From a virus (taxonomy: Duplodnaviria > Caudoviricetes): DNA of 64,000 nucleotides. Where the stretch lies: the IMG/VR virus record IMGVR_UViG_3300028048_000039, positions 96,001 through 160,000 of that record. The stretch is one strand, 5' to 3'. This document shows, piece by piece, positions 1-64,000 of this stretch; position 1 is the first letter of the stretch, and each line of letters starts with the position of its first letter. A program made the position numbers and the translations under genes. The notes below the pieces were generated by a model. That model did no database searches and was not told the DNA's origin. It was given only the letters and a program-made list of their open reading frames with translations.

Positions 1-351
1 GTAATTGCTAATGGGGTAGAAATAACTGATTCCGAATATATTTCTTGTGAAGGAATTGCAAAAGAAATATATGAACTTAAGGTTGGTGATATTCTAATAG
101 AGATTAGAGAGGGTGAATATACCGCTTATAAGGAAGGTGGACTAATCTTGGACGAGTGTGATTGGGATAATGATTGTTGCTATGTAGGAACTAAGGAAGA
201 AATCATAAAGAACCTGAATGATGGTTTTGAATATGCATACTCAGCAGAAGTCCACGACAAAGAAAACTTGGAAAAAGTAATGAAAATATATAATGACCTT
301 ATCGCTAGAATTGAAAGGTTTAACGGTAGCTCATCCGCCAACATTTTTTAA
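1..351 (+). CDS. Hypothetical protein, 5'-truncated by window edge
   Basis: Frame 1 is open from base 1 (VIANGVEITD...) to TAA at 349-351; the ORF-track start at 148 is internal. Confidence 0.7.
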   Translation, partial: VIANGVEITDSEYISCEGIAKEIYELKVGDILIEIREGEYTAYKEGGLILDECDWDNDCCYVGTKEEIIKNLNDGFEYAYSAEVHDKENLEKVMKIYNDLIARIERFNGSSSANIF

Positions 352-375
352 GACCTAGCTTAATCATTTAAAGAA

Positions 376-408
376 AGTCCGTTTCAAGCAATTGAGACGG
401 ATTTTTGT
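376..408 (+). terminator. Rho-independent terminator
   Basis: GTCCGTTTCAA-gcaa-TTGAGACGGAT hairpin followed by a T tract. Confidence 0.75.
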
Positions 409-435
409 TTTTGTTATTTTCTTTTTGTATATTTG
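404..435 (+). promoter_or_regulatory. Bacteroidota-type housekeeping-sigma (early) promoter, representative copy
   Basis: TTTG...TATATTTG (-7 element TAnnTTTG at 428-435). TATATTTG also at 4313, 13945, 24736, 26588, 27781, 32734, 37256, 37321, 44393, 48918, 51219, 53013, 58390, 62927; TATATTTA variants at 4419, 11954, 16970, 34530. Nearly all lie at operon starts. Confidence 0.8.
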
Positions 436-463
436 ACGTAGGTTTAATTAAAATATAAAATTT

Positions 464-1729
464 ATGACAAGTATAACTTATAAGAAATTACTTAATGCTC
501 TGAAAGAAATCATTAAGGGAACGAAGTGGGAAGGACATGTCTTTTCCGTTGGCGGCTGTGAGCGTGACCTGATATTAGGAAGGGACATCAAGGATGTTGA
601 CCTGGTGGTTGACCTTATCAATGGCGGAATTCGTTTTGCCAAGTGGTTGGAAGAGAATGGTCTTACCAAGGGTACTGTCGTTGTATATGAAAACTTTGGA
701 ACAGCAATGTTTCACCTCAAGGATTTCCCGGAGATTGAACTTGAGGTAGTGCAGACAAGGAAGGAAGCATATAGAGACCCATTATCAAGGAATCCAGATA
801 CTTCATTTGGCACGATTGAAGAAGATGCACATAGAAGGGACTTCACCTGTAATGCAATCTATTATAATATATCTAAAGAAAAGAGGGAAGCTTTCAATGA
901 GAATAGCTTCGATGACATTAACAACAAGATAATTCGTAGTTGCGGTCCAGCGGAGATAATCTTTAATGAGGACCCATTGAGAGTGTTGAGGGCGATTAGG
1001 TTTTCAACCACACTTGACTTTAAGATTGAGGATAAAACACTTCTAGGAATGCACTCATGTGCAAGAAGATTGATTATAATCAGCAATGAGAGAAAACAGG
1101 AGGAACTTAATAAGATACTGACATCAGAGAAAGCACCATACGGAATGGGGTTAATATTCTTACTTGGGGTCGATAAATATCTTTTCCCGTGCAACATTTT
1201 AGATGATAAAGATTGTCCAAAGAAGATTGTTGATTCACTTGGTGATGTTAAGATATTGGTAAATGACCTTGATGTTAAACTTGCAGTACTTTATAGTCAC
1301 TTTACAGATGTTAGCAAGAAGATGAAATATCTTCACTATTCAAATGAGAGAATTGCTACTGTTACTAAGTTAATTAGGCTTTCTGACCTCATTACTAGTG
1401 TTTACATCCAAGAATTAAGTCCGAAGAATCTAAGGAAAATACAGTATGAGTGCGGTGATGTCGATACCTTTGTTAAGGTGTGTGAAGTTTATAGTGGGGT
1501 TACTGGTCATTTCCCGCAAGAGGTGGCATTTAGAACACATGGTATGGTTGCAAATGATACATCAATGTTCAATTATAAGTTGCCGATTGATGGAAATTTC
1601 ATCATGAAAGTAAAGAACATTGGACCGTCAAAGGAAGTTAAGAAATATCTTGATTTCTGTTATGAAATGGCACTCATTAACCCATCACTTACTGAGGAAG
1701 ATTTTGAGAAACTATTAAAATATAATTAA
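464..1729 (+). CDS. cca: CCA-adding enzyme / poly(A) polymerase family tRNA nucleotidyltransferase
   Basis: VGGCERD...KDVDL, DAHRRDFTCNAIYY and EDPLRVLRAIRF class II motifs. Confidence 0.9.
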   Translation: MTSITYKKLLNALKEIIKGTKWEGHVFSVGGCERDLILGRDIKDVDLVVDLINGGIRFAKWLEENGLTKGTVVVYENFGTAMFHLKDFPEIELEVVQTRKEAYRDPLSRNPDTSFGTIEEDAHRRDFTCNAIYYNISKEKREAFNENSFDDINNKIIRSCGPAEIIFNEDPLRVLRAIRFSTTLDFKIEDKTLLGMHSCARRLIIISNERKQEELNKILTSEKAPYGMGLIFLLGVDKYLFPCNILDDKDCPKKIVDSLGDVKILVNDLDVKLAVLYSHFTDVSKKMKYLHYSNERIATVTKLIRLSDLITSVYIQELSPKNLRKIQYECGDVDTFVKVCEVYSGVTGHFPQEVAFRTHGMVANDTSMFNYKLPIDGNFIMKVKNIGPSKEVKKYLDFCYEMALINPSLTEEDFEKLLKYN

Positions 1730-1730
1730 T

Positions 1731-2924
1731 ATGACAATTGAAGAATTAAGAAAAAGCGGGCTCATTGCCTATGAGTATGTTAGGGGTTCTCATATGTACA
1801 GGCTAAACACTGAGCAGTCTGACCGAGACACTGGGGGTGTGTTTATTTGCCCTAAGGATAGCCTCTATGGACTAAGAGGAAAATATATTGAACAGGTGGC
1901 TGACGAGAAGAATGATACTGTCTTCTATGAATTTGGGAGATGGGTTGAACTGCTTCTTAAATCTAATCCGTCTGTTCTCGAAGGGCTCTTCGCACCAAAG
2001 GAATGTGTTGTCGGCAAAGTGCATCCTGCTGTTCAGATGATTATTGATAATAAGGAAATGTTTCTTTCAAAGGAATGCTTTAAGACACATTACGGTTATG
2101 CAACTGGGCAAATAAAGAAAGCAAGGGGCCTTAACAAGAAGATTGTTAATCCTGTGACTGAGAGGAAGGACGTGCTTGACTTCTGTTATACATTTAGGAA
2201 TCAAGGCTCACAGCCAATGAAAAAATACTTGAGTGATAATTTTCTTGACCAGAAGTACTGTGGTCTGGTAAGCGTTCCTAACATGAAGGATGTGTATGGC
2301 GTTTATTATGATTGGGCAGCATTTTTCTATTTTGAAAAATTTCATTGGGAAAAAGGGATTCCTTACCCATATAATAAATTTATCAAAGACCCAATGGAGA
2401 TTGCTCGGATAAAAAACCGCATCATGGATAAAGATTTCTATGGTTATGAAGGCATTGTTAATCCTGATGACTATAGTAAGTCAAACAATATAAGGTTATC
2501 ATCAGTACATGAAGGTGATGCTCCGATTACTTTCCTTTATTATAATAGTGATGGATACCAAATGCACTGCAAGGACTATCGAGAGTATAAGGAATGGGAA
2601 CAGAAGAGAAACCCTGTTCGTTATGAATCTAATCTTAACAAGAATTACGATAGCAAAAATATGATGCATTGTATGCGCCTTATCAGAATGGCAAAGGAGC
2701 TTGCGCAAGGAAAAGGTTTTAATGTGGTAAGGAGTGAGGATAGAGATTTCCTTATGGATATCAGGAATCATAAGTTTGAATATGACGAAATTATATCAAT
2801 GATTGAAAAGGAACAGGAAGAGATGGAAGAGGCGGTGAAAACTTGCACCCTTAGGGATACTATCGATTATGAAAAAGTAAATGACTTGCTGATAAGGGCT
2901 AGGAAGTTAGTGTATGATGAGTAA
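1731..2924 (+). CDS. DNA polymerase-beta superfamily nucleotidyltransferase (RlaP/YcgL-like)
   Basis: RGSHMYRLNTEQSDRDTGGVF (GS...DxD), KSNPSVLE, YDSKNMMHCMRL. Confidence 0.8.
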   Translation: MTIEELRKSGLIAYEYVRGSHMYRLNTEQSDRDTGGVFICPKDSLYGLRGKYIEQVADEKNDTVFYEFGRWVELLLKSNPSVLEGLFAPKECVVGKVHPAVQMIIDNKEMFLSKECFKTHYGYATGQIKKARGLNKKIVNPVTERKDVLDFCYTFRNQGSQPMKKYLSDNFLDQKYCGLVSVPNMKDVYGVYYDWAAFFYFEKFHWEKGIPYPYNKFIKDPMEIARIKNRIMDKDFYGYEGIVNPDDYSKSNNIRLSSVHEGDAPITFLYYNSDGYQMHCKDYREYKEWEQKRNPVRYESNLNKNYDSKNMMHCMRLIRMAKELAQGKGFNVVRSEDRDFLMDIRNHKFEYDEIISMIEKEQEEMEEAVKTCTLRDTIDYEKVNDLLIRARKLVYDE

Positions 2925-2950
2925 TACCTATTACCCAAAAATAACCAAAA

Positions 2951-2985
2951 AGAAAGCCGCAGGAATTAAATCTTGCGGCTTTTTA
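2951..2985. terminator. Bidirectional terminator between convergent genes
   Basis: AAAGCCGCAGGA-attaaa-TCTTGCGGCTTTTT. Confidence 0.75.
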
Positions 2986-3004
2986 ATTAGTAATAGAATG
3001 TATA

Positions 3005-4354
3005 TTATGCTGAATGCTGAATTGCACAACTTATGGTAATTTTTATTAACGACTCCGTACCTAACATATTGTTAAAGTGAAGTTGTCCTGTTGTAACGCC
3101 ATATTGAAACGTTATGCTACCTTCTGTAGACTCAGGTGAAATTATGGTAATTAAATCGCTTGTATGTGTTCCTAAATAATAATCAAAGTTGAAGGTTAAT
3201 GTTATGTTTGTGTCACCATAATCTCCACTGCCAGAAGGTGCAAGACTGCTCGCAGGAACGTTTTCAAGATTAAAACTACTTGCTGCAAAAAATTTTGCGG
3301 CTGTATAGCCAGTTATATATATACGCTCATTACCACCATGTACAGTAATATTATCGTCGTCATCACTACTTAAAACTTCAGATTCTACAGAAGTCTCAAA
3401 ATTTATATTATATTCACTAGGCCCTGTCTTTGCTGACTGACTAACTGTTATAGCACCAGATACGCCATATGTACTGTCCGATATTGTAATAACTCCACTT
3501 CTATCATCAGTAAGTGAGTCGTTTTCCGATACATTAGCAACTACTTTGATTAAAGAGAAATCAGGGTCGTGCAAATCTTCAAAATAACAAAAATTAGTTA
3601 TCCAATTAACACTAGATGCAGAAACAAAATTATAAGGCAATGGGATATTAGTCCTAATAACAGAATTGATTGTTTGTTCAGAACTGTTTATATTATGTGT
3701 TTTTCCGCTTATTACCCTAATATACTTATAGTCACTATAATCTTCAGGAATTGGCTTTGGAACAAAACTACTCTTTATTTTGAAGGCCTTTTTATCTGAG
3801 CCTGTGGCGGTGTTGCCACTCATCTCAATCTTAGATGAAAGATATGTATTTACCCATCCTGTTACGGTTGAACCGCCATAACTCTTAGCATTCATGATTA
3901 ATCTTTTATCGTAATTTAATCCAGAAAGCATACCAGAAGGGGAAGCCCCAGAAACGATGTCCTTGAAGTCACCTTCTGTCATACAAATGTCACTAACCTC
4001 ACGAGTCATAAGTATCTTTCCTGTAGAATCTGCAGCAACACGCAATTTAGCAGTCTTTCCTTCCGTTGTTAATGGTTCGCCACAATTAGGGCATAAGGTC
4101 CCTTCACCACCAATAACAGGAGCACCGCACACGCTACAATCGTATTCAGAAACAATAGAACACCCATTTCTGCCATAAGAGTTATAATGTTTCTTCTGTG
4201 CAATTACTGAGAATGTGCCACCTGTATTATTCATGTTAAATGTTGTAGCGCTAGAATTGGTTTCAACACCATTAATAGTTAATGCAACATTTGGTAAATT
4301 ATAATTTTTTTGTATATTTGTGTCGTATACCTTAGGAACGTAAACTGTTGGCAT
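3005..4354 (-). CDS. Putative virion structural protein with a zinc ribbon and a BACON-like Ig domain
   Basis: CSVC...CPNC; SSVNWIT...VSENDSLTDDRSGVITI...ITVSQSA (BACON-like); S/T/G-rich; AACTATTTAT motif upstream (4387-4396, minus). Confidence 0.55.
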   Translation of the reverse strand: MPTVYVPKVYDTNIQKNYNLPNVALTINGVETNSSATTFNMNNTGGTFSVIAQKKHYNSYGRNGCSIVSEYDCSVCGAPVIGGEGTLCPNCGEPLTTEGKTAKLRVAADSTGKILMTREVSDICMTEGDFKDIVSGASPSGMLSGLNYDKRLIMNAKSYGGSTVTGWVNTYLSSKIEMSGNTATGSDKKAFKIKSSFVPKPIPEDYSDYKYIRVISGKTHNINSSEQTINSVIRTNIPLPYNFVSASSVNWITNFCYFEDLHDPDFSLIKVVANVSENDSLTDDRSGVITISDSTYGVSGAITVSQSAKTGPSEYNINFETSVESEVLSSDDDDNITVHGGNERIYITGYTAAKFFAASSFNLENVPASSLAPSGSGDYGDTNITLTFNFDYYLGTHTSDLITIISPESTEGSITFQYGVTTGQLHFNNMLGTESLIKITISCAIQHSA

Positions 4355-4386
4355 TTGTTAAAATCGTTAAAATACTATTATTTTCT

Positions 4387-4396
4387 ATAAATAGTT
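4387..4396 (-). promoter_or_regulatory. Putative phage late promoter motif AACTATTTAT, representative copy
   Basis: Same sense-strand motif at 7652(+), 10555(-), 10593(+), 11922(-), 22516(-), 24426(-), 24641(-), 37226(-); variants at 16657(+), 40003(+), 28163(+). Each lies shortly upstream of a start codon. Confidence 0.7.
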
Positions 4397-4453
4397 TGGA
4401 TTTTAAGATTATTCTTTGTATATTTACTATGTTTGAGCTAAATTTGAAAAGTT

Positions 4454-5632
4454 ATGATAGATGAAGAAATGAAAATTGGTTATGATGATATAACCATAGT
4501 ACCTGAAAGAATAACGACAATTGAAAGCAGAAAGGAGTGTAATCCTTATGATGAAGAAGGTTATCTTCCAATTTTTGCTAGTTGCATGAGTTCGGTGGTT
4601 TCCATTGATAACGCAAAGAAATTCAATGATGCAAAGATTAAGGCAATTATCCCTAGAAGTTATTCAGTTGCAGATAGATTAAGATACCTTGCAATGAATA
4701 ATAATACACCTAACTTTGTTGCCTTCTCCCTTGAAGAGGCGAGAACTTACTTTATAGACACTTGGGAGGCAACATATAAGGTTATTAAGGAAGATTATAA
4801 GCTCTCAGAAGCATGGCCTAATCCACCAAGACCGTTTAGGATTTGTATTGACCTTGCCAATGGGCATATGAAGAAACTCTTGGAGACAGTAAAGAAAATA
4901 AAGGAGATTTGGAAGAATGGAATTGTCATTATGACAGGAAATATCGCCGAGCCAAGAACTTATATCGACTATGAGAACGCAGGTGTGGATTTCTGCAGGA
5001 TTACCGTAGGAAGCGGAAGCGTATGTAGCACTGCAAGCAATACAGGTGTTTTCTATCCTCCATTTTCTCTTCTAAAAGAAGTTTATACCATTAAGAAATC
5101 CATGGATGGCAAGTGCAAGATAGTTATTGATGGTGGTATTCGTGGCTTCAGAGACATTCAGAAAGCCCTCATTTACGCCGATTATGTCATGATTGGGGGA
5201 TTGTTTAACAAGGCAATGGAAAGTGCCGGAAAAACGACTTATGGAAGCTTTTACTGGAATATTAGAGGCAAGAAAATTTATCGTCCATTGAAGACATTGC
5301 TCTATTACGGAAAGGAAATCCCAAAGAGGAAGTATGAGAAGATGTTTAAGCTTGTTAAGGCAAATAAGCTCACTGTCTGGAAGGAGATTTACGGTATGAG
5401 TTCAAAGATTGCCCAGGCTCTTATCTCTTCGGCAAACACTGGAACTGTCAAGAACCTAAAGACCTCAGAGGGCTTGCATAAGTATCAGAAGGTAGAGTAT
5501 AATATTCAGGGATGGGCAGAAAACGAGACTGACTTCCTTCGCTCAGCGATGAGTTACACCAATTCAAGAAATCTTGATGAATATAAGGAATCAAAATGGG
5601 TAAGAATCTCAAAGAGAATGTATAATGATTAA
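4454..5632 (+). CDS. GMP reductase / IMP dehydrogenase family protein
   Basis: IGYDDITIVP, CIDLANGH, GNIA, VGSGSVCST (catalytic Cys), IDGGIR, ADYVMIG, YGMSS, SEG, LRSAMSYT. Confidence 0.85.
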   Translation: MIDEEMKIGYDDITIVPERITTIESRKECNPYDEEGYLPIFASCMSSVVSIDNAKKFNDAKIKAIIPRSYSVADRLRYLAMNNNTPNFVAFSLEEARTYFIDTWEATYKVIKEDYKLSEAWPNPPRPFRICIDLANGHMKKLLETVKKIKEIWKNGIVIMTGNIAEPRTYIDYENAGVDFCRITVGSGSVCSTASNTGVFYPPFSLLKEVYTIKKSMDGKCKIVIDGGIRGFRDIQKALIYADYVMIGGLFNKAMESAGKTTYGSFYWNIRGKKIYRPLKTLLYYGKEIPKRKYEKMFKLVKANKLTVWKEIYGMSSKIAQALISSANTGTVKNLKTSEGLHKYQKVEYNIQGWAENETDFLRSAMSYTNSRNLDEYKESKWVRISKRMYND

Positions 5633-5644
5633 AAATAAACTGCG

Positions 5645-5884
5645 ATGACAATCAAGTATTTACGAGAAATTTTGAAACATTATACTGAACATCAGTATGA
5701 TGAATGGGAAATTAAATTGTGGGATTATAATAATCAGAGAGAAGTTGGGTTTTTAGATGGCACGTATGCATCTTCGAAAGCCACAAAGACAATTAATTTT
5801 CCTGTAAAAGTAGAGCCAGTCGATGGCGAAACAATAGATGAGAGACTAAAGAGATTAATAAGTGAAATGGCAAAAGATAATTAA
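5645..5884 (+). CDS. Hypothetical protein
   Basis: In-operon ORF with phage-like codon usage. Confidence 0.6.
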   Translation: MTIKYLREILKHYTEHQYDEWEIKLWDYNNQREVGFLDGTYASSKATKTINFPVKVEPVDGETIDERLKRLISEMAKDN

Positions 5885-5887
5885 ATT

Positions 5888-6283
5888 ATGGCTTACAAGA
5901 AATTAAAGGTCACTGAGGACCATATCAAACTATTACAGGCGATTAAGTTTGAAACATTTGTATTTGATGGTGAAACAAGGAATGGAAGAATTGGTTATGG
6001 AATTGACCAGTATGCTCCTTGGGGTGGTAACTACCCAATTGAAGAAATTGCACTCATTTTAGGGCATTGGGAAGATGCTATTGAGGGTACAGAGGAAGAT
6101 GTTGATGGAAGAAAGTTCCCAGTGCAGTTGGAACAGCACTTTTTCGACCTCTATGAGGACATTACAGAGAATATGGAATATTACTGGAGCCTCTTGGTTT
6201 ATTATGTTGATAAAGGAGGACTAGTTCCAGGAACATATAAATGTAACCCAAGAGTTAGAGAGTGGGTTAAAGTAGAAGAATAA
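5888..6283 (+). CDS. Hypothetical protein
   Basis: In-operon ORF. Confidence 0.65.
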   Translation: MAYKKLKVTEDHIKLLQAIKFETFVFDGETRNGRIGYGIDQYAPWGGNYPIEEIALILGHWEDAIEGTEEDVDGRKFPVQLEQHFFDLYEDITENMEYYWSLLVYYVDKGGLVPGTYKCNPRVREWVKVEE

Positions 6284-6300
6284 AACTTAAAAAAATAGAC

Positions 6301-6597
6301 ATGAACGATTATTTTAGATTAACAGGTGTTGAGCTTCAGGAAGGTGAGGCTTGCCCAATTAAGAAAATGTGTTATAACTGTAAGTTCGTTGCTGAGGATG
6401 GTGACACTTGTACATGTACAAACGAGGCAGTTAATGAGAAAGGTAAGGAGAAGCTGCTAGCTGCTCTTCCAGATGGTTTTGAAATCGAGGAACTTAAGTT
6501 GAAGCCAATGAAATTGAAGGACCCATCAAAGAAGTGTGGCCAGTATGCAGTTAATACCGAAGTTGTATATCAAGCAGTAATTTCCTTGCTGAAATAG
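6301..6597 (+). CDS. Small Cys-rich hypothetical protein
   Basis: CxxC/CxC motifs; in-operon ORF. Confidence 0.6.
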   Translation: MNDYFRLTGVELQEGEACPIKKMCYNCKFVAEDGDTCTCTNEAVNEKGKEKLLAALPDGFEIEELKLKPMKLKDPSKKCGQYAVNTEVVYQAVISLLK

Positions 6598-6664
6598 AGA
6601 GTTTGGCATGGTATTTGCTAGTATATTAATGTAAAGGATTGTTTAATTTAAAATTGTTTTTATT

Positions 6665-7210
6665 ATGATTAGTATTTTAATTGATTCAAAGGAAGATACC
6701 TCCTTCTTGAAGGCAGCGTATGAAGGTTTGGAGGACAACAAGGTATTTGTGAATCCAACGAGAGAAGAGGTGGAGAAGGTACTTACTGAAAATCCAGGCG
6801 AGAGGGTTCTCCTTATGGGACATGGTTCCCCTGCGGGTCTCTTTAGCTATGACTGGTGTGGTTATGTGATTGACAGAAATAATGTTCATCTCCTTAAGGA
6901 CCGTGAGGTAATTGGTATATGGTGCTGGGCAAAGGAATTTGCTAGGACTTATAAGGTTCATGGGTTCTTTAGCTCTATGTTTATCAGTAACCTCGGTGAG
7001 TATTATGGCATCCTCGGTAAGGAAGAAACCACTGACGAAGACATCTTTAATGAAACAACCAACTTCTCCAAGGGTCTTAATACACTCATAAGAGAAGGTA
7101 AGGCTATGGATACTTGGTGTGATTACTTTAAGAAGAACTCCAACTATGAGAGAGACTTTGTTAAGTATAACATGGATGGTCTTGAATATTTTGAAAAGGA
7201 GGTATTGTGA
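6665..7210 (+). CDS. Hypothetical protein, possible caspase/gingipain-like His-Cys fold
   Basis: VLLMGHGSP followed about 30 aa later by VIGIWC. Confidence 0.4.
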   Translation: MISILIDSKEDTSFLKAAYEGLEDNKVFVNPTREEVEKVLTENPGERVLLMGHGSPAGLFSYDWCGYVIDRNNVHLLKDREVIGIWCWAKEFARTYKVHGFFSSMFISNLGEYYGILGKEETTDEDIFNETTNFSKGLNTLIREGKAMDTWCDYFKKNSNYERDFVKYNMDGLEYFEKEVL

Positions 7211-7590
7211 AAAGAATTTTTAACATAATAATCATTGCCATTGTAGTAATAGTAGCTACCAGTGGTGGTTACAATAACAAGTTTATTCGTGAAGGTCAAA
7301 GTCCAACAGGTAGGATATTGTATCATATAGATAACAACTACATTCGTGAGGGCCAGAGTCCAACCGGGAGGATACTCTACAACATTGATAAGCTTGGTGG
7401 CAAGAGAGTTATCATTCGTGAAGGTCAGAACAGGACTGGTAGAATCCTCTTGAATATTGATGGTGACTTTATTCGTGAGGGTCAGAGACCTACTGGTAGA
7501 ATACTTTACAATATTGATAGGACTGGTTATTATTGTTACATCCGTCAAGGACAGAACAAGACGGGTAAAATTCTTTATAACATAAATTAA
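7207..7590 (+). CDS. Secreted or membrane-anchored tandem-repeat protein
   Basis: Hydrophobic N-terminus, then five IR(E/Q)GQxxTG(R/K)IL(Y/L)(N/H)I repeats. Confidence 0.7.
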   Translation: MKRIFNIIIIAIVVIVATSGGYNNKFIREGQSPTGRILYHIDNNYIREGQSPTGRILYNIDKLGGKRVIIREGQNRTGRILLNIDGDFIREGQRPTGRILYNIDRTGYYCYIRQGQNKTGKILYNIN

Positions 7591-7612
7591 CTTGTGGTAT
7601 ACTAAGTTTTGT

Positions 7613-7648
7613 GAAATCTCTGGTGGAAACATCAGAGATTTCTTTTTT
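7613..7648 (+). terminator. Rho-independent terminator
   Basis: GAAATCTCTGGTG-gaaa-CATCAGAGATTTC plus T tract. Confidence 0.8.
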
Positions 7649-7683
7649 AGAAACTATTTATGATAGATAAAAAGTATCATTTT

Positions 7684-9840
7684 ATGACATTATTTGAAAG
7701 TTTAACATATGACCTCTTGGTAGAGGGGAAAAGCCCAGAGGAAATCAAGCAGTTATTAAAAGGAAGATTTGCTGATATACCAGAAGAAATAATCAGTGAC
7801 ATCGTGAATATGGACCCAACAAAGAAAAAGAGTTATTCAATGTGGGCACTTACTAAGTATGCTTCTGAAGGCAACCTATTGACCGCAGCGCTTAAGGACG
7901 GAAGATTGAAGCAACTCTTTGAATACATTAGGGAGCATAATGATGTTCAGCTTCAAACCATTAGCACACTTGCTGAGGCATTAAAACTTCTCCCCGAAAC
8001 AGATACCATCTTCCAGAAAACCGGTGGTCCTGAGGATAATTATAAAATTGTTTTTGACAGCCCTGAGTGGAGAATTTGTGTTCCTTACACATATGAAGCA
8101 GATAAGAAACTCGGAGAGAACTGCCGTTGGTGTACCGCTGGTGCTTTCGGTGAGGCAAATGGCCCTAGTTACTTCAAAAACTATTATGGCCCTGAGGGCG
8201 AACTCTTCGTTAATTTTGATAAGAGAACCCCACAAAGACTTAATGGAAAAGAATATCCATATACAAGATATCAGTTCTGCTTCAAAAGCCCACAATTTAT
8301 GGATGCATTTGATAATAGAATTAACAAAGATGACATTGACATCCCTGAAGACGTATTAGAATATTATCAAGACGCTGGATATGATACTGACCTTCTTTCC
8401 GAAGACGAAGAAGAGGCATGGGAAAGATATGATGAGTGGCGTTTTAATCAGGGATGGTGGGTCATTGATGGATGGGAATTTCTTCCATATAATGCTGGAC
8501 CTCACATTCCAAATCATGATGGAGATTTAACATATTATCTTTATGATACTGAAAATGACAATTATGACCCAGTAAGTTGGATTGAGTATGAAATAAATGA
8601 TTATGAAGTACAAGATGAAGATAACAATATTGCTGTCTTAAAGGAAAGGAATAATCACAAAATATTTGCTTGCATAAATGGACGTGCATTCCAAGACAGG
8701 GTTGAATTTTATGAAATTTTTGATAATCCAGTTGATGAGAGTAAAATTATATACACCCAAACCATTCATAAAGAGAGTACTGTTTTAGTTAAGAATGAAG
8801 AAGTATATATCAATTCCGAAAGCAATAACGATGAAATACCAAGAGTAACTGAGGCTGAATATAATGAGGATATTAGTGAGGCAAGGGGTACGTTATGTAT
8901 CGAACTTTGGTGTGAGAACAGGAAACACTATCTCATTGAATTGTATATGGGAAGGGGTGCTAGATATGGTCGTAGAATTACCCAAGGTCATTATTTAATT
9001 GTAGATAAAACACCTTTAAATGGTGAATATTTCACAACCGAAGATATTGGTTCCGATTCAGCAAATTATGAATATAAAGATGTTAAGACCCTAAAAAGTG
9101 GTTTTAAATTAGTAACAACAGAAAACAAATATTTTATTGTTGACAAAGAAAATAAACCATTATTTAGGAAAGGTTTTATGTATTTTGAGGTTAAACGAGT
9201 CCCTGTAACTGGAGAGGAATACATCGTCCTCTATAATGACAGTTATTCAAAGTGCCTTTTCAATAGTTATGGAAAATTAATAATATCTGGTTATAGCGAT
9301 TTCGAATTTAATGATAATTTAATAATATGTAGAGAGGAGAACGACCGTAGGGAGACTGATTTCTTCGATGTATACAGTATTAAGGACCCAAGGAGACATT
9401 TTGATGGAATAATTTCACAGTATCGCTTAGGTGATAAGATAATGCTGGCACAGGGGAGATGGCATGTTTATATAGTAATATGCGACGGAGACCTTAATGT
9501 AATTCGCAAATATAGTCCAGGGACTGTTGAGTTTATTGATGGTCTGGTTAAACGTTATGCCCTTGTGCAAGAAGGATTTTATGACAGTCGTAAATACCTT
9601 ACTGACTTGTTTAACAATGAAAAGGTTTTTGAAAAACCTATCGTTGGTTATAGAAAGTATGGTAAAAACATTATATTCAAATTTAGCGACCAGACGACAG
9701 CATCTGTTAACCCTACAACTGGTGCGATAGTTAGACAAAAGAAGAAAAAGAATGCAGTACGAGCACAAGCTCAAGCCCTCCGGGAATTCTATGAGAGAAT
9801 GATTAAAAATGATGGGAAGTCAACCTTCCTTGATGAATAG
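7684..9840 (+). CDS. Large hypothetical protein, putative late/virion-associated
   Basis: Late motif at 7652 overlaps the ORF-track ATG (7660), so 7684 is the likelier start; RWCTA...RYQF region and beta-repeat-like C-terminus. Confidence 0.6.
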   Translation: MTLFESLTYDLLVEGKSPEEIKQLLKGRFADIPEEIISDIVNMDPTKKKSYSMWALTKYASEGNLLTAALKDGRLKQLFEYIREHNDVQLQTISTLAEALKLLPETDTIFQKTGGPEDNYKIVFDSPEWRICVPYTYEADKKLGENCRWCTAGAFGEANGPSYFKNYYGPEGELFVNFDKRTPQRLNGKEYPYTRYQFCFKSPQFMDAFDNRINKDDIDIPEDVLEYYQDAGYDTDLLSEDEEEAWERYDEWRFNQGWWVIDGWEFLPYNAGPHIPNHDGDLTYYLYDTENDNYDPVSWIEYEINDYEVQDEDNNIAVLKERNNHKIFACINGRAFQDRVEFYEIFDNPVDESKIIYTQTIHKESTVLVKNEEVYINSESNNDEIPRVTEAEYNEDISEARGTLCIELWCENRKHYLIELYMGRGARYGRRITQGHYLIVDKTPLNGEYFTTEDIGSDSANYEYKDVKTLKSGFKLVTTENKYFIVDKENKPLFRKGFMYFEVKRVPVTGEEYIVLYNDSYSKCLFNSYGKLIISGYSDFEFNDNLIICREENDRRETDFFDVYSIKDPRRHFDGIISQYRLGDKIMLAQGRWHVYIVICDGDLNVIRKYSPGTVEFIDGLVKRYALVQEGFYDSRKYLTDLFNNEKVFEKPIVGYRKYGKNIIFKFSDQTTASVNPTTGAIVRQKKKKNAVRAQAQALREFYERMIKNDGKSTFLDE

Positions 9841-9848
9841 GAAAAAAG

Positions 9849-9877
9849 AAAGGACCTCGATTTTGAGGTCCTTTTTC
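9849..9877. terminator. Bidirectional terminator
   Basis: AAAGGACCTCG-attt-TGAGGTCCTTTTT; near-identical copy at about 18370. Confidence 0.8.
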
Positions 9878-9882
9878 ATTGT

Positions 9883-10536
9883 TTAATCTTCATCATTCGG
9901 GTCATAATCCCTGAAATAGTCATTTCCTTTCTTAGCACACTTAATTATCTTCTTAAGAAGTTTTTTGGCATCATTCCAACCTTCTTCGAAGTAATCGCCA
10001 TTAAGTATCTTAACTTTTCCACCAGCCTTGGTTAATACACGTATCCTCTCTGGTTGATAAGAACCATAGGCACTCTTGAATGGGAAGTGAATATAACCAC
10101 GTCCATCAAGTACGATTGGTGCCGTAAGCCCAAAGAAATCATCCTTGTCCTTTAATGGCATATCATCTTCTTGATACCTCTTAGCTTCTTCAAATGCTTC
10201 ATTTGCCAATGAAATGGCAGCATTAATTTTGCTAACCGGGTCAGATATTTCATTTAACACTTTCTTAACGCCTTCCATTACTATAGTACGAATATCCCTT
10301 TCAGTTATACGTACAATACTCTCATTAGCCTTACTCTTCTTCTTGCTTTTCTTTACATGATTTGGGAGACCTTTATGCTTTGTCTTTGCAAATTCCTTTG
10401 CCCCCTTTTTTGATATAGATTTAGCAGCATCCTTAATAGCCTTACTAGGGTTATCAAGCTCACCTTTCTGATAAGCGTGAACCATTCCGAAAAATCGCTG
10501 CTGTGCACGGCTTTTTGCTTTTTCATTTAGTATCAT
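9883..10536 (-). CDS. Late basic protein (KSxAQQRFFGMV...FAKTKHKGLP, DUF3008-like) whose N-terminus is supplied by the adjacent insertion
   Basis: Recognisable N-terminal motif; late motif at 10555-10564; see findings. Confidence 0.65.
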   Translation of the reverse strand: MILNEKAKSRAQQRFFGMVHAYQKGELDNPSKAIKDAAKSISKKGAKEFAKTKHKGLPNHVKKSKKKSKANESIVRITERDIRTIVMEGVKKVLNEISDPVSKINAAISLANEAFEEAKRYQEDDMPLKDKDDFFGLTAPIVLDGRGYIHFPFKSAYGSYQPERIRVLTKAGGKVKILNGDYFEEGWNDAKKLLKKIIKCAKKGNDYFRDYDPNDED

Positions 10537-10608
10537 AATGAGAAATATTTTTAAATAAATAGTTCATTTTTATTAGAAAATAAGATATTTTCAACTATTT
10601 ATAGAAAA

Positions 10609-10716
10609 GATTTTTTTGTAGAAGTAAGGCCCTACAAAAAATCAAGACATAATAATCTTACAGGGAGTATAGTCTTTTACCAGGCCTTACAATATGGTAA
10701 TTTTCTATCTCCTTGT
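10609..10716 (+). ncRNA. Structured 5' leader RNA with a predicted kissing-loop interaction
   Basis: Hairpin 1 loop GTAAGGCC (10624-10631) is the exact reverse complement of hairpin 3 loop GGCCTTAC (10683-10690). Confidence 0.6.
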
Positions 10717-10727
10717 TTTTTTATGAT

Positions 10728-11876
10728 ATGAAGAAAATTACAAAGGACGAATTTATAAAAAGGGCAAATAGTTGCCATAATAATAAATATGATTATTCTA
10801 AAGTGGTCTATATAAATAGTACAACTAAGGTTAATATTATCTGTCCGATATATGGAGAATTCCTTCAAACACCTTCTAAGCATTTAAGAGGACAAGGCTG
10901 CCCTATTTGTGGTAATAAAAAAGCAATAGCCGAGAGAAATAGAACACAAGACGAATTTTTGCGTATGGCAGAAAACATACATGGTAAAAGATATGATTAT
11001 AGCAAAACATTATACAAAAAGAATGATAAGAAGGTTTGCATAATATGTCATGAAAAAGACAAATTCGGAATTGAGCATGGTGAATTTTGGCAAGAACCAC
11101 ATACTCATCTGAATGGAAGTGGTTGCCCTAAGTGTTCTCAGAATCATAAATATACAACACAAGAGTGGGTTGAAAGGGCTAAAATTATACATGGCGATAA
11201 ATATATCTATGATAATGTAGAATATGAGTCGTGGAATAAAAAGGTTTGTATTATATGCCCAGAACACGGGGAATTTTATCAAACACCACATCACCATCTA
11301 AGTGGTCACGGATGCCCTTTATGCGCAAGTCAGGTCGTTAGTGAAAAGAAAAAACTATCACAAGATGAATTTATTTCCAGAGCAAAAACCATTCATAATA
11401 ATAAATATGATTATAGTAAAGTAGAATATGTTGATTGCAAAACCAAAATTAATATTATCTGTCCGATACATGGAGAATTTAGACAATATCCATCATACCA
11501 TCTAAGCGGCAATGGTTGTCCCTTTTGTAACGAAAGTCATATAGAAAGAGAAGTTAAGAATACTTTAGAAAAATACAAAATTGAATTTAATCGGAAAAAA
11601 CATTTTCCTTGGCTCAAAAATAAGCAAGAAATGGAATTAGATTTTTATCTTCCCACTGTAAAGGTTGCTATTGAAGTACAAGGCAGGCAGCATTATGAGC
11701 CAGTTAGTTTTGGTAGCAAAAATAATGATAAAGTTCAGCAAAGATTTAACGAACAAATAGAGCGTGATAAGAAGAAAAAGAAATTATGTGAAGAACATGG
11801 TATTAAAATGATTTATATCGATTTTAACGAAAAAAATGACATTGAAAAAATCATATTAAACTCAATTCTAAAATAA
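10728..11876 (+). CDS. Putative homing endonuclease: four DUF723-like zinc-finger repeats plus a C-terminal PD-(D/E)xK/Vsr-like nuclease
   Basis: Repeats of H.xKYDYSKV.Y...IICPxHGEF.Q.P..HL.G.GCP.C; ELDFYLP...AIEVQGRQHY...DKKKKKLC. Confidence 0.85.
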   Translation: MKKITKDEFIKRANSCHNNKYDYSKVVYINSTTKVNIICPIYGEFLQTPSKHLRGQGCPICGNKKAIAERNRTQDEFLRMAENIHGKRYDYSKTLYKKNDKKVCIICHEKDKFGIEHGEFWQEPHTHLNGSGCPKCSQNHKYTTQEWVERAKIIHGDKYIYDNVEYESWNKKVCIICPEHGEFYQTPHHHLSGHGCPLCASQVVSEKKKLSQDEFISRAKTIHNNKYDYSKVEYVDCKTKINIICPIHGEFRQYPSYHLSGNGCPFCNESHIEREVKNTLEKYKIEFNRKKHFPWLKNKQEMELDFYLPTVKVAIEVQGRQHYEPVSFGSKNNDKVQQRFNEQIERDKKKKKLCEEHGIKMIYIDFNEKNDIEKIILNSILK

Positions 11877-11903
11877 TGCCAGTGCTTTACTCTTTGCTGG
11901 CAT
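11868..11903 (-). pseudogene. Orphaned original 5' end (MPAKSKA) of the 9883-10536 gene
   Basis: ATG CCA GCA AAG AGT AAA GCA C behind its own AACTATTTAT (11922-11931); runs into TAG after 11 codons. Confidence 0.65.
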
Positions 11904-11985
11904 ATTAAAACTATTTTCTTTATAAATAGTTTGCTTTTTCCGTTTATTTTATGTATATTTAACAAAAGTTAAAATAGATTTTAAG

Positions 11986-12804
11986 ATGGAAGAAACGTTA
12001 AAAGAAAAATGCAAGAGACTTCAGAATGAGAAGAATTATAAGGTAGACCCAGAGAAGTACATTATTGTACATGTTGATGGGCGTTCCTTTTCAAAAGTAG
12101 TCAAGAATAAGTTTAAAAAACCATTTGACAACGACTTCATTAACATGATGAACGAGACAGCTAAGTACCTCTGTGAGAATGTTCAGGGGTGCCAAGTGGC
12201 ATATGTTCAGAGTGATGAAATTACGTTAATCTTGAAGAAAATGAGACCGGAAAGCGATGTCTTTTTTGGCGGAAGACTTTGTAAGATGCAGAGCATCATT
12301 GCTTCAATGGCAACAGCAAAATTCAACCAATTAGTGACTTTGTATAACATCAAGAAGGATGCCTATGACTATATCAAAATAGACTATTTAGACACCATTT
12401 ATAATGCAAAGGACATTGTAAGGATGATTAAGGATTCATCACTTTATGAGTTTGACTGTAAGGTATGGGATGTTAATGAGAGAAACGATGCAATAGCATG
12501 GTTATTATTTCGCAGCATTGACTGCATCAGGAATTCGAAGAACCAGACAGCACAGACTTATCTTTCACATAATGAATTGCTTAATAAGACAGCAGATGAA
12601 GCAATTGAAATGCTGAAGGAGAAGAAGGACATTGATTGGAATAAGTTGCCAGATGGTATCAAGTATGGGCGTATACTTGTTAAGGAACCGATTACGGTTA
12701 TATGTGAGGGAGGAACGACAACCAGGATGAAGTGGCATGTAGAAGATGGTTTCGACCTTACTAATAATGAAAAGAGAGAATTATTTTTTGAAAACATTTT
12801 TTAA
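11986..12804 (+). CDS. thg1: tRNA(His) guanylyltransferase, Thg1/TLP family
   Basis: IVHVDGRSFSK, KPFD, AYVQSDEITL, FFGGRLCKM.S, FDCKV, RSIDCIRNS. Confidence 0.9.
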   Translation: MEETLKEKCKRLQNEKNYKVDPEKYIIVHVDGRSFSKVVKNKFKKPFDNDFINMMNETAKYLCENVQGCQVAYVQSDEITLILKKMRPESDVFFGGRLCKMQSIIASMATAKFNQLVTLYNIKKDAYDYIKIDYLDTIYNAKDIVRMIKDSSLYEFDCKVWDVNERNDAIAWLLFRSIDCIRNSKNQTAQTYLSHNELLNKTADEAIEMLKEKKDIDWNKLPDGIKYGRILVKEPITVICEGGTTTRMKWHVEDGFDLTNNEKRELFFENIF

Positions 12805-12805
12805 T

Positions 12806-13933
12806 ATGGAGTATAAGAAAAGAATTTTGATAACAGGGGGTGCAGGATTCATTGGTTCACACCTCGTAAGACATTTTGTAAATAAGTACCCAGAGTACTT
12901 AATCGTAGTATATGACGCATTGACATATGCAGGTGACCTTGAGAACCTTAAAGACATTTTAGGAAAGGAAAACCTCAGGGTTTATCGTGCTGACATCAAG
13001 GATAGCCTTTCATTGGCAGCAGCATTTAAGAAACATGAAATTACGGACATCATTCACCTTGCCGCTGAAAGTCATGTAGATAGAAGTATAAACGACCCGA
13101 ATGAATTTGTTACAACAAACGTCATTGGAACAGTAAATCTTCTTAACATTGCAAAGACAGCATGGAAAGATAACTATGAAAGCCATAGGTTCCACCACGT
13201 ATCAACAGACGAGGTATATGGGTCACTTCCATTAGGAACAGATGATAAATTCCATGAAACAACAAAGTATGACCCACATAGTCCTTACTCAGCAAGCAAG
13301 GCATCATCTGACCACTTTGTCTTGGCATATCATACAACCTATGGAATGAATGTCACAATTAGCAACTGCTCAAATAATTACGGTCCAAATCAGTTCCCGG
13401 AAAAACTTATTCCGTTGGCAATAGATAGACTTAAGAACGGCAAGAAAATTCCAATCTATGGTACTGGTGATAATGTAAGGGACTGGCTCTACGTTGTTGA
13501 CCATGTTAAGGCAATTGATAAGATATTCCATGAAGGCAAGAGCGGAAGAACTTATAATGTTGGTGGTGGCAAGGAACTTTCCAATGTTGAAATTGTAAAG
13601 GCAATTATCTGGGCATATAGTGATACATTGATTAAGAAACAACTCCTTGAGAAGCCAAATGAAATCCCACTTACCCCATTAAAGTTTGAGGATGTGACAG
13701 AGTTTGTTGAGGATAGGAAGGGCCACGATAAACGTTATGCTATATCAGCAGATAGAATTAAAGAAGAATTGGGATGGGAACCAGAAATGACATTTGAAAG
13801 AGGTATTAAGGAAACTGTCAAGTGGTACATTGAAAATGACGAATGGCTTACCCATATCAGCACTGGTGAGTATAAAAAATCGCTTTTAAAGAAATTAAAC
13901 GACCTTTATGTTGAAAATAATTTGTTAAATTAA
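12806..13933 (+). CDS. rfbB: dTDP-glucose 4,6-dehydratase
   Basis: ITGGAGFIGS, DALTYAG, HLAAESHVDRSI, VSTDEVYG, PYSASKA, NNYGPNQFPEKLIP, RDWLYV, DRKGHDKRY. Confidence 0.95.
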   Translation: MEYKKRILITGGAGFIGSHLVRHFVNKYPEYLIVVYDALTYAGDLENLKDILGKENLRVYRADIKDSLSLAAAFKKHEITDIIHLAAESHVDRSINDPNEFVTTNVIGTVNLLNIAKTAWKDNYESHRFHHVSTDEVYGSLPLGTDDKFHETTKYDPHSPYSASKASSDHFVLAYHTTYGMNVTISNCSNNYGPNQFPEKLIPLAIDRLKNGKKIPIYGTGDNVRDWLYVVDHVKAIDKIFHEGKSGRTYNVGGGKELSNVEIVKAIIWAYSDTLIKKQLLEKPNEIPLTPLKFEDVTEFVEDRKGHDKRYAISADRIKEELGWEPEMTFERGIKETVKWYIENDEWLTHISTGEYKKSLLKKLNDLYVENNLLN

Positions 13934-13995
13934 AAACTTTTTTATATATTTGCACCAGAAGGTAGAAAGAATAACATTTAAAATATAAAAAGGAA

Positions 13996-14340
13996 ATGAG
14001 TAATTTGTTTAAGAAAATCGCTTCAATCTTCAAGAAGAAGAATAAGGAAGACGAGAATGTATTGAGAGAAATGGCATTGGCTTTTGGTCGGGATGACATT
14101 CAGTATGCAACGGTAGGGGAGGAAATTGCAGAGAAGGCTCCGGTAGTCGAAGAGGTAAAAGAGGAACCAGTAGTAAAGAAGGCTCCGGCAAAGAAGACAG
14201 CAGCCAAGAAGCCGGCCGCAAAGAAAACAACAAAGAAAACTGTTAAGAAAACTCCTGCAAAGAAACCTGCAGTAAAGAAGGCCGCACCAGCTAAGAAGGC
14301 AAGTGCTAAGAAACCAGCAGTAAAGAAAAGTAAAAAGTAA
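13996..14340 (+). CDS. Histone H1-like Lys/Ala/Pro-rich protein
   Basis: C-terminal KKPAAKK/KKAPAKK repeats; own early promoter at 13921-13952. Confidence 0.7.
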   Translation: MSNLFKKIASIFKKKNKEDENVLREMALAFGRDDIQYATVGEEIAEKAPVVEEVKEEPVVKKAPAKKTAAKKPAAKKTTKKTVKKTPAKKPAVKKAAPAKKASAKKPAVKKSKK

Positions 14341-14366
14341 GTTTAACCATTTAAAAATTTAGGATT

Positions 14367-14816
14367 ATGAGTAAAGTAAAAATTTCGTTTTATGACGAGC
14401 CAGAATTTTATGTTAATGAAGAGAAGGGCGTAGTAACATGTAAGATTAAGGGCTTTATGCGGCTTCCATTTCTTTATGTCTATGATGGGCTGATTGATGC
14501 TAATCAGGAGCAAGTGATAGAGGGCATAGGTGTTGCTAAGTGTAGCGGAAACGATAAGTTTGATGTTAATCGTGGCAAGAGAATTGCATTGGCAAAGGCC
14601 GAGAACAAGGCTTATAAGGCTGCAATGAACAAGTCAAGAGAAATGCTTATCAAGCTTCATGGACTTATTCATTCTTATGAGGAAATGATACGCAAGGGCG
14701 ATAGAGTAATTGAACATAACAACTCTTACATTGAGACCCTTTCGGAGGTTAATTCAATCTTCTACAGAAAAGAAGTTCTTCCACCAAAGCGTGGTGTGAC
14801 AATTAAAACTAAGTAA
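14367..14816 (+). CDS. Hypothetical phage protein
   Basis: GVAKCSGNDKFDVNRGKRIALAKA motif, common in phage proteins. Confidence 0.6.
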   Translation: MSKVKISFYDEPEFYVNEEKGVVTCKIKGFMRLPFLYVYDGLIDANQEQVIEGIGVAKCSGNDKFDVNRGKRIALAKAENKAYKAAMNKSREMLIKLHGLIHSYEEMIRKGDRVIEHNNSYIETLSEVNSIFYRKEVLPPKRGVTIKTK

Positions 14817-14817
14817 G

Positions 14818-15126
14818 ATGTCAAGACGAGATTACATTGCTGAACTATATGGTGAGGACCTTGTCATCTTGGATAACCCATCATTTGACTCCGCAATAGT
14901 TGGAGTATCAAGTGATGATAGGGTAATCTACGACTACGACAAGATGGTGGATAGCCTCATGCACGACGAGAGTTTTAAGGATGATGAAGGCAACTACCTC
15001 TCTTATGAGGATGCAATTGACTGGATAGACTTTAATACTCTCCGTGCCTTACCATATATTAAGAATAGTCCAATCGTAATGTATAACATTGAAGATAACT
15101 TTAATGAGGAAAAAGACGATGATTAA
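14818..15126 (+). CDS. Hypothetical phage protein
   Basis: FDSAIVGV...VIYDYDKMV...AIDWIDFN pattern. Confidence 0.6.
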   Translation: MSRRDYIAELYGEDLVILDNPSFDSAIVGVSSDDRVIYDYDKMVDSLMHDESFKDDEGNYLSYEDAIDWIDFNTLRALPYIKNSPIVMYNIEDNFNEEKDDD

Positions 15127-15522
15127 ATGGCCATAATTGTTTATAACAGGCAGAACGAAGACCATTCTTCAGACCCAAACAATTATCCTATCTACAGGGG
15201 TGCGAGTGTCCTAGGTAATCCGTTTACGCATAAACCATTATCTAAGACACTTGCTGTCTTTCAAGTAAAGACGAGGGAGGAAGCCATTGAGAGGTATGAC
15301 AGTTACTTCGACCTCCAGTATGAGAACAATGAACACTTTAAGGGAGTAATTGATGAAATCTATGAAAAGTATAAGAACGGAGAGGATATCTACCTTGAGT
15401 GTTTCTGTTCTCCGAATCCTTGTCATGGAAATGTTATTGTTAAGAAATTGAAGAAGAGGTTGTTAAAAGAAAAAATGAAAGAAGCAAAAAAGAATAAAGA
15501 TGCCACTAAGAGACGAAAGTAA
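15127..15522 (+). CDS. DUF4326-like protein
   Basis: IYRGASVLGNPF...REEAIERY...LECFCSPNPCHGNVI. Confidence 0.7.
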   Translation: MAIIVYNRQNEDHSSDPNNYPIYRGASVLGNPFTHKPLSKTLAVFQVKTREEAIERYDSYFDLQYENNEHFKGVIDEIYEKYKNGEDIYLECFCSPNPCHGNVIVKKLKKRLLKEKMKEAKKNKDATKRRK

Positions 15523-16360
15523 ATATAACATTATAGTTGAGGGCGAACCAAAGGAAGTGACTGAGATAAGGAAGAAGATACTCTCCTCATTTGATGGACT
15601 TGAGTTTGTTGATGAAGGGCATAAGTATTTCCTTAATGGTCAGGAATTAGTTTCTGTATCCTCAATTGTAAGCCAGTTTGAAGAAGAGTTTGACACCCCT
15701 GCGAAGGCAGCAGCGTATGCAGAGAAGAATGGTGAGACTGCAGAGTATTGGATTGACCAGTGGAAGCTGATAAATCTTAAGGCAACAATCACAGGAACCC
15801 AAGTACATAGCTACGGTGAGTCACTTGCATGGCTCCATATGGGTTGTCCAGAAAATATCACTGATGATAACAAGTATAAGTACATCAAGGATAAGGGTTG
15901 GTTAATTCCAACGAGACCAAAGGAAATTGCTGCATTAAACTTTTTTGAAAGCTTCCCGGAGAATACCTATGTTGTATTGCCAGAGACGAGGATATATAAT
16001 ATAGGTGATAGATTTAAATATGCAGGAACATTTGACCTCCTGGTTTATTATGACCATCCAACCGATAAGAGTAAGAGTGGGCTGATTGTAATGGACTGGA
16101 AAACGAACAGGGAGATTTATAAGGAGTATAGCCGTGAGCACGGAAAGATGATGATATGGCCATTTGGTGAGTTGTATGATGAACCTTATGGTGGTTACAC
16201 AATACAGTTGAACCTTTATACAATCGCACTGAGGAAGATTGGTCTTAATGTCATTGGCAGGAGAATTATATGGCTTAAGGAAGATGAAACATTTGAGATT
16301 ATTCCGGTAGATGATGTTAGTGAGAACATATTTAAATTGGATGAAAAGTTGAAAAAATAA
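15500..16360 (+). CDS. PD-(D/E)xK (Cas4/RecB-like) exonuclease
   Basis: SVSSIV, GTQVH, AGTFDLL...MDWKTN, QLNLY. Confidence 0.8.
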   Translation: MPLRDESKYNIIVEGEPKEVTEIRKKILSSFDGLEFVDEGHKYFLNGQELVSVSSIVSQFEEEFDTPAKAAAYAEKNGETAEYWIDQWKLINLKATITGTQVHSYGESLAWLHMGCPENITDDNKYKYIKDKGWLIPTRPKEIAALNFFESFPENTYVVLPETRIYNIGDRFKYAGTFDLLVYYDHPTDKSKSGLIVMDWKTNREIYKEYSREHGKMMIWPFGELYDEPYGGYTIQLNLYTIALRKIGLNVIGRRIIWLKEDETFEIIPVDDVSENIFKLDEKLKK

Positions 16361-16379
16361 TGATATTAAATCTTAAGAT

Positions 16380-16607
16380 ATGAAAAAAGATGCACGTTAT
16401 GAAGTAATCAAGGCGATACCTCTTGGGGGTGACAAGGAAATCCCCGTAAAGACAGCGATTTACAGGACGCACGGTGTTTATTATATGGATGGTGGTCTAC
16501 TACCACAATCTTACCAGGAAGACTTCGATAAGCTCATTGAACATGAGGAAGTTAATGGATGGAATTACATCTGTCCGATTAAGACGAGGGAAGCGTTCAA
16601 GAATTAG
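16380..16607 (+). CDS. Hypothetical protein
   Basis: ORF followed by a terminator. Confidence 0.6.
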   Translation: MKKDARYEVIKAIPLGGDKEIPVKTAIYRTHGVYYMDGGLLPQSYQEDFDKLIEHEEVNGWNYICPIKTREAFKN

Positions 16608-16610
16608 GTG

Positions 16611-16651
16611 AAAATGCCCACTAGATATACTTGGTGGGCATTTTTTATCAC
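16611..16651 (+). terminator. Rho-independent terminator
   Basis: AAAATGCCCACTAG-atata-CTTGGTGGGCATTTTTT. Confidence 0.7.
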
Positions 16652-16680
16652 TTGATGCTATTTATAAAAAAAGAAAAAAT

Positions 16681-16902
16681 ATGTCAAAATTTCAAACAGA
16701 ATTTAAAGGATATAACAAGGAATTCGTTAAGTTCCATGTCTTACCTTTCATATATATTGAAAATGACAAGTTTGCATTTTCCATTTCACTTGGCTGGCTT
16801 TTCTGGAAGGTAATCTTCTTTAAGTATAAGAAGAAGATGAAGGCACACAAGAAAGTATCTAAGAATTACATATCACAAGTAAAGAACCTCTTTGAGAAGT
16901 AG
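16681..16902 (+). CDS. Small basic/hydrophobic hypothetical protein
   Basis: Late-like motif GCTATTTATA at about 16657. Confidence 0.5.
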   Translation: MSKFQTEFKGYNKEFVKFHVLPFIYIENDKFAFSISLGWLFWKVIFFKYKKKMKAHKKVSKNYISQVKNLFEK

Positions 16903-17018
16903 CCATTAGCATCAAGAAAATTTTTACGAAAAAAGAGAAAATAGTTTTTGTTTTCTCAAAACCTTTTTGTATATTTACATTGACTTAGAAAATAATATTA
17001 ACTTTAAAATTATAGAAC

Positions 17019-17540
17019 ATGAAAAATTTGATTTTAGATGGTCGCCTTGGAAAAGATTGTGAGAAAGGCGTTACAAAGATGGGCAAGCCCTACATTAGAT
17101 TTAGCTTAGCTAACAGTACATTCTTCAATGGAGAAACAAAGACAGAGTGGTTTGACATTACCTGCACCAACCCTAAGTTCGTTGATAACGAGAAGGTCAT
17201 AAAGTTCTTGACTAAGGGTAGATATGTAATCGTAAGTGGCCGCCTCAGAACCGAGGTTAGAGTAAGTAATAATAAGGTTTACTGCAATCAGCATGTTGAC
17301 GCTGACCTCATCGAGGGTCTTGGTGGTGGAAACTCCCAGAAGGATAAGAATGAGGAAGAGCAGCAGGTTTCAACCTATACCGGCGGTACCCCTTCAGCGC
17401 TTTCAGAAAAACACGAGGAGCCAGCCCCAGCACCTGCACCTACCCCAGAGCCTGCGCCAGTAGCAGTATCATCCAATGGTGGACACTCCAATATTGATGA
17501 ATTTAATAATAGTGAAGTCGATGATGACCTCCCATTCTAA
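17019..17540 (+). CDS. ssb: Single-stranded DNA-binding protein
   Basis: GRLGKD...RFSLA...TEWF...LTKGRYVIVSGRL OB fold; acidic DDDLPF tail. Confidence 0.92.
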   Translation: MKNLILDGRLGKDCEKGVTKMGKPYIRFSLANSTFFNGETKTEWFDITCTNPKFVDNEKVIKFLTKGRYVIVSGRLRTEVRVSNNKVYCNQHVDADLIEGLGGGNSQKDKNEEEQQVSTYTGGTPSALSEKHEEPAPAPAPTPEPAPVAVSSNGGHSNIDEFNNSEVDDDLPF

Positions 17541-17552
17541 AAATTAACTACT

Positions 17553-17915
17553 ATGATTGATATTAGAGATATTTCCACAAAGGAAGACTTTGAGTATTTC
17601 AAGAGCTTAAGTAATGACAAGATTACCGTAGCCCTTTTCCATGCTAGTTGGTGTGGACCTTGCCGTGTGCTTGAAGGAACATTGAAGAATCTCGACCCTG
17701 AGAAGATTGGCAATACTCTCTTCGGAGAACTTGATGTTGACAATGAAAATCTTGAGGATGTGATTGCTGATAATAGAGTTAGAAATGTTCCAGTAATGGT
17801 GTTCTTCAAGAATGGTTTTGAGGCAAATCGCATTGTCGGCAACGTTCCGGTAACTGAGATTTATAACATGATTAATAAGCTTTCAGACGATGCTGTGGTT
17901 GATAACACTAATTAA
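17553..17915 (+). CDS. trxA: Thioredoxin
   Basis: FHASWCGPCR; VRNVPVMVFFKNG. Confidence 0.92.
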   Translation: MIDIRDISTKEDFEYFKSLSNDKITVALFHASWCGPCRVLEGTLKNLDPEKIGNTLFGELDVDNENLEDVIADNRVRNVPVMVFFKNGFEANRIVGNVPVTEIYNMINKLSDDAVVDNTN

Positions 17916-18099
17916 GTTCATCGCCGTAATTGTCGGTGTGTTCTCAATGTGCCTATTCGTGATAAGTTGCATAATGCTTGCGATTGCACCAGAAATTGTT
18001 ACTGATGAACAAGGTCATGTTTATGAAAAACATACTGGTTCGAGGCTTTGGCTTGCAGTAATAATGGCTATTGCCTGGGCGGTTGTAATCACACTTTAA
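17890..18099 (+). CDS. Small two-TM membrane protein
   Basis: Two hydrophobic segments. Confidence 0.55.
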   Translation: MLWLITLIKFIAVIVGVFSMCLFVISCIMLAIAPEIVTDEQGHVYEKHTGSRLWLAVIMAIAWAVVITL

Positions 18100-18102
18100 G
18101 TT

Positions 18103-18387
18103 ATGACTGAGGAAGAGCTTAAGATACAGGATGAATGGATGTCTGAAACCGTTGAAAGGGTGAAGAAAGGAAATTGGTGGTACAGGTTCTTTTGTTTCAT
18201 GATGGGTAAGCGGAAAAAGAAAATGACATACAAGGAAGTGTTCCTCCTCATTTATGGCTTGAACAAGAATAAACTTGGCGACAAGACAGCGAAGGAAATT
18301 GCTCTCTACAAAATCTTAGAAATCTACATTAACAATCATGGAAAATTGCCGAAAGGTGTTAAATTAAAAAAAGGACCCCAATTTTGA
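18103..18387 (+). CDS. Hypothetical protein
   Basis: In-operon ORF ending in the terminator. Confidence 0.55.
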   Translation: MTEEELKIQDEWMSETVERVKKGNWWYRFFCFMMGKRKKKMTYKEVFLLIYGLNKNKLGDKTAKEIALYKILEIYINNHGKLPKGVKLKKGPQF

Positions 18388-18400
18388 GGTCCTTTTTCTT
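18368..18400. terminator. Bidirectional terminator
   Basis: AAAAGGACCCCA-attt-TGAGGTCCTTTTT. Confidence 0.7.
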
Positions 18401-18418
18401 TTTCGCATTAAATTAAAC

Positions 18419-20653
18419 TTATTCGGTCTCACCAAAGATTGCATCATCGGTAAATCCAATGGTAATTCCGTTACCATTATCAGTTACCTTAATTTCAGAA
18501 GGAGTACCTGTTACCATTGTTTTAAGAGCATCGTAAATTGCTTGTGTCAATCCACTTCCGTTCAAATAGTTTTCAATGGTTTCAAGTCTGCTTTCGATTG
18601 CACCTATTCTGTTATTTGCATTATTCAAACCAGTAATAACACTACCGGAAAGTTCAAGAAGAGAAGTCATTTGATTTATTACAGCACCAGATAATGCTTC
18701 AACATTGCCTGATAAAGTATTAAATTCAGTAATGTGGCTTTCTACAACACCTGAAAGTTCTTCCGTCTTGCCAGATAATGTTTCTACAGTACCAGAAAGC
18801 TCTTCTATGTTTTCAGCGTTGGTATTAATCTGTCCTGATAAACTTGCAACTTCTTCAGAAAGTCCGCTTACAACACCCTGCAACTCAATGGTTGAAGCAC
18901 TAAGTTCACCTATCGCTTGAACCTTGGCCGCCATATCAACAACCATATTACCAAGTTCAAGGACCCTATCATTAATTCCAGTAACTTCTTCGTGCAATTC
19001 GTATATTGCGGTAGTGTTTCCGCTTATACGTTCATTGAGAACATTTGCCAACTGTTCAAGTTTAGCATTTGTCTCACTGGTAATTGCAGAATAAGAAGTC
19101 TCAACAGAAGTGCGGATTGTTTCTCTAATGCCGCTTGTTCCGATTCCGCTTGGGTCAACCCAAAGGAATTCTTCGTTAGGAGCAATCTCTATTGAAACAA
19201 CACCATCGTTAGTGGTAAGACCATTACCGAAGGCATAGTCAGCCAAGATTTGACTTACAGGAAGAATAGCCCAAGAGTATTTTCCATTAGGTAAAGAGTA
19301 AATAATCTCAATCTGAGCAGGACCAACACCTGGAGTAACTACACCAGTGTCTTCATTAAGACTATCTCCCGCACGTCCTACAACTATTCTGTCAATCTGT
19401 GATTGCTTAGGAATGTTAATCAAGTCTCCAATAGGGGTTTCTTCGCCAACTTTCTCAAGTCTGTATTGTGCAGAATAAATTGGGTCAGGATTAGCGATTG
19501 CCTTAATACGTAATCTATTAGTGTAAGCCTCAGCTTCACCAACAGCAGCGTCTATTGCATTAACGGTATTTCCTGAAAGTTCAGCAATCTTATTGTCGGT
19601 ATATGCTTCAGAAGAAGTTTCCAAATCAGCGATGGCTTGGTCAATTCCATCCATACGGGTATTGCACTCTGCCTTTGCTTCATCGGTATAAGTTCTTGCA
19701 CTTGCATATGCGTTAGCTGTGTATTCTTTTGCTTCGTTAAGAGCAGAAGCGATGTCAGCAGCCAAAGCGGTATCAGCGTTTTCTCTTGCAGTTGCTTCTT
19801 CGGCAATCTTCTCGTCAACATAAGAAGTTGCTTCAGCCTTGGCTGAATCAATAGCGTCTTGAATACCTGCCAACTTGATGCCGTCATTAGATACAGTAAG
19901 GAAAGGTTCGCTTAATGCGTCAATCTTTACTGATACTACGTGTCCGTTCACTTCAAGTCCTGCGGAGAATTCACTTTCAGTGATATACTCCTCAATGTTC
20001 AATCCAACCATCCTAAGGTCACCTGTTTCTACTGAGTAGATAAGGTAAAGATAAGTTGTATAGTCTATTGGTTCGGTATAATGGAAGATATAGTTTCCGT
20101 TTTCGTCTCTGTCATATTCGCCAGTCTCAGGATTTCTTTCAAGTTTTGCATCCTTGTATCCTAACTGTACCCAAACAAGAGCACTGTCCTTGTAAACCTT
20201 AATGCGTTCACCAAGTTCAACACCACTCTGATTTCTGAGAGCATATTCCTCAAGGACATTTGGACTTGATGGTTCAACAGAAACGATTTCAGCGACATTT
20301 TCCTCTACGGAACCTGAAATAACAGAAATCTGTGCCTGAAGGTCATTATCCTTTTCAATTGCCCTCGCAATCTCAGCAGCAATATCATCAGCGTTTTTAG
20401 TAAGTTTCTCGTAAATGTCTGCGGAGTCAATGATGTGATAAGGAGTATGCTCACCATCAACACCAACCGCAAACAAAAGTTGAATGTTATTATTCTCATC
20501 ACGATACTTTGCAACCATTGGCTCTGCATACAGACTTTCTCCGAAGTTAATGCACTCCGTTCTTCCTGTATTCACAATGTTCTCAAAATACTCAAGAGCA
20601 AGTTGCCTTGATTCAAAGACTTCATCGTGATGTCTAAATTGTAATCTTTTCAT
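18419..20653 (-). CDS. Putative coiled-coil fibre/structural protein
   Basis: Heptad-like LSGxV/T repeats, AxxYTD repeats; late operon. Confidence 0.6.
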   Translation of the reverse strand: MKRLQFRHHDEVFESRQLALEYFENIVNTGRTECINFGESLYAEPMVAKYRDENNNIQLLFAVGVDGEHTPYHIIDSADIYEKLTKNADDIAAEIARAIEKDNDLQAQISVISGSVEENVAEIVSVEPSSPNVLEEYALRNQSGVELGERIKVYKDSALVWVQLGYKDAKLERNPETGEYDRDENGNYIFHYTEPIDYTTYLYLIYSVETGDLRMVGLNIEEYITESEFSAGLEVNGHVVSVKIDALSEPFLTVSNDGIKLAGIQDAIDSAKAEATSYVDEKIAEEATARENADTALAADIASALNEAKEYTANAYASARTYTDEAKAECNTRMDGIDQAIADLETSSEAYTDNKIAELSGNTVNAIDAAVGEAEAYTNRLRIKAIANPDPIYSAQYRLEKVGEETPIGDLINIPKQSQIDRIVVGRAGDSLNEDTGVVTPGVGPAQIEIIYSLPNGKYSWAILPVSQILADYAFGNGLTTNDGVVSIEIAPNEEFLWVDPSGIGTSGIRETIRTSVETSYSAITSETNAKLEQLANVLNERISGNTTAIYELHEEVTGINDRVLELGNMVVDMAAKVQAIGELSASTIELQGVVSGLSEEVASLSGQINTNAENIEELSGTVETLSGKTEELSGVVESHITEFNTLSGNVEALSGAVINQMTSLLELSGSVITGLNNANNRIGAIESRLETIENYLNGSGLTQAIYDALKTMVTGTPSEIKVTDNGNGITIGFTDDAIFGETE

Positions 20654-20681
20654 TGTTAGTTAATCCAATTTTTTTCAGTTA

Positions 20682-22475
20682 TTAAAATGTACCGAAATTA
20701 AAGAAGTCGTTAGAAACGCTAATCTTAATATCGTTCACTTCATCGCCTTTTGTTGGAATAACCATCTCGCTATCGCTGTCTCCGTTAAGCTCATACTTAC
20801 CAGGTTTAATGTCATTATGGTCAAGGTAAGTTATTCCACTAACAGTAGATGCACTAAATTCGTTAATGGTATTGTCAAGTCTTGCGATTTCTTCTACAGT
20901 CGTTCCACTTAACTCTTCTATTTCTTGGTCAATTGTTTCTAAATGTTCAGTAATGCCTGAAATTACAGGGGCAACGGTCTCAATCCACTCTGTATTGGCA
21001 ATGGTCTGTGCTGAAATCTCAGTTATTGCCTCAGTATTTGCGGAAATCTGCTGTGCCATATTATCTATAATGTCACCAAACTCGTCCTTCAATGCCTTAA
21101 GGGTATCAACAAGGACTCCGTCAATCACTCTCCACTCGTGGTTAGGAATCACCTCATTGCCGTCTTCATATCTTGAAATTACAATTGAATCACCCTCTTT
21201 CATAGGTTTCTTAATCCACTTGTAACCGTCAAACTCGTTCATAAAGTACATTTCCTTTTCTCCTCTGATGTCGCCTGTTGCTGCGGACCATTCTTCTGAA
21301 GTAACACCGCTAAGTTCAGGAGTACTGTCATAAAGGTTTTGTGAAGTCCAAATCTTTGTATAGTCATAATCATCGAATGGACTCTGTATTAAGGTAGTTT
21401 TGTAGTTTTGTCCGAGAATGGTTTCGTACTCGTTGTACTTGCCATAGTCATAATCCTTAACAAGACGGATAGAAAGTCTTGCTTCCTTACCCTTGGTTTC
21501 TTGCTTAACCTTCTTTGAAGAATAATAAACTGATTTTGCATATGCGTTTCCTACACCATCAGTAGTATCAGCCCAGAATGAAGCAAACTTGCTAAATCCT
21601 TCTGCATCATAGTCAGGGTCATCCATCATAGAATCCCTCTGTGCGCAGTTTCCGAGTGGATAAGCATGGAAACCAACGGCATCAACACCTTGTGTTTCAG
21701 GATAAGGAGCCCAAAGCTCATCATTGGACTTCAATGCCTGACCTGCGATTTCACCATACACACCAACGGACATTCCACTATGATTACGGTTCTCCTCACA
21801 TTCAAGTGCGTTAAGGAGTTCATCCCAATCTTCCTTAGTCGGAATTTTCCACTCAGAACTTTCTTCTGCAAGGCGTTCAGTCAAGATGTCAATAGCCTCA
21901 AATGGGTAAAGTCTTCCGAAGTTGTCAACGGTCTCCTTGGTTACAATTCTATATCCAGCACCCTTGTCTGTAGGAAGAGCACTTCCTTCTTTAGTCAAAT
22001 CAAGATATTCAGATGCAGGTACATAGGTTCCTGTCTTTTCCATGTTGGAAAGGCGAAGTGGGTTATAAATTGAACCATCACCATTGATAGTATCGTCAGT
22101 TGCCACCTTATAGTCCTTGCCTGGCACCATAAAGCCATCAAGTTCTTCGGTTTCACCGTTAGGGTACATTACTGTAAGTATGCCTTCCTTCGGGTCATAT
22201 TCAAACGCTGGTTGCCCAATTTTGTCGCCGATAGCAATTACAATTGGTTCATATGCTGGGTCTACACGGGTAATAATGAGGTTATTATCATCATCCATTT
22301 TCACACTCTTGATGTCATAACCACGAAGGAAATAGAAGTTTTTATCGATTTCCTCACCAGTTAATCCGCAATTCTTTGTTACGTCACCCGGAAAATTAGA
22401 AACCAGCTTAAAGTATGTAACACCATTTACTACGATTGTGTTACCATTTCTTAGTTGTATAGTATTTTCAGCCAT
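20682..22475 (-). CDS. Putative structural protein with a FISUMP (Fib_succ_major)-like domain and a coiled coil
   Basis: FGRLYPF...WKIPTKEDWDEL...AGQALKS...GFHAYPLG...FW...LSIRLVKD; late motif at 22516-22525. Confidence 0.6.
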   Translation of the reverse strand: MAENTIQLRNGNTIVVNGVTYFKLVSNFPGDVTKNCGLTGEEIDKNFYFLRGYDIKSVKMDDDNNLIITRVDPAYEPIVIAIGDKIGQPAFEYDPKEGILTVMYPNGETEELDGFMVPGKDYKVATDDTINGDGSIYNPLRLSNMEKTGTYVPASEYLDLTKEGSALPTDKGAGYRIVTKETVDNFGRLYPFEAIDILTERLAEESSEWKIPTKEDWDELLNALECEENRNHSGMSVGVYGEIAGQALKSNDELWAPYPETQGVDAVGFHAYPLGNCAQRDSMMDDPDYDAEGFSKFASFWADTTDGVGNAYAKSVYYSSKKVKQETKGKEARLSIRLVKDYDYGKYNEYETILGQNYKTTLIQSPFDDYDYTKIWTSQNLYDSTPELSGVTSEEWSAATGDIRGEKEMYFMNEFDGYKWIKKPMKEGDSIVISRYEDGNEVIPNHEWRVIDGVLVDTLKALKDEFGDIIDNMAQQISANTEAITEISAQTIANTEWIETVAPVISGITEHLETIDQEIEELSGTTVEEIARLDNTINEFSASTVSGITYLDHNDIKPGKYELNGDSDSEMVIPTKGDEVNDIKISVSNDFFNFGTF

Positions 22476-22510
22476 CTTATATAATATTTTTCAAATTAAT
22501 ATTCCTTATT

Positions 22511-24406
22511 TTAGGATAAATAGTTTCTTATTGCGAAATAGTCTATGTCGCCGTAATAGATTTTGAACGATTTTATGTCCCCAAGGAAGGTTCCACAGAA
22601 ATCTTTCTCAATTGGAAGAACATAGTCTGAAATCTTATAATAATCAGGTAATATCGTTTCAAGGAGCCCAAGTGCTCCACCACCGAGGGAAATACTATAA
22701 GGTACTCCCTCCTGTTTCTGAGATGCCTCATCCAATGCCTTAAAGGTTAATGCTGGTATTTCTTTGCTTATGAAAATGAGGAAACCATTGACATAGAACA
22801 TAATTCTCATCTTCCTAGCCCTCTTGTCACACTTGTCATTGTATGATGGTGGAACAATGGCAAACCTGACGTTAATGCTGTTCCAATCATCTATCTTAAC
22901 CAGTCCAGGTTTTGAATATTCCTCAATTACCTTATACTTACTCTCATTATCGGGGTCATCACAGTCAAGGACACCATAACGATAACCAATAGCACCATCC
23001 TTAGTCACCTTGAGAGCAAAAGCATTGCCCCTAATGTCCTTATAAAGATTGTAATCAATTCCGTTTTCTTCATTGTACTGGTCAATAGTATCAACAGTAT
23101 AGCCAGTTTCAGTTCTATTCATAAGGAGGAAGTAATTGACATTAGGGAGGTTTTTCCTTCCAATGAGCCTTGCCTTAGCACCTTCTTCCCATGTATCAAC
23201 GGTAAATCCACTTGGTGTCCTATCAAAGAGCAAGAACTTATTATCACTCTCAATTTCATAGAAGCCATGGTCGCTAAGTGAATGTCCTTCTGAGTCGGTG
23301 TAATCCTTAGGATTGCTACTTATCTTAACGTCAGAGCCAACATATTCTTCATCAAATGCCTTCTTCCCCTTTCCACAGGTTTCCTTCTGATAATAATCGT
23401 CTGCGTAATAATCTGAGCAATTTCCACTTGGTGAAGGTGGAACTGGACCACAAGTACAGAACAGGTCTGGTTGGTAGTCATATGTCTTTACATAAGTATC
23501 GGCCTTCGTCATAACCATAGTGCCACCCTTGCAAAGTTTGCCAGTGTCAGATGGGTTATAACTGAAATAAGTGTCTCCAACAGCAAAGTACCCCTCTTCC
23601 TTTTCATCCTCTGGTTCATCCAAGAGCCATTCATCAACATCTACAATGTGATTCTGAAGGTCATAAGTTTCTCCGCTCTCTCCACAACCATCAAAGTAGC
23701 CCTCAGTCCTTGCATTATCCTTCTTCATTGTCTCAGTAACGGCAGAAGATGTCTTGTAGAATGGCCAGAACTTATTCTCGGCCCTTGTACCAACATAGAA
23801 GAATATGCCCTCATTCTCAGGATGGAGGTGATTAACACTATCAATGTCTACCCCATAATCAGTTCTTGGCCTCAACTCAAAGTGAAATAGTATGTCGTGA
23901 TTAAACCTTTCAGGGAGAACTTGATAATTGAAGCCATCAAGCTTAAAGAAACCCTGATAAAAGCCACCCTTGTAAGCGATGTACTTTTCCTCACCATCAA
24001 CAAGGTACATTGGGTAGTTAAACATCTGTGTATTCCCGGTGATTGGGTTCATGAACAACCTTGTATCGCCAGACGGTATTTCAAACTTGCTTTCGAAGTA
24101 TAACTTTAAGAATTCCTCATTAGAAATCATGTCCTTCCTGAAGTGTATGAAACCGTTGTCCACACCGGTAAGACCAATGTCCTCAAGCTCAACACCATCA
24201 CTGGTCGCCCCACTCCACACCTTAGTTGAATAGAATGTCCCGCTGGCAATGTCAAATGTTGAAAAATCTGCAATTAACAACTCATCAAGGGCCATTGGGG
24301 AAAGTTTAATCACTTCTCCCTTATGAAGCATAAAGTCATAATAGTGGCCTGTGTAGAGTTTGCAATCTAGGGACCTTACATTATTAATATGTATATTCTG
24401 ATTCAT
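22511..24406 (-). CDS. Putative structural protein with LamG/concanavalin-like elements
   Basis: GIFFYVG...MFYVNGFL...SLGGG...FLGDIKSFKIY; late motif at 24426 makes ATG 24406 the likelier start. Confidence 0.55.
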   Translation of the reverse strand: MNQNIHINNVRSLDCKLYTGHYYDFMLHKGEVIKLSPMALDELLIADFSTFDIASGTFYSTKVWSGATSDGVELEDIGLTGVDNGFIHFRKDMISNEEFLKLYFESKFEIPSGDTRLFMNPITGNTQMFNYPMYLVDGEEKYIAYKGGFYQGFFKLDGFNYQVLPERFNHDILFHFELRPRTDYGVDIDSVNHLHPENEGIFFYVGTRAENKFWPFYKTSSAVTETMKKDNARTEGYFDGCGESGETYDLQNHIVDVDEWLLDEPEDEKEEGYFAVGDTYFSYNPSDTGKLCKGGTMVMTKADTYVKTYDYQPDLFCTCGPVPPSPSGNCSDYYADDYYQKETCGKGKKAFDEEYVGSDVKISSNPKDYTDSEGHSLSDHGFYEIESDNKFLLFDRTPSGFTVDTWEEGAKARLIGRKNLPNVNYFLLMNRTETGYTVDTIDQYNEENGIDYNLYKDIRGNAFALKVTKDGAIGYRYGVLDCDDPDNESKYKVIEEYSKPGLVKIDDWNSINVRFAIVPPSYNDKCDKRARKMRIMFYVNGFLIFISKEIPALTFKALDEASQKQEGVPYSISLGGGALGLLETILPDYYKISDYVLPIEKDFCGTFLGDIKSFKIYYGDIDYFAIRNYLS

Positions 24407-24456
24407 ATAAGCACTATTATTTCCCATAAATAGTTCGAAAACGGGAATAATAGAAA

Positions 24457-24492
24457 GAAACGCCACAGATTTTCCTTAATCTATGACGTTCC
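24457..24492 (-). terminator. Terminator (minus strand)
   Basis: GGAACGTCATAGATT/AATCTGTGGCGTTTC stem with G-U pairs, then TTTC. Confidence 0.6.
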
Positions 24493-24514
24493 TAGCAATT
24501 CTCATCGTTGGGTA

Positions 24515-24622
24515 CTACAAGAAATAGATTAATAAGCAAGCAGTCAGGAACTCAACACCAATTACTATTCCGAGGATGTTAATAATCCTTCTTTGTTTCT
24601 TGTACTTATCGTTATCAATCAT
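24515..24622 (-). CDS. 35-aa single-TM protein absent from the ORF track
   Basis: MIDNDKYKKQRRIINILGIVIGVEFLTACLLIYFL*, with late motif at 24641-24650 and a downstream terminator. Confidence 0.6.
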   Translation of the reverse strand: MIDNDKYKKQRRIINILGIVIGVEFLTACLLIYFL

Positions 24623-24749
24623 AATTGTTGATTTTTCTTTATAAATAGTTTGGGAACTAGGATAATTTTTTATATATTAACAATAATACTTAGCATTATT
24701 TATTCTAAGTCTTTTGATTTTTAAATAATTTTTTGTATATTTGTCAAAA

Positions 24750-25796
24750 GTGGAACAGAAAGATTATTATGACATATTAGGACTTGAGAAAGGTGCTACT
24801 ATTGATGAGGTTAACAAGGCATTTAAGAAACTCGCAGTAAAGTGGCACCCAGATAAGTTTGCAACCGCATCTGAAGAGGAGAGGAAGCAAGCTGAGGAGA
24901 AGTTTAAGGACATCTCCGAGGCTCATAACGTATTATCCGACCCACAAAAGAAAGAACTCTATGACAATGGTGGTTTCGACCAGAATAGCATGGGTGGTTT
25001 CAATCCTGAGGACTTTATGAATATGGACCCATTCTCATTCTTCCATGGAGGGCCACGACAGAGGAAGGGAAAGGACGTTAGAACAACCGCCGAGATAACT
25101 ATTGAAGAAAGCTTCCGTGGGGTTAAAAAGAAGGTTAAGATACCAAGGGAAAGACCGTGCGAACATTGTCACGGAACCGGCTCCGAGGATGGAATGGACC
25201 ATACGTGTCCTGAATGTGGCGGTTCTGGTGTTAGCAGTACAAGGGAACAAAGAGGAAATACAATTTATATCAATCAGCATCCTTGCGGAACATGCCATGG
25301 CTTCGGAAAGTTAGTTAATGACCCTTGTCATGAATGCGGTGGAACTGGAAGGATAACTTATTATGATGAGATTGAAGTCGACATCCCAAGAGGTGCTTCA
25401 GATGGAATGACATTTACCCTTCAAGGAATGGGTGAACCAGGACCAGGAGGATTGCCAAATGGAAATCTCTATGTTCAAGTGATTATCAACCAAAATGAAG
25501 GTGATTACTTCGTCATTGATGGGAATAGAAATGTCATTCACATTGAAGAAGTACCATTCAATGAAGCACTTACGGGCACTGAGAGAATTGTGAAGTGTCT
25601 TGATGGAAAGAAAAAGACGTTGAAAATTCCGGAATTGACAAAGGACGATACCTCATTTGTATTAAAGGGCAAGGGACTTCCTAATCCAATGGGCAATGGT
25701 TCCGGAAACTACTATGTCATTGTTAGACATAAGTATCCTAAGAAACTTACAAAGGAAATGAAAGAAGCTTTAAATAATTTTGAAAAATTTGATTGA
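24750..25796 (+). CDS. dnaJ: DnaJ chaperone
   Basis: J domain with HPD, G/F region, four CxxCxGxG repeats, C-terminal domain; GTG 24750 preferred because TTG 24741 lies in the promoter. Confidence 0.93.
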   Translation: MEQKDYYDILGLEKGATIDEVNKAFKKLAVKWHPDKFATASEEERKQAEEKFKDISEAHNVLSDPQKKELYDNGGFDQNSMGGFNPEDFMNMDPFSFFHGGPRQRKGKDVRTTAEITIEESFRGVKKKVKIPRERPCEHCHGTGSEDGMDHTCPECGGSGVSSTREQRGNTIYINQHPCGTCHGFGKLVNDPCHECGGTGRITYYDEIEVDIPRGASDGMTFTLQGMGEPGPGGLPNGNLYVQVIINQNEGDYFVIDGNRNVIHIEEVPFNEALTGTERIVKCLDGKKKTLKIPELTKDDTSFVLKGKGLPNPMGNGSGNYYVIVRHKYPKKLTKEMKEALNNFEKFD

Positions 25797-25797
25797 T

Positions 25798-26142
25798 ATG
25801 GGAAAAGTGGAAAAGATTAGTGAGGAGCAGTACGTCCTCGATTGTATTAATAAGGAATTTGAGCTTTGTGGTTCGGAGAAGAGGTTTGATACGTTTATGG
25901 ACCTGAGTAATTATAGCAAAGAAAACCCACAGTGGTTTGATGAGTGCGAGTTCTCAGACGAAGGAACATATAACACCTGGCTTGAGTATTGTAAGCAGCA
26001 TACTTATGATTGGTTACCTAAGAGAACAACTAAGGCAAGCGTAGAAAATCACGTCTCTTATTTTGCATTGCAGTACGGATTCCCTTGTAGATATGATAGA
26101 GATGAGACAGGTAACGAGGAAAAGACCGAACAAGAAGATTAA
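25798..26142 (+). CDS. Hypothetical protein
   Basis: In-operon ORF. Confidence 0.55.
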   Translation: MGKVEKISEEQYVLDCINKEFELCGSEKRFDTFMDLSNYSKENPQWFDECEFSDEGTYNTWLEYCKQHTYDWLPKRTTKASVENHVSYFALQYGFPCRYDRDETGNEEKTEQED

Positions 26143-26293
26143 AGCATTTGGGATTGAACACTGCAATCAATGCCCATTCCTGAAATTATTTGAAGATGGG
26201 GTTGCCCTATGTAACACAAGTGATGTTGTATTAGACTATGAAGAAATTGATAAGATACCTGTGCCTTCTTGGTGCGGCAATAAAAAATGTTAA
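26063..26293 (+). CDS. Small Cys-rich hypothetical protein (start uncertain)
   Basis: CNQCPF...C...PSWC. Confidence 0.5.
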   Translation: MHCSTDSLVDMIEMRQVTRKRPNKKIKAFGIEHCNQCPFLKLFEDGVALCNTSDVVLDYEEIDKIPVPSWCGNKKC

Positions 26294-26299
26294 GATGCT

Positions 26300-26563
26300 A
26301 TGAAAGAGAAATATGTCGTTAAAAGCGATAGGTATGGTCACAACCATTCTTTCGTTAAAGTAGAGAATGACGAATATGTATTCCTACCAGAGAAGGACTG
26401 GATGCCACTGTACGTCAATTATGAAGAAGATGGTAAAGAAATTTCATTTATTGACACTGAAGGTGGCCCTTGTATTGGAAGGGGATGGAGTAATGATGAG
26501 ATAATCGTTAGTGACATCGTTAAGACGGATAATGACATTCGTTTTAGATTAAGAGAGAAATAA
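26300..26563 (+). CDS. Hypothetical protein
   Basis: In-operon ORF. Confidence 0.55.
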   Translation: MKEKYVVKSDRYGHNHSFVKVENDEYVFLPEKDWMPLYVNYEEDGKEISFIDTEGGPCIGRGWSNDEIIVSDIVKTDNDIRFRLREK

Positions 26564-26650
26564 TTTGTTTTTTTGAAAAACATTTTATATATTTGGTAAA
26601 AACCGAAAATAATAAGGGGAAAGTTCCCCACATTTTAAATTAATTATTTT

Positions 26651-27700
26651 ATGAAAAAATTTATTTTGATGATTGCAGCAGCATTCATTAGTGTATTTGC
26701 TACTGCACAGACTGTACAGAACAGTAAACTTTTTGACAATACCTTTATTGGTATTTATGGCGGTGGCAATACCACCAACCTTACTACCACCCACGAGAAG
26801 TTCTTCTGGGATGGTGCAAAGGACATCGTAAAGGGTGTTCGCCCAGTCGCAGCACTTGAGATTGGTAAATATGTAACCCCAGTGGTTGGCTTCAGCTTTG
26901 AGGGACAGGCACTTTTCAACACTACTAAGTCTAATACATTCATTGACCAGAGTAATGTTATTGCCAATGTAAAGTTCAACCTTTCTAACCTCATTGGTGG
27001 TTATCCAGGACAGCCTCGCTTTGTAGAAGTTGTAGTAGTTCCTGGTCTTGGTTGGGGACACAATTATGGACATACCTATGACCTTGCTAAGTTCGATAAG
27101 AACTATCTTACCTACAAGGCTGGTGCTGAGGTTAATTTCAATGTTGCAGAGAATTGGCAGATTAACATCCGTCCTTCAGCAATTTGGTGGAACTATAATA
27201 ACATGCTGAAGTTCCATTCCAAGAATCTCCAGGCACAGGTTCTCGTAGGTGCTACTTACAAGTTCGGAAATTTCAAGTATTGTCCTTACTCTGTAACCGC
27301 TGCTGAGTACAACACTCTCCAGAACAAGGTAAAGGAGTTGCAGGATGCTCTTGCAAAGAAACCTACCGAGGTTGAGAAAGAGGTTGTAGTTGAGAAGATT
27401 GTTGAGAAAGTAATCGAGAAGGGTGCAAACCAGTACTTCGTTCAGTTCGCAAAGAACAAGTATGACCTCGATGACGCTGCTAAGGCAGAACTCGACCAGA
27501 TTGCTGAGGGTACTGAGGTAGCTGTTGTTGCAACTGCAAGCCCTGAGGGAAGCAAGCTCCGCAACAAGGTTCTCTCACAGAAGAGAGCAGATGCTGTTAA
27601 GGAGTATCTTGAAGGAAGAAAGGTTAAGGTTGTCAGCGCTGAGGGTCTTGGCGTTACCGGTCCAACTTCTAACAGGGTAGCAATTGTAAAGGTTAATTAA
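26651..27700 (+). CDS. OmpA-family outer membrane protein, Bacteroidota type
   Basis: Signal peptide, beta-barrel-like N-domain, C-terminal VQFAKNKYDL...ASPEG...NKVLSQKRADAVKEYL...NRVAIV. Confidence 0.85.
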   Translation: MKKFILMIAAAFISVFATAQTVQNSKLFDNTFIGIYGGGNTTNLTTTHEKFFWDGAKDIVKGVRPVAALEIGKYVTPVVGFSFEGQALFNTTKSNTFIDQSNVIANVKFNLSNLIGGYPGQPRFVEVVVVPGLGWGHNYGHTYDLAKFDKNYLTYKAGAEVNFNVAENWQINIRPSAIWWNYNNMLKFHSKNLQAQVLVGATYKFGNFKYCPYSVTAAEYNTLQNKVKELQDALAKKPTEVEKEVVVEKIVEKVIEKGANQYFVQFAKNKYDLDDAAKAELDQIAEGTEVAVVATASPEGSKLRNKVLSQKRADAVKEYLEGRKVKVVSAEGLGVTGPTSNRVAIVKVN

Positions 27701-27720
27701 GTTTAGCTGTAATCATTAAG

Positions 27721-27757
27721 AAAAAAGACGCACCCGGAATTTCGAGTGCGTTTTTTG
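27721..27757 (+). terminator. Rho-independent terminator
   Basis: GACGCACCCGG-aatt-TCGAGTGCGTTTTTT. Confidence 0.7.
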
Positions 27758-27806
27758 TTGTTTTATTCAAAAATAATTTGTATATTTGTAGAAAAATAAG
27801 AAAGAT

Positions 27807-29382
27807 ATGAAAGTAAAACTTAAGAAACTTAATGAGAATGCACAACTCCCGGTTAAAATGAAGGAGGGTGACTTGTGTTATGATGTCTATGCAACATCAG
27901 AAGAAGAGGTAAGTCCAGGTGTATGGCAGTATGGGCTTGGTTTCTCTTATGAGATTGTAAGGGATGAAAATCAGATACCACACGGAAATCCACCTGCTTT
28001 TGGTGGTTTTATGTGGCATAATCACTTTAATAACCCAATTTCAATTTCTATTGACCTGCGTCCAAGAAGCGGAATTTATAAGACAGGAATGGTACTAGCG
28101 AATGGACCGGGAACCTTTAACGAAAAAAAATATTTATTCTAATGTTTCTTTTTCATTTATCATACTATTTATATTAAAAACAATTTAATATGATAGTAGA
28201 GTATAAATGTAAAAATTGCGGTAAAACTTTTTTAGACCAGCACTATGCTGATAGAATTTTTTGCTCACCGAGTTGTTTAAACGAATATAGAAAGAAACAC
28301 CCAGAAGCAAGAGCAAAAAGAGGCGAAGGTGACAGTAAAGTAAAAGTAAAATGCGCTGAATGTGGTAAAGAGGAATTAGTGGCACCAAGTAGAGCAAAAC
28401 ATTATGTTTGCTGTTCAATAAAATGCTCAGCCGAATATAAGAAAAAACAACGGAGACAAAAAGTTGAAAAGATTTGTCCTATTTGTGGAAAACATTTTTT
28501 CGTAAAAAAATCACAGGAGAAACGAAGAGTATGTTGTTCAAATGTATGTGCCGGAAAATATAGAACATTACATTTTTGTGGCGAAAATAATAGTAATTAT
28601 CGTGCATATACAATTGAGAATGGTGTTAAGTCAAAAACTTATAAGAGATATAAAGAGCCATATAGAAAAATAGCAAGAGATGTTTTAGGTGTGAAAGCAG
28701 TTCCAAAAGGTTATGATGTGCATCATAAAGATGCTAACGAAAATAATCATTCTGTTGAAAACCTTGTTGTGTTACCAAGAAATGCCCATATGCTAATACA
28801 TCGGTGGTTTGGAAATATTTTGATAAACGCCTTACATACTGGAAAAATAAGCAGAGAACTTTTCTTTTCAATGTGTAATGATGAACAAAAAAAGTTTTAT
28901 AAAGAAATAATAGATTTAAATATTACTCATCAAGAGGTTGTAAAACAGGGTGAATTGCTGGAAAAACCTGAAGAGGCCAATCAGCAGCCAAGCATATATA
29001 GAAATATATTTGAAGGTTCAACGACTAATGGACGAGTCTTAACAGATAATGCTGAAGATAGTAATTCCGACACGAGTGCCCTGCCTACTATAAAAAATAG
29101 TAGTGATGATATAGTCTAAACTGCGCATATAACTTAAAATGAAAGTGCAGAATTATGGGATAAAGAACCCATAAGATAATAAATTGAGATGAATTTTATC
29201 GTGGTGAAGCAAAGGCCACTTTCTATCACATAATGAAGAAGTTACCAAGATATAAGGTTGGTGATAGGGTTGGTCAGATTAAACTCGGTATCGCTATCCC
29301 TATGGAATTTGAGTGGGTAGATGAAATCAACGAAGAAACTGAGAGGGGAAAAGACGGATTTAGTAGTACAGGAAACAAGTAA
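27807..29382 (+). CDS. dut: Trimeric dUTPase, spliced (exon 1 27807-28117, exon 2 29187-29382; 168 aa)
   Basis: Exon 1 has CYDV, RPRSG, NGPGT; exon 2 has DEFYRGE, VGDRVGQ, TERGKDGFSSTG; the join gives GT-L(TT/A)-DEFYRGE. Confidence 0.9.
28118..29186 (+). mobile_element. Group I intron
   Basis: 5' exon ends in U; IGS GAGGTT (28934-28939) pairs AACCTT with a U.G; P GAATTGCTGGAA, Q AATCAGCAGCCAAG, R GTTCAACGACTAA, S GATGATATAGTCTA; P3 CAGGGT/GCCCTG; terminal omega-G at 29186. Confidence 0.9.
28190..29119 (+). CDS. Intron-encoded HNH homing endonuclease with zinc-finger repeats
   Basis: Three CxxCGK...CS..C units; YDVHHKDANENNHSVENLVVL...H...H. Confidence 0.85.
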   Translation: MIVEYKCKNCGKTFLDQHYADRIFCSPSCLNEYRKKHPEARAKRGEGDSKVKVKCAECGKEELVAPSRAKHYVCCSIKCSAEYKKKQRRQKVEKICPICGKHFFVKKSQEKRRVCCSNVCAGKYRTLHFCGENNSNYRAYTIENGVKSKTYKRYKEPYRKIARDVLGVKAVPKGYDVHHKDANENNHSVENLVVLPRNAHMLIHRWFGNILINALHTGKISRELFFSMCNDEQKKFYKEIIDLNITHQEVVKQGELLEKPEEANQQPSIYRNIFEGSTTNGRVLTDNAEDSNSDTSALPTIKNSSDDIV

Positions 29383-30068
29383 TGGAAAAGGAAAGACAGA
29401 AAATATGGTTTACATCAGATAGTCACATAAGTCATGCGGGTATCTTATACTTCCACCCAAAAAGAAGAGAGGCGGCGGGTATTACATTAGAGGAACTGCA
29501 AGAAGACAAGGCACTTGCAATTGCAAAGCATGATGAGTGGCTTATTAACCTTTGGAACAGTACAGTCAAGAGGGAAGATACCATCTATTTCCTCGGCGAC
29601 TTTTGTTTCGCTAATAAAGTAAATACTGAGAAAATTCTTCAGAAGTTGAAAGGAAAAAAGCATCTTATCTTAGGGAATCACGATAAATCGCTCAATGGTC
29701 TTGAGAGGTATTTTGAAAGTGTCTCACAGATAAAGGAAGCGAAGTTTACGAATAATCAATTTCACTTCATTGACCCGAATGAAACTTTTTGTGTTGAAAT
29801 GTGTCATTATCCGTTGCTTACTTGGAACAGAAGACCTCACGGTACCTGTATGGTGCATGGGCATTGCCATGGGGCTCTGGACGAGATTAATAGAGTGACA
29901 AAAGAATTGAGGGTTGATGTAGGTTTTGACGGCACACTCGCAAATCACTCATTTATAGAGTTGGAAACACTTTATAACTATTTTTGTGAGATAAGGGATG
30001 CCGCTGGGTGTAAGACCTTCCAAGAATATAATGAATACTTAATGGAACAACAAAAAATAAGAATGTAA
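29382..30068 (+). CDS. Calcineurin-like metallophosphoesterase
   Basis: TSDSH, LGDF, GNHD, CHYP, HGHCH. Confidence 0.88.
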   Translation: MEKERQKIWFTSDSHISHAGILYFHPKRREAAGITLEELQEDKALAIAKHDEWLINLWNSTVKREDTIYFLGDFCFANKVNTEKILQKLKGKKHLILGNHDKSLNGLERYFESVSQIKEAKFTNNQFHFIDPNETFCVEMCHYPLLTWNRRPHGTCMVHGHCHGALDEINRVTKELRVDVGFDGTLANHSFIELETLYNYFCEIRDAAGCKTFQEYNEYLMEQQKIRM

Positions 30069-30082
30069 TAAATAATTGAATT

Positions 30083-30814
30083 ATGACAACAGAAGAAAAA
30101 GCAAAAGCCTATGAAGAGGCTTTGAAACGAGCAGAAGCGGCCATTGACATAGCTGCCGACAAAGATTTAGTCAAAGGTGTTGCCACAACCATCTTCCCCG
30201 AACTCCGTGAGAGAGAGGACGAGAGGATAAAGAAAGCAATCCTATCCGCACTTCGTGGTGGAATAAACACAGAGAAATATCTGGAAAAACACGGAACCAA
30301 TTATGGAGAAGTAGAGGCTTGGCTTGAGAGACAAGGCACTGGTAACAGCCACAAAGAAAATGAAGACACATGCGTTTGTTCTAATATAGAAATAGAAGAC
30401 AGCCCAAATTTTGAAGTAGGTGATTGGATTGTTGATAAAGACGGAAATTTATTCTATGTCTATGATAAGTCTGGAGACATGTATTTTCTTGAAGGAAATT
30501 TTGGTGCGCCGTTTGCTGTCCCGGTGGATGAACAATACAAATATCATATTTGGACATTTGAAGACGCAAAAAATGGTGATGTACTTTCCACTGCAAATGA
30601 AATTGTTCTGTTTAATGAAAAATTGGATGAAAGTAGTTTTTATCCTTATTGCCATATAAAACCGGCTGACAATGAGTCAGGGTGGCAATTCTTTGATGAC
30701 ACTAATGATATGGGCGTGTGGTCTTCAGATTATTTTAAACCAGCAAAAAACGCAACACGAAAGATGTTTTATCATGTGATTGAAAAAAACGGGTTTACAA
30801 CACAAAGGTATTAA
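30083..30814 (+). CDS. Modular hypothetical phage protein (PELRE.EDERI family)
   Basis: Shares modules with the 59336/61081 proteins (FPELRE.EDE.I, F.VGD). Confidence 0.6.
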   Translation: MTTEEKAKAYEEALKRAEAAIDIAADKDLVKGVATTIFPELREREDERIKKAILSALRGGINTEKYLEKHGTNYGEVEAWLERQGTGNSHKENEDTCVCSNIEIEDSPNFEVGDWIVDKDGNLFYVYDKSGDMYFLEGNFGAPFAVPVDEQYKYHIWTFEDAKNGDVLSTANEIVLFNEKLDESSFYPYCHIKPADNESGWQFFDDTNDMGVWSSDYFKPAKNATRKMFYHVIEKNGFTTQRY

Positions 30815-30831
30815 GGTTCATAAAATAACGA

Positions 30832-31392
30832 ATGCTTAATGGAACAACAAAAAGTAAGATTATGAAGGAATTAAATTCTCAATTAAAAGATTATACAGAT
30901 TATCTTTCCAATCTTGATGAAAAAGATAATATAGAGTATGTGGATGAATCCTTTGAGAAGGAGAAGGTAACCAAGTTGTTTGAAAGCATTGCTGAGGACC
31001 TAGCAAAGAAAGCTCTTGACTTCGAATATTCACCTAAAGTGGGTTCTCATCCTTTTTTGAAATGTGATGAAGAACTATCCAAGGAACTGGGCTTTGGGGC
31101 GATAACAATATGTCCTTATGTGGGAACTATCCATAATATGTGGCTAAAGTCTAATTTTATGTGGTTAAAATGTGATGAACGGGATAACTTGATTATAGAC
31201 ATTTATTATATAGACACTAATAAAGATATTGATTATATAAAGGGACTCGTTATTCAAGAGTTATTCAACTTCAAGAGAGATGCTAAGTGGGTAGTTGATG
31301 GTGTATATGATGAGAAGATGACAGAGATGAAGGATAAACTGGATGAAGAAACGAAAGAACTTATGAAAGAAATTTTTAATGGTGAAGAATAA
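30832..31392 (+). CDS. Hypothetical protein
   Basis: In-operon ORF. Confidence 0.55.
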   Translation: MLNGTTKSKIMKELNSQLKDYTDYLSNLDEKDNIEYVDESFEKEKVTKLFESIAEDLAKKALDFEYSPKVGSHPFLKCDEELSKELGFGAITICPYVGTIHNMWLKSNFMWLKCDERDNLIIDIYYIDTNKDIDYIKGLVIQELFNFKRDAKWVVDGVYDEKMTEMKDKLDEETKELMKEIFNGEE

Positions 31393-31397
31393 AAAGT

Positions 31398-32561
31398 ATG
31401 AAAATAAGAGATTTAATAGACACAGTACATCTATCATATAATTGGGATGTGATTGAGAAGATTCCTGAATTTGCAAAGTTAAGGGAATGTGAGCAGAATC
31501 CGAAGTGGCATTCAGAAGGAAATGCCGCTATACACACAAGGATGGTTTGCAATGCTGCCATTAAGACGATACCAAGTTTGGATACTGAGTGGCACAAGGA
31601 AGTTTTTCTTGCAGCAGCTTTATTCCATGACATTGGTAAAGGTGTGACAACGAATATAGGCAGAGACGGTAATTGGCATGCTTACAATCATGAGACTGAG
31701 GGAGAGAAGATTACAAGGTGGTTGCTTTGGGACGAGGATATTGCAAAGAGAGAAGCCGTTTGCTCTCTCGTAAGGTGGCACATGGAACCCCTCAATGTCT
31801 TGAAATCTAAGGATAGATTAGATAGGATTAATTTCCTGGCGCACATCGTTCCTAGTTGGCAGCTTCTCATCTACTTGAAGATGTGTGACATCGTAAGCAG
31901 CATACGTGGGGATGGTGGGAATAACGATACCGACCTGGAGTGTATGGCTGAACTTTTAAGGACGACAATGGCGATGAGTTCCTATCGTAGTGCCGGAATA
32001 CCTCTACGTGGCAAGACAGCATGGGATAAACTCCAGAAGAGCGGAAAACCTAGAATTGCAGTAAGAATGCTCATTGGTCTTTCCGGTTCCGGTAAATCAA
32101 CCTATGCAAAGAGATTTAGTGATAGTGCTTATGCAAATAACTTTGAGAATTGTGTTGTAATAAGCCGTGACTCTATTCGTGAGGAACTTGGTTTCTGTAA
32201 TGAGGGTGATAAGGTCATCCTTGATGCAAGCCAGGAGAAGAAAGTATCTGATGTATTCAATTTAAGGCTGGTTCAAGCAGCAAAGGAAGGGAAGGACATT
32301 GTAATCGACAATCTTAATCTTAAGAGAAAGTATCGTGACGCTTATAAGAACCTCTTGAAGGACTTCAATGTTGATTGGTACTATTATTATATATATGCTG
32401 ACAATATATCAATCAATCTTGAAAGAAGGGATGGTGTGATGACGGAAGAGATATTGAAGAATATGATTATGAACTTTGACTGGCCAACACCAGATGAATA
32501 TGATTACTTTGAAATGTATAACTCAAGCAAAAATGATAATGTAAATGAAAGCAAAGATTAA
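31398..32561 (+). CDS. HD-domain phosphohydrolase fused to a P-loop polynucleotide kinase (AAA_33-like)
   Basis: QNPKWHSEG..HT, LFHDIGK, HE..G; GLSGSGKST, ISRDSIR, VIDNLN. Confidence 0.85.
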   Translation: MKIRDLIDTVHLSYNWDVIEKIPEFAKLRECEQNPKWHSEGNAAIHTRMVCNAAIKTIPSLDTEWHKEVFLAAALFHDIGKGVTTNIGRDGNWHAYNHETEGEKITRWLLWDEDIAKREAVCSLVRWHMEPLNVLKSKDRLDRINFLAHIVPSWQLLIYLKMCDIVSSIRGDGGNNDTDLECMAELLRTTMAMSSYRSAGIPLRGKTAWDKLQKSGKPRIAVRMLIGLSGSGKSTYAKRFSDSAYANNFENCVVISRDSIREELGFCNEGDKVILDASQEKKVSDVFNLRLVQAAKEGKDIVIDNLNLKRKYRDAYKNLLKDFNVDWYYYYIYADNISINLERRDGVMTEEILKNMIMNFDWPTPDEYDYFEMYNSSKNDNVNESKD

Positions 32562-32706
32562 AGAAACTGGTGAGGTTGTTGAAGGCGTTCTCTGTGAGGG
32601 AAAGTACTTTGACAAGAAGATAAACAGAGCTGCTTGGAGGCGTTATCCCATCGACCAAGTGGAAATTTTAGGGGAAAATGAAGAAAATGATGAAAAAAAT
32701 TGTTAA
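32545..32706 (+). CDS. 53-aa hypothetical protein absent from the ORF track
   Basis: MKAKIKETGEVVEG...EKNC*. Confidence 0.5.
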   Translation: MKAKIKETGEVVEGVLCEGKYFDKKINRAAWRRYPIDQVEILGENEENDEKNC

Positions 32707-32782
32707 AAATTTTGTTTTTTAAAAAATCCTTTGTATATTTGCACTGTTAAAATGATTTATTAACCTTAAAACACTTGAAAAT

Positions 32783-34414
32783 ATGAACGATTTCGTAAAG
32801 ACAAACACAATGGACGCAGGCGTAAACGGCGCAATGACTGAGAATGGTGCAGTCTCTTATTCAACAATTGGAACAACACTCCTTGACCAGTTTGGCAAGG
32901 CTGGTGCTTTCCGTGGTCGTAGCATCAATGAGGTGTGGAATGACCAGTTGAAGCTTTGGGCTGAGGACCCTGAGATGGCATTGAAGTTCCCATTCTACCT
33001 TAGAATGATTACCCGCCAGACTAATGTTATGGGTAAGGGTAAGACTGAGAAGGTACAGAAGGGCCAGGGCGCACGTGATGAAGCATTCAAGAGGCTCCTT
33101 TGGGTTGCGAAATACCACCCGGTAGAGTTCTACCGTAACTTGTGGTTGCTCCCAATCATTGGTTCTTGGAAGGACCTGTGGGTTCTCTTGTCTTTCGAGG
33201 GTGCTGACGAGTATCTTAAGAAAGAGGAATTCTTTAAGGTTATCGCTGAGGGCATCGGCGATGCCGATAACAAAGACCTCGTTAAGAAGTACCTCCCTAG
33301 AATTCGTTCTAACAGCAAGTGTAAGACAGAGTGGGCGAAGAAGACCAATACCCTTGCAAAGGAATTTGCTAACAGGGTTGGTTGGGATTATAAGGAGTAC
33401 CGTTTCTTTAAGACTACGGGAAGAGCCCATAAATTCCAGACGTACATTTGTCAGGGTCTCTATTCAAAGATTGAGTGGGGACACATTCCAGGCAAGGCCC
33501 TCCTGAACCTTGTTACCGGAAAGTTCCTTGATAGACACAACCTCACTGAGGATTATATCAAGTGGCTTGAAGAGCAACCAGTTGCGAAGTTCAATGGTTA
33601 TCCATTTGAGCTTGGCGCTAAGGTTGGCTGGAATCACGAGATTTCATTGGCACAGAAGATTACCATCGACAAGCAGTTCAAGAATCTCATTGAAACCGCA
33701 AAGAAGGATGGTACTCCTATGAACGGAAACGTTCTCTGTGCCCTCGATACGTCTGGAAGTATGGCATCACCTATTTCATTTGACACCAACATTTCTGCAT
33801 ACGATGTATGCGTATCTCTGGGAGTTTATTTTTCTGAACTTAATCAGGGGGCATTCCATAATGTCGTTGCAATGTTTGATGACACTTCTGAACTTCTTAC
33901 ATTGAAGGGCGACTCATTCTGCGATAAACTTATGCAGATTAGGAGAGCTAGGACCGCATGGGGTAGTACAAATTTCCAGAGCATAATTGATATGCTGGTT
34001 CTCACACGCAAGATGCACCCAGAAATTGCACTTGAAGATTATCCAGAGACAATCTTGGTAGTATCTGACATGCAGTTCAACCCAACTGATAGTTGGGGCC
34101 ACAAAGGTAACGTCATTGCTGAGCAGTCAAATTATGAGGCTGCCATGAGCAAACTCCGCATGGTATTCCCGGAGGAGTACGTTAAGAAAGTGAAGATTAT
34201 ATGGTGGTTCTGCACTGGTCGTCACACAGCAGATTTCCCATCTACTATGGATGATGCTGGAACCTATGTAATTTCAGGTTATGACGGAGCAATCGTTAGC
34301 GCAATCCTCGGAGGTGAGGTTAAGGTTAATGAGAAGGGTGAGGTCATTCAGCCTACAATGCAGGACATTGTGAATGCTGCATTGAATCAGGAAGTACTCT
34401 CGTTGGTTTCCTAA
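32783..34414 (+). CDS. TROVE/Ro60-like protein with a vWA domain (DUF2828-like)
   Basis: TENGA, KGQGAR, GSWKDL, DTSGSM (MIDAS), WGSTNF, VVSDMQF, ISGY. Confidence 0.8.
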   Translation: MNDFVKTNTMDAGVNGAMTENGAVSYSTIGTTLLDQFGKAGAFRGRSINEVWNDQLKLWAEDPEMALKFPFYLRMITRQTNVMGKGKTEKVQKGQGARDEAFKRLLWVAKYHPVEFYRNLWLLPIIGSWKDLWVLLSFEGADEYLKKEEFFKVIAEGIGDADNKDLVKKYLPRIRSNSKCKTEWAKKTNTLAKEFANRVGWDYKEYRFFKTTGRAHKFQTYICQGLYSKIEWGHIPGKALLNLVTGKFLDRHNLTEDYIKWLEEQPVAKFNGYPFELGAKVGWNHEISLAQKITIDKQFKNLIETAKKDGTPMNGNVLCALDTSGSMASPISFDTNISAYDVCVSLGVYFSELNQGAFHNVVAMFDDTSELLTLKGDSFCDKLMQIRRARTAWGSTNFQSIIDMLVLTRKMHPEIALEDYPETILVVSDMQFNPTDSWGHKGNVIAEQSNYEAAMSKLRMVFPEEYVKKVKIIWWFCTGRHTADFPSTMDDAGTYVISGYDGAIVSAILGGEVKVNEKGEVIQPTMQDIVNAALNQEVLSLVS

Positions 34415-34434
34415 TTGGAAACTGTAGTGAATGA

Positions 34435-34470
34435 AAATGGCGAGTCGTTTGACCCGCCATTTTTGTTTTT
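34435..34470 (+). terminator. Rho-independent terminator
   Basis: AAAATGGCGAGTC-gttt-GACCCGCCATTTTT. Confidence 0.75.
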
Positions 34471-34553
34471 TTTTTTCATAATTAATCTATTTTTTTATAA
34501 AAAGTTTTGTATTTTTTATAAAAATTATATATATTTACAGAAAAAAAAAAAAA

Positions 34554-34958
34554 ATGGATAAACAAGCAAAAGAAAAAATCAAGAACCTTATTGGAGAGGG
34601 TAAATTGTATGAAGTAGAGCTTTATAATGATGAAGCCGCCTTATATACAAACGAAAAAGATTTTAATTTTAGCTCTGACCTCATTCGTCTTACTTATTTT
34701 GATGAGGTGACTAATACTGAATCTCCTATTGTTAATCATATTAAAGAGTTTTTTGGGGATAATGAAGTTAGAATCATTGCCTATTCAGACCATTATAGTA
34801 ATATAGATGCGCACAAAACCCACTTCATGTTTAAGCGTTTTAATAAAATGTCATGTGTACCAGATACTGATTGCTATTATATCGTCTCAACACCGAACAA
34901 AAAAGGGAAGATTAAAAACTTTAACCTTCCCGATAGTATGTTCGTTCAAATTTTTTAA
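34554..34958 (+). CDS. Hypothetical protein
   Basis: ORF behind an early promoter. Confidence 0.55.
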   Translation: MDKQAKEKIKNLIGEGKLYEVELYNDEAALYTNEKDFNFSSDLIRLTYFDEVTNTESPIVNHIKEFFGDNEVRIIAYSDHYSNIDAHKTHFMFKRFNKMSCVPDTDCYYIVSTPNKKGKIKNFNLPDSMFVQIF

Positions 34959-37204
34959 TTCTTATATTTAAAATTAGTGTTATATACCCCCTTTTCTCCA
35001 GACTTAGATGTTGGTAGTAAAATCGGTATTGCACCTAGTGTTACTTTCTTTGACATCTGTCCGAATGTAATCGGTATAAGATTTTCAATACCATTTTCTT
35101 TAGCAAGATAACATATATCTGAAAGTGTTGCTCCACCGGAAATATTGTCGTCAAATATAATAAAAATACTGTCTTTTATATTATCTGCTTCTTCGTCAAA
35201 TTTCTCGTCGTTCTTGCTATAATATCCAAGAAGACCCATCCTAACATTGTCAGGAAGTTTTTTGATTTCAAATTTTTTTGGTTCCCATCTTGCAAGGTCT
35301 ATTTGCTTGAATGGCTTTCCGTTAATATCTTTCATACCTTTTAAATATGGCTCCACTGTTTCCCAAGTGTCCTTGGAGCGGCTTTTAATAGACGGACCCT
35401 TTGAATATTTAATTGCAGACAAGAGTTTTTCGTCTTTTTGATGACTAATTTTACCAGTTTCGTAGTTATAATACTCACCTAATTCCAAAACGGCTTGATA
35501 AGTATTGTAATAATCCATATATAATTTTGCAAGCTTTTCTTCGTATGTTTCTACCTTTATTGCATTACGTCTATTTCTCAGGGCAATTATCTCCTCTGCT
35601 ATATCTGAAAGTTTTTCAATATATTCTTTTGCGTCATTAAATGCTTGAAATTTAGATAGCGCAGTATCTAACATTTGATTACTTGTTGCACTCACACCCT
35701 CTTTCTTTTTTGTGTAAGCAATAGAGTCATAATACTCCTGGTTTTTCTTAATAAAGGTCTTATCAAGTCTTAAGTTTGCTAAATCTTTATTGAAAATTTC
35801 TGGATTTATAACAGTTATGCCCTTTTTAAAGCCACCTATCGGCACCATTTTTTCTTTAAGTTCTTTTGCCATTTCTATATTAAAATTACTTGAAGAAGGC
35901 ACAGGATAAATAGCAACTCCCCTAAATTTAGCTGTAGGGTTTTTTTGTTTGATTTTCCCAATATGATAATTAACAACGGCGTTAACTTTTGCAGAAAATG
36001 TGTTAAGGAAATCGTTGAATTCTTGTTCTTTCATTCTCAATTCATATTCTTCTTCATGACCCATTTTGTCTTTTAGCGTAACATTAGTCTTTTTCTTGTT
36101 GTCAAAATAATTTTTGAAAAAGTGCATTACTCCAGTACCGTTTATTGATGTGATATTATACGACATAATGCCGCCTTTTAATGGCACTTCATATGTGTCA
36201 GCCCCAGAGGTATTATCCATCTTATCTGTTCGCAAAAAATCATTACCGGCATTTTTTAAACGTTTTCCCCAGGCTTTGCCTTTTTCATAATTAATTTGCA
36301 AAGTTTTATGCTTGCTATCCTGTGAGCCAATATAAGCATCTTCTTTCAATGCCTTTCTGGCGGCGTAGCCAGTTTTTGGGTGATTGATTAACCTGTCATA
36401 AAACCATTGTTTATTCGTGTCGTCCTTGGCCTTACTCCAGCCCTCAACCTCGCCCATCTTAGACATTACATTTTTGTGTGGATATTTTGGCTGGCCCTTA
36501 GTTGACATTCCTATATTAATTTGACTCTTCTCGTCATCTAAATCATACTCCCCTAAGAAATCATCAGTAAATTGATTTATCTTATTTGCAATATAACACC
36601 CGATAGCACCAGACCTCGATTTACCCTGATGGCAATGAACAATGAATTTGACATTTTCGCCGAATGTCAGGTTATTATCAACAAAAGTTTTCAACTCATT
36701 AGCCATTTCATTGGTGAAGTCCTTGCCGCCTTGATAATAGAAGGTCATTGACTTTCCAAATCGATTTTCACCTGGAGACAACTTTACAGCCGTTGCTGGC
36801 GTTTTTCCGTCAAAACCATCACCTTTAGGCATTTTGTTATCAAACTTCTGGTTGTCATCAAATTCAAGCTTGAGAACATTCTTATGATTTTGCTTAAAGA
36901 AATATTGTTTATTCGCATAATAATCATCAATGTCATCATCATTTCTCAATGGTAGTTCGGCTTTGACCCTATTGTAGGAATCACCAACCTCAATAAAACA
37001 ATACTGACCGGCAACTTTTTCAACATTACTGTCATTAACATTTAAACTTTTACATATTTCCCAAAAGTCTTCCAACGAACAAATAGTAACATTAGACTTC
37101 GTTGCCAACGTCTTAATTTCGTTGGTTTTTGACTCCATAAGATTTTCGATAACACTAGCCACCAATTTTCTTATATCGCTTTCGCTTATAATAACCTTTT
37201 TCAT
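34955..37204 (-). CDS. Late protein fusing a Cys-based (CX5R) phosphatase to a phosphoribosyltransferase-like domain
   Basis: IVHCHQGKSRSGAI; IYPVPSSS and IFIIFDDNISGGATL; late motif at 37226. Confidence 0.7.
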   Translation of the reverse strand: MKKVIISESDIRKLVASVIENLMESKTNEIKTLATKSNVTICSLEDFWEICKSLNVNDSNVEKVAGQYCFIEVGDSYNRVKAELPLRNDDDIDDYYANKQYFFKQNHKNVLKLEFDDNQKFDNKMPKGDGFDGKTPATAVKLSPGENRFGKSMTFYYQGGKDFTNEMANELKTFVDNNLTFGENVKFIVHCHQGKSRSGAIGCYIANKINQFTDDFLGEYDLDDEKSQINIGMSTKGQPKYPHKNVMSKMGEVEGWSKAKDDTNKQWFYDRLINHPKTGYAARKALKEDAYIGSQDSKHKTLQINYEKGKAWGKRLKNAGNDFLRTDKMDNTSGADTYEVPLKGGIMSYNITSINGTGVMHFFKNYFDNKKKTNVTLKDKMGHEEEYELRMKEQEFNDFLNTFSAKVNAVVNYHIGKIKQKNPTAKFRGVAIYPVPSSSNFNIEMAKELKEKMVPIGGFKKGITVINPEIFNKDLANLRLDKTFIKKNQEYYDSIAYTKKKEGVSATSNQMLDTALSKFQAFNDAKEYIEKLSDIAEEIIALRNRRNAIKVETYEEKLAKLYMDYYNTYQAVLELGEYYNYETGKISHQKDEKLLSAIKYSKGPSIKSRSKDTWETVEPYLKGMKDINGKPFKQIDLARWEPKKFEIKKLPDNVRMGLLGYYSKNDEKFDEEADNIKDSIFIIFDDNISGGATLSDICYLAKENGIENLIPITFGQMSKKVTLGAIPILLPTSKSGEKGVYNTNFKYKN

Positions 37205-37337
37205 AAAATTCTACATTTATTAACTATAAATAGTTAATTTTTCCCAAATTTTTTGTATATTTGCGTAAGAAGATGGAATAATCCATCTAGAAATCGTTTT
37301 GTATTTTAAGATAATTTTTGTATATTTGCAAAAAAAT

Positions 37338-37655
37338 ATGATGAAGAATATTGAAGAAATTAGGTTAGAAGCTGCCCTCACCTGTATTCAAGGGATACTT
37401 GAGGCCAAGGGTGGTATCATTGGTGAGGTAGACCCAGACATTGCGGTTAAGGAGGCATTTAGAATTGCAGATGCCTTCGTAAAGCATTATCAGGAGAAGT
37501 ACGTCCAACCAAAAGCAAACGAGGAAGCTGAGAAGCTGAGTAAGATTGCACAAGCTTGGTCTAAGGATTGGACTTCGGTAACAGTAAATGCAGAGGGATT
37601 AACTTATACAATAAACAACCCAGACAGAGAGAAAAATAAAGATAACATTATATGA
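37338..37655 (+). CDS. Hypothetical protein
   Basis: Start reset downstream of tandem early promoters (37256, 37321). Confidence 0.55.
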   Translation: MMKNIEEIRLEAALTCIQGILEAKGGIIGEVDPDIAVKEAFRIADAFVKHYQEKYVQPKANEEAEKLSKIAQAWSKDWTSVTVNAEGLTYTINNPDREKNKDNII

Positions 37656-37903
37656 GAAAAGTAGTTAAAGAAGTTCCTGGTGACCCGTTCTATCAGGAGG
37701 AAAGTAAAAGTTATGTTGCCAAGTCTCATAGACCTTGGGAAACTTGTTATGTTGTAATTGCCAATGCTCATGGGGATTACCCTGAGATGTGTGGCGGAAT
37801 GTATGATACCATGGAGGAAGCCGAACAATCCCTTGCCTTTGAACCCTATGGCGGAAGGATTGAGGTGACCACTTGGGGAGAAATGACTGAAAGGAGCATA
37901 TAG
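37652..37903 (+). CDS. Hypothetical protein
   Basis: ATGA-coupled ORF. Confidence 0.55.
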   Translation: MRKVVKEVPGDPFYQEESKSYVAKSHRPWETCYVVIANAHGDYPEMCGGMYDTMEEAEQSLAFEPYGGRIEVTTWGEMTERSI

Positions 37904-37905
37904 AT

Positions 37906-38178
37906 ATGAAAGAAGAAATTAAACCATTTGAAAATTGCAAATTTGCTGATGGCGAGATTTGCGTTGATACAGTAAGTGTGCAATACACACAGAATGGAGA
38001 CTGCACAGAATCAGAAGATGATGCACAGGAAATAACCATTTCTTCAAGGAATAACGGAATGGCGAGATTTATAAACATCAAGACGGGAGAAAACGGCTGG
38101 TCCATTGATGACATTTCCAGTTTAGCAAAGATTATTGATGATTTTAAAAAGAGAGCAGATATAAAAGATGAAAAATAA
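37906..38178 (+). CDS. Hypothetical protein
   Basis: In-operon ORF. Confidence 0.55.
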   Translation: MKEEIKPFENCKFADGEICVDTVSVQYTQNGDCTESEDDAQEITISSRNNGMARFINIKTGENGWSIDDISSLAKIIDDFKKRADIKDEK

Positions 38179-38953
38179 TATGAAATATTTGATTATAGGG
38201 GACGTCCATGGACGTGATTTTTGGAGAGAGCCCGTTAAAGAAACACTAAATAATAGTGATTTTGAAATAATTTTTTTGGGCGACTTTTTGGATTGTTACC
38301 CATTTGAATGGGACAAAGGGTTTGATTATGAAACCCATGCCCTTGAAAATTTTAAAGAGATAATTCAACTCAAGAAAGACAACCCAGACAGGATAATTCT
38401 TCTTCTAGGAAATCATGATTGTACATATGCTATCGGTACTCACATTTGTGATTGTCGTAGGGATAAAGCTCACTATGAGGAAATTGCAAATCTTTTTAAG
38501 AACAACAGAAATCTTCTCCAACTAGCAAAGGAAGACACCATCAACGGAAAGCATTTTATCTTTAGTCACGCTGGTATCCTGAAGGGTTGGGTAGAAAGAG
38601 TTTTTGGTGATGAAATGAACGAGGATGGCTTCAATGTGGTAAATGAACTAAACAAAGCGTGGGAGACAGACCACTACGGTATTTTGAACGCACTCGGTAT
38701 CTACGATAGTTTTCGTGGTTGGGGCGGTGGAAGATATGGCTCACCAGTATGGGCTGATATAAGAAGCTGGGCCGACAAGAGAGAGGGTGATACCTATGGT
38801 TATAACATTGTAGGGCATACTTATCTTAGGCAGGATGCTGTTGTGCTTCCAGTAATTGCTTGTCTTGATAGCCAGAAGGCATTTTACTTGGATGATGAAG
38901 GAAACATCAGGAAATACGATGATAATAAAATAATTGACATACCAAAAATTTAG
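38168..38953 (+). CDS. Metallophosphoesterase
   Basis: IGDVHG, LGDFLD, LGNHD, SHAG, VGHT. Confidence 0.88.
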   Translation: MKNNMKYLIIGDVHGRDFWREPVKETLNNSDFEIIFLGDFLDCYPFEWDKGFDYETHALENFKEIIQLKKDNPDRIILLLGNHDCTYAIGTHICDCRRDKAHYEEIANLFKNNRNLLQLAKEDTINGKHFIFSHAGILKGWVERVFGDEMNEDGFNVVNELNKAWETDHYGILNALGIYDSFRGWGGGRYGSPVWADIRSWADKREGDTYGYNIVGHTYLRQDAVVLPVIACLDSQKAFYLDDEGNIRKYDDNKIIDIPKI

Positions 38954-38958
38954 TTTTT

Positions 38959-39912
38959 ATGTTTAACAACGGATTAGAAGAATTTGTACAGGAGAGTTCA
39001 ATGGACTCAAGGAAAGCAGACAGCGACTTAATCATTAAGACTGCATCACAGTGGTCCGATATGGACGGAAGAATAATTACGGTATCCAATACAATGCCGA
39101 GACTTGAAAGGGGATATTACTCTATCAATATAAGCAATGATATTGGAATGTACTTTGAGAAGCAGAAGGTGGAACTGAATAAACTTTACCGCCTTCCGAA
39201 TATTGCAACTGACATCATTATGAATGACATTTCAAAGTTTTGGACTCTTGAAGAAACTTACAAGAAGTATCAGCGTGTCTTTAGAAGAAACTATCTTCTC
39301 TATTCTGCGCCAGGCACAGGAAAGACTTCGCTTATAAACCTTATGTGTCAGGAACTTATAGAGAAGTATGATGGGCTTGTATTTTCTTTAAGCACGGCAA
39401 CAGATATTCAACTTTTCCCCGATGCAATCAGAAGGATAAGGAAGATTGAGCCAGACAGAAAGATTATTGCAATCATTGAGGACATTGATACTTTCACTAA
39501 GGAGAGCAGTAGTCTTAATACTCTTCTCCTTAATATCCTTGACGGAAACTTGAAGTTGAGTGGAATCGTTACCATTGCCACGACAAACCATATTGAATAT
39601 CTTGAAGCAAGATACACCAATCGTCCGTCACGATTTGACAGGGTGGTTGAGTTCCCGCTTCCAAATGCCGAGAGCAGAAGGATGTTCATTGAGAAGACAG
39701 TTCTTCCTGATGACCTCAAGAAGATTAACCTTGACGAGTGGGTTGAGAAGACAGAAGGATTTACTATTGACCACATTAACGAACTGATACTCTTGTTCTT
39801 TGTGTTTGGGCATACTGAAGAAGAATCATTCGATACATTGTATGGAATGACAAAGACCAAGGGCGCTCTCAAGAATAAGACGAGTGTGTCAGCAAGCAGT
39901 ATCGGCTTCTAA
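38959..39912 (+). CDS. AAA+ ATPase
   Basis: SAPGTGKT, IIEDID, LLNILDG, ATTN, RPSRFD. Confidence 0.9.
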   Translation: MFNNGLEEFVQESSMDSRKADSDLIIKTASQWSDMDGRIITVSNTMPRLERGYYSINISNDIGMYFEKQKVELNKLYRLPNIATDIIMNDISKFWTLEETYKKYQRVFRRNYLLYSAPGTGKTSLINLMCQELIEKYDGLVFSLSTATDIQLFPDAIRRIRKIEPDRKIIAIIEDIDTFTKESSSLNTLLLNILDGNLKLSGIVTIATTNHIEYLEARYTNRPSRFDRVVEFPLPNAESRRMFIEKTVLPDDLKKINLDEWVEKTEGFTIDHINELILLFFVFGHTEEESFDTLYGMTKTKGALKNKTSVSASSIGF

Positions 39913-39942
39913 GAAATGGTATTTTATACCGAAATTCAGTAA

Positions 39943-39985
39943 ATCAGGTTGGAAAAATCGCAAAAACTTCCAACCTGATTTTGTT
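39943..39985 (+). terminator. Rho-independent terminator
   Basis: ATCAGGTTGGAA...TTCCAACCTGAT plus Ts; related copy at about 62870. Confidence 0.75.
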
Positions 39986-40028
39986 TTTTTTTCTTTAAAT
40001 ATTACTATTTATGGAAAAAATAATTCTA

Positions 40029-41180
40029 ATGGCAAGAGCAAAGGTTAAATTAAGGTATACATTTGACACGAATAAGGTGCCTGAACCTGATATCATGGAA
40101 TTTGGAGAAATATACATCAATGCCAATTCAGGAACAGGAGCCTCTTTTCTCAGTGTAAAAAAAGAAAACAATACTATTGCTCAGTTTATGGAAAAAGATT
40201 ATGCTGATTCACAATATGCAGATAAATCTTTAGTTAATACCATTAATTTTAACTATATTAGTGGTGCTGTTATGAGCACAACTGCAGTTGTTCCAAGCGT
40301 GTCTAATAACATACTGACAATACCAACAATTGATTCAAGTGAGATTGATAATAAAATTAACACTTCATTATCACAACTTGACGGTAATGCGACAATAGCA
40401 AGCAAAAACGGAAAAACAGTAACTTTAAAGGCTTCTGTTTCTGAGACTGATGGTATAATATCCAATGGAACGCAAACGGACATTGTTCTTTCTGACGTAG
40501 CATCTACCGGTGAAGCATCTGATGTATCAGCAACATACCAAGATGCCACAGAAGACGTACAGAGTGTTATAACAAGTATTGACCATAGGGTAAAGACATT
40601 AGAGACTAATTCTACATTAAATACAATTGTTTGCGCAGCAAATGCATCAGAAATACCTGCAGGGGCAGTTTATAATGATGGTACAACAACAATCACTGGT
40701 ACCTTGGCTGCTTCACAGACAACGATGGGCGACATATATCTTGTTAAGAACGCTAATACCTATTATGAGTATATTACCACAAGAACAGGCCAAGAAGGTT
40801 CATATAATTATTCTTGGATAAATCTTGGTTCAACTTCAGTTGACTTATCTGGTTATATCAATAGTATTATAGTAAATGGGAAAACTTATACTGCAACAGG
40901 TAATGGAAATAGTGTAACATTGGATGATGTGCTAACAAATGTTGTAGGAGAAACTGAAGTTGCAAATGGAAATGCCGATTTTGTATCCGTAACGGCTACC
41001 AATGGGACAGCATCTTCAGGAAGTAAATCTTCAACGCTTCTTTCCAAAGTAAAAATACAAAGTGTTAGTGGAGCAACTTCTACTAATAATGGCCTTGCAT
41101 CATCTAATGACATTAGGGAATATGTTCAGGCGAATCTCACGACAATAAAAACTTGGACAGAATCTGATATAACAAATTAG
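40029..41180 (+). CDS. Putative tail-fibre-associated structural protein
   Basis: FGEIYIN; IYLV...YYEYI...WINLGSTSVDLSGY; T/S/N-rich; late motif at 40003 overlaps ATG 40011. Confidence 0.6.
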   Translation: MARAKVKLRYTFDTNKVPEPDIMEFGEIYINANSGTGASFLSVKKENNTIAQFMEKDYADSQYADKSLVNTINFNYISGAVMSTTAVVPSVSNNILTIPTIDSSEIDNKINTSLSQLDGNATIASKNGKTVTLKASVSETDGIISNGTQTDIVLSDVASTGEASDVSATYQDATEDVQSVITSIDHRVKTLETNSTLNTIVCAANASEIPAGAVYNDGTTTITGTLAASQTTMGDIYLVKNANTYYEYITTRTGQEGSYNYSWINLGSTSVDLSGYINSIIVNGKTYTATGNGNSVTLDDVLTNVVGETEVANGNADFVSVTATNGTASSGSKSSTLLSKVKIQSVSGATSTNNGLASSNDIREYVQANLTTIKTWTESDITN

Positions 41181-41194
41181 AAAATAGTAAAGAA

Positions 41195-41509
41195 ATGAGT
41201 TTATATTTAGGACATACAAAAATAAAACAAATTTTCGCAGTATTCAATGATGGGGTTGACACTGATGTAACTGAATCCAATATCAGGGACGGTGTTAGAA
41301 TACTTGGTGTGGTCGGAAAGTTTACAGCAGACGGCACACAAACACCAGGAAATGATATTGCAACATCTTCTGATATAGTAGAAGGAAAATCTGCATGGTG
41401 TGACGGTGCTGAGGTGCAAGGTAATCTTATTGTACAACATTTCTACACGGGAAGTGACACTCCTGATTCTTCAATTGGTAATAATGGAGATATATTTTTA
41501 AAAGTTTAG
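41195..41509 (+). CDS. Small tail-fibre-like protein
   Basis: SNIRDGVRILGVVG, ATSSDIVEGKSAW, GSDTPDSSIGNNGDIFL. Confidence 0.55.
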   Translation: MSLYLGHTKIKQIFAVFNDGVDTDVTESNIRDGVRILGVVGKFTADGTQTPGNDIATSSDIVEGKSAWCDGAEVQGNLIVQHFYTGSDTPDSSIGNNGDIFLKV

Positions 41510-41516
41510 TTAAGCT

Positions 41517-42236
41517 ATGATAAAAGACATTAAAAAAGCAATAGAAGCGGAAAAAAGATATCTTGTTGAAAAGATGAACGGAACTCAACCAAATATCTAT
41601 GATTATTTGGTTCCTTGTGGGTATGATAATCTTATTGAGTTTAATGCAGATAAAAAGGTTTATCTTTTAAAACAAATGAACCTTCCAATGGAACGAATTT
41701 TCATCACAAAGGAAAGTCTTGCAAGATGGGTAATACGTGCTACAGAGGGAAAAAGTTTCTTTGCTTCATCCGATACAGAAGATAGTTCATTGGGTACAGT
41801 CGCCATCGTAGGAAAGACGTTTGATGATGAAGAAAGATTTCTTGCTCATGGTGTTTATCCTGTTATATTTGATTACTTTAAAGGATGTATTATTACTGGT
41901 ATTAAAGATTTTAATTTTTGTTTTTGTGTTCCACGTAATTTGAATATAGAGACAACTGATGTGCTGTCATGGCTTAAGGCCTTTATTGAAAAAAAGAATG
42001 ATAATGTTGAAATAGACGGCAATGACATTTTGATTGACGGTAAGAAAGTTGTTGGAATGACAGGTATTAAAAACGACACGATGACATGCTACATTGTACA
42101 TGTTTCGCTTACTGATTATAATGATTTAATTTATGAACTTTGCCCGCCACATGGAGGAAAAGAACCAGGATATATTAAAAATATAACAAAGAAAGAATTT
42201 GAAGAAGAAGTACAATCATGGCTACAAAACAAGTAA
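41517..42236 (+). CDS. Lipoate/biotin-protein ligase (LplA/BPL)-like protein
   Basis: VEIDGNDILIDGKKVVG motif; degenerate GG-equivalent KGCII. Confidence 0.55.
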   Translation: MIKDIKKAIEAEKRYLVEKMNGTQPNIYDYLVPCGYDNLIEFNADKKVYLLKQMNLPMERIFITKESLARWVIRATEGKSFFASSDTEDSSLGTVAIVGKTFDDEERFLAHGVYPVIFDYFKGCIITGIKDFNFCFCVPRNLNIETTDVLSWLKAFIEKKNDNVEIDGNDILIDGKKVVGMTGIKNDTMTCYIVHVSLTDYNDLIYELCPPHGGKEPGYIKNITKKEFEEEVQSWLQNK

Positions 42237-43336
42237 TATTATATCCAATAAGTGATGTAAATTTATCGCACACATGTTCTAATGGCAATGTGGGCTATAG
42301 CCTTATTAATGACCCAGCATCAACGCCTGATGACGGTTCTTCTTATATATACGCAAGTGTCGGCAGAGGAAGTTCTGAAAACACAACATCAACATTTAAA
42401 GTAAGCGAGTCAAGTATTGATAAAAAATTTGTTTTGTCCGCATTGACTACAACAGTAAGAGCAATGGTATCTAACACCAATTTAAGTGGCTCAGTTCGGA
42501 CTACACTCTCTATTAACGGCGGAACAACAGCAAGTAGTACTCGTTCTAGTAGAATGACTACAAGTTATGCAAACAGTACATATACCTTCACATCGGTTGT
42601 TGGATACAACATGGAGTATAACAACTTTGCCGATGCTAACATTGTTTTGGGGGTGAACTCGAATTCAGTAAATAAGGCTGACAAGGATAATACTTATCAG
42701 TTTCGTATCACACAGGCATATGTAACTGCTACATATATTCCAATACATACATGTAATGCTGTTAATGCGGAAGGATGCACGTCAGTATCGGTTTCTTCAA
42801 ATGAAGTACGAGATGGAAATACATGTACGTTTAATGCAACATTTCCGAATAATTACACCTTCATTGGATGGTACTCTGATTTTGAATGTACAAATCTTGT
42901 TTCAGAAAACGCATCATATACAGCGACAATTACGGGGGATACACAGTTATATGCAAGAGCGGCTATCACTTATGAAATGGTTGCTTATGGGGATGAATAT
43001 TGTACAGTAGAAATATATCCCCATCACGAAGAAATTGGAAAAACAGTAACAGCCACTTGTACTTTGAATGATGACATGAAAGAGTTTGTGGGATGGTATT
43101 CTAACCCTGAAAGGACAAATTTAGTCTCATTGGCAAACCCATATTCCTTTACTGTAACAGGAGCGACAACGTTATATGCTAAATGTCGTCCAAAATATCA
43201 GATGTATCTTAAAATTAACGGAGCGTGGGTGGAATGCTCTGAAGTATATAAGAAAGTAGATGGCGTTTGGGTACTGCAGACAGAATTAGAAGGCTTATTC
43301 GACACAACAAAAAATTATATTAAAAATGACGTTTAA
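42218..43336 (+). CDS. Structural/adhesin-like protein with two InlB B-repeat-like domains
   Basis: Two (Y/E)xF(I/V)GWYS....LVS...Y..T.TG.T.LYA repeats; C-terminal KINGAW/KVDGVW. Confidence 0.6.
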   Translation: MATKQVILYPISDVNLSHTCSNGNVGYSLINDPASTPDDGSSYIYASVGRGSSENTTSTFKVSESSIDKKFVLSALTTTVRAMVSNTNLSGSVRTTLSINGGTTASSTRSSRMTTSYANSTYTFTSVVGYNMEYNNFADANIVLGVNSNSVNKADKDNTYQFRITQAYVTATYIPIHTCNAVNAEGCTSVSVSSNEVRDGNTCTFNATFPNNYTFIGWYSDFECTNLVSENASYTATITGDTQLYARAAITYEMVAYGDEYCTVEIYPHHEEIGKTVTATCTLNDDMKEFVGWYSNPERTNLVSLANPYSFTVTGATTLYAKCRPKYQMYLKINGAWVECSEVYKKVDGVWVLQTELEGLFDTTKNYIKNDV

Positions 43337-43338
43337 TT

Positions 43339-44310
43339 ATGGATTCAATACAAACACCTTTAGTTATTAACAAATTGCAAAGTAAAGCAGTTTATGATTG
43401 GTTGGCGAGCCAAGGAATGGTTGGCGTGAATGAGTTATATCTGATTGAGCACGATGATAGCGAAGATGTAACAAGTGTAGAATATGACTCATCAAGAAAA
43501 GTAATAACATATACTGATGAAGGCGGAACCAAGACTGACGTGGTTAGTGTTGCTGCATTAAAAAATGCAATGCAGTTTGCAATTGTTGCATCCGATGGTT
43601 CTTATGACAGTCTTTCTGATAAGCCACAGATAAATGGAGTAACATTGTCGGGAAATAAAGCATCTTCAACATTAGGCATTAGTTATAATGACCTCTCAAA
43701 CCAACCGACAATACCAACAATAACATCTAACTATTCTTCCGAAGATACTGTTAATGGTATAAGTGGAAAGGGCGTTGCAACTGCATTGACTAATTATGTG
43801 CCGACATCAAGACAAGTGACTGGCAGTGGTGCTCTTAATGGTGGTGGCGCATTAAACAGTAATGTTATTATTACACATAAGGACGCCCCTACTGGTTTGT
43901 CACCTGCTGCAGTGAAAATTGCAACTGATAGATATGGCCATGTACAGATAGGTGGCGGTATTAGTGCAAATGACGTAAATGCCGTTTCGAATACTTATAC
44001 AGTTACTGCAACTGCATCTGAGATAGACGGCTCATATGGAAGTGTAATTATATTAGGGCAACAAAGCGAGACTATGGCATTTTCAACCCAACCGATAGAA
44101 GGAACTATTTTAAGAGTATATTGTGTAAATACAACAAACAACAATATTACGTTAACAATCCCGTCTAACCTTGCAACAAATGTCTATTCAAACGGGAGTA
44201 AATTATCTGCTAATGAAAATATTGCCATAGAGGGAAATAAATATAAAGAAATGCGAATTTCAAAATTTATGTATAACGGACAGGCTTATTTGTTTATCAA
44301 TCATAATTAA
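43339..44310 (+). CDS. Tail-fibre-like protein
   Basis: GSYDSLSDKPQING, YNDLSNQPTIP, VPTSRQV..GALNGGGAL, TDRYGHV. Confidence 0.6.
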   Translation: MDSIQTPLVINKLQSKAVYDWLASQGMVGVNELYLIEHDDSEDVTSVEYDSSRKVITYTDEGGTKTDVVSVAALKNAMQFAIVASDGSYDSLSDKPQINGVTLSGNKASSTLGISYNDLSNQPTIPTITSNYSSEDTVNGISGKGVATALTNYVPTSRQVTGSGALNGGGALNSNVIITHKDAPTGLSPAAVKIATDRYGHVQIGGGISANDVNAVSNTYTVTATASEIDGSYGSVIILGQQSETMAFSTQPIEGTILRVYCVNTTNNNITLTIPSNLATNVYSNGSKLSANENIAIEGNKYKEMRISKFMYNGQAYLFINHN

Positions 44311-44340
44311 AATAATTAAACAAACAGTATACTATATTAG

Positions 44341-44371
44341 AAGCCACAGATTTTTCTGTGGTTTTTTTTTT
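44341..44371 (+). terminator. Rho-independent terminator
   Basis: AAGCCACAGA-tttt-TCTGTGGTTTTT. Confidence 0.75.
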
Positions 44372-44412
44372 GCTTTTTTTCGAAAAAAAATGTATATTTG
44401 CAGAAAAAAGTT

Positions 44413-44709
44413 ATGGAATACATGTTAACTGGAAGTTTTATCTGCAACAGATGCAGAAATTTATGCAAAGGGCCATGTGACAAGCATATTCAGGAAGTGA
44501 TTGCAGGGAATATTACTGATGAGAATAAGGACTTGGTTGGAAGAAAACAAAGGATTATCTGTCTTGGAAAATGGTGCGACAATCCTTGCAGCGAACAGGA
44601 CCTTACACAATATGCCGATGTAGATTTAACGCCGTTTCTTAATCTCATAAAGTATCTTGGGAATAAGTGTAATGAGTTACTTGAAGAAAAGTATGCCAAT
44701 AAAACCTGA
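44413..44709 (+). CDS. Cys-rich hypothetical protein
   Basis: Start reset downstream of the promoter at 44393. Confidence 0.55.
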   Translation: MEYMLTGSFICNRCRNLCKGPCDKHIQEVIAGNITDENKDLVGRKQRIICLGKWCDNPCSEQDLTQYADVDLTPFLNLIKYLGNKCNELLEEKYANKT

Positions 44710-45010
44710 AAATAAGGCTCGTTATCCGAAGAACTGGAAAGAAATCAGAGCATCTATCTTGCAAAGAGCAAACAACAAGTGCGAGTTTTGCGGGATAGAG
44801 AACTATTCTATCAGAGAAAATGGAAGCAAAGTTGTGCTGACGATTGCTCATCTTGACCATACACCTGAGAACTGCGACCCAGAAAATCTTAGAGCATTAT
44901 GTCAGAAATGCCACAATACCTATGATGCAGAGCATAGAAAGGAGACGAGACGGAAAAGTCGTAATGTAGATGAGCCATTTGAAGCAGAAATAACTATTAG
45001 AAGTAAATAA
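44693..45010 (+). CDS. Small HNH endonuclease
   Basis: RYPKNW..IR...CEFCG...LTIAHLDH.PENC..ENLRALCQKCHN. Confidence 0.85.
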   Translation: MPIKPENKARYPKNWKEIRASILQRANNKCEFCGIENYSIRENGSKVVLTIAHLDHTPENCDPENLRALCQKCHNTYDAEHRKETRRKSRNVDEPFEAEITIRSK

Positions 45011-45011
45011 A

Positions 45012-45386
45012 ATGAAAACACGTACACTAAAATCTCTTTTTGATAAGGAAGACGATACTGCCTATGTCCTTGAAACACTCGAAGATTGGGATGAATATGA
45101 GAAATACCTTAATGATTTAGACCCAGACTATATCAAAAAGTACAATCCTAACTTCTATCAGTTCAAGGAAGATTTTAAGAAATATATTGGTAAAATTTGG
45201 CAAGATAGGTCACAGATAAGATATCTTTTCAACGGAGTTCCTGTCTATGTAGAGTATAGGATAATCGCTCTTGAAGATAATAATCCTTTTTTGGATTGGT
45301 ACTGGGTTGTTCAGAATGTGAATGACGACAAGGATACTAGACGCATTCTTGCCTTGCTGGATATAAAAGATGATATTAAGGAATAA
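45012..45386 (+). CDS. Hypothetical protein
   Basis: In-operon ORF. Confidence 0.55.
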   Translation: MKTRTLKSLFDKEDDTAYVLETLEDWDEYEKYLNDLDPDYIKKYNPNFYQFKEDFKKYIGKIWQDRSQIRYLFNGVPVYVEYRIIALEDNNPFLDWYWVVQNVNDDKDTRRILALLDIKDDIKE

Positions 45387-45388
45387 TT

Positions 45389-45805
45389 ATGACACAGGAA
45401 GATAAGCAATTATTACTCAAAGACCTTTGTGCAAGGTTGCCTTATAGGACTAAAATACATATTATAGGAGGAGGCGGAGAAGAAATAGATGCTGACTTAA
45501 CTACCTCTGCTATTGTCTATTTTGAGAGTTGGACTGTTCAACCATATCTCCGCCCAATGTCTTCTATGACTGAGAATGAACGGAAAGAGTTCATTAAATG
45601 TGCGGGGTATGAAATTGAAGAATCCGTCAATGGGAGACATCATGAATACTTTCTAAAAGACTTTTGTGGCACACCAGACAATCCATCTGTCAATGCAGAA
45701 GGGGTTGATTGGCTTAACTCCCATCATTTTGATTTTAGAGATTTAATTGAAAAAGGACTTGCACTGGAATTACCAAAAGATATGTATAAGGAGGAATGGT
45801 TATGA
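45389..45805 (+). CDS. Paralog family A (KQLLLKDLCARLPY...PYLRPMSSM...HFDFR.L), copy 1
   Basis: Homologous to the 54750 and 63355 genes. Confidence 0.7.
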   Translation: MTQEDKQLLLKDLCARLPYRTKIHIIGGGGEEIDADLTTSAIVYFESWTVQPYLRPMSSMTENERKEFIKCAGYEIEESVNGRHHEYFLKDFCGTPDNPSVNAEGVDWLNSHHFDFRDLIEKGLALELPKDMYKEEWL

Positions 45806-46122
45806 AATACATTAATGCAGATAAACTGAAAGTCGAGATAGAAAGACGAATGAATAAACATTGGGAAGAACTTCCAGATGCTGATTCGCCAGAAGACGAT
45901 TGGACACATAATGAACTATGTGAATTAGGCGCATACAAAGAGTTGGAACATATTGAGGATTTCATCGACTCTCTCCAGCAGGAGGGAAAAAGTGTTGCTG
46001 AAAGATTCGCAAGAATAGTTCGTGGGAATCTAATCGGAATAGACAAAGAGGTGCAACAAAAGTTTGAGCAACTTTATTTTGAAGTTACAGGAAATAAAAT
46101 GTATGGAGGGTACAATGACTAA
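45802..46122 (+). CDS. Modular family B (YI.A(D/E)..K...IDSLQQE), copy 1
   Basis: Shares N-module and QQE linker with 46115, 46720, 47169. Confidence 0.65.
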   Translation: MKYINADKLKVEIERRMNKHWEELPDADSPEDDWTHNELCELGAYKELEHIEDFIDSLQQEGKSVAERFARIVRGNLIGIDKEVQQKFEQLYFEVTGNKMYGGYND

Positions 46123-46717
46123 CTATATTGACACAGATAAACTGAAATCTATACTTAGAGAAAGGTATAACACCAACAAATTAGGGCAACATAGTCCTTT
46201 CCGACATGGGAAAGTCGAAGCATTGAAAGAGGTTATCGAACTTATCAACTCTCTCCAGCAGGAACAGCCAGAGCCATCAAATAATTTGGTAGATGTCGAT
46301 GCAGTGAGAGAAGACTTTATAACGGAAATCTATCGTGTACTTGATGCTGATTCTACAAACGATAGAGCGAATGCGATAATTGACGCATTTGATTCTTTGC
46401 CAACAGTTTCTCAGGAGCAGCCGGAGGCTGAGTTGTATAATAATGGCTGGATAGATTGCACAAAGCAAATGCCAAAAGAAACAAAACAATGGTCGGATAC
46501 AATGCAAGGACATAAAGAGTGGACTGAAAGTGATAGGGTTCTTGTGTGGGATTCAATGTATGGATGTGGAGTAGATGCTACAAAGAATGGTAAGTGGATA
46601 TCGGAACAGAGAAACGGTTATACTGGGCAAGTTGTTCATGGCATCATAGCCTGGAGACCAATACCAGAGTTTAATGAAGAACTTTTGTTTAATGAAAGAA
46701 AAGAGAAAAGAAAGTAA
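46115..46717 (+). CDS. Modular family B, copy 2, with a C-terminal DUF551-like domain
   Basis: WIDCTKQMP...VLVW...IAWRPIPE. Confidence 0.65.
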   Translation: MTNYIDTDKLKSILRERYNTNKLGQHSPFRHGKVEALKEVIELINSLQQEQPEPSNNLVDVDAVREDFITEIYRVLDADSTNDRANAIIDAFDSLPTVSQEQPEAELYNNGWIDCTKQMPKETKQWSDTMQGHKEWTESDRVLVWDSMYGCGVDATKNGKWISEQRNGYTGQVVHGIIAWRPIPEFNEELLFNERKEKRK

Positions 46718-46719
46718 CT

Positions 46720-47166
46720 ATGAAAATTGACACTATTGATGAGATTCGCACCGAGATTGAACGAAGATTCTCGGAGTACAACCATAACTCAAACCATCAT
46801 ATCCAAGCAGCAGAGTGTGCAAGTATTCTTGACTTCATCGACTTTCTCCAGCAGGAACAGCCAGAGGAAATATGTTCCAAATGCATCCATCATAGAAAAA
46901 ATGATGATTGTTATTATCCATATGGCGGAATGCAGAGGCGGATAAATGAAAATGGAGTATATGAATGTACAGGGTTTTGTGAGAAAGAACAGGAGCAGTC
47001 AGAAGTGGATTTGGAGAAGGAAATAGATATGTTTGTTGATGGGTGGAGTATTGACGAAGACCTTGGACTTGTAAATGATGAAGGTTGGTCTGTAACTGTT
47101 GGAGACATTAAAAAGGTCGCCCGTCACTTCTACGAACTTGGGCTTAAAGCAAGAAAGGGGGAATAA
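46720..47166 (+). CDS. Modular family B, copy 3
   Basis: QQEQPE linkers; EVDLEKE...ARHFYELG. Confidence 0.65.
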   Translation: MKIDTIDEIRTEIERRFSEYNHNSNHHIQAAECASILDFIDFLQQEQPEEICSKCIHHRKNDDCYYPYGGMQRRINENGVYECTGFCEKEQEQSEVDLEKEIDMFVDGWSIDEDLGLVNDEGWSVTVGDIKKVARHFYELGLKARKGE

Positions 47167-47168
47167 TT

Positions 47169-47564
47169 ATGGGATATATTGATGCAGAAGAACTGAAAGA
47201 AAGAGTAACAGAACTTATTGCAAGTACCAGACAAAAGGATTGGCCGATTGCAGAATATTACTTGAAAAGCGTAATTGACATTATAGATTCTCTCCATCAG
47301 GAGCAAACGGAGGTGGACTTGGAGAAGGAAGTTGAAAAATTTTGTCTTGAATATGATTCAAGAAAAGAAGTGTGGTTTGATATGACTCCAAGGGACAAGA
47401 AAATGTTGAGTATTCCAACATGGAGTAATTTTGCTGCAAATATCGCCCGTCACTTCTACGAACTTGGTAAAAAAGGAAATAAAGAACTAAATAAGAAATC
47501 TAAGGGTTCTAATGATTCCGATATGGGAAGCCCTTGGAGAAATCGCATAATAGAAGAATTGTGA
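47169..47564 (+). CDS. Modular family B, copy 4
   Basis: HQEQTEVDLEKE...ARHFYELG. Confidence 0.65.
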   Translation: MGYIDAEELKERVTELIASTRQKDWPIAEYYLKSVIDIIDSLHQEQTEVDLEKEVEKFCLEYDSRKEVWFDMTPRDKKMLSIPTWSNFAANIARHFYELGKKGNKELNKKSKGSNDSDMGSPWRNRIIEEL

Positions 47565-47566
47565 AT

Positions 47567-47959
47567 ATGAGTAAATTGAGAGAAAAAGTGGCGGGCTTGT
47601 TATTGAACCTCGCCAGGAAAGTTGATGACAAGACTGTTGAAAGTAAATGCACCTATCCTGCCGCACAGTTACATTTTCTGGACAGTCCACCAATCATAAC
47701 ATATGACAAGTATCATGTAGAGAAGATTCATGCCCAATATAAGATGAGTGATGCAGTATTAAATGCACATAGACATAATTTTAGCTATAATATTGATGAC
47801 ACAATAAGACGTGAACTTATTGATGAAATAAGCAAAATGATTTATGACAGTCATAAAGATGATGTGAAAGAAACATTACAAGCTGATAGTCCTTATAATC
47901 CATCTACATTATTTACATTGGATGTATATATTTGCAAACCACAGAAAAAAGAGAGGTAG
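47567..47959 (+). CDS. Hypothetical protein
   Basis: Likely start MSKLREK just after the upstream stop. Confidence 0.5.
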   Translation: MSKLREKVAGLLLNLARKVDDKTVESKCTYPAAQLHFLDSPPIITYDKYHVEKIHAQYKMSDAVLNAHRHNFSYNIDDTIRRELIDEISKMIYDSHKDDVKETLQADSPYNPSTLFTLDVYICKPQKKER

Positions 47960-47962
47960 GGT

Positions 47963-48145
47963 ATGATTTGGCTAATAATTTATTTAATCGGTGTATTAGT
48001 TGTATTGCTGATGTGTGGAAAATCAATAATTACAACACCTTTCAAGACTTGGGTCCCGAAATTAGTGGCAAAGATGATTTGCTTTATCTTACTTTCTTGG
48101 GTGTTCGTTACAATCTTTGCAATAAAAATGGCTTGGGAAAATTAA
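47963..48145 (+). CDS. Small two-TM membrane protein
   Basis: Hydrophobic 60-aa ORF without overlaps. Confidence 0.5.
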   Translation: MIWLIIYLIGVLVVLLMCGKSIITTPFKTWVPKLVAKMICFILLSWVFVTIFAIKMAWEN

Positions 48146-48158
48146 AAGGAGGAAGTAA

Positions 48159-48353
48159 ATGAAAGTAATAAGAATACCTCAACCGAAAGATAGTTGGGAA
48201 GACAATCCTTGTTATGACTGCTGTTTTGGAGTAGATGGAGAATGTAATGCTCCACAAGAAATAATAGACTCTGATGAAGAATGTGGTTTTTCTTGGAATA
48301 AGCCAAATTATGTATATAAACAGGTAGAAGATGGAAAAGGAGGTAGCAAATGA
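48159..48353 (+). CDS. Small Cys-rich hypothetical protein
   Basis: CYDCCF...C...C. Confidence 0.5.
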   Translation: MKVIRIPQPKDSWEDNPCYDCCFGVDGECNAPQEIIDSDEECGFSWNKPNYVYKQVEDGKGGSK

Positions 48354-48501
48354 AAACGGCAAGAATAAAGGATTATAGTCTTTTTATAGGCAGAAATCTT
48401 GTGACAGAACGAAAGTTACCAGAACCTTGGGGATTGCTTTTATATCTTTCTTGGTTTCAACTTGATTTTAATGATTATATTAAGGATAAGGAGGAATAAT
48501 T

Positions 48502-48873
48502 ATGGAAAATAAAGAATATATTACTAAAACTGCAATCTGCATAACCATTCCTAAATCAATTAAATGGGATGATTATAAGAAAGAAATTGATACTGTTGCC
48601 GATTGGAGTCAGGAGATGAATTTCAAGGTGAATAACCTACCCACGAAAGTAAAACCAGGCGATAGATGCTATCTCTGCTATGATGGGAATATCATTGGTT
48701 GGATGACAATATCTTCTCTTGGAGAGAAACAATTTCAATGTACTACGACAGGCAAAGATTGGGAGAAAGGGAATTATATTTCACGCAGTGGCCCTTTCCA
48801 TAAGATTAATCCTGTTCCTTGTAAGGGCTTTAGGGGATTCAAATATATTACCTACAAGGTAAAGAACAAATAA
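48502..48873 (+). CDS. Hypothetical protein, possible ASCH/PUA-like fold
   Basis: VKPGDRCYLCYDGNIIGW...PCKGFRGFKY. Confidence 0.45.
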   Translation: MENKEYITKTAICITIPKSIKWDDYKKEIDTVADWSQEMNFKVNNLPTKVKPGDRCYLCYDGNIIGWMTISSLGEKQFQCTTTGKDWEKGNYISRSGPFHKINPVPCKGFRGFKYITYKVKNK

Positions 48874-48967
48874 TTTGGATATTCTGTCAAAAGTTTGTTA
48901 CTTTGAAAAACTTTTTATATATTTGCAGAAAAGAATTGTTGTTGTTAAATTAAAAAGAAAAAAAATT

Positions 48968-49405
48968 ATGTGCTTAAAGATTAGAAAGAATGCAAAGGTA
49001 AAGACTGCAGAGAAAGATATCGTTTGCTATAAGGTTGTAGAGAAACTGGCTAAATCCGGGTATGTAACTCCGTTCTTTAATATGCCTATTTCTATTGGAG
49101 AAGAATATGGGGATGTAAGTTTGGAGAAAAAAGGTAATATATATGAAGTTGTTGTAGAAGAAGGGTATCATTCCTTAAAAACATTTGAAGATGCTGCGAA
49201 TTATGCAGCGATGTTGATGCTTGTTCGTCATGTTTCCTTTACCATTATTAAATGTGTTATTCCAAAAGGAGCAAAATACTATGATGGGATGACTCCAATA
49301 TTTGGCTACAAACTTTATAATAGTTATGCTTCAGATAAAATAAGATATACTGATGTAGTTTATGAGGATAGGGAAAAAGATTATAGTATAATTAAATATG
49401 TATAA
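48968..49405 (+). CDS. Paralog family C (MCL...AE.DI.CYKV...G.HS...KC.IPKG), copy 1
   Basis: Homologous to the 62972 gene; first gene after an early promoter. Confidence 0.65.
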   Translation: MCLKIRKNAKVKTAEKDIVCYKVVEKLAKSGYVTPFFNMPISIGEEYGDVSLEKKGNIYEVVVEEGYHSLKTFEDAANYAAMLMLVRHVSFTIIKCVIPKGAKYYDGMTPIFGYKLYNSYASDKIRYTDVVYEDREKDYSIIKYV

Positions 49406-49407
49406 AT

Positions 49408-51189
49408 ATGGCAAATGTATTTACAAAATCAGAAGAGTTTAAGTCAGAATACTCTTGCGCAGTAGTGAAGGTAGGAGAACTTACACCTATTGAAGGTTCT
49501 GACTTTCTTGCTAAGACACTCGTCCTTGGAACACAAATAGTGGTAAGGCGTGATTTTATTAAACCTGGTGACACAATGATATATTGTGCAAACGAGACAC
49601 AGTTGAATGAGAGATTCCTTTCTGTTAATAATCTTTTTGAGATTAGTTGCAGGGAGAAGAACGCTAATGCTGAAGAGGTTGCCAAGATTATGGAAGAATA
49701 TGCTCCAATTAAGGCAAAGGCTGATAAGATGCGTAATGAAGCGAAGAACATTAAAGGTGTTATGGAAAGCAAGACCAATTTTTCCAACAAACTTACAAAG
49801 AAAGCAGACAAGTTGGAAAAGAAACTGTCTGAAATGGAGTTAGGCACTGCAGAATATGAAACGCTCAAGGCAGACATTGCGGACAAAAGAAAATCTGCTG
49901 AGAAAGCCCTTTCCGAAGCGATGTCACTTACTACCAAATATACTAATCTTAAGAAGGACATTGAGGACCTTGTAAATTCAGGAAAGCATATTGTTGATGA
50001 AGCGAAGAAGCATTGCGGATTCTTTAACAAGTATGGCAGGGTGCGTTGTATTACACTGAAAGGAACCCCATCATTCGGTTTCTTGTTTTCCCCTGAAGAA
50101 CTCTTCAAGTTTGATAACACCGTCACTATGGAAGATATTGAGGATTGTATAGGCCAGGAGTTTGATACTATTAATGGAGAACTGTTTGTTAAGGTATTTA
50201 TTCCGCCAATGCCGAAAGAAAGCAGAAGAGACAATGCAAACAAGGCACAGAAGAAGATAAAGAGATTTGACAGGATGATTGATGGAGAATTCTTCTTCCA
50301 CTATGACACCACACAGTTGGAAAAGACTATTAATCAGTTCAAGCCAGAAGATGTCATTGATGTATCAATTAAGATTCACGGCACATCATCCATTTTTGCA
50401 AAGGTAAAAGTCAAGAAACCTATTCATTGGAAGACAATTCTCTTTAGTCCTTGGAACTTTGCCATGAGACTATTCCATCTTCCTATGGTTAAGACATATA
50501 AGGTTGAGTATGGCCCAGTTTATTCTTCAAGGACAGTAATCAAGAACCGCTATATTAATTCAAGCACAAATGGTGGCTATTATAATGCAGATATTTGGAC
50601 TGAATACGGAGATATTATCTATCCTTATCTTGATGAAGGTATGACTGTTTATGGTGAAATTTTTGGGTATATCACAGAAAGTGATAAACCAATACAGAAG
50701 ACTTATGATTACGGGTGCGACAAGGGTGAAAACAAAATTATGTTCTACCGAGTGACCAAAGATGAAGATGGCAATAAAAGAGAATGGGAAGTTCAGGAAG
50801 TATTTGAATGGACAAAAGATTTGATTGAAAGGATGAAAGCCAACAATGATGAAAATTGGAAGAAAATACACCCGATTGATATCCTTTATCATGGTACATT
50901 GGAAGACCTCTACCCGGACATTGATACTGAAAATCATTGGCACGAGAATGTCCTTGAGAAATTGAAAAATGACAAGGAACATTTTGGAATGGAAGAAGAT
51001 GAACCGCTTTGTATTTATCATCAGGTTCCGAGGGAAGGAATATGTGTAAGAAAATATGCTGACCCAATTAGAGAATGCTATAAGTTGAAGACAATAAGCT
51101 TTAAGTTAGGGGAAGCGATTCGCTATGACTCCAATGATGTGGATATAGAAGCAGTAGAAGGTTATTCAGAAGACCCTAACGAAAGTTAG
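49408..51189 (+). CDS. ATP-dependent RNA ligase, Rnl2/DRB0094-like
   Basis: N-terminal TPIEGSDFL...GD..IY; KIHGTS (motif I), VYGEIFG, FYRV, REGICVR, YKLK. Confidence 0.8.
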   Translation: MANVFTKSEEFKSEYSCAVVKVGELTPIEGSDFLAKTLVLGTQIVVRRDFIKPGDTMIYCANETQLNERFLSVNNLFEISCREKNANAEEVAKIMEEYAPIKAKADKMRNEAKNIKGVMESKTNFSNKLTKKADKLEKKLSEMELGTAEYETLKADIADKRKSAEKALSEAMSLTTKYTNLKKDIEDLVNSGKHIVDEAKKHCGFFNKYGRVRCITLKGTPSFGFLFSPEELFKFDNTVTMEDIEDCIGQEFDTINGELFVKVFIPPMPKESRRDNANKAQKKIKRFDRMIDGEFFFHYDTTQLEKTINQFKPEDVIDVSIKIHGTSSIFAKVKVKKPIHWKTILFSPWNFAMRLFHLPMVKTYKVEYGPVYSSRTVIKNRYINSSTNGGYYNADIWTEYGDIIYPYLDEGMTVYGEIFGYITESDKPIQKTYDYGCDKGENKIMFYRVTKDEDGNKREWEVQEVFEWTKDLIERMKANNDENWKKIHPIDILYHGTLEDLYPDIDTENHWHENVLEKLKNDKEHFGMEEDEPLCIYHQVPREGICVRKYADPIRECYKLKTISFKLGEAIRYDSNDVDIEAVEGYSEDPNES

Positions 51190-51200
51190 GGTTTTTTGTT
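51171..51200 (+). terminator. Rho-independent terminator
   Basis: ACCCTAAC-gaaa-GTTAGGGTTTTTT. Confidence 0.8.
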
Positions 51201-51407
51201 TTTTAGAAAAAGTTTTTGTATATTTGCACTAGAAATTAATATAAGGAGGAACATAAGATGTGGAATGTACTTTGGAATGAAGAAATCGAAAAATTTATCG
51301 ATGAAACCATCAAGGATGGCGCTGAAATTCATATTACAATAAGTAGAAAAGAGGAAAAAAAAAAATAAAAATAATGTTTAACTTTTAAATTTAAGGAGGA
51401 ATAGTTT

Positions 51408-51737
51408 ATGATTACATTTCTTATTTTCGTAGCCATCTTTTTTAGTATTGTTGGTGGCTTCTTTCTCGGTAACTTTATTGAGTGCCTATTGGATGCATTG
51501 GAGGGGAGGGCTGTAATGTATAACATTGCCGGGATAATAATTGCTCTCATTGGTTTATCATCCTGTGCATTTTTAATCTGTGGTAGTGTAAAGGCAATTA
51601 ATAAGGTTGAGGAACAGAAGAAGGAAAGCATTAAGATTGAAACAGGGGTAGCTCCTCAGGTGGATACCACCATTAATATCAAGGATGGTCTTAAGGACAC
51701 AATTTATGTTTATCACTTTAAAGAAGTGGAGGACTAA
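51408..51737 (+). CDS. Two-TM membrane protein, family D, copy 1
   Basis: Two TM segments; C-terminal VDTT...KDTIYVY. Confidence 0.65.
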   Translation: MITFLIFVAIFFSIVGGFFLGNFIECLLDALEGRAVMYNIAGIIIALIGLSSCAFLICGSVKAINKVEEQKKESIKIETGVAPQVDTTINIKDGLKDTIYVYHFKEVED

Positions 51738-51739
51738 CT

Positions 51740-52111
51740 ATGGAATGTATTATTAGTGGAATTATTCTTTTAATCTTGGCAATTTTCTTTGTCTTCTGTT
51801 TCTTTTGGCTGATTGGACCTATCGTTGATGGGGTGCATGACAAAGACCATGACAAGGCATTTGCAGGAATTATGGCGATGATTGGCGCCTGTGTTACCTT
51901 CATCCTCTTGGTACATCTTGGGAGCAGTTTAATAAAGAAAGGAACTGCTGAAGAGAACGCAACAAAGGAACCAAAGGTGGAACTGAACAGAACTGTTGAA
52001 TATTATCGTGCTGTGGTTGATACGGTTATCAACACTACAACCAATGACACGACATTTGTAGAACATTTGGAGAAAATAAATGATTTAAATTATCAAAAAA
52101 ATATCGACTAA
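51740..52111 (+). CDS. Two-TM membrane protein, family D, copy 2
   Basis: Two TM segments; VDTV...NDTTFV. Confidence 0.6.
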   Translation: MECIISGIILLILAIFFVFCFFWLIGPIVDGVHDKDHDKAFAGIMAMIGACVTFILLVHLGSSLIKKGTAEENATKEPKVELNRTVEYYRAVVDTVINTTTNDTTFVEHLEKINDLNYQKNID

Positions 52112-52113
52112 TT

Positions 52114-52452
52114 ATGTGGATGGTATTTGGAATTTTATTAGCCCTTTTAGGATTTGTTATCTGCTTTGTCTTTCTGACAATGCTCTTTAACGACAGATTT
52201 TCTTGGGTGAAGAGATGGAGCAAGATACTTGGGGGACTATGCTTTGGGCTTGGTTTCCTTATCGGATTTACAATGATTAACTTTGGCTGTGCTATGATGA
52301 CACACTCCATTGAGAAATCAATGAGGGAGAATCCGAAGTATTATGAGTTTGAATTCAAGACAAGTGAGCCCCTTCAGCCAACCTTGCAGATAAGTGAGGC
52401 TGATGGTGTTAGTGATACTGTCTATGTCTATCCTGTGAAGATGAAAATGTAA
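52114..52452 (+). CDS. Two-TM membrane protein, family D, copy 3
   Basis: Two TM segments; SDTVYVY. Confidence 0.65.
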   Translation: MWMVFGILLALLGFVICFVFLTMLFNDRFSWVKRWSKILGGLCFGLGFLIGFTMINFGCAMMTHSIEKSMRENPKYYEFEFKTSEPLQPTLQISEADGVSDTVYVYPVKMKM

Positions 52453-52457
52453 GGGTT

Positions 52458-52955
52458 ATGCAAGAGATAATCTACTTTTCGGTAAATAACTGGTTCAGCG
52501 GTAGAGATTATCCGCCACTTGAATGTTTCCATAAGTGGTTGGGGGATGACTTGAACCAAACCTTCATGGATGATAAGTGGGCAAAGGAAAACAAACTCTG
52601 CATCTACTATGGAACTGTGGATATGAGTTGGAATTACACGGTTGCTGCACCTATATCTTGGGTAGAGAAGAATTGTCCTGAACTCCTTTACGATGAAGAA
52701 TATACCTATACCACAAGAATTAGTGTTCCAAGAAAAAAGTTCTGGCTCTTTGGAAAGAGCATATGGGTATGGCAGGACAAGATTGAGAGAAAGAAATATT
52801 CCGATTTTGTCTATACCGCCCAAGATGTAGAAGAAGGTATATGTGATGATGTTGGGAATATGCCTTTCCCTGAATACAAGGAAGAGAACTTTGGTTCCCA
52901 TTACTACGAAACTGATTATTGGGGGGAAGATGAAGAAGAAGATGATGAAGAATAG
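52458..52955 (+). CDS. Hypothetical protein
   Basis: In-operon ORF with an acidic tail. Confidence 0.6.
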   Translation: MQEIIYFSVNNWFSGRDYPPLECFHKWLGDDLNQTFMDDKWAKENKLCIYYGTVDMSWNYTVAAPISWVEKNCPELLYDEEYTYTTRISVPRKKFWLFGKSIWVWQDKIERKKYSDFVYTAQDVEEGICDDVGNMPFPEYKEENFGSHYYETDYWGEDEEEDDEE

Positions 52956-53047
52956 GACATTAAGATTTTGAAAATAATCCGTCAAAAATTTGTTACTTTG
53001 GCGGATTTTTTGTATATTTGCAGTGTTTAATTAAAATTTAAAGACTT

Positions 53048-53425
53048 ATGAAGATAATAGTTTGTTACACGAAAGAGGGAAATATCCGCCGCATTGATGA
53101 TATGCAGGTATTTCTTGACAAGGGAAGGACTGAAAAGGAAATCTTTGATGCTGCTGAAGAGCAGAACTCCAATCCCGAAAAATATGGTGGAGCAAGGTGG
53201 GAATTCATTGATGTTCCTGAAAACCTTGTTCAGCCACTTACATTCCTGCTTGGAAAGGATAAGTACAAGAAATGTTCTGACATTGATGATTTGCTTGGGC
53301 AACTTGACACGATTAAGGACATCTTGGAGGCAGTAAGCACAGATGTATATGACTGCTCCGATTATCTCCGTGAGATGATACAGGATGTGAAGAAAGTGGC
53401 AAAGGATGATGAAGATGATGAATAA
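53048..53425 (+). CDS. Hypothetical protein
   Basis: First gene after the promoter at 53013. Confidence 0.6.
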   Translation: MKIIVCYTKEGNIRRIDDMQVFLDKGRTEKEIFDAAEEQNSNPEKYGGARWEFIDVPENLVQPLTFLLGKDKYKKCSDIDDLLGQLDTIKDILEAVSTDVYDCSDYLREMIQDVKKVAKDDEDDE

Positions 53426-53437
53426 AATTAAAGAGTT

Positions 53438-53926
53438 ATGAAGGCATTAGTTAACAAACATAATCATCAGATACGGATAACTGCACCAGAGATAACTATT
53501 GAAGATGCCCCTTATAACAATCATCAATATGTTTATTGGATACCTGCCATTAACCAAATATATAATCCAATAGACTGGACTCTCGTTGAGGAAGAAGAGA
53601 ATATCAGTTGGGCAGACAGACTGAAAGAAAGACTTTCCAAGATGTCACAGGAAGAAATTGACAAGGCATTTGAAGAAATGGGCGGAGACAATGACGAGTC
53701 TCCTACTCTTGAAGAATATCTTAAAGCAGCATATCATTCTCCAATTGAAACTGAACCAGTGGACTTAGAGAAAGCGGCAGAAAAATATGCAGACAAGCAC
53801 GGATTTAGAGTTCCTTATGATGGTTCTAACAACTTCTACGATGATGTAGATGTTAAAGCATCTTTAGAAGGTTTCAAGGCAGGAGCCAAGTGGATGGCGG
53901 AACAAATAAAAGGAGGTAGCAAATGA
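53438..53926 (+). CDS. Modular hypothetical protein (LEKAAEKYA...FKAGAKW module)
   Basis: Module shared with the 61081 protein. Confidence 0.6.
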   Translation: MKALVNKHNHQIRITAPEITIEDAPYNNHQYVYWIPAINQIYNPIDWTLVEEEENISWADRLKERLSKMSQEEIDKAFEEMGGDNDESPTLEEYLKAAYHSPIETEPVDLEKAAEKYADKHGFRVPYDGSNNFYDDVDVKASLEGFKAGAKWMAEQIKGGSK

Positions 53927-54549
53927 AGACAATGAAAACAATACCATTTGATATTGCTCTTAGAAGTGAAATACAGAGCAAAGAAAACAAGTATTTGGGA
54001 AGATACAAGGTTCAGACAAGGAGTGGAAAATCTGCGAGAATTATTTGCTGGGATAATAAAAATCCTGAATTTCCAATTGCGGGTCTTCCGATTGCTGCTC
54101 TTGTTGAGGACTCTTCTCATTCTAATGAAACCGCATTTTTGTTACTTTTGTTTCGCAAGGATGGAATGTGTTGTGGCACATCCGATAATGATTTATGTCT
54201 CATAGACACATGGGAACCGAAGTTCAAGGTGGGAGATACAATAAGAAATAAGGTTACTGATATTGTTCGTAAGATAGTAAAACTCAACGATACACATTAT
54301 AGCGCAATAGACCCTTTTGAACCAATTTCTTATAACCATAGTCATTCGTATTGTATTTCATATAAATGTCAGGATTTATATGAACTTATTTCAGAAGAAT
54401 CAGAACTGACAGATTTTGAAAAGGAGTTGGCAAATTGCCTCAGTAAATCTATTATTGTCCGTGACGTAGAAACATTGGCAAAAGAGTGTGCCCCTAAACT
54501 TCTTGAACTTGCTAAGAAAGAAATCATAGAAAAACTGAAGGAGGAATAA
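53923..54549 (+). CDS. Modular hypothetical protein (TRSG..ARIICWD; EPKFKVGDT module)
   Basis: EPKF.VGDT module shared with the 61081 protein. Confidence 0.6.
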   Translation: MKTMKTIPFDIALRSEIQSKENKYLGRYKVQTRSGKSARIICWDNKNPEFPIAGLPIAALVEDSSHSNETAFLLLLFRKDGMCCGTSDNDLCLIDTWEPKFKVGDTIRNKVTDIVRKIVKLNDTHYSAIDPFEPISYNHSHSYCISYKCQDLYELISEESELTDFEKELANCLSKSIIVRDVETLAKECAPKLLELAKKEIIEKLKEE

Positions 54550-54550
54550 T

Positions 54551-54748
54551 ATGAAAGCACCAGATAAGATTTGGATAACCGCTGACCTCAATGGATATTA
54601 TATGTCAAATCATCCTCCTTGTGGGGAAGAATACCTCCGCAAAGACACCATTCTGGAATGGGCGAATAATATGAAAAGAATCTGTAAAGGAGCAGAGCCA
54701 ATAGAAAAGGCATATCAGACAATGATAGACAAACTAAATGAAATGTAA
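54551..54748 (+). CDS. Hypothetical protein
   Basis: MKAPDKIW...EYLRKD. Confidence 0.55.
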   Translation: MKAPDKIWITADLNGYYMSNHPPCGEEYLRKDTILEWANNMKRICKGAEPIEKAYQTMIDKLNEM

Positions 54749-54749
54749 T

Positions 54750-55124
54750 ATGACAACAGAAGATAAACAACTATTATTAAAGGACCTCTGTGCAAGGTTG
54801 CCTTATAGGACTAAAATACATATTATAGGAGAAGGTGGGGAAGAAATAGATGCTGACTTAACCACCTCTACTATTGATTATTTTGAGAGTTGGACTGTTA
54901 AACCCTACCTCCGCCCAATGTCAAGTATGATTGAGGAGGAAGAGGAGGAATATAATAGGCTCTTAATGGATGTTGAGTATTATCCGGGGAAGTATTTTGT
55001 TGTTCCGGCAACATCTGTTGTTGATTGGCTTCTTGAACATCACTTTGATTTTAGAGGTCTCTTTAAAAAAGGTCTTGCATTGGAAGCAAAAGAAGATACA
55101 TATATTAAGACAAAGGAGGGATAA
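54750..55124 (+). CDS. Paralog family A, copy 2
   Basis: First ~170 nt highly similar to the 45389 copy. Confidence 0.7.
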   Translation: MTTEDKQLLLKDLCARLPYRTKIHIIGEGGEEIDADLTTSTIDYFESWTVKPYLRPMSSMIEEEEEEYNRLLMDVEYYPGKYFVVPATSVVDWLLEHHFDFRGLFKKGLALEAKEDTYIKTKEG

Positions 55125-55126
55125 CT

Positions 55127-55429
55127 ATGAGTGGAGGAATATTTGACTATTCGCAGTATAGATTACAGGAAATTACTGATAGAATACAGGAAGAAATAGA
55201 CAACAACAATACCAAACCTGAATGGTATAATGCCCAGTATTGGAATGGATATAGATGGACTGATGATACTATTGCAGAGTTCAAGAAAGGTATTGAGTTA
55301 ATACAGAAAGCCAAAATCTATATGCAAAGAATAGACTGGCTTCTCGCAGGAGATGACGGGGAAGATGATTTTCATAGAAGGCTAAAAGAAGACCTTAAAA
55401 AATTAGAGAAGAACAAATATGACAATTAA
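55127..55429 (+). CDS. Conserved hypothetical phage protein
   Basis: MSGG.FDY.QY...RIDWLLAGDDGE. Confidence 0.65.
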   Translation: MSGGIFDYSQYRLQEITDRIQEEIDNNNTKPEWYNAQYWNGYRWTDDTIAEFKKGIELIQKAKIYMQRIDWLLAGDDGEDDFHRRLKEDLKKLEKNKYDN

Positions 55430-55561
55430 AGAACTATACGAAAATGCAGTAGAAGGTGGATATGAAAATCTACCTCTCTATGATAGAGTATATGAAGGAT
55501 ACTCAACAGATGATATAGAAATAGATTGTATACGAGTTGAGAATGACAAAGTAATTTTTAT

Positions 55562-56002
55562 ATGATAGACATTAAAGAACTAAGCATAGGAAACTATTTT
55601 CGTGTTGCTCACGAAGGTCTTTGTATAAAGAAGGGAACTATAATAAAGGTTAACGGAATTGATGCCGAGAACAAGCTTATGAAGAAAGGACTTGTTGGGG
55701 CCATATCCTGCCATCCTCTTGATGAAGACCAATTAGACGGAGGAATTTGGCTTGCATATCTTGAACCCATTGAAATCACTCCGGAAATACTGGAGAAGAA
55801 CGGATGGGAGGTAAACGTAAATAATATAAATCCTAAGAAGTGGATTGCCGTTTTAGTGGAAAATGCTGCAATTATCCATGGTGACGAGACATTCATTATT
55901 ATAACCACGGATGGCGGAGAAATAAGATTTCCATTTAGATATGTTCACCAACTTCAAAACATACTGACGCTTTGTGGAATAAATAAAGAAATTGAATTAT
56001 AA
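55562..56002 (+). CDS. Hypothetical phage protein
   Basis: L.IGN...PIEITPEILEKNG...YVHQLQN pattern. Confidence 0.6.
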   Translation: MIDIKELSIGNYFRVAHEGLCIKKGTIIKVNGIDAENKLMKKGLVGAISCHPLDEDQLDGGIWLAYLEPIEITPEILEKNGWEVNVNNINPKKWIAVLVENAAIIHGDETFIIITTDGGEIRFPFRYVHQLQNILTLCGINKEIEL

Positions 56003-56003
56003 T

Positions 56004-56345
56004 ATGTGTTTACTTAAAAGAAATAGATTCTTAAATACCGCCATTTTATCACAATGGCGTCATGATGCTCTCAAAAATCTGAATTTTGTCGGAGGTTGGG
56101 ACGGATATTGGGTAACAAGGATAGAAGGTGTTAAATATCGCAGTGAACGTGCTAGCGGGTTCAATGCAGTTGTCGGAGACTGTGGCACATTTATTCAAGA
56201 CGCTCTAATTGATAGGGCAAAAATTAAACGAAACCCCAAGAAATTCAGTAAAGAATTAGGTATATGCGCAAGTGGCGGGTGTCGTTATGTGAATTCTAAA
56301 GGAGAAGTGACGCAGTTTAATGGTTATGGGTGGCGAATATATTAA
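56004..56345 (+). CDS. Hypothetical protein
   Basis: In-operon ORF; start uncertain. Confidence 0.45.
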   Translation: MCLLKRNRFLNTAILSQWRHDALKNLNFVGGWDGYWVTRIEGVKYRSERASGFNAVVGDCGTFIQDALIDRAKIKRNPKKFSKELGICASGGCRYVNSKGEVTQFNGYGWRIY

Positions 56346-56359
56346 AAAGAAATTAAACT

Positions 56360-56743
56360 ATGATGGAAGATTACATTAGTGAAGCAGAGGCATTGTCCGA
56401 AATTTATGATGGTTTTGAAGGTAATTTTGAACCATACTCAAAGAGTGACCGTCGTGACTATGTAGATGCAAAGTCAAGGACGTTCAAAAAGTCTGACATT
56501 GGCAAGTGGGTAGTAACGCAAAAGCCAAGGCGTAAGAAAGGTGTTGTGAGTACTTTGTATCTTGTAGACCGAAGTTTAACTAAGCGTTTCTGGTGGTCTC
56601 CATATTCATTCTATGCAATGGTTTTTGAGAAAGAAAGTGCCGCAAGAGTACAAGCCGCAAAATATCGCTTTAACAAAGCAAGCGCAATGCAGATTACTTC
56701 AAGCATGGCAGACAAGAAGTGGTTCTCACTATGTTATGAATAA
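56360..56743 (+). CDS. Hypothetical protein
   Basis: In-operon ORF. Confidence 0.55.
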   Translation: MMEDYISEAEALSEIYDGFEGNFEPYSKSDRRDYVDAKSRTFKKSDIGKWVVTQKPRRKKGVVSTLYLVDRSLTKRFWWSPYSFYAMVFEKESAARVQAAKYRFNKASAMQITSSMADKKWFSLCYE

Positions 56744-56765
56744 TCAATAAATTACTAAAAATGTT

Positions 56766-57140
56766 GTGATTATGACTTTTGGAGAATTTAAGCAACTTGG
56801 TTACGATAATGATTTACCTATGGAATATGCTCTTGTACAAAGTTTACTTGAAGGTAAGATAAATATCATTGAAATAAACAATGCGTATTCTATTGCACTG
56901 GAAAAGGAAAGAAGAATTAAAAATCTGAGGTTTGAAGAAGCCTGTGTAAACCTCGCACAACTTCTGTCTGGTAATTACAAAGAGGAAAACTTAAAAGAAG
57001 CTCAACAAAGAGCTGTACATACACTAAATATGTCAAGAACTCTACCGCATAATGTCTATAACAAGAAGTATTCTTATACAGAAGAAACTAAAAAGGAATG
57101 GGATGAGTTCTGTAAAACTATATATGGAGAAGAATTATGA
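56766..57140 (+). CDS. Hypothetical protein
   Basis: In-operon ORF. Confidence 0.55.
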   Translation: MIMTFGEFKQLGYDNDLPMEYALVQSLLEGKINIIEINNAYSIALEKERRIKNLRFEEACVNLAQLLSGNYKEENLKEAQQRAVHTLNMSRTLPHNVYNKKYSYTEETKKEWDEFCKTIYGEEL

Positions 57141-57868
57141 TTACAGAAGATTATGTAAGTTTTGAAACTGCCAAACTCTTGAAGGAGAAAGGGTTTAAGG
57201 CGTGGTGCTATAAGTCCTATGGAACTGCTGTATATCATAAAGGTGTACCAATCAGTTTCGATGAAGAATGCGAACTGAAAGAAGAAGGACTTGAAGATGA
57301 AATTGAATATGTTGAAGGTGGATATCTTTATGATTTTGGGTATGACAACAGAAAGAAAGATGCAAAAGTATGGGCTGCTCCAACATTGTGGATGGCTATG
57401 AAATGGTTGAGAGAAGCACATAAGATTGATATCACAGTTGACCCGCACGAAGTCGGAAATAATTGGATATATCAATTTCATATCTGTCAAAATAAAGATT
57501 ATTTGTTTTCAAGAGACATTGATACGTCTTATGAAAATTGTGCAGAAGCAGCGATAAAATATTGTCTTAAGAATCTTATAAAAAATGAAAATGGGGAAGA
57601 AGAATCTAACATTTCAGTTCCTAAGACAGTTAATGAAGCAATCTCTACGCTTGAGAAAATACTTTCAGATGAGGACAAGGAATATCTTCTTAAAAATGGA
57701 GCAATTTCAATGCATAGTTCTCTTGGCAGATGGATTAGAAATGAATGGGGATTATGGACAGATTCAGAATTGAAAAATGAGTTGAAGAAAAAAGGGGTTG
57801 AACACCCTGATGATATGTCGAATTATATTATAGAAGAATTTATTAAATATTGGAATAATAAAATATGA
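57137..57868 (+). CDS. Paralog family E (MITEDYVSFE.AKLL), copy 1, fused to a DUF6794-like C-terminal domain
   Basis: Family motifs MAMKWLRE.H and YE...E.AIKYCL; extension PKTVNEAI...HSSLGRWIRNEWGLW...HPDDMS. Confidence 0.65.
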   Translation: MITEDYVSFETAKLLKEKGFKAWCYKSYGTAVYHKGVPISFDEECELKEEGLEDEIEYVEGGYLYDFGYDNRKKDAKVWAAPTLWMAMKWLREAHKIDITVDPHEVGNNWIYQFHICQNKDYLFSRDIDTSYENCAEAAIKYCLKNLIKNENGEEESNISVPKTVNEAISTLEKILSDEDKEYLLKNGAISMHSSLGRWIRNEWGLWTDSELKNELKKKGVEHPDDMSNYIIEEFIKYWNNKI

Positions 57869-58245
57869 TTACAGAAGATTATGTAAGTTTTGAAACCGCT
57901 AAACTCTTGAAAGAGAATGGATTTAAGATTCCGTATGATTCTTTCAGGGGTGTGTACATAAATGGTATTTTTAAGAGACTTAATCCAGGAGATGGTTATG
58001 GATATAATACAGGGGATGAAATTGTGGAAGTGTGTTCTCTACAAATGGCAATGAAGTGGCTGAGAGAAGAGCATAAGATTGAAATATATCCATATCATCA
58101 AAATTCACCAACATGTGATAAGTGGTGGTTTGAGATTGTAAATTTCCCATCCCAAGTTAGCGAATATGAATCCAATACAATATATACCACTTACGAAGAA
58201 GCCTGTGAAGTGGCGATAAAGTATTGTTTAGAAAAATTAATTTAG
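57865..58245 (+). CDS. Paralog family E, copy 2
   Basis: Identical first ~29 nt to copies 1 and 3. Confidence 0.7.
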   Translation: MITEDYVSFETAKLLKENGFKIPYDSFRGVYINGIFKRLNPGDGYGYNTGDEIVEVCSLQMAMKWLREEHKIEIYPYHQNSPTCDKWWFEIVNFPSQVSEYESNTIYTTYEEACEVAIKYCLEKLI

Positions 58246-58319
58246 GGAATAATATAATTGTTGACTAACACCGCTTTCTATCTCAGCGATTCACAGGGTT
58301 CGTAACCTCTTTCCTCCAC
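58245..58319 (+). pseudogene. Degenerate tRNA-like element
   Basis: GGGAA/TTCCT partial acceptor stem, CGCT/AGCG arm, GGGTTCGTAACC T-loop, ends ...CCA; D arm and anticodon non-canonical. Confidence 0.35.
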
Positions 58320-58325
58320 ACTATA

Positions 58326-58351
58326 CAGCCGTTCCTCGGCTGTTTTTTTTA
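58326..58351 (+). terminator. Rho-independent terminator
   Basis: ACAGCCG-ttcct-CGGCTGTTTTTTTT. Confidence 0.8.
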
Positions 58352-58424
58352 TTTCTATGAAAAAGTTTGTTTTTATTTAGAATTTTTTGTATATTTGCAG
58401 TGTAAAAGAAAATTTGATTTAGTT

Positions 58425-58790
58425 ATGATTACAGAAGATTATGTAAGTTTTGAAGTTGCAAAACTATTGGAAGAGAAAGGGTTTAACGAAGCATGTTTTG
58501 CTTTTTATAATCCTGAGGGTATGCTTATACAAAGCGGTATAAGACTTAATAATATTCAAGTAGGTGTGGTAAAAGGTTCTTACTCTGCTCCAACCCTTCA
58601 AATGGCAATGAAGTGGTTGAGAGAAGTACACGGATTGCATGTGGATATTGACCCATTAGAAGGGAATTGGCGTACTAAAATTGTAGAATTGGAAGATTTG
58701 TGCGAGGTGGATAGAGGTATCTCATTATATGGTACATATGAAGAAGCCTGTGAAGCGGCTATAAAGTACTGTTTAGAAAATTTGATTTAG
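58425..58790 (+). CDS. Paralog family E, copy 3
   Basis: Start reset downstream of the promoter at 58390. Confidence 0.7.
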   Translation: MITEDYVSFEVAKLLEEKGFNEACFAFYNPEGMLIQSGIRLNNIQVGVVKGSYSAPTLQMAMKWLREVHGLHVDIDPLEGNWRTKIVELEDLCEVDRGISLYGTYEEACEAAIKYCLENLI

Positions 58791-58792
58791 AT

Positions 58793-59026
58793 ATGAAAAA
58801 GATTTTGATAATTATTTTTACTGTGGTTTTGTTCACAGGTTGCACAAGTGGCATAAATTACCGCATGAGCGTTAAGAAAGGAGATATAAGAAAGACCTAC
58901 ACGAATGAGTATGTTCTTACAGAGATTTGTAATGGCTCCAATGGTTTTGGTACTCCAACTTGGGATAAGGTAGCGGTTGAAAAGATTGATTCGTTATCAT
59001 TAATAATGAAAAACAATTATAAATAA
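58793..59026 (+). CDS. Small lipoprotein
   Basis: MKKILIIIFTVVLFTG|C lipobox. Confidence 0.65.
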   Translation: MKKILIIIFTVVLFTGCTSGINYRMSVKKGDIRKTYTNEYVLTEICNGSNGFGTPTWDKVAVEKIDSLSLIMKNNYK

Positions 59027-59030
59027 AATT

Positions 59031-59315
59031 ATGAAATACGAAGATTTTAAGGAATTGTTTGAACTAAAGTTCTACTCAATGAAAGATAACCACATTGTTG
59101 AATGGCAAGTGGAGAAAGTGATATTGTGTAATTACAACAGAGATGAGTTTAATAATTTATGTCCAGTTTATAATGGAAATCTTGATGTGGAATATGAGTT
59201 GAAAAGGAAAGACAAAAATAATACATATCAGTATGTTACTATACACAAGAACATGATAGGAAAAACATTTTTTACTTCAATCACAGACTTGGTAAATCAC
59301 ATAATGCCTGAATAA
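59031..59315 (+). CDS. Hypothetical protein
   Basis: In-operon ORF. Confidence 0.55.
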   Translation: MKYEDFKELFELKFYSMKDNHIVEWQVEKVILCNYNRDEFNNLCPVYNGNLDVEYELKRKDKNNTYQYVTIHKNMIGKTFFTSITDLVNHIMPE

Positions 59316-59335
59316 TTAAGATAAATAATTTAGTT

Positions 59336-60949
59336 ATGACAAGAGAAGAAGCAATAAATATATTAAGTGAAAGATATGGCAGTGCTTTATTTTCGGAGCG
59401 CACGGCCCTTGAAACACTTATCCCAGAACTCCGAGAGAATGAGGATGAGATGATAAGGAAATGGCTATATGACTATATAAGCAATTGTCCTAATAATAAC
59501 TTTGCCTTCTATGGTGGGGTCGGGAAAGATGCTGTCTTGAACTACCTTGAAAAGCAGAAAGAGCGTGGTGAAGCAAATTTTAGAGAAGGATATCTGCATG
59601 GATTTGAAGATGCACAAAAAGAGCAGAAACCCACAAATAATAGCACCAGGGAAAAAATCATTAGTAGAGCAACATCCGAAAAACAAGTGGTTCTTATTTC
59701 AGAATCAGGCGGTGAAGCAGAAATTGGTTGGGACACTCGTTCCTTGGAAGATGCAAAGAAGTTGTTAGAGTATGGACTTGCGTTTATCAATAAGAGCATC
59801 ACAAACCCTGCTGAAAAACAGAAAGATAACGCATCAAACAGTTTTGATGATGTATGGGATGAAGAGGACTGCGAAGAGATTATTGCCGAAGGGCAGAAAT
59901 TGACCCCAAGGTTTAAGGAATTGCTTAAAGAAGTCTGTCATGCTTGGTATGATAGAGGTGTTAAACTCGCAGAACAGAAAGCAGCAGAAACTCCACAATG
60001 GATGATTGATTTTCTGAATGATATACTCTCATCTTGTATCATATATGATGATTATGTTAGAAGACGAGAGTATCAAAGTAAAGTTCTTGGTATTATCAAG
60101 TGGCTTGAGAATCAGAAAACAAAAACTCCTCAATGGATGATTGATTTTCTGAAAGAGATACAGCCTTATTCTATAAATAAGGAAGAGTATGCAGGTTACG
60201 CCGGAAGGATAGAGTTTGAAAGTAAAATTCTTACCATCATAAAATGGCTTGAAGGTAACTTTATTCAGCAGAAAGAGCAGAAGCCAGTAGAGTGGACAAA
60301 ACTTACTTGGAAAGATGTTAATGATTTAGAAGAAATAATGAATGAAGTTCGTTCCGATTATCGTGGGGGAGGTATAGGACAAAAGAGTTTTGGCTTAGAG
60401 GTTCTTGAAAGATTCCGTTACATAAAAGGCGATGAACTTGATGTAAAAGAGCAGAAACCCACAGAGTGGAGCGAGGAAGGCAAGAATGCGATAGTAGATA
60501 TTCTACGAGGACTTCATAAAGGAATTTTATATAAAGAAGCAGAAGAAATAGCAGACGATATACTCAAATTCCTCAAACCCAAGCCAAAGAATGAGTGGAG
60601 TGAAGAGGATGAAAGAATGCTTTCTCGTTGTATTAAGTCTGTAGAATGTTCAAAACAATTTGCTGATTCGGAAACTTATAAGGCGGCAAAAGATGTAGAA
60701 ATGAATTGGCTCAAATCCCTCCGTTTCCAGCCACGACAGAACCCAGAAGTCAAACTCACAGGATGGGTGGCAAGAGATAGAAATGAAGACATATGTGTTT
60801 ACGAGGATTACCCTGAAAAAGATTCTAAAAGGCAGTTTTGGTTTGCATCTGGTCATATGTCTCTTGACGAAAAATCTTTCCCAGACATTAAGTGGGAAAA
60901 TGAGCCCGTAGAAGTTGAGATAACTATTAGAAAAAATGAGCATATCTAA
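59336..60949 (+). CDS. Modular mosaic protein, family F, copy 1
   Basis: Shares N- and C-terminal modules with 61081; internal modules separated by (K)EQKP linkers; TPQWMIDFL module duplicated. Confidence 0.7.
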   Translation: MTREEAINILSERYGSALFSERTALETLIPELRENEDEMIRKWLYDYISNCPNNNFAFYGGVGKDAVLNYLEKQKERGEANFREGYLHGFEDAQKEQKPTNNSTREKIISRATSEKQVVLISESGGEAEIGWDTRSLEDAKKLLEYGLAFINKSITNPAEKQKDNASNSFDDVWDEEDCEEIIAEGQKLTPRFKELLKEVCHAWYDRGVKLAEQKAAETPQWMIDFLNDILSSCIIYDDYVRRREYQSKVLGIIKWLENQKTKTPQWMIDFLKEIQPYSINKEEYAGYAGRIEFESKILTIIKWLEGNFIQQKEQKPVEWTKLTWKDVNDLEEIMNEVRSDYRGGGIGQKSFGLEVLERFRYIKGDELDVKEQKPTEWSEEGKNAIVDILRGLHKGILYKEAEEIADDILKFLKPKPKNEWSEEDERMLSRCIKSVECSKQFADSETYKAAKDVEMNWLKSLRFQPRQNPEVKLTGWVARDRNEDICVYEDYPEKDSKRQFWFASGHMSLDEKSFPDIKWENEPVEVEITIRKNEHI

Positions 60950-61080
60950 AGTTACAAGGTTGGAAAATGAAACAGAAGCAATAAACTATAATAAGATAGT
61001 GATTAATACTAATATTTGGATTTTAACTATAATTAATTACATATTACATTTTGGATTTAAAGTAAGAAAGGAGAAATAGT

Positions 61081-62862
61081 ATGACAAGAGAAGAAGCAAT
61101 AAGGATACTAAGTGAAAGATATAGTAGTGCCTTATTTTCAGAACGCACTGCACTGGAAACACTTATTCCTGAACTCAAAGAAAGTGAGGAAGAAAAAGCA
61201 AGAAAGTGGATATATGACTACATCCATAACTGTCCTAATGAGTCTTTTGAGTTCTATGGTGGGGTCGGGAAAGATGCTGTCTTGAACTACATCGAAAAGC
61301 AGAAATACGATAGGATGAAACCTATCTATGATGCAAGAGAATCCTTTGAATCCGCACTTGAAAAGGCTTGGAATGATTATCATAACGGATATGAAAATGT
61401 TGACAAGTTGGAAGATGACTATGTGGAATGCGCTCATGCCAAGGGATTCCGTGAAGGATACTTATTTGGCATCGAAAAGCAGAAAGAGGCAAGTAAAGCA
61501 ATAGAGGCTGTTGAAAACATTGACAAGTACCTTGATGAACATCTTGCCAATGCACACGATATGAAGGATTCCAATCCTGACAAAAAGTATTACCGTGGAT
61601 GGGACGATTATCCAGAACTGGCAGGAATACTACAGGATGTTTATTCCGAAGAAGAGCAGAAAGAGCCTGATGGGACATGGACAGAAGAAGATGAAGCGAC
61701 GGGAAAATATGCAAAAGAACACCCAGCTAACCTTGAAGAAGCAGCAGAAAAATATGCAAATAAAGAACATCCAGATGAGTCAAGTGTTGGACAATTTGGT
61801 ACAGGTGATTATGAGCCACCTATTGATAGAGAATACCCAAGAGAAATTGCAAAAGATGCTTTCAAAGCTGGTGCAGAATGGCAGCAGAAAAAGCAGAAAC
61901 CAGTAGAGGATTGGAGAGAAAAGAGAAAGGAAGAGTGTCCGTTTAGGAGAAACCTTGACAACAATCTTTATGGCTGTAAACGATATGCTGATGTAATTAG
62001 CGAATGTACTGGAGCCTGTTCTTGGGTTGTGGATTACCCGAAGATAAAAGAAATTCAAGATAGGCAAGAACAGAAGCCCGAATCTAAGGTAGAACCTAAG
62101 TTCAGGGTTGGTGACACTCTCCGTAAAAAGGGTAAGAGTTATACATTCACTGTAGACAGAATAATAGATGATTGCTATCTTACAGAAAGAAATAGTTTCT
62201 TCTACATTCAGGACCAAGACCAATGGGAACTTGTTTCCATCCCGATTGAGGGCGAATTTCCTTATACTGACTCCGCAGACACTTTGGATGGCGAGATAGA
62301 CAACATTTGGAGTAAATTAAGTTGCAACAACTGGTTTACAGCAGACAAATGCGGCTTTTATGAAGTAATCCACCATTTTGCAAACTGGATTGAAGAGCAT
62401 CAGCCTAAAGAGTGGAGCGAGGATGATGAGCACAGATGTAAGGATGCTATCTATTTTCTCGAAACGGCAAAAAAACATTATGCTTGTACTTCAGAGATTG
62501 AACTCACTATTAAATGGCTCAAATCACTCCGTCCACAATCTAAAGATGAAATACACAAAGAGAAAAATGAGAAACCTAAACACACGGAAGTATGGGTAGA
62601 AGGTAGGACAATCTTTGAGCAAGATGCAAATACTTTTGTTAACACCGAGGGAGAATTCGAAGCCAAACTCACAGGATGGGTGGCGAGAGATGAAAATAGA
62701 GAAATATGGGTTTATGGTAATTACCCTGAAAAAAATTCTGAAAAGCATATATGGACAGAAAGTAGTTGTATGCCTCTTGACCAAAAATCTTTTCCAGACC
62801 TCAAATGGGAAGACGAACCTGTAGAAGTTGAGATAACTATTAGAAAAAATGAGTATGTCTAA
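61081..62862 (+). CDS. Modular mosaic protein, family F, copy 2
   Basis: Same termini as 59336 with a different internal module set. Confidence 0.7.
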   Translation: MTREEAIRILSERYSSALFSERTALETLIPELKESEEEKARKWIYDYIHNCPNESFEFYGGVGKDAVLNYIEKQKYDRMKPIYDARESFESALEKAWNDYHNGYENVDKLEDDYVECAHAKGFREGYLFGIEKQKEASKAIEAVENIDKYLDEHLANAHDMKDSNPDKKYYRGWDDYPELAGILQDVYSEEEQKEPDGTWTEEDEATGKYAKEHPANLEEAAEKYANKEHPDESSVGQFGTGDYEPPIDREYPREIAKDAFKAGAEWQQKKQKPVEDWREKRKEECPFRRNLDNNLYGCKRYADVISECTGACSWVVDYPKIKEIQDRQEQKPESKVEPKFRVGDTLRKKGKSYTFTVDRIIDDCYLTERNSFFYIQDQDQWELVSIPIEGEFPYTDSADTLDGEIDNIWSKLSCNNWFTADKCGFYEVIHHFANWIEEHQPKEWSEDDEHRCKDAIYFLETAKKHYACTSEIELTIKWLKSLRPQSKDEIHKEKNEKPKHTEVWVEGRTIFEQDANTFVNTEGEFEAKLTGWVARDENREIWVYGNYPEKNSEKHIWTESSCMPLDQKSFPDLKWEDEPVEVEITIRKNEYV

Positions 62863-62868
62863 AGTTAC

Positions 62869-62910
62869 AAGGTTGGAAAAATTGCAAAAAATTCCAACCT
62901 GTTTTTGTTT
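62869..62910 (+). terminator. Rho-independent terminator
   Basis: AGGTTGGAA...TTCCAACCT plus GTTTTT. Confidence 0.7.
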
Positions 62911-62971
62911 TCTCATTTTCTTTTTGTATATTTGCAGAAAAGTATATAAGTAAAGATAAGGATGATTAATT

Positions 62972-63358
62972 ATGTGTTTAACATTGAATAACTATTCAAA
63001 AATAGTAATAGCAGAAGAAGACATCATCTGCTACAAGGTATTGCGTGTATTTTCCACAGGGGGTATAGAGGCTCCTTTTCGCAAATTCCAATATGAGGTA
63101 GGAGAAACATATCATACAGATAAAAGACTGAAGAAGATTTGGGACCATGCAAATGGTGTATATGTCATAAAAAAAGGATTCCATAGTTTTCCTCATCATA
63201 TAGATGCAGTTTCTTTCAATAAGAGAATTCTTCCATACACTTTGAATAGTAAGGTCTATAAGTGTATAATACCCAAAGGAACAAGGATGATTTTGGGACA
63301 TTTTTATGGGATGCCATCTATCGTTTCTGAAACAATTAAAATAATAGAAAGAGTATGA
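62972..63358 (+). CDS. Paralog family C, copy 2
   Basis: Homologous to the 48968 gene. Confidence 0.65.
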   Translation: MCLTLNNYSKIVIAEEDIICYKVLRVFSTGGIEAPFRKFQYEVGETYHTDKRLKKIWDHANGVYVIKKGFHSFPHHIDAVSFNKRILPYTLNSKVYKCIIPKGTRMILGHFYGMPSIVSETIKIIERV

Positions 63359-63801
63359 CAACAGAAAATAAGCAGCTATTACTCAAAGACCTCTGTGCGA
63401 GGTTGCCTTATAGGGTAATAGCATATGCATCTGAAATCAATAAAAATGGAATCATAACAGACGTTAATGTACCATACAATATGGTCAATTTAACAGTTGA
63501 TAATGAGAGTGGAAAGTATGAATTAGTTCCTTTATTTGATATTAAACCTTATCTTCGTCCAATGTCAAGTATGACTGAGGAAGAAAAGAAGGTATTTGAT
63601 GATTTTGTTTGTATTGATGAGTTTGCTTGGAACGGTAATGCTGAAAAAGGATATCCAAACCAGGCAGCCATTATGTCAGATGGTATTGACTGGCTTCTTG
63701 AACATCATTTTGATTTCCGTGGTTTGATTAAGAAAGAATTAGCATTGGAGGCGCCGGAGGGAATGTATAAAAGGGGAGTAGCAAATGAGCAGCTTTGTTA
63801 A
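63355..63801 (+). CDS. Paralog family A, copy 3
   Basis: KQLLLKDLCARLPY...PYLRPMSSM...HHFDFRGL. Confidence 0.7.
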   Translation: MTTENKQLLLKDLCARLPYRVIAYASEINKNGIITDVNVPYNMVNLTVDNESGKYELVPLFDIKPYLRPMSSMTEEEKKVFDDFVCIDEFAWNGNAEKGYPNQAAIMSDGIDWLLEHHFDFRGLIKKELALEAPEGMYKRGVANEQLC

Positions 63802-64000
63802 CAAATACAAAATTGTCTATGATGGCAATGATGGAATGACTTACGAAAAGTTTATTTATTGTAAGTTTGAGAATGTTTGGGATGGCCAATTATGGAGAAA
63901 TGAAGACGGTACGCCAGTAGACTTTGAATGCGTTACAGACAGCGAGGCTTATGTTACCGCAATGTGCATTGCAAATATTCCAACTGAGGATAAATACTTC
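63785..64000 (+). CDS. Hypothetical protein, 3'-truncated by window edge
   Basis: MSSFVNKYKIVYDG... open to the end of the window. Confidence 0.5.
   Translation, partial: MSSFVNKYKIVYDGNDGMTYEKFIYCKFENVWDGQLWRNEDGTPVDFECVTDSEAYVTAMCIANIPTEDKYF

Follow-up and report, generated by a model that had tools for sequence, protein, structure and literature searches.

A cassette that probably homes without splicing and re-heads a DUF3008 gene in a jumbo phage

In the 64,000-nucleotide stretch of phage DNA that we analyzed (the window), a 1,379-bp cassette with a homing endonuclease gene interrupts the DUF3008 gene of the phage between codons 7 and 8. From sequence comparisons across two phage lineages, we think it quite probable that this is a free-standing homing cassette that re-heads DUF3008 with a promoter and start codon of its own and that spreads by homing, with no splicing involved. 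Homing endonuclease genes are usually said to persist within genes by means of introns or inteins, and otherwise to lie between genes. The locus points to a simpler route within genes, which is to replace the head of the gene and to bring a promoter, and there are natural before and after alleles in two phage lineages.

The cassette and the rebuilt gene

The features of the locus are as follows (coordinates are positions in the window).

9883..10536, minus strand: live DUF3008 gene, 217 amino acids, a hybrid of cassette head and native body (Pfam)
10450..10506, minus strand: co-converted tract of the target gene, imported with the cassette (6 synonymous differences in 57 nt from the empty allele, L012)
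10503..11881, both strands: the inserted 1,379-bp cassette (limits from BLAST of L012 against the window; same limits in L016 versus L018)
10507..10536, minus strand: replacement head of 10 codons, MILNEK + AKSR, including the new ATG (100% identical in the window and L016)
10555..10564, minus strand: promoter-like motif of the cassette that faces the rebuilt DUF3008 gene, 18 nt before the new ATG (identical in L016)
10593..10602, plus strand: promoter-like motif of the cassette that faces the nuclease gene and is followed by a 125-nt leader (plus-strand position 106594 of the genome; conserved in L016)
10728..11876, plus strand: homing endonuclease gene, 382 amino acids (Pfam, PHROGs, alignment A1, and structure model)
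11868..11903, minus strand: orphan start, with 7 native codons encoding MPAKSKA (11903-11882), then 4 cassette codons and TAG
11876-11882 and 11897-11903: arms of a 7-bp inverted repeat between the end of the cassette and the native ATG-CCA-G, with a 14-nt loop
11922..11931, minus strand: promoter-like motif AACTATTTAT of the original DUF3008 gene (identical in the empty allele L012)

Because GCAC is present at both ends (11885-11882 and 10506-10503), the edges of the cassette are ambiguous by 4 bp, and 10507-11885 is an equivalent description. A first-pass annotation, made from the sequence of the window alone, had noticed this repeat (as GTGC, on the other strand) and that removing the insert restores the reading frame; both statements hold, and the restored sequence exists as a natural empty allele. 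The same annotation had the edges of the insertion right, but the imported tract runs about 55-90 nt beyond the boundary that it drew.

Besides the nuclease gene, the cassette contains two back-to-back promoter-like motifs (ACTATTTAT) and the new start with its 10 replacement codons. Across the genome there are 60 copies of ACTATTTAT, and 38 of these sit 10-60 nt upstream of an ORF of at least 80 amino acids. The first-pass annotation called the motif late, a label that we treat as putative: seven large genes in the window, six of them downstream of the motif, received no functional label from PHROGs. On the minus strand, the copies of AACTATTTAT at 11931-11922 and 10564-10555 are both exactly 18 nt before their respective ATGs. 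That a motif precedes each of the two starts had been reported at the outset; the positions were accurate, and the genome-wide placement upstream of ORFs agrees with this.

The motif at 11931-11922 is now upstream of the orphan start only. The orphan ORF comprises 12 codons from the ATG at 11903, with its TAG stop at 11870-11868, and the initial description of an MPAKSKA start that dead-ends at TAG proved correct to the base. We considered recoding of TAG, as the nearest DNA relatives of this phage are TAG-recoding Lak phages, but rejected it. Coding in the window is dense under code 11, all three stops are used, and there is no suppressor tRNA, so the TAG is a true stop here.

The live protein begins with MILNEK and continues with AKSRA-QQRFF, and its match to DUF3008 in Pfam begins at residue 7. 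It is encoded by the sole DUF3008 gene of the genome and, except for the head, it is 99% identical to the protein from the empty allele (P0001). We propose that the native promoter and the first seven codons have been stranded beyond the insert and that the gene is now expressed from the cassette's promoter. The cassette head would keep the DUF3008 domain whole.

The cassette head and the native head differ at 10 of 22 positions, with five differences in the three codons that precede GCAC, and they share a 16-nt stretch, with about 70% identity, that ends in GCAC. The first-pass annotation called the new head "recoded." Its codons do differ from the native ones, but the head is better read as borrowed, because ...EKAKSRAQQRFF starts occur naturally in a subfamily of DUF3008. 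Among the 120 DUF3008 homologues listed, MPAKSK-type starts are the commonest state, and about 30 homologues have ...L(N/S)EKAKSRA starts. Three genes of the latter type, on marine contigs, are in co-directional operons with no nuclease nearby, and given these examples we rejected the idea that MILNEK-type heads flag further insertions. Judging from the homologues, genes with ...EKAKSRAQQRFF starts form a natural DUF3008 subfamily without nearby nucleases, and this subfamily is the likely source of the cassette head.

Empty and filled alleles in two phage lineages

L012 is a contig from a sister phage that is about 93% identical to the window and collinear with it and that lacks the 1,379-bp insert. 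In L012, Thg1 and DUF3008 are adjacent and the nuclease gene is absent. The two aligned segments from BLAST (L012 5722-10022 with window 16197-11882, and L012 10019-17109 with window 10506-3424) place the insertion in the DUF3008 gene, which in L012 starts with the 22 native nucleotides of the orphan (22/22 match) running straight into QQRFF. The protein has 213 amino acids instead of the 217 in the window. An empty allele of this sequence had been predicted from the window, and L012 carries it. It had also been proposed, as a check, that relatives without the nuclease should start with MPAKSKA rather than MILNEK; L012 and the starts of the homologues bear this out.

L016 and L017 carry the cassette too. 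It interrupts another DUF3008 gene there, though at the same codon, and the surrounding phage backbone is not that of the window: of its roughly 30 ORFs, just 4-5 have a homologue in the window's genome, and these are located elsewhere there. Between the window and L016/L017, the cassettes are 93.7% identical at the nucleotide level and the nucleases are 93% identical at the amino acid level. The L016 phage also uses the same promoter-like motif as the window phage. L016/L017 have an empty relative of their own, L018, whose protein (P0010) has 223 amino acids versus 227 in the filled allele. The junctions are the same to the base in both pairs (window versus L012 and L016/L017 versus L018). 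The cassette is thus present or absent at one precise site and recurs in independent backgrounds, as is characteristic of homing elements. These two are the only filled lineages that we found: a junction probe had no matches in IMG/VR, and in the JGI metagenomes it had one chance match, inside an unrelated gene (L025), and identified no further copies.

A second, unrelated backbone has the same cassette at the very same codon, and an empty relative exists for it as well, which makes site-specific homing much the best reading. The empty alleles and the second backbone likewise support the earlier idea of splicing-free homing with a replacement 5' end.

The sequences that flank the insert also differ between filled and empty alleles. 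On the gene side, L012 and the window differ at six synonymous sites in the first 57 nt, and they are identical upstream of the insert. Identity on the gene side is 88.8% for the first 100 nt and 96% further on, as compared to 99-100% on the other flank. Among the first 66 nt of L016, 19 positions differ from the empty L018 but only 5 from the window, and the imported tract shifts the protein to the window type. The tract that is common to both filled alleles ends near 10450, and about 55-90 nt of foreign target-gene sequence were imported with the cassette. This pattern shows co-conversion of flanking target sequence along with the element, which is another mark of homing.

On the other side of the insert, the orphan in L016 retains the AGC codon of its own lineage, just 9 nt from the junction. 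It follows that the stranded start is native and that the upstream crossover was within about 8 nt of the insertion point. The retained codon also suggests that the nuclease cuts at or beside the insertion point, as intron-encoded enzymes do.

If the cassette spreads by homing, then the nuclease would cut a cassette-free DUF3008 gene in or very near the conserved sequence that encodes KSKAQQRFF. The break would be repaired from the filled allele, with DUF3008 coding sequence and the short stranded start as the two arms. Neither RNA nor protein splicing would be necessary, and filled alleles would escape renewed cutting because their head is divergent and the site is physically split.

The homology arm upstream of the insert is only 22 nt between the lineages. 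This is short for ordinary homologous repair and counts against homing.

Another possibility is that a one-off illegitimate recombination tandemly duplicated the gene start around an intergenic nuclease gene and that ordinary recombination between phages did the rest, with a nuclease that does not target the site. The 4-bp microhomology at the junctions (GCAC) is typical of illegitimate joins, and the similarity of the head to a natural DUF3008 subfamily suggests a donor gene with an upstream nuclease. An illegitimate join is probably how the cassette first arose. We nevertheless consider the full scenario to be unlikely. Passive recombination would rarely give identical junctions in two backbones, with 22 nt of upstream homology and with the lineage's own codon kept 9 nt away; a one-sided co-conversion tract beside the insert is the signature of break repair; and a dN/dS of 0.19 between the copies in the window and in L016 shows purifying selection on the nuclease gene.

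It is very unlikely that the filled state is ancestral and that L012 and L018 lost the cassette later, by precise deletion between the two diverged gene starts. The 16-nt stretch that the two heads share could mediate such a deletion, but the product should then carry the downstream tract of the filled allele. Instead, L012 has its six synonymous differences in those 57 nt while being identical upstream, and L018 and L016 differ at 19 of 66 positions. Also, MPAKSK-type starts are the commonest across diverse phages (among the 120 homologues listed).

A self-splicing intron with an antisense nuclease gene would account for the exact restoration of the frame when the 1,379 bp are removed. In that case the orphan would serve as exon 1, and MPAKSKA would be the start of the mature protein. 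When phage genes are spliced, short 5' exons are easily missed (PMC10448857), and Vsr-like nuclease genes are known from group I introns (PMC2677866). However, no Rfam intron family was found on either strand of 9800-12100, with E values of up to 10 considered. The nuclease gene is antisense and its stop codon is 5 nt from the cassette edge, so it fills the insert to within 5 nt of the 5' end on the mRNA strand, which leaves no room for P1-P2. The cassette's promoter motif and its in-frame start with homologous codons are 100% conserved in both lineages. In L016/L017, the promoter motif of the orphan has a 6-bp deletion (it is intact in the empty L018) and codon 3 of the orphan is changed. These changes would be intolerable in a live exon 1, so the orphan there does not look like a live exon. 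The combination of no Rfam intron, an antisense nuclease, and the deleted promoter motif in the second lineage disfavors splicing, and we consider an intron to be extremely unlikely. An intein or split intein does not fit either: the orphan's reading frame extends only 4 codons into the cassette before its stop, the nuclease is encoded on the opposite strand, and the 10 codons of the cassette head are homologous to DUF3008 itself.

The nuclease and the hairpin

The nuclease has four treble-clef zinc-finger modules (DUF723/DUF4379) and a C-terminal Vsr-like domain (residues 268-382). Searching solved structures with the nuclease sequence gave no match, so a fold search was needed. In the structure model (pLDDT of 85.5), residues 268-382 are similar to Vsr (Z = 12.4 and rmsd = 2.6 across 109 residues for 1cw0_A; Z = 11.8 for 1vsr) and to I-Bth0305I (3r3p_A; Z = 11.6, 91/97 residues, 25% identity). 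The modeled catalytic domain thus has the Vsr variant of the PD-(D/E)xK fold. The catalytic residues of Vsr (Asp/His/Asp) are D51, H69, and D97. In alignment A1, D305 of the nuclease is invariant, and E316, Q318, H322, and D347 are at least 90% conserved; these are candidates for the equivalent positions. Pfam, PHROGs, and the fold match all agree with the original description of an opposite-strand gene for a zinc-finger/PD-(D/E)xK endonuclease.

The genome holds three other paralogues of the nuclease. A paralogue that is polymorphic in L012 behaves as an ordinary intergenic homing gene with no duplication, so re-heading is not a general property of the family. More distant relatives (P0198 and P0214) are found in other contexts and not beside DUF3008 genes.

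The first-pass annotation had also pointed out that a hairpin at the cassette edge could bury the dead start codon. The 7-bp repeat does exist, but the burying of the start is unsupported. The predicted fold (-10.9 kcal/mol) is statistically unremarkable (z = -1.55 for the minus and -2.98 for the plus strand), the counterpart in L016 has a stem of only 6 bp (z = +0.56), and a terminator scan did not call the hairpin because of its 14-nt loop. We therefore rejected a function for the hairpin. A regulatory role for the stranded promoter and start together with the hairpin would be compatible with homing: transcripts antisense to the nuclease gene might arise from them, or a terminator might block such transcription. 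The window still has an intact orphan promoter, directed into the nuclease gene's antisense strand, and the 7-bp stem, which is followed by a U-rich run, forms in filled alleles only. Given the weak fold on the relevant strand, the lack of a terminator call, and the shorter stem and deleted promoter motif in L016, we doubt that such a role exists.

Relation to known systems

By analogy, the closest precedents for the cassette appear to be the mORF hybrids of fungi, which involve the 3' ends of genes, and the MobA cassette of T4; the jumbo-phage locus would be a 5'-end mirror of the fungal hybrids. Fungal mitochondrial mORFs create gene hybrids in atp6, atp9, cox2, and nad3 of Glomus (PMC3630166), and an mORF hybrid of atp6 in Allomyces macrogynus is attributed to Paquin, Laforest and Lang 1994, as cited there. 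As in the phage, the mobile unit combines an endonuclease ORF with a diverged copy, of foreign origin, of the neighboring end of the target gene. The native body is read in frame with this foreign end, and the original end persists, unused, as an orphan nearly identical to the insert-free relative. But mORFs replace the 3' end, where a stop codon suffices, while the phage cassette takes over the 5' end and therefore has to supply both a promoter and a start. Also, mORFs are in organellar genomes, the nuclease gene has the same orientation as the target there (it is opposite in the phage), and the nucleases are from other families (GIY-YIG and LAGLIDADG in fungal mitochondria; PMC7487136). The phage cassette has the defining features of an mORF hybrid, and the relationship is one of analogy, not homology: with a 5' end, a phage, and an unrelated nuclease, it is not a member by descent.

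In T4-type phages, the MobA/gene 60 cassette occupies a fixed site within coding sequence in several clades, each with empty relatives, and it encodes a diverged copy of the target, homR (67-81% identity), around the cut site (bioRxiv 10.1101/2022.08.31.505936; PMC2988022). Both cassettes have a free-standing phage nuclease inside coding sequence and a diverged copy of the target, and both extend the downstream ORF with a new N-terminal segment. In contrast, MobA is an HNH enzyme, its cassette splits a topoisomerase gene into two expressed subunits, and it needs a translational bypass element. The MobA target sequence was deleted rather than orphaned; here, 7 codons are abandoned and the whole protein is made from one ORF with no recoding device. 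Nor is DUF3008 a split gene of the MobA type, as the upstream piece is 7 native and 4 cassette codons and the downstream ORF contains the whole DUF3008 domain.

Vsr-like (EDxHD) nucleases in phages are found inside introns, between the halves of split inteins, or as stand-alone inserts, sometimes with gene-control elements (PMC2677866). The nuclease here shares its catalytic fold and its modular architecture, with an N-terminal DNA-binding region, with I-Bth0305I (PDB 3R3P) and other EDxHD enzymes. The described members use introns, split inteins, or gene splitting, and a replacement gene start is not described for any of them. The DNA-binding part differs as well: it is a four-fold array of DUF723/DUF4379 zinc fingers, as in the T5orf172 homing genes of ICP1 (PMC10448857). 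The free-standing Seg and Mob genes of T4 are intergenic and their products cut hundreds to thousands of base pairs from the insertion site (PMC2988022). They resemble the cassette in that they are free-standing, have expression signals of their own, are present in some related phages and absent from others, and co-convert flanking markers, but the insert here is inside an ORF and the cut is suggested to be at or next to the insertion point.

More tentatively, and with slightly less than an even chance of being right, phages may harbor a distinct class of cassettes that lie in the extreme 5' ends of conserved genes without introns, inteins, or gene splitting. These would have a bidirectional promoter unit and a diverged head (which acts as a homology arm and protects against re-cutting), a nuclease that cuts at the insertion point, and a stranded start that is the other arm and hence part of the mobility mechanism, not a mere scar. 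Homing genes would then have a fifth means of residing in coding sequence, one that is widespread and has no name.

For the annotation of phages, the locus illustrates that stranded mini-ORFs and odd-looking N-termini can be scars of insertion, and it helps to explain the mosaic boundaries that nucleases make in phage genomes. It is also a compact natural design in which the nuclease, the target, and a presumably protected copy of the target are all defined by sequence. Because the target is a short and very conserved coding motif that is common to many phages, the specificity of the nuclease is directly testable.

Cassette insertion and its empty allele

The DNA under study is bases 96001–160000 of a 344.6-kb record from an uncultured jumbo phage. 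According to the first-pass annotation, a homing cassette had decapitated a late gene (here, a DUF3008 gene) and rebuilt it with a recoded promoter and N-terminus. The main features, in window coordinates, are:

11903, minus strand: ATG of the orphan (the stranded native start), with seven codons (MPAKSKA), then foreign sequence and a stop 4 codons on
10728–11876, plus strand: nuclease ORF, 382 aa
10536–9883, minus strand: live DUF3008 gene, 217 aa, starting MILNEK, with the Pfam DUF3008 match from residue 7

Both junctions carry GCAC. The claimed dead end of the orphan is a TAG codon, and the closest DNA relatives of the window are Lak phages that recode TAG, so stop codon usage matters here. 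Under the standard code, the window (37% GC) has dense coding sequence and uses all three stop codons, and the TAG that ends the orphan is a real stop, as had been claimed.

In a protein search, the 217-aa product retrieved a homolog (P0001; 213 aa, 99% identical) that starts MPAKSKA-QQRFF. This homolog’s contig (L012) aligns collinearly with 19 kb of the window at ~93% identity, and its Thg1-like and DUF3008 genes adjoin, with no nuclease gene between them. In the window, the Thg1-like tRNA-His guanylyltransferase gene (11986–12804, plus strand; Pfam E = 2e-27) is the divergent neighbor of the DUF3008 gene. In BLAST comparisons, the L012 flanks (5722–10022 and 10019–17109) overlap by the 4-bp GCAC, so the insert is 1,379 bp. 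The empty gene starts with the orphan’s 22 nt and continues directly into the body of the live gene, which is the empty-allele sequence that had been predicted.

A second lineage and one-sided co-conversion

The closest homolog of the nuclease (P0122; 93% identical and equal in length) is on contigs L016 and L017. On the minus strand of L016, a 7-codon native-type start meets, at GCAC, the cassette end that is also seen in the window, and the live DUF3008 gene (227 aa) has the same first 10 cassette codons. L018, an empty relative of these contigs (protein P0010, 223 aa), shows identical junction geometry. Nucleotide homology between the L016 backbone and the window is confined to window positions 10335–11905, and just 4–5 of its ~30 ORFs have homologs in the window’s genome, where they are located elsewhere. 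Judging by these backbones, the L016/L017 cassette is a second, independent occurrence. Junction probes of IMG/VR and JGI metagenomes found no further copies.

In L016, the orphan retains the AGC codon of its own lineage (AGT in both the window and L012) at 9 nt from the junction; the stranded start is therefore native rather than imported. On this comparison, the upstream crossover can be no more than ~8 nt away from the insertion point. On the gene side, the window and L012 have six synonymous differences in the first 57 nt, versus none in 200 nt of the other flank; identity rises from 88.8% over the first 100 nt to ~96% farther along. The first 66 nt in L016 differ at 19 positions from its empty relative but at only five from the window, and with this imported tract the L016 protein becomes window-type. 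Both tracts indicate that foreign target-gene sequence arrived with the cassette on the gene side. On the orphan side, the window still shows no differences from L012, consistent with a more recent insertion in the window.

Between the window and L016, dN/dS of the nuclease gene is 0.19. One-sided co-conversion, a precise recurrent junction, and this dN/dS are together what nuclease-driven homing predicts. The retained native codon suggests that the nuclease would cut at or next to the insertion site. Intron-encoded enzymes typically cut at such a position; free-standing phage enzymes of the classical type cleave hundreds of base pairs away (PMC2988022).

If the insert were an intron, the orphan would be a live exon 1. 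A permissive Rfam scan of 9800–12100 returned no intron families, and the nuclease gene runs antisense to the target gene, leaving no more than 5 nt at the cassette edge at which intron 5′ elements would be expected. In L016/L017, the orphan’s promoter motif has a 6-bp deletion relative to empty L018, and codon 3 now encodes Thr instead of Ala; Thr is absent at this position among 120 homologs. Such decay is not expected of a live exon 1. An intron is thus excluded as far as sequence allows.

The closest functional analogs of the cassette are the mitochondrial mORF gene hybrids, in which the C-terminal end of a gene is replaced by a foreign one that came with an endonuclease ORF, leaving the native end orphaned (PMC3630166). 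The phage MobA/gene 60 cassette also encodes a diverged copy of the target region and occupies one site in several clades, each with empty relatives; unlike the DUF3008 cassette, it cuts its target gene into two and requires translational bypassing (bioRxiv 10.1101/2022.08.31.505936). In the literature that we searched, which did not cover all journals, we found no published phage cassette that replaces the 5′ end of a gene plus its promoter.

A 147-aa gene ~600 bp from the L016 cassette (L016:9767–10210) is 83% identical to the gene at positions 187289–187720 of the window’s whole genome record (G000:C1), while its counterpart in L018 (L018:6957–7400) is only 67% identical. This suggests an extra exchange with a window-like phage near the L016 nuclease gene.

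The replacement start and its motif

About 30 of the 120 DUF3008 homologs start with ...L(N/S)EKAKSRAQQRFF. At three such genes that we examined on marine contigs, there was no nuclease nearby, and the operons were ordinary. Because this natural subfamily exists without a nearby nuclease, the replacement start (the head) was probably borrowed from one of its members, formerly a neighbor of the nuclease gene. The cassette’s initial move into an MPAKSK-type gene probably relied on the GCAC microhomology. The recoded N-terminus is real, as the head and the native start differ at 10 of 22 positions (including a three-base Lys-to-Arg codon change), but it need not have evolved for resistance to the nuclease. 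The divergence may provide resistance to cutting.

The DUF3008 domain is also C-terminal or internal in longer proteins (P0005; P0021, which is L001 5515–6192; and P0014), where it is preceded by ...EKA(V/K)SKAQQ. In one longer protein, from a 355-kb phage contig, it follows a HAD-like domain.

The promoter-like motif ACTATTTAT has 60 copies in the genome, 38 of them 10–60 nt upstream of a long ORF, and the L016/L018 phage, which otherwise differs, has it too. It is usually followed by an A-rich stretch and typically lies 15–25 nt before the ATG, without a Shine-Dalgarno sequence. Examples in the window are at 7653, 10563, 10594, 11930, 24649, 28164, 37234, and 40004. The cassette carries two copies back to back:

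10593–10602, plus strand: faces the nuclease gene
10564–10555, minus strand: points toward the new DUF3008 start, with the same 18-nt spacing to the ATG as at the native start

As a check on “late” timing, we considered seven large window genes, six of them after the motif; none had an informative PHROG label. The 125-nt nuclease leader from motif to start (at 10609–10716, plus strand) hardly varies between the window and L016, with ~8 differences in 180 nt, and contains a GC-rich inverted repeat.

It had also been proposed that a hairpin could bury the dead start. The cassette end and the native ATG-CCA-G do form a 7-bp inverted repeat, but its role is unproven: its fold in the window (-10.9 kcal/mol on the mRNA strand) has a z of -1.55, and the L016 stem has 6 bp and a z of +0.56. 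A terminator scan did not call the hairpin.

The nuclease and its paralogs

The 382-aa protein has DUF4379 and DUF723 zinc-finger modules (Pfam), and its PHROGs families are labeled endonuclease or homing endonuclease. Aligning 21 members of the family reveals four repeats with conserved pairs of Cys in each, along with a conserved block at the C terminus that contains D305, E316, Q318, H322, and D347. In an AlphaFold model (mean pLDDT 85.5), the C-terminal domain (residues 268–382) gives matches to Vsr (Z = 12.4) and to the catalytic domain of the homing endonuclease I-Bth0305I (Z = 11.6, 25% identity). On the basis of this model, the nuclease is assigned to the Vsr-like family, whose first reported members were in phage “fractured genes,” introns, and stand-alone inserts (PMC2677866). 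Zinc-finger arrays of this kind have been described as the part of phage T5orf172 homing genes that binds DNA (PMC10448857).

L012 has a paralogous DUF723/Vsr-like nuclease gene (4320–5489, minus strand) between genes for 284-aa and 75-aa proteins; the window has a 19-bp spacer at this empty site (16360–16380). The adjoining 3′ part of the upstream gene has 67–83% identity (window 15600–16197), versus 97–100% nearby, which reads as a classic co-converted flank without duplication. By this pattern, the L012 paralog is an ordinary intergenic insert, with the neighboring gene end replaced and not duplicated. Re-heading is therefore a feature of this cassette rather than of the family as a whole.

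G000:C1 has three more paralog loci with 46–52% identity: 313325–314320 (minus), 76301–77209 (plus), and 299763–300674 (minus), with two adjacent matches at the ~300-kb locus. Two other jumbo-phage contigs (L027:3001–7326 and L028:1333–5658) carry four paralogous DUF723 nuclease genes as a single head-to-tail array, immediately downstream of a gene for an anaerobic ribonucleotide reductase (NrdD).

Follow-up and report, generated by a model that had tools for sequence, protein, structure and literature searches.

A conserved two-hairpin RNA leader with complementary loops in front of a mobile homing-endonuclease gene of rumen phages

Background

Homing endonucleases have to be expressed at a level that is high enough for them to spread, yet not so high as to harm the phage. 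To our knowledge, almost nothing is known about how free-standing homing endonucleases are controlled outside the T4 family. The mobE gene of phage T4 carries a conserved intrinsic terminator in its 5' part, which is found only in phages that carry mobE and limits its transcripts (Wilson and Edgell 2009, PMC2790892). In I-TevI, I-TevII, I-TevIII, Aeh1 mobE and segB, RNA helices hide the initiation regions (reviewed in PMC3014915); these hairpins sequester the Shine-Dalgarno sequence, usually contain a late promoter so that late transcripts escape, and lead to delayed or low expression. A third system, the guanidine-IV (mepA) riboswitch, which is one of several riboswitch expression platforms that depend on loop-loop contacts, forms a kissing loop in the presence of its ligand, and this contact disfavours a terminator (PMC11611296).

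The leader described here precedes a homing-endonuclease gene in a phage genome and consists of two hairpins, P1 and P3, with exactly complementary loops. As in T4 mobE, a hairpin followed by poly(U) lies near the 5' end of a free-standing homing-endonuclease gene, and the element is found only where the endonuclease gene is present, an arrangement that is read as keeping the nuclease low. The T4 mobE terminator differs in that it is located 27 nt into the coding region and consists of a 9-bp stem and a 4-nt loop, and in that mobE lacks a promoter of its own, whereas the leader places a 57-nt hairpin, predicted to be a terminator, upstream of the AUG, has a dedicated promoter motif and offers a loop that can pair with an upstream hairpin. 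With the other T4-family hairpins (PMC3014915) it shares a structured RNA just upstream of a phage homing-endonuclease gene and predicted pairing with the start region; unlike them, it has no Shine-Dalgarno sequence, its sole promoter motif is upstream of the whole fold and the helix at the AUG is weak. Like the guanidine-IV riboswitch, the leader has two 5' hairpins with pairable loops that appear to be coupled to an intrinsic terminator. It matches that riboswitch neither in sequence nor by model, however, its first loop can pair with the very tip of the terminator-like hairpin, and neither a ligand pocket nor a conserved loop motif is evident.

Results

The window, i.e. the whole stretch of 64,000 nucleotides that was analysed, corresponds to bases 96001-160000 of an IMG/VR phage record of 344,580 bp with a G+C content of 37%, and the sequencing runs that contain its DNA are gut metagenomes of cattle, sheep and goat. 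The endonuclease gene (10728-11876, plus strand) encodes 382 amino acids, with four zinc-ribbon repeats and a C-terminal nuclease part, and was assigned to the Pfam families DUF4379/DUF723 and to PHROG families named HNH or homing endonuclease. Its presence or absence is polymorphic between alleles. A sheep-gut contig (L107, protein P0124) carries an allele lacking the endonuclease, in which position 10502 directly abuts 11882 in the alignment, and this junction confirms an insertion of 1379 bp (10503-11881, plus strand). The insertion point follows codon 7 of a DUF3008 gene, with GTGC at both junctions; in L107, the DUF3008 gene begins with MPAKSKAQQRFF and lies 82 nt from a Thg1-like gene. 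The original 5' end of the gene (MPAKSKA..., 11882-11903, minus strand), with which the intact P0124 and most DUF3008 proteins begin, was orphaned by the insertion, and the cassette supplies a replacement, MILNEKAKSRA. It also brings a minus-strand promoter motif that is divergent to a plus-strand motif with the leader and the endonuclease gene. The cassette combines a predicted promoter and a putative control RNA of its own with a new 5' end for the gene that it interrupts.

A block corresponding to 10335-11905 is shared, at 92-94% conservation, with two other phage backgrounds (L096-L098 and L099) in which the flanks are unrelated, and the endonuclease is 93% identical to copies in Logan contigs of other runs. 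In the protein database we found no endonuclease at 55%-93% identity, hence intermediate copies are not on record. The three cassette lineages, each in a different phage background, all carry the leader (3/3), which is absent from L107, the allele that lacks 10503-11881. As the cassette interrupts DUF3008 genes of two otherwise unrelated backgrounds, the conserved coding region MPAKSKAQQRFFGMV probably serves as the homing site. Marine DUF3008 genes with an N-terminus of the 'EKAKSRAQQRFF' type had neither an endonuclease nor a leader adjoining.

Two further observations concern the cassette. In a strain 99% identical to the window (L100), the endonuclease gene is internally deleted between repeated zinc-ribbon modules (L100:4001-4531 compared with 10728-11876 of the window), such that 176 amino acids remain and the leader is intact; we take this deletion as a sign of endonuclease decay after fixation. 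At 11876-11903, the last bases of the cassette and the orphaned old start codon together form a hairpin (ATGCCAG/CTGGCAT), followed on the minus strand by UAUUUU, and this hairpin could keep transcription that starts at the orphaned promoter (11922-11931) from entering the endonuclease gene in antisense orientation.

The sequence-only reading of this stretch had placed three hairpins in front of the endonuclease gene, and the two outer ones were recovered as strong stems with the sequence that it described. P1 (G10609-C10643, plus strand) has the loop AAGUAAGGCC and a stem of 12-13 bp, in which seven T face six A and one U is bulged, and has a computed folding energy of -7.5 kcal/mol on its own. 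P3 (A10660-U10716, plus strand) is a terminator-like hairpin of 57 nt, in which a lower stem of 8+4 bp with a bulged U (ACAGGGAG-u-AUAG / CUAU-CUCCUUGU) continues through a 4x4 internal loop into an apical stem of 6 bp (UUACCA/UGGUAA) that carries the loop GGCCUUACAAUA. Owing to G-U pairs, it is more stable on the plus strand (-18.2 kcal/mol) than on the minus strand (-12.3 kcal/mol). The intermediate helix P2 (AAGA/TCTT) did not hold up; it has a folding energy of 0.0 kcal/mol on its own and is broken by a G-to-A change in L096. We therefore treat 10644-10659 (plus strand) as a linker.

The same reading had pointed to an exact match between the two loops over 8 nt, and this too is borne out. 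The 8-mer of loop 1, GUAAGGCC (GTAAGGCC; 10624-10631, plus strand), is the exact complement of the 8-mer of loop 3, GGCCUUAC (GGCCTTAC; 10683-10690, plus strand). Both are GC-rich within an AT-rich spacer and predicted to be single-stranded, the former in the ensemble, and a duplex between them has a computed energy of -13.9 kcal/mol. The loop-1 8-mer is invariant in the three lineages.

Two features of the leader had been missed. Directly 3' of P3 lies a tract of seven U (10716-10722, plus strand), extended to nine in lineage L099, and P3 together with this tract has the anatomy of an intrinsic terminator on the sense strand. P3 is atypical for a terminator in being long and AU-rich and in having a 12-nt loop, and a simple terminator scanner skipped it because its loop exceeds 8 nt. 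The second feature is an element of the linker, CAUAAUAA (10648-10655), which is paired with UUAUGAUAUG (10721-10730, including the AUG) in both RNAalifold and RNAfold predictions, and the endonuclease AUG is consequently predicted to be mostly paired (P(unpaired) of 0.24-0.39 in the ensemble). The AUG pairs with the CAU of 10648-50 in a weak helix made of AU pairs only; there is no Shine-Dalgarno sequence and P3 ends 11 nt upstream. The 141-nt stretch as a whole folds at -33.5 kcal/mol (z = -3.6), with none of 200 shuffles as stable, and the opposite strand has z = -2.2.

The start of a 10-codon upstream ORF (10694-10726) falls within the loop and stem of P3, on the 3' side, and the ORF ends 1 nt short of the endonuclease AUG. 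It was considered as a conserved coupling device and rejected, since the two additional T residues of L099 fuse it in frame with the endonuclease, giving a product of 394 amino acids. No tandem direct repeats of the type III toxin-antitoxin (ToxIN-like) kind were found in 10500-10760, and ARAGORN returned no tRNA or tmRNA genes in 10400-10900.

The predicted promoter of the endonuclease transcript is the motif CTATTTAT at 10595-10602 (plus strand), and a mirror copy at 10555-10564 (minus strand) would serve the rebuilt DUF3008 gene. The motif occurs in 78 copies in the phage genome, where 30 are expected, and mostly before ORFs. In the other units, the ATG is usually located 13-25 nt downstream, a spacing which implies that the transcripts are normally very short-leadered or nearly leaderless and start within about a dozen bases of the motif. 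The endonuclease AUG lies 125 nt downstream, preceded by a leader of 119 nt, and the leader thus amounts to an insert of about 105 nt relative to the other units. P1 begins 7 nt after the motif and would therefore be at the predicted 5' end of the transcript or within a few nucleotides of it. Among the few long leaders behind this motif, that of the endonuclease is the only one strongly folded. The families of the genes behind the motif gave no informative matches on the 'late' timing that it had been credited with, and both the timing and the promoter activity are predictions. Within the window, the motif in the form (A)CTATTTAT is seen, for example, at 4394(-), 7654(+), 10562(-), 10595(+), 11929(-), 28165(+), 37233(-) and 40005(+), usually with an A-rich stretch immediately after it.

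A bidirectional terminator at 9847-9876 stops plus-strand transcription upstream, and since upstream transcription is already stopped there, P3 serves no upstream gene. The genes of this phage mostly have no Shine-Dalgarno motif upstream. An intron-borne HNH gene at 28190 has the same promoter motif at a spacing of 17 nt and no leader, and the upstream regions of three paralogous endonuclease genes contain no similar leader either. Metatranscriptome contigs (X4, X19 and X20) covered the neighbouring DUF3008 and Thg1 genes at 99% or more; no high-identity contig extended over the leader or the endonuclease gene, and contigs of this kind can show neither absence nor RNA ends.

Loop-to-loop complementarity of at least 8 nt was found in three cases among about 5800 neighbouring hairpin pairs of the 344-kb genome, the two besides the leader being parts of larger hairpins, and in none of 174 shuffled upstream regions. 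The loop match is therefore unusual, but the bare statistic does not outweigh the fact that the whole window was searched. It gains weight from the strength of the stems, from loops that are rich in GC amid an AT-rich spacer and from the position in a leader.

Conservation was assessed across the three cassette lineages. Between them, the endonuclease gene shows 14-22% divergence at fourfold sites, and 60-nt windows around the leader contain 2-6 variable columns, whereas no change was found in 10612-10640 or in 10647-10714. The variation within the leader is confined to the base of P1 and the linker (10611 and 10641-10646) and to the longer U-tract. For the invariant parts, whose boundaries were set post hoc, the local rate predicts about 7 changes (Poisson P about 1e-3) and the fourfold-site rate about 27. 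All 57 nt of P3 are without substitution; in P1, the bulged U is lost, one U-A pair is changed to U-G and the second-to-last pair is broken once. The pattern indicates that the top of P1, both loops and P3 are under purifying selection. No compensatory change was observed among the 35 pairs tested in three distinct sequences, which include the 8 loop pairs and are invariant apart from one wobble. As every pair is invariant, the conservation fits an RNA structure and a DNA site alike, and as the divergence of the cassette is mosaic, recent recombination may explain part of it. The G-U pairing in P3 and the U-A to U-G change in P1 fit a plus-strand RNA only.

The leader was then compared with known RNAs and with related loci. 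Rfam gave no match at gathering scores and, at E <= 10, returned noise alone (mir-7, snoZ122, MIR5298 and PreQ1 on the wrong strand) with no ribozyme model, in agreement with the earlier statement that no known RNA family was recognised. A covariance model (R1) built from the three lineages matched only the leader itself in the 344-kb genome, with no second copy, and gave no credible match in 92 loci with homologs of the endonuclease, DUF3008 or Thg1 genes or in 5 pattern hits. Searches of the endonuclease, DUF3008 and Thg1 homolog loci with blastn and nhmmer produced only AT-rich noise, nothing similar was found near 80 endonuclease homologs of at most 50% identity or near the DUF3008 and Thg1 homologs, and none of 50,697 deposited phages matched the leader in blastn. 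A pattern of the two loops had 5 matches in IMG/VR, all in unrelated coding sequence; the 5' arm of P3 had none in IMG/VR and the JGI metagenomes, and a pattern of the top of P1 had none in the metagenomes, with the proviso that records closest to the phage genome were possibly missing from these pattern scans. Upstream of 58 to about 300 homolog starts, two-hairpin arrangements whose loops are complementary, screened both with a T-run and without, were as frequent as in random windows or shuffles. A full-text search of the literature returned no paper on such leaders for homing endonucleases. On this evidence, the leader appears to be a single conserved example.

Discussion

The leader structure is real, conserved and specific to the cassette, with which it travels. 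Most likely, it belongs to a known general kind of regulatory leader and adds an unusual predicted tertiary feature; for this instance, novelty lies in the putative kissing contact. In the reading that we prefer, and to which we would give an even chance, the leader acts in cis to throttle the endonuclease, as an attenuator or occluder, and the loop pairing serves as its lock or tuner. Transcription would start within about 10 nt of CTATTTAT, placing P1 at the very 5' end of the RNA. P3 and the U-tract would then act as an intrinsic terminator (attenuator) located 5-11 nt before the start codon, so that the gene is carried by read-through transcripts only. In the read-through RNA, the base of P3 and the CAUAAUAA/UUAUGAUAUG pairing may cover the initiation region, a case of translational occlusion. 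The 8-bp pairing between the loops of P1 and P3 may lock or tune this fold, either by fixing the off state or by setting the efficiency of termination. The atypical form of P3 for a terminator, and the lack of such a leader at the paralogous endonuclease genes and the intron-borne HNH gene, count against this reading. The sequence-only reading had offered three interpretations of the leader, of which a cis-regulator limiting a toxic nuclease best fits the promoter motif, the hairpins, the U-tract, the partly paired start codon and the described precedents (PMC3014915, PMC2790892). Its two other suggestions, a ribozyme and an RNA partner of the nuclease, found no support from ribozyme models or repeats, and the RNA was not found apart from the cassette.

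Several other explanations deserve to be weighed against attenuation. The U-tract could, instead of terminating transcription, be an unstructured landing site for ribosomes in a host that does not use Shine-Dalgarno sequences. In its full form, this explanation confines control to translation, with the base of P3 and the anti-AUG pairing hiding or exposing the initiation region and the U-tract serving as a landing pad for the ribosome or S1. The AUG region pairs with 10648-10655 in both consensus and single-sequence folds, there is precedent in T4 (PMC3014915), and, as Shine-Dalgarno motifs are mostly missing in this genome, structure near the AUG should matter. Nevertheless, we consider control by translation only to be unlikely, given that the anti-AUG helix is weak and consists of AU pairs only, that the strong P3 stops 11 nt before the AUG, and that the T4 promoters lie inside the hairpin while the motif here is upstream of the whole structure. 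The combination of a promoter, a structured RNA and a hairpin with a U-tract is also the standard anatomy of an sRNA gene, and an RNA of about 110 nt, whose two 8-mers are predicted to be single-stranded and free to pair, might act in trans as an antisense regulator, a protein sponge or a partner of the nuclease, with the endonuclease expressed by read-through. A separate sRNA gene seems improbable to us, however, since we found no target for it, the genome contains GTAAGGCC and GGCCTTAC as often as expected by chance, there are no antitoxin-like tandem repeats and the element is found only attached to the endonuclease gene.

We attach an equally low probability to a leader that merely stabilises the mRNA, in which P1 would shield the 5' end against decay, P3 would be incidental and the loops would match by coincidence. 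The position of P1 at the predicted 5' end agrees with such a role, 8-nt loop matches arise a few times per genome by chance and the loop pairing is without covariation; yet larger hairpins account for the other 8-nt matches in the genome, and the invariance of the 57 nt of P3 and of both GC-rich loops, as well as the U-tract, would be left unexplained. Conservation that shows no covariation fits a DNA-level element equally well, in which the inverted 8-mers or the hairpins would be, for example, a recombination site of the cassette or a protein site such as an operator for autorepression by the endonuclease, and I-TevI, as cited in the review PMC3014915, represses its own promoter. Against this quite improbable explanation, the leader and the endonuclease-less target site are similar only in a 9-nt A-run, the centre-to-centre spacing of 59 bp is odd for a dimeric operator, and the G-U pairs markedly favour the fold of the plus-strand RNA over that of the other strand. 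A small self-cleaving ribozyme or other catalytic RNA is hardly credible. The leader resembles such RNAs only in its overall appearance, in which several helices meet at a junction and loops would make a tertiary contact; it matches no Rfam ribozyme model even at E <= 10 and has no conserved unpaired core, the junction (10641-10646) being its sole variable part.

The cassette has moved between at least three rumen phage backgrounds, which makes it a compact natural expression-control module. If the loop contact sets the efficiency of the terminator, the leader would be a protein-free and ligand-free relative of riboswitch expression platforms, and could serve as a portable part for tuning toxic genes. 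More tentatively, as a possibility that we consider doubtful, the leader may be one instance of a widespread and undescribed class of phage control RNAs, in which a kissing contact between a 5' hairpin and the tip of an intrinsic terminator sets, or with a phage or host factor switches, the amount of transcription into a homing-endonuclease gene or another dangerous gene; its design would have arisen or been dispersed without sequence homology, and would have reached rumen jumbo phages as well.

Other features of the genome

The tetranucleotide GATC is absent from the whole genome (about 1160 copies expected) and CGCG occurs once (about 400 expected), a depletion that is a strong avoidance of specific restriction sites; GCGC and AGCT are at about half of expectation. 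The idea of avoidance or methylation of GGCC was rejected, since GGCC occurs at its expected frequency. In the window, an Rfam group I intron (53.7 bits) was identified at 28907-29128, and the HNH gene that precedes and overlaps it (28190-29119) has the CTATTTAT motif in front. Outside the window, at about 12434(-), 86133(+) and 172919(+) of G000:C1, there are three sigma-70-like units (CTTGAC, about 17 nt, TATATTTATAG), each followed by GC-rich foldable sequence with no ORF, and these may be small RNA or tRNA-type genes.
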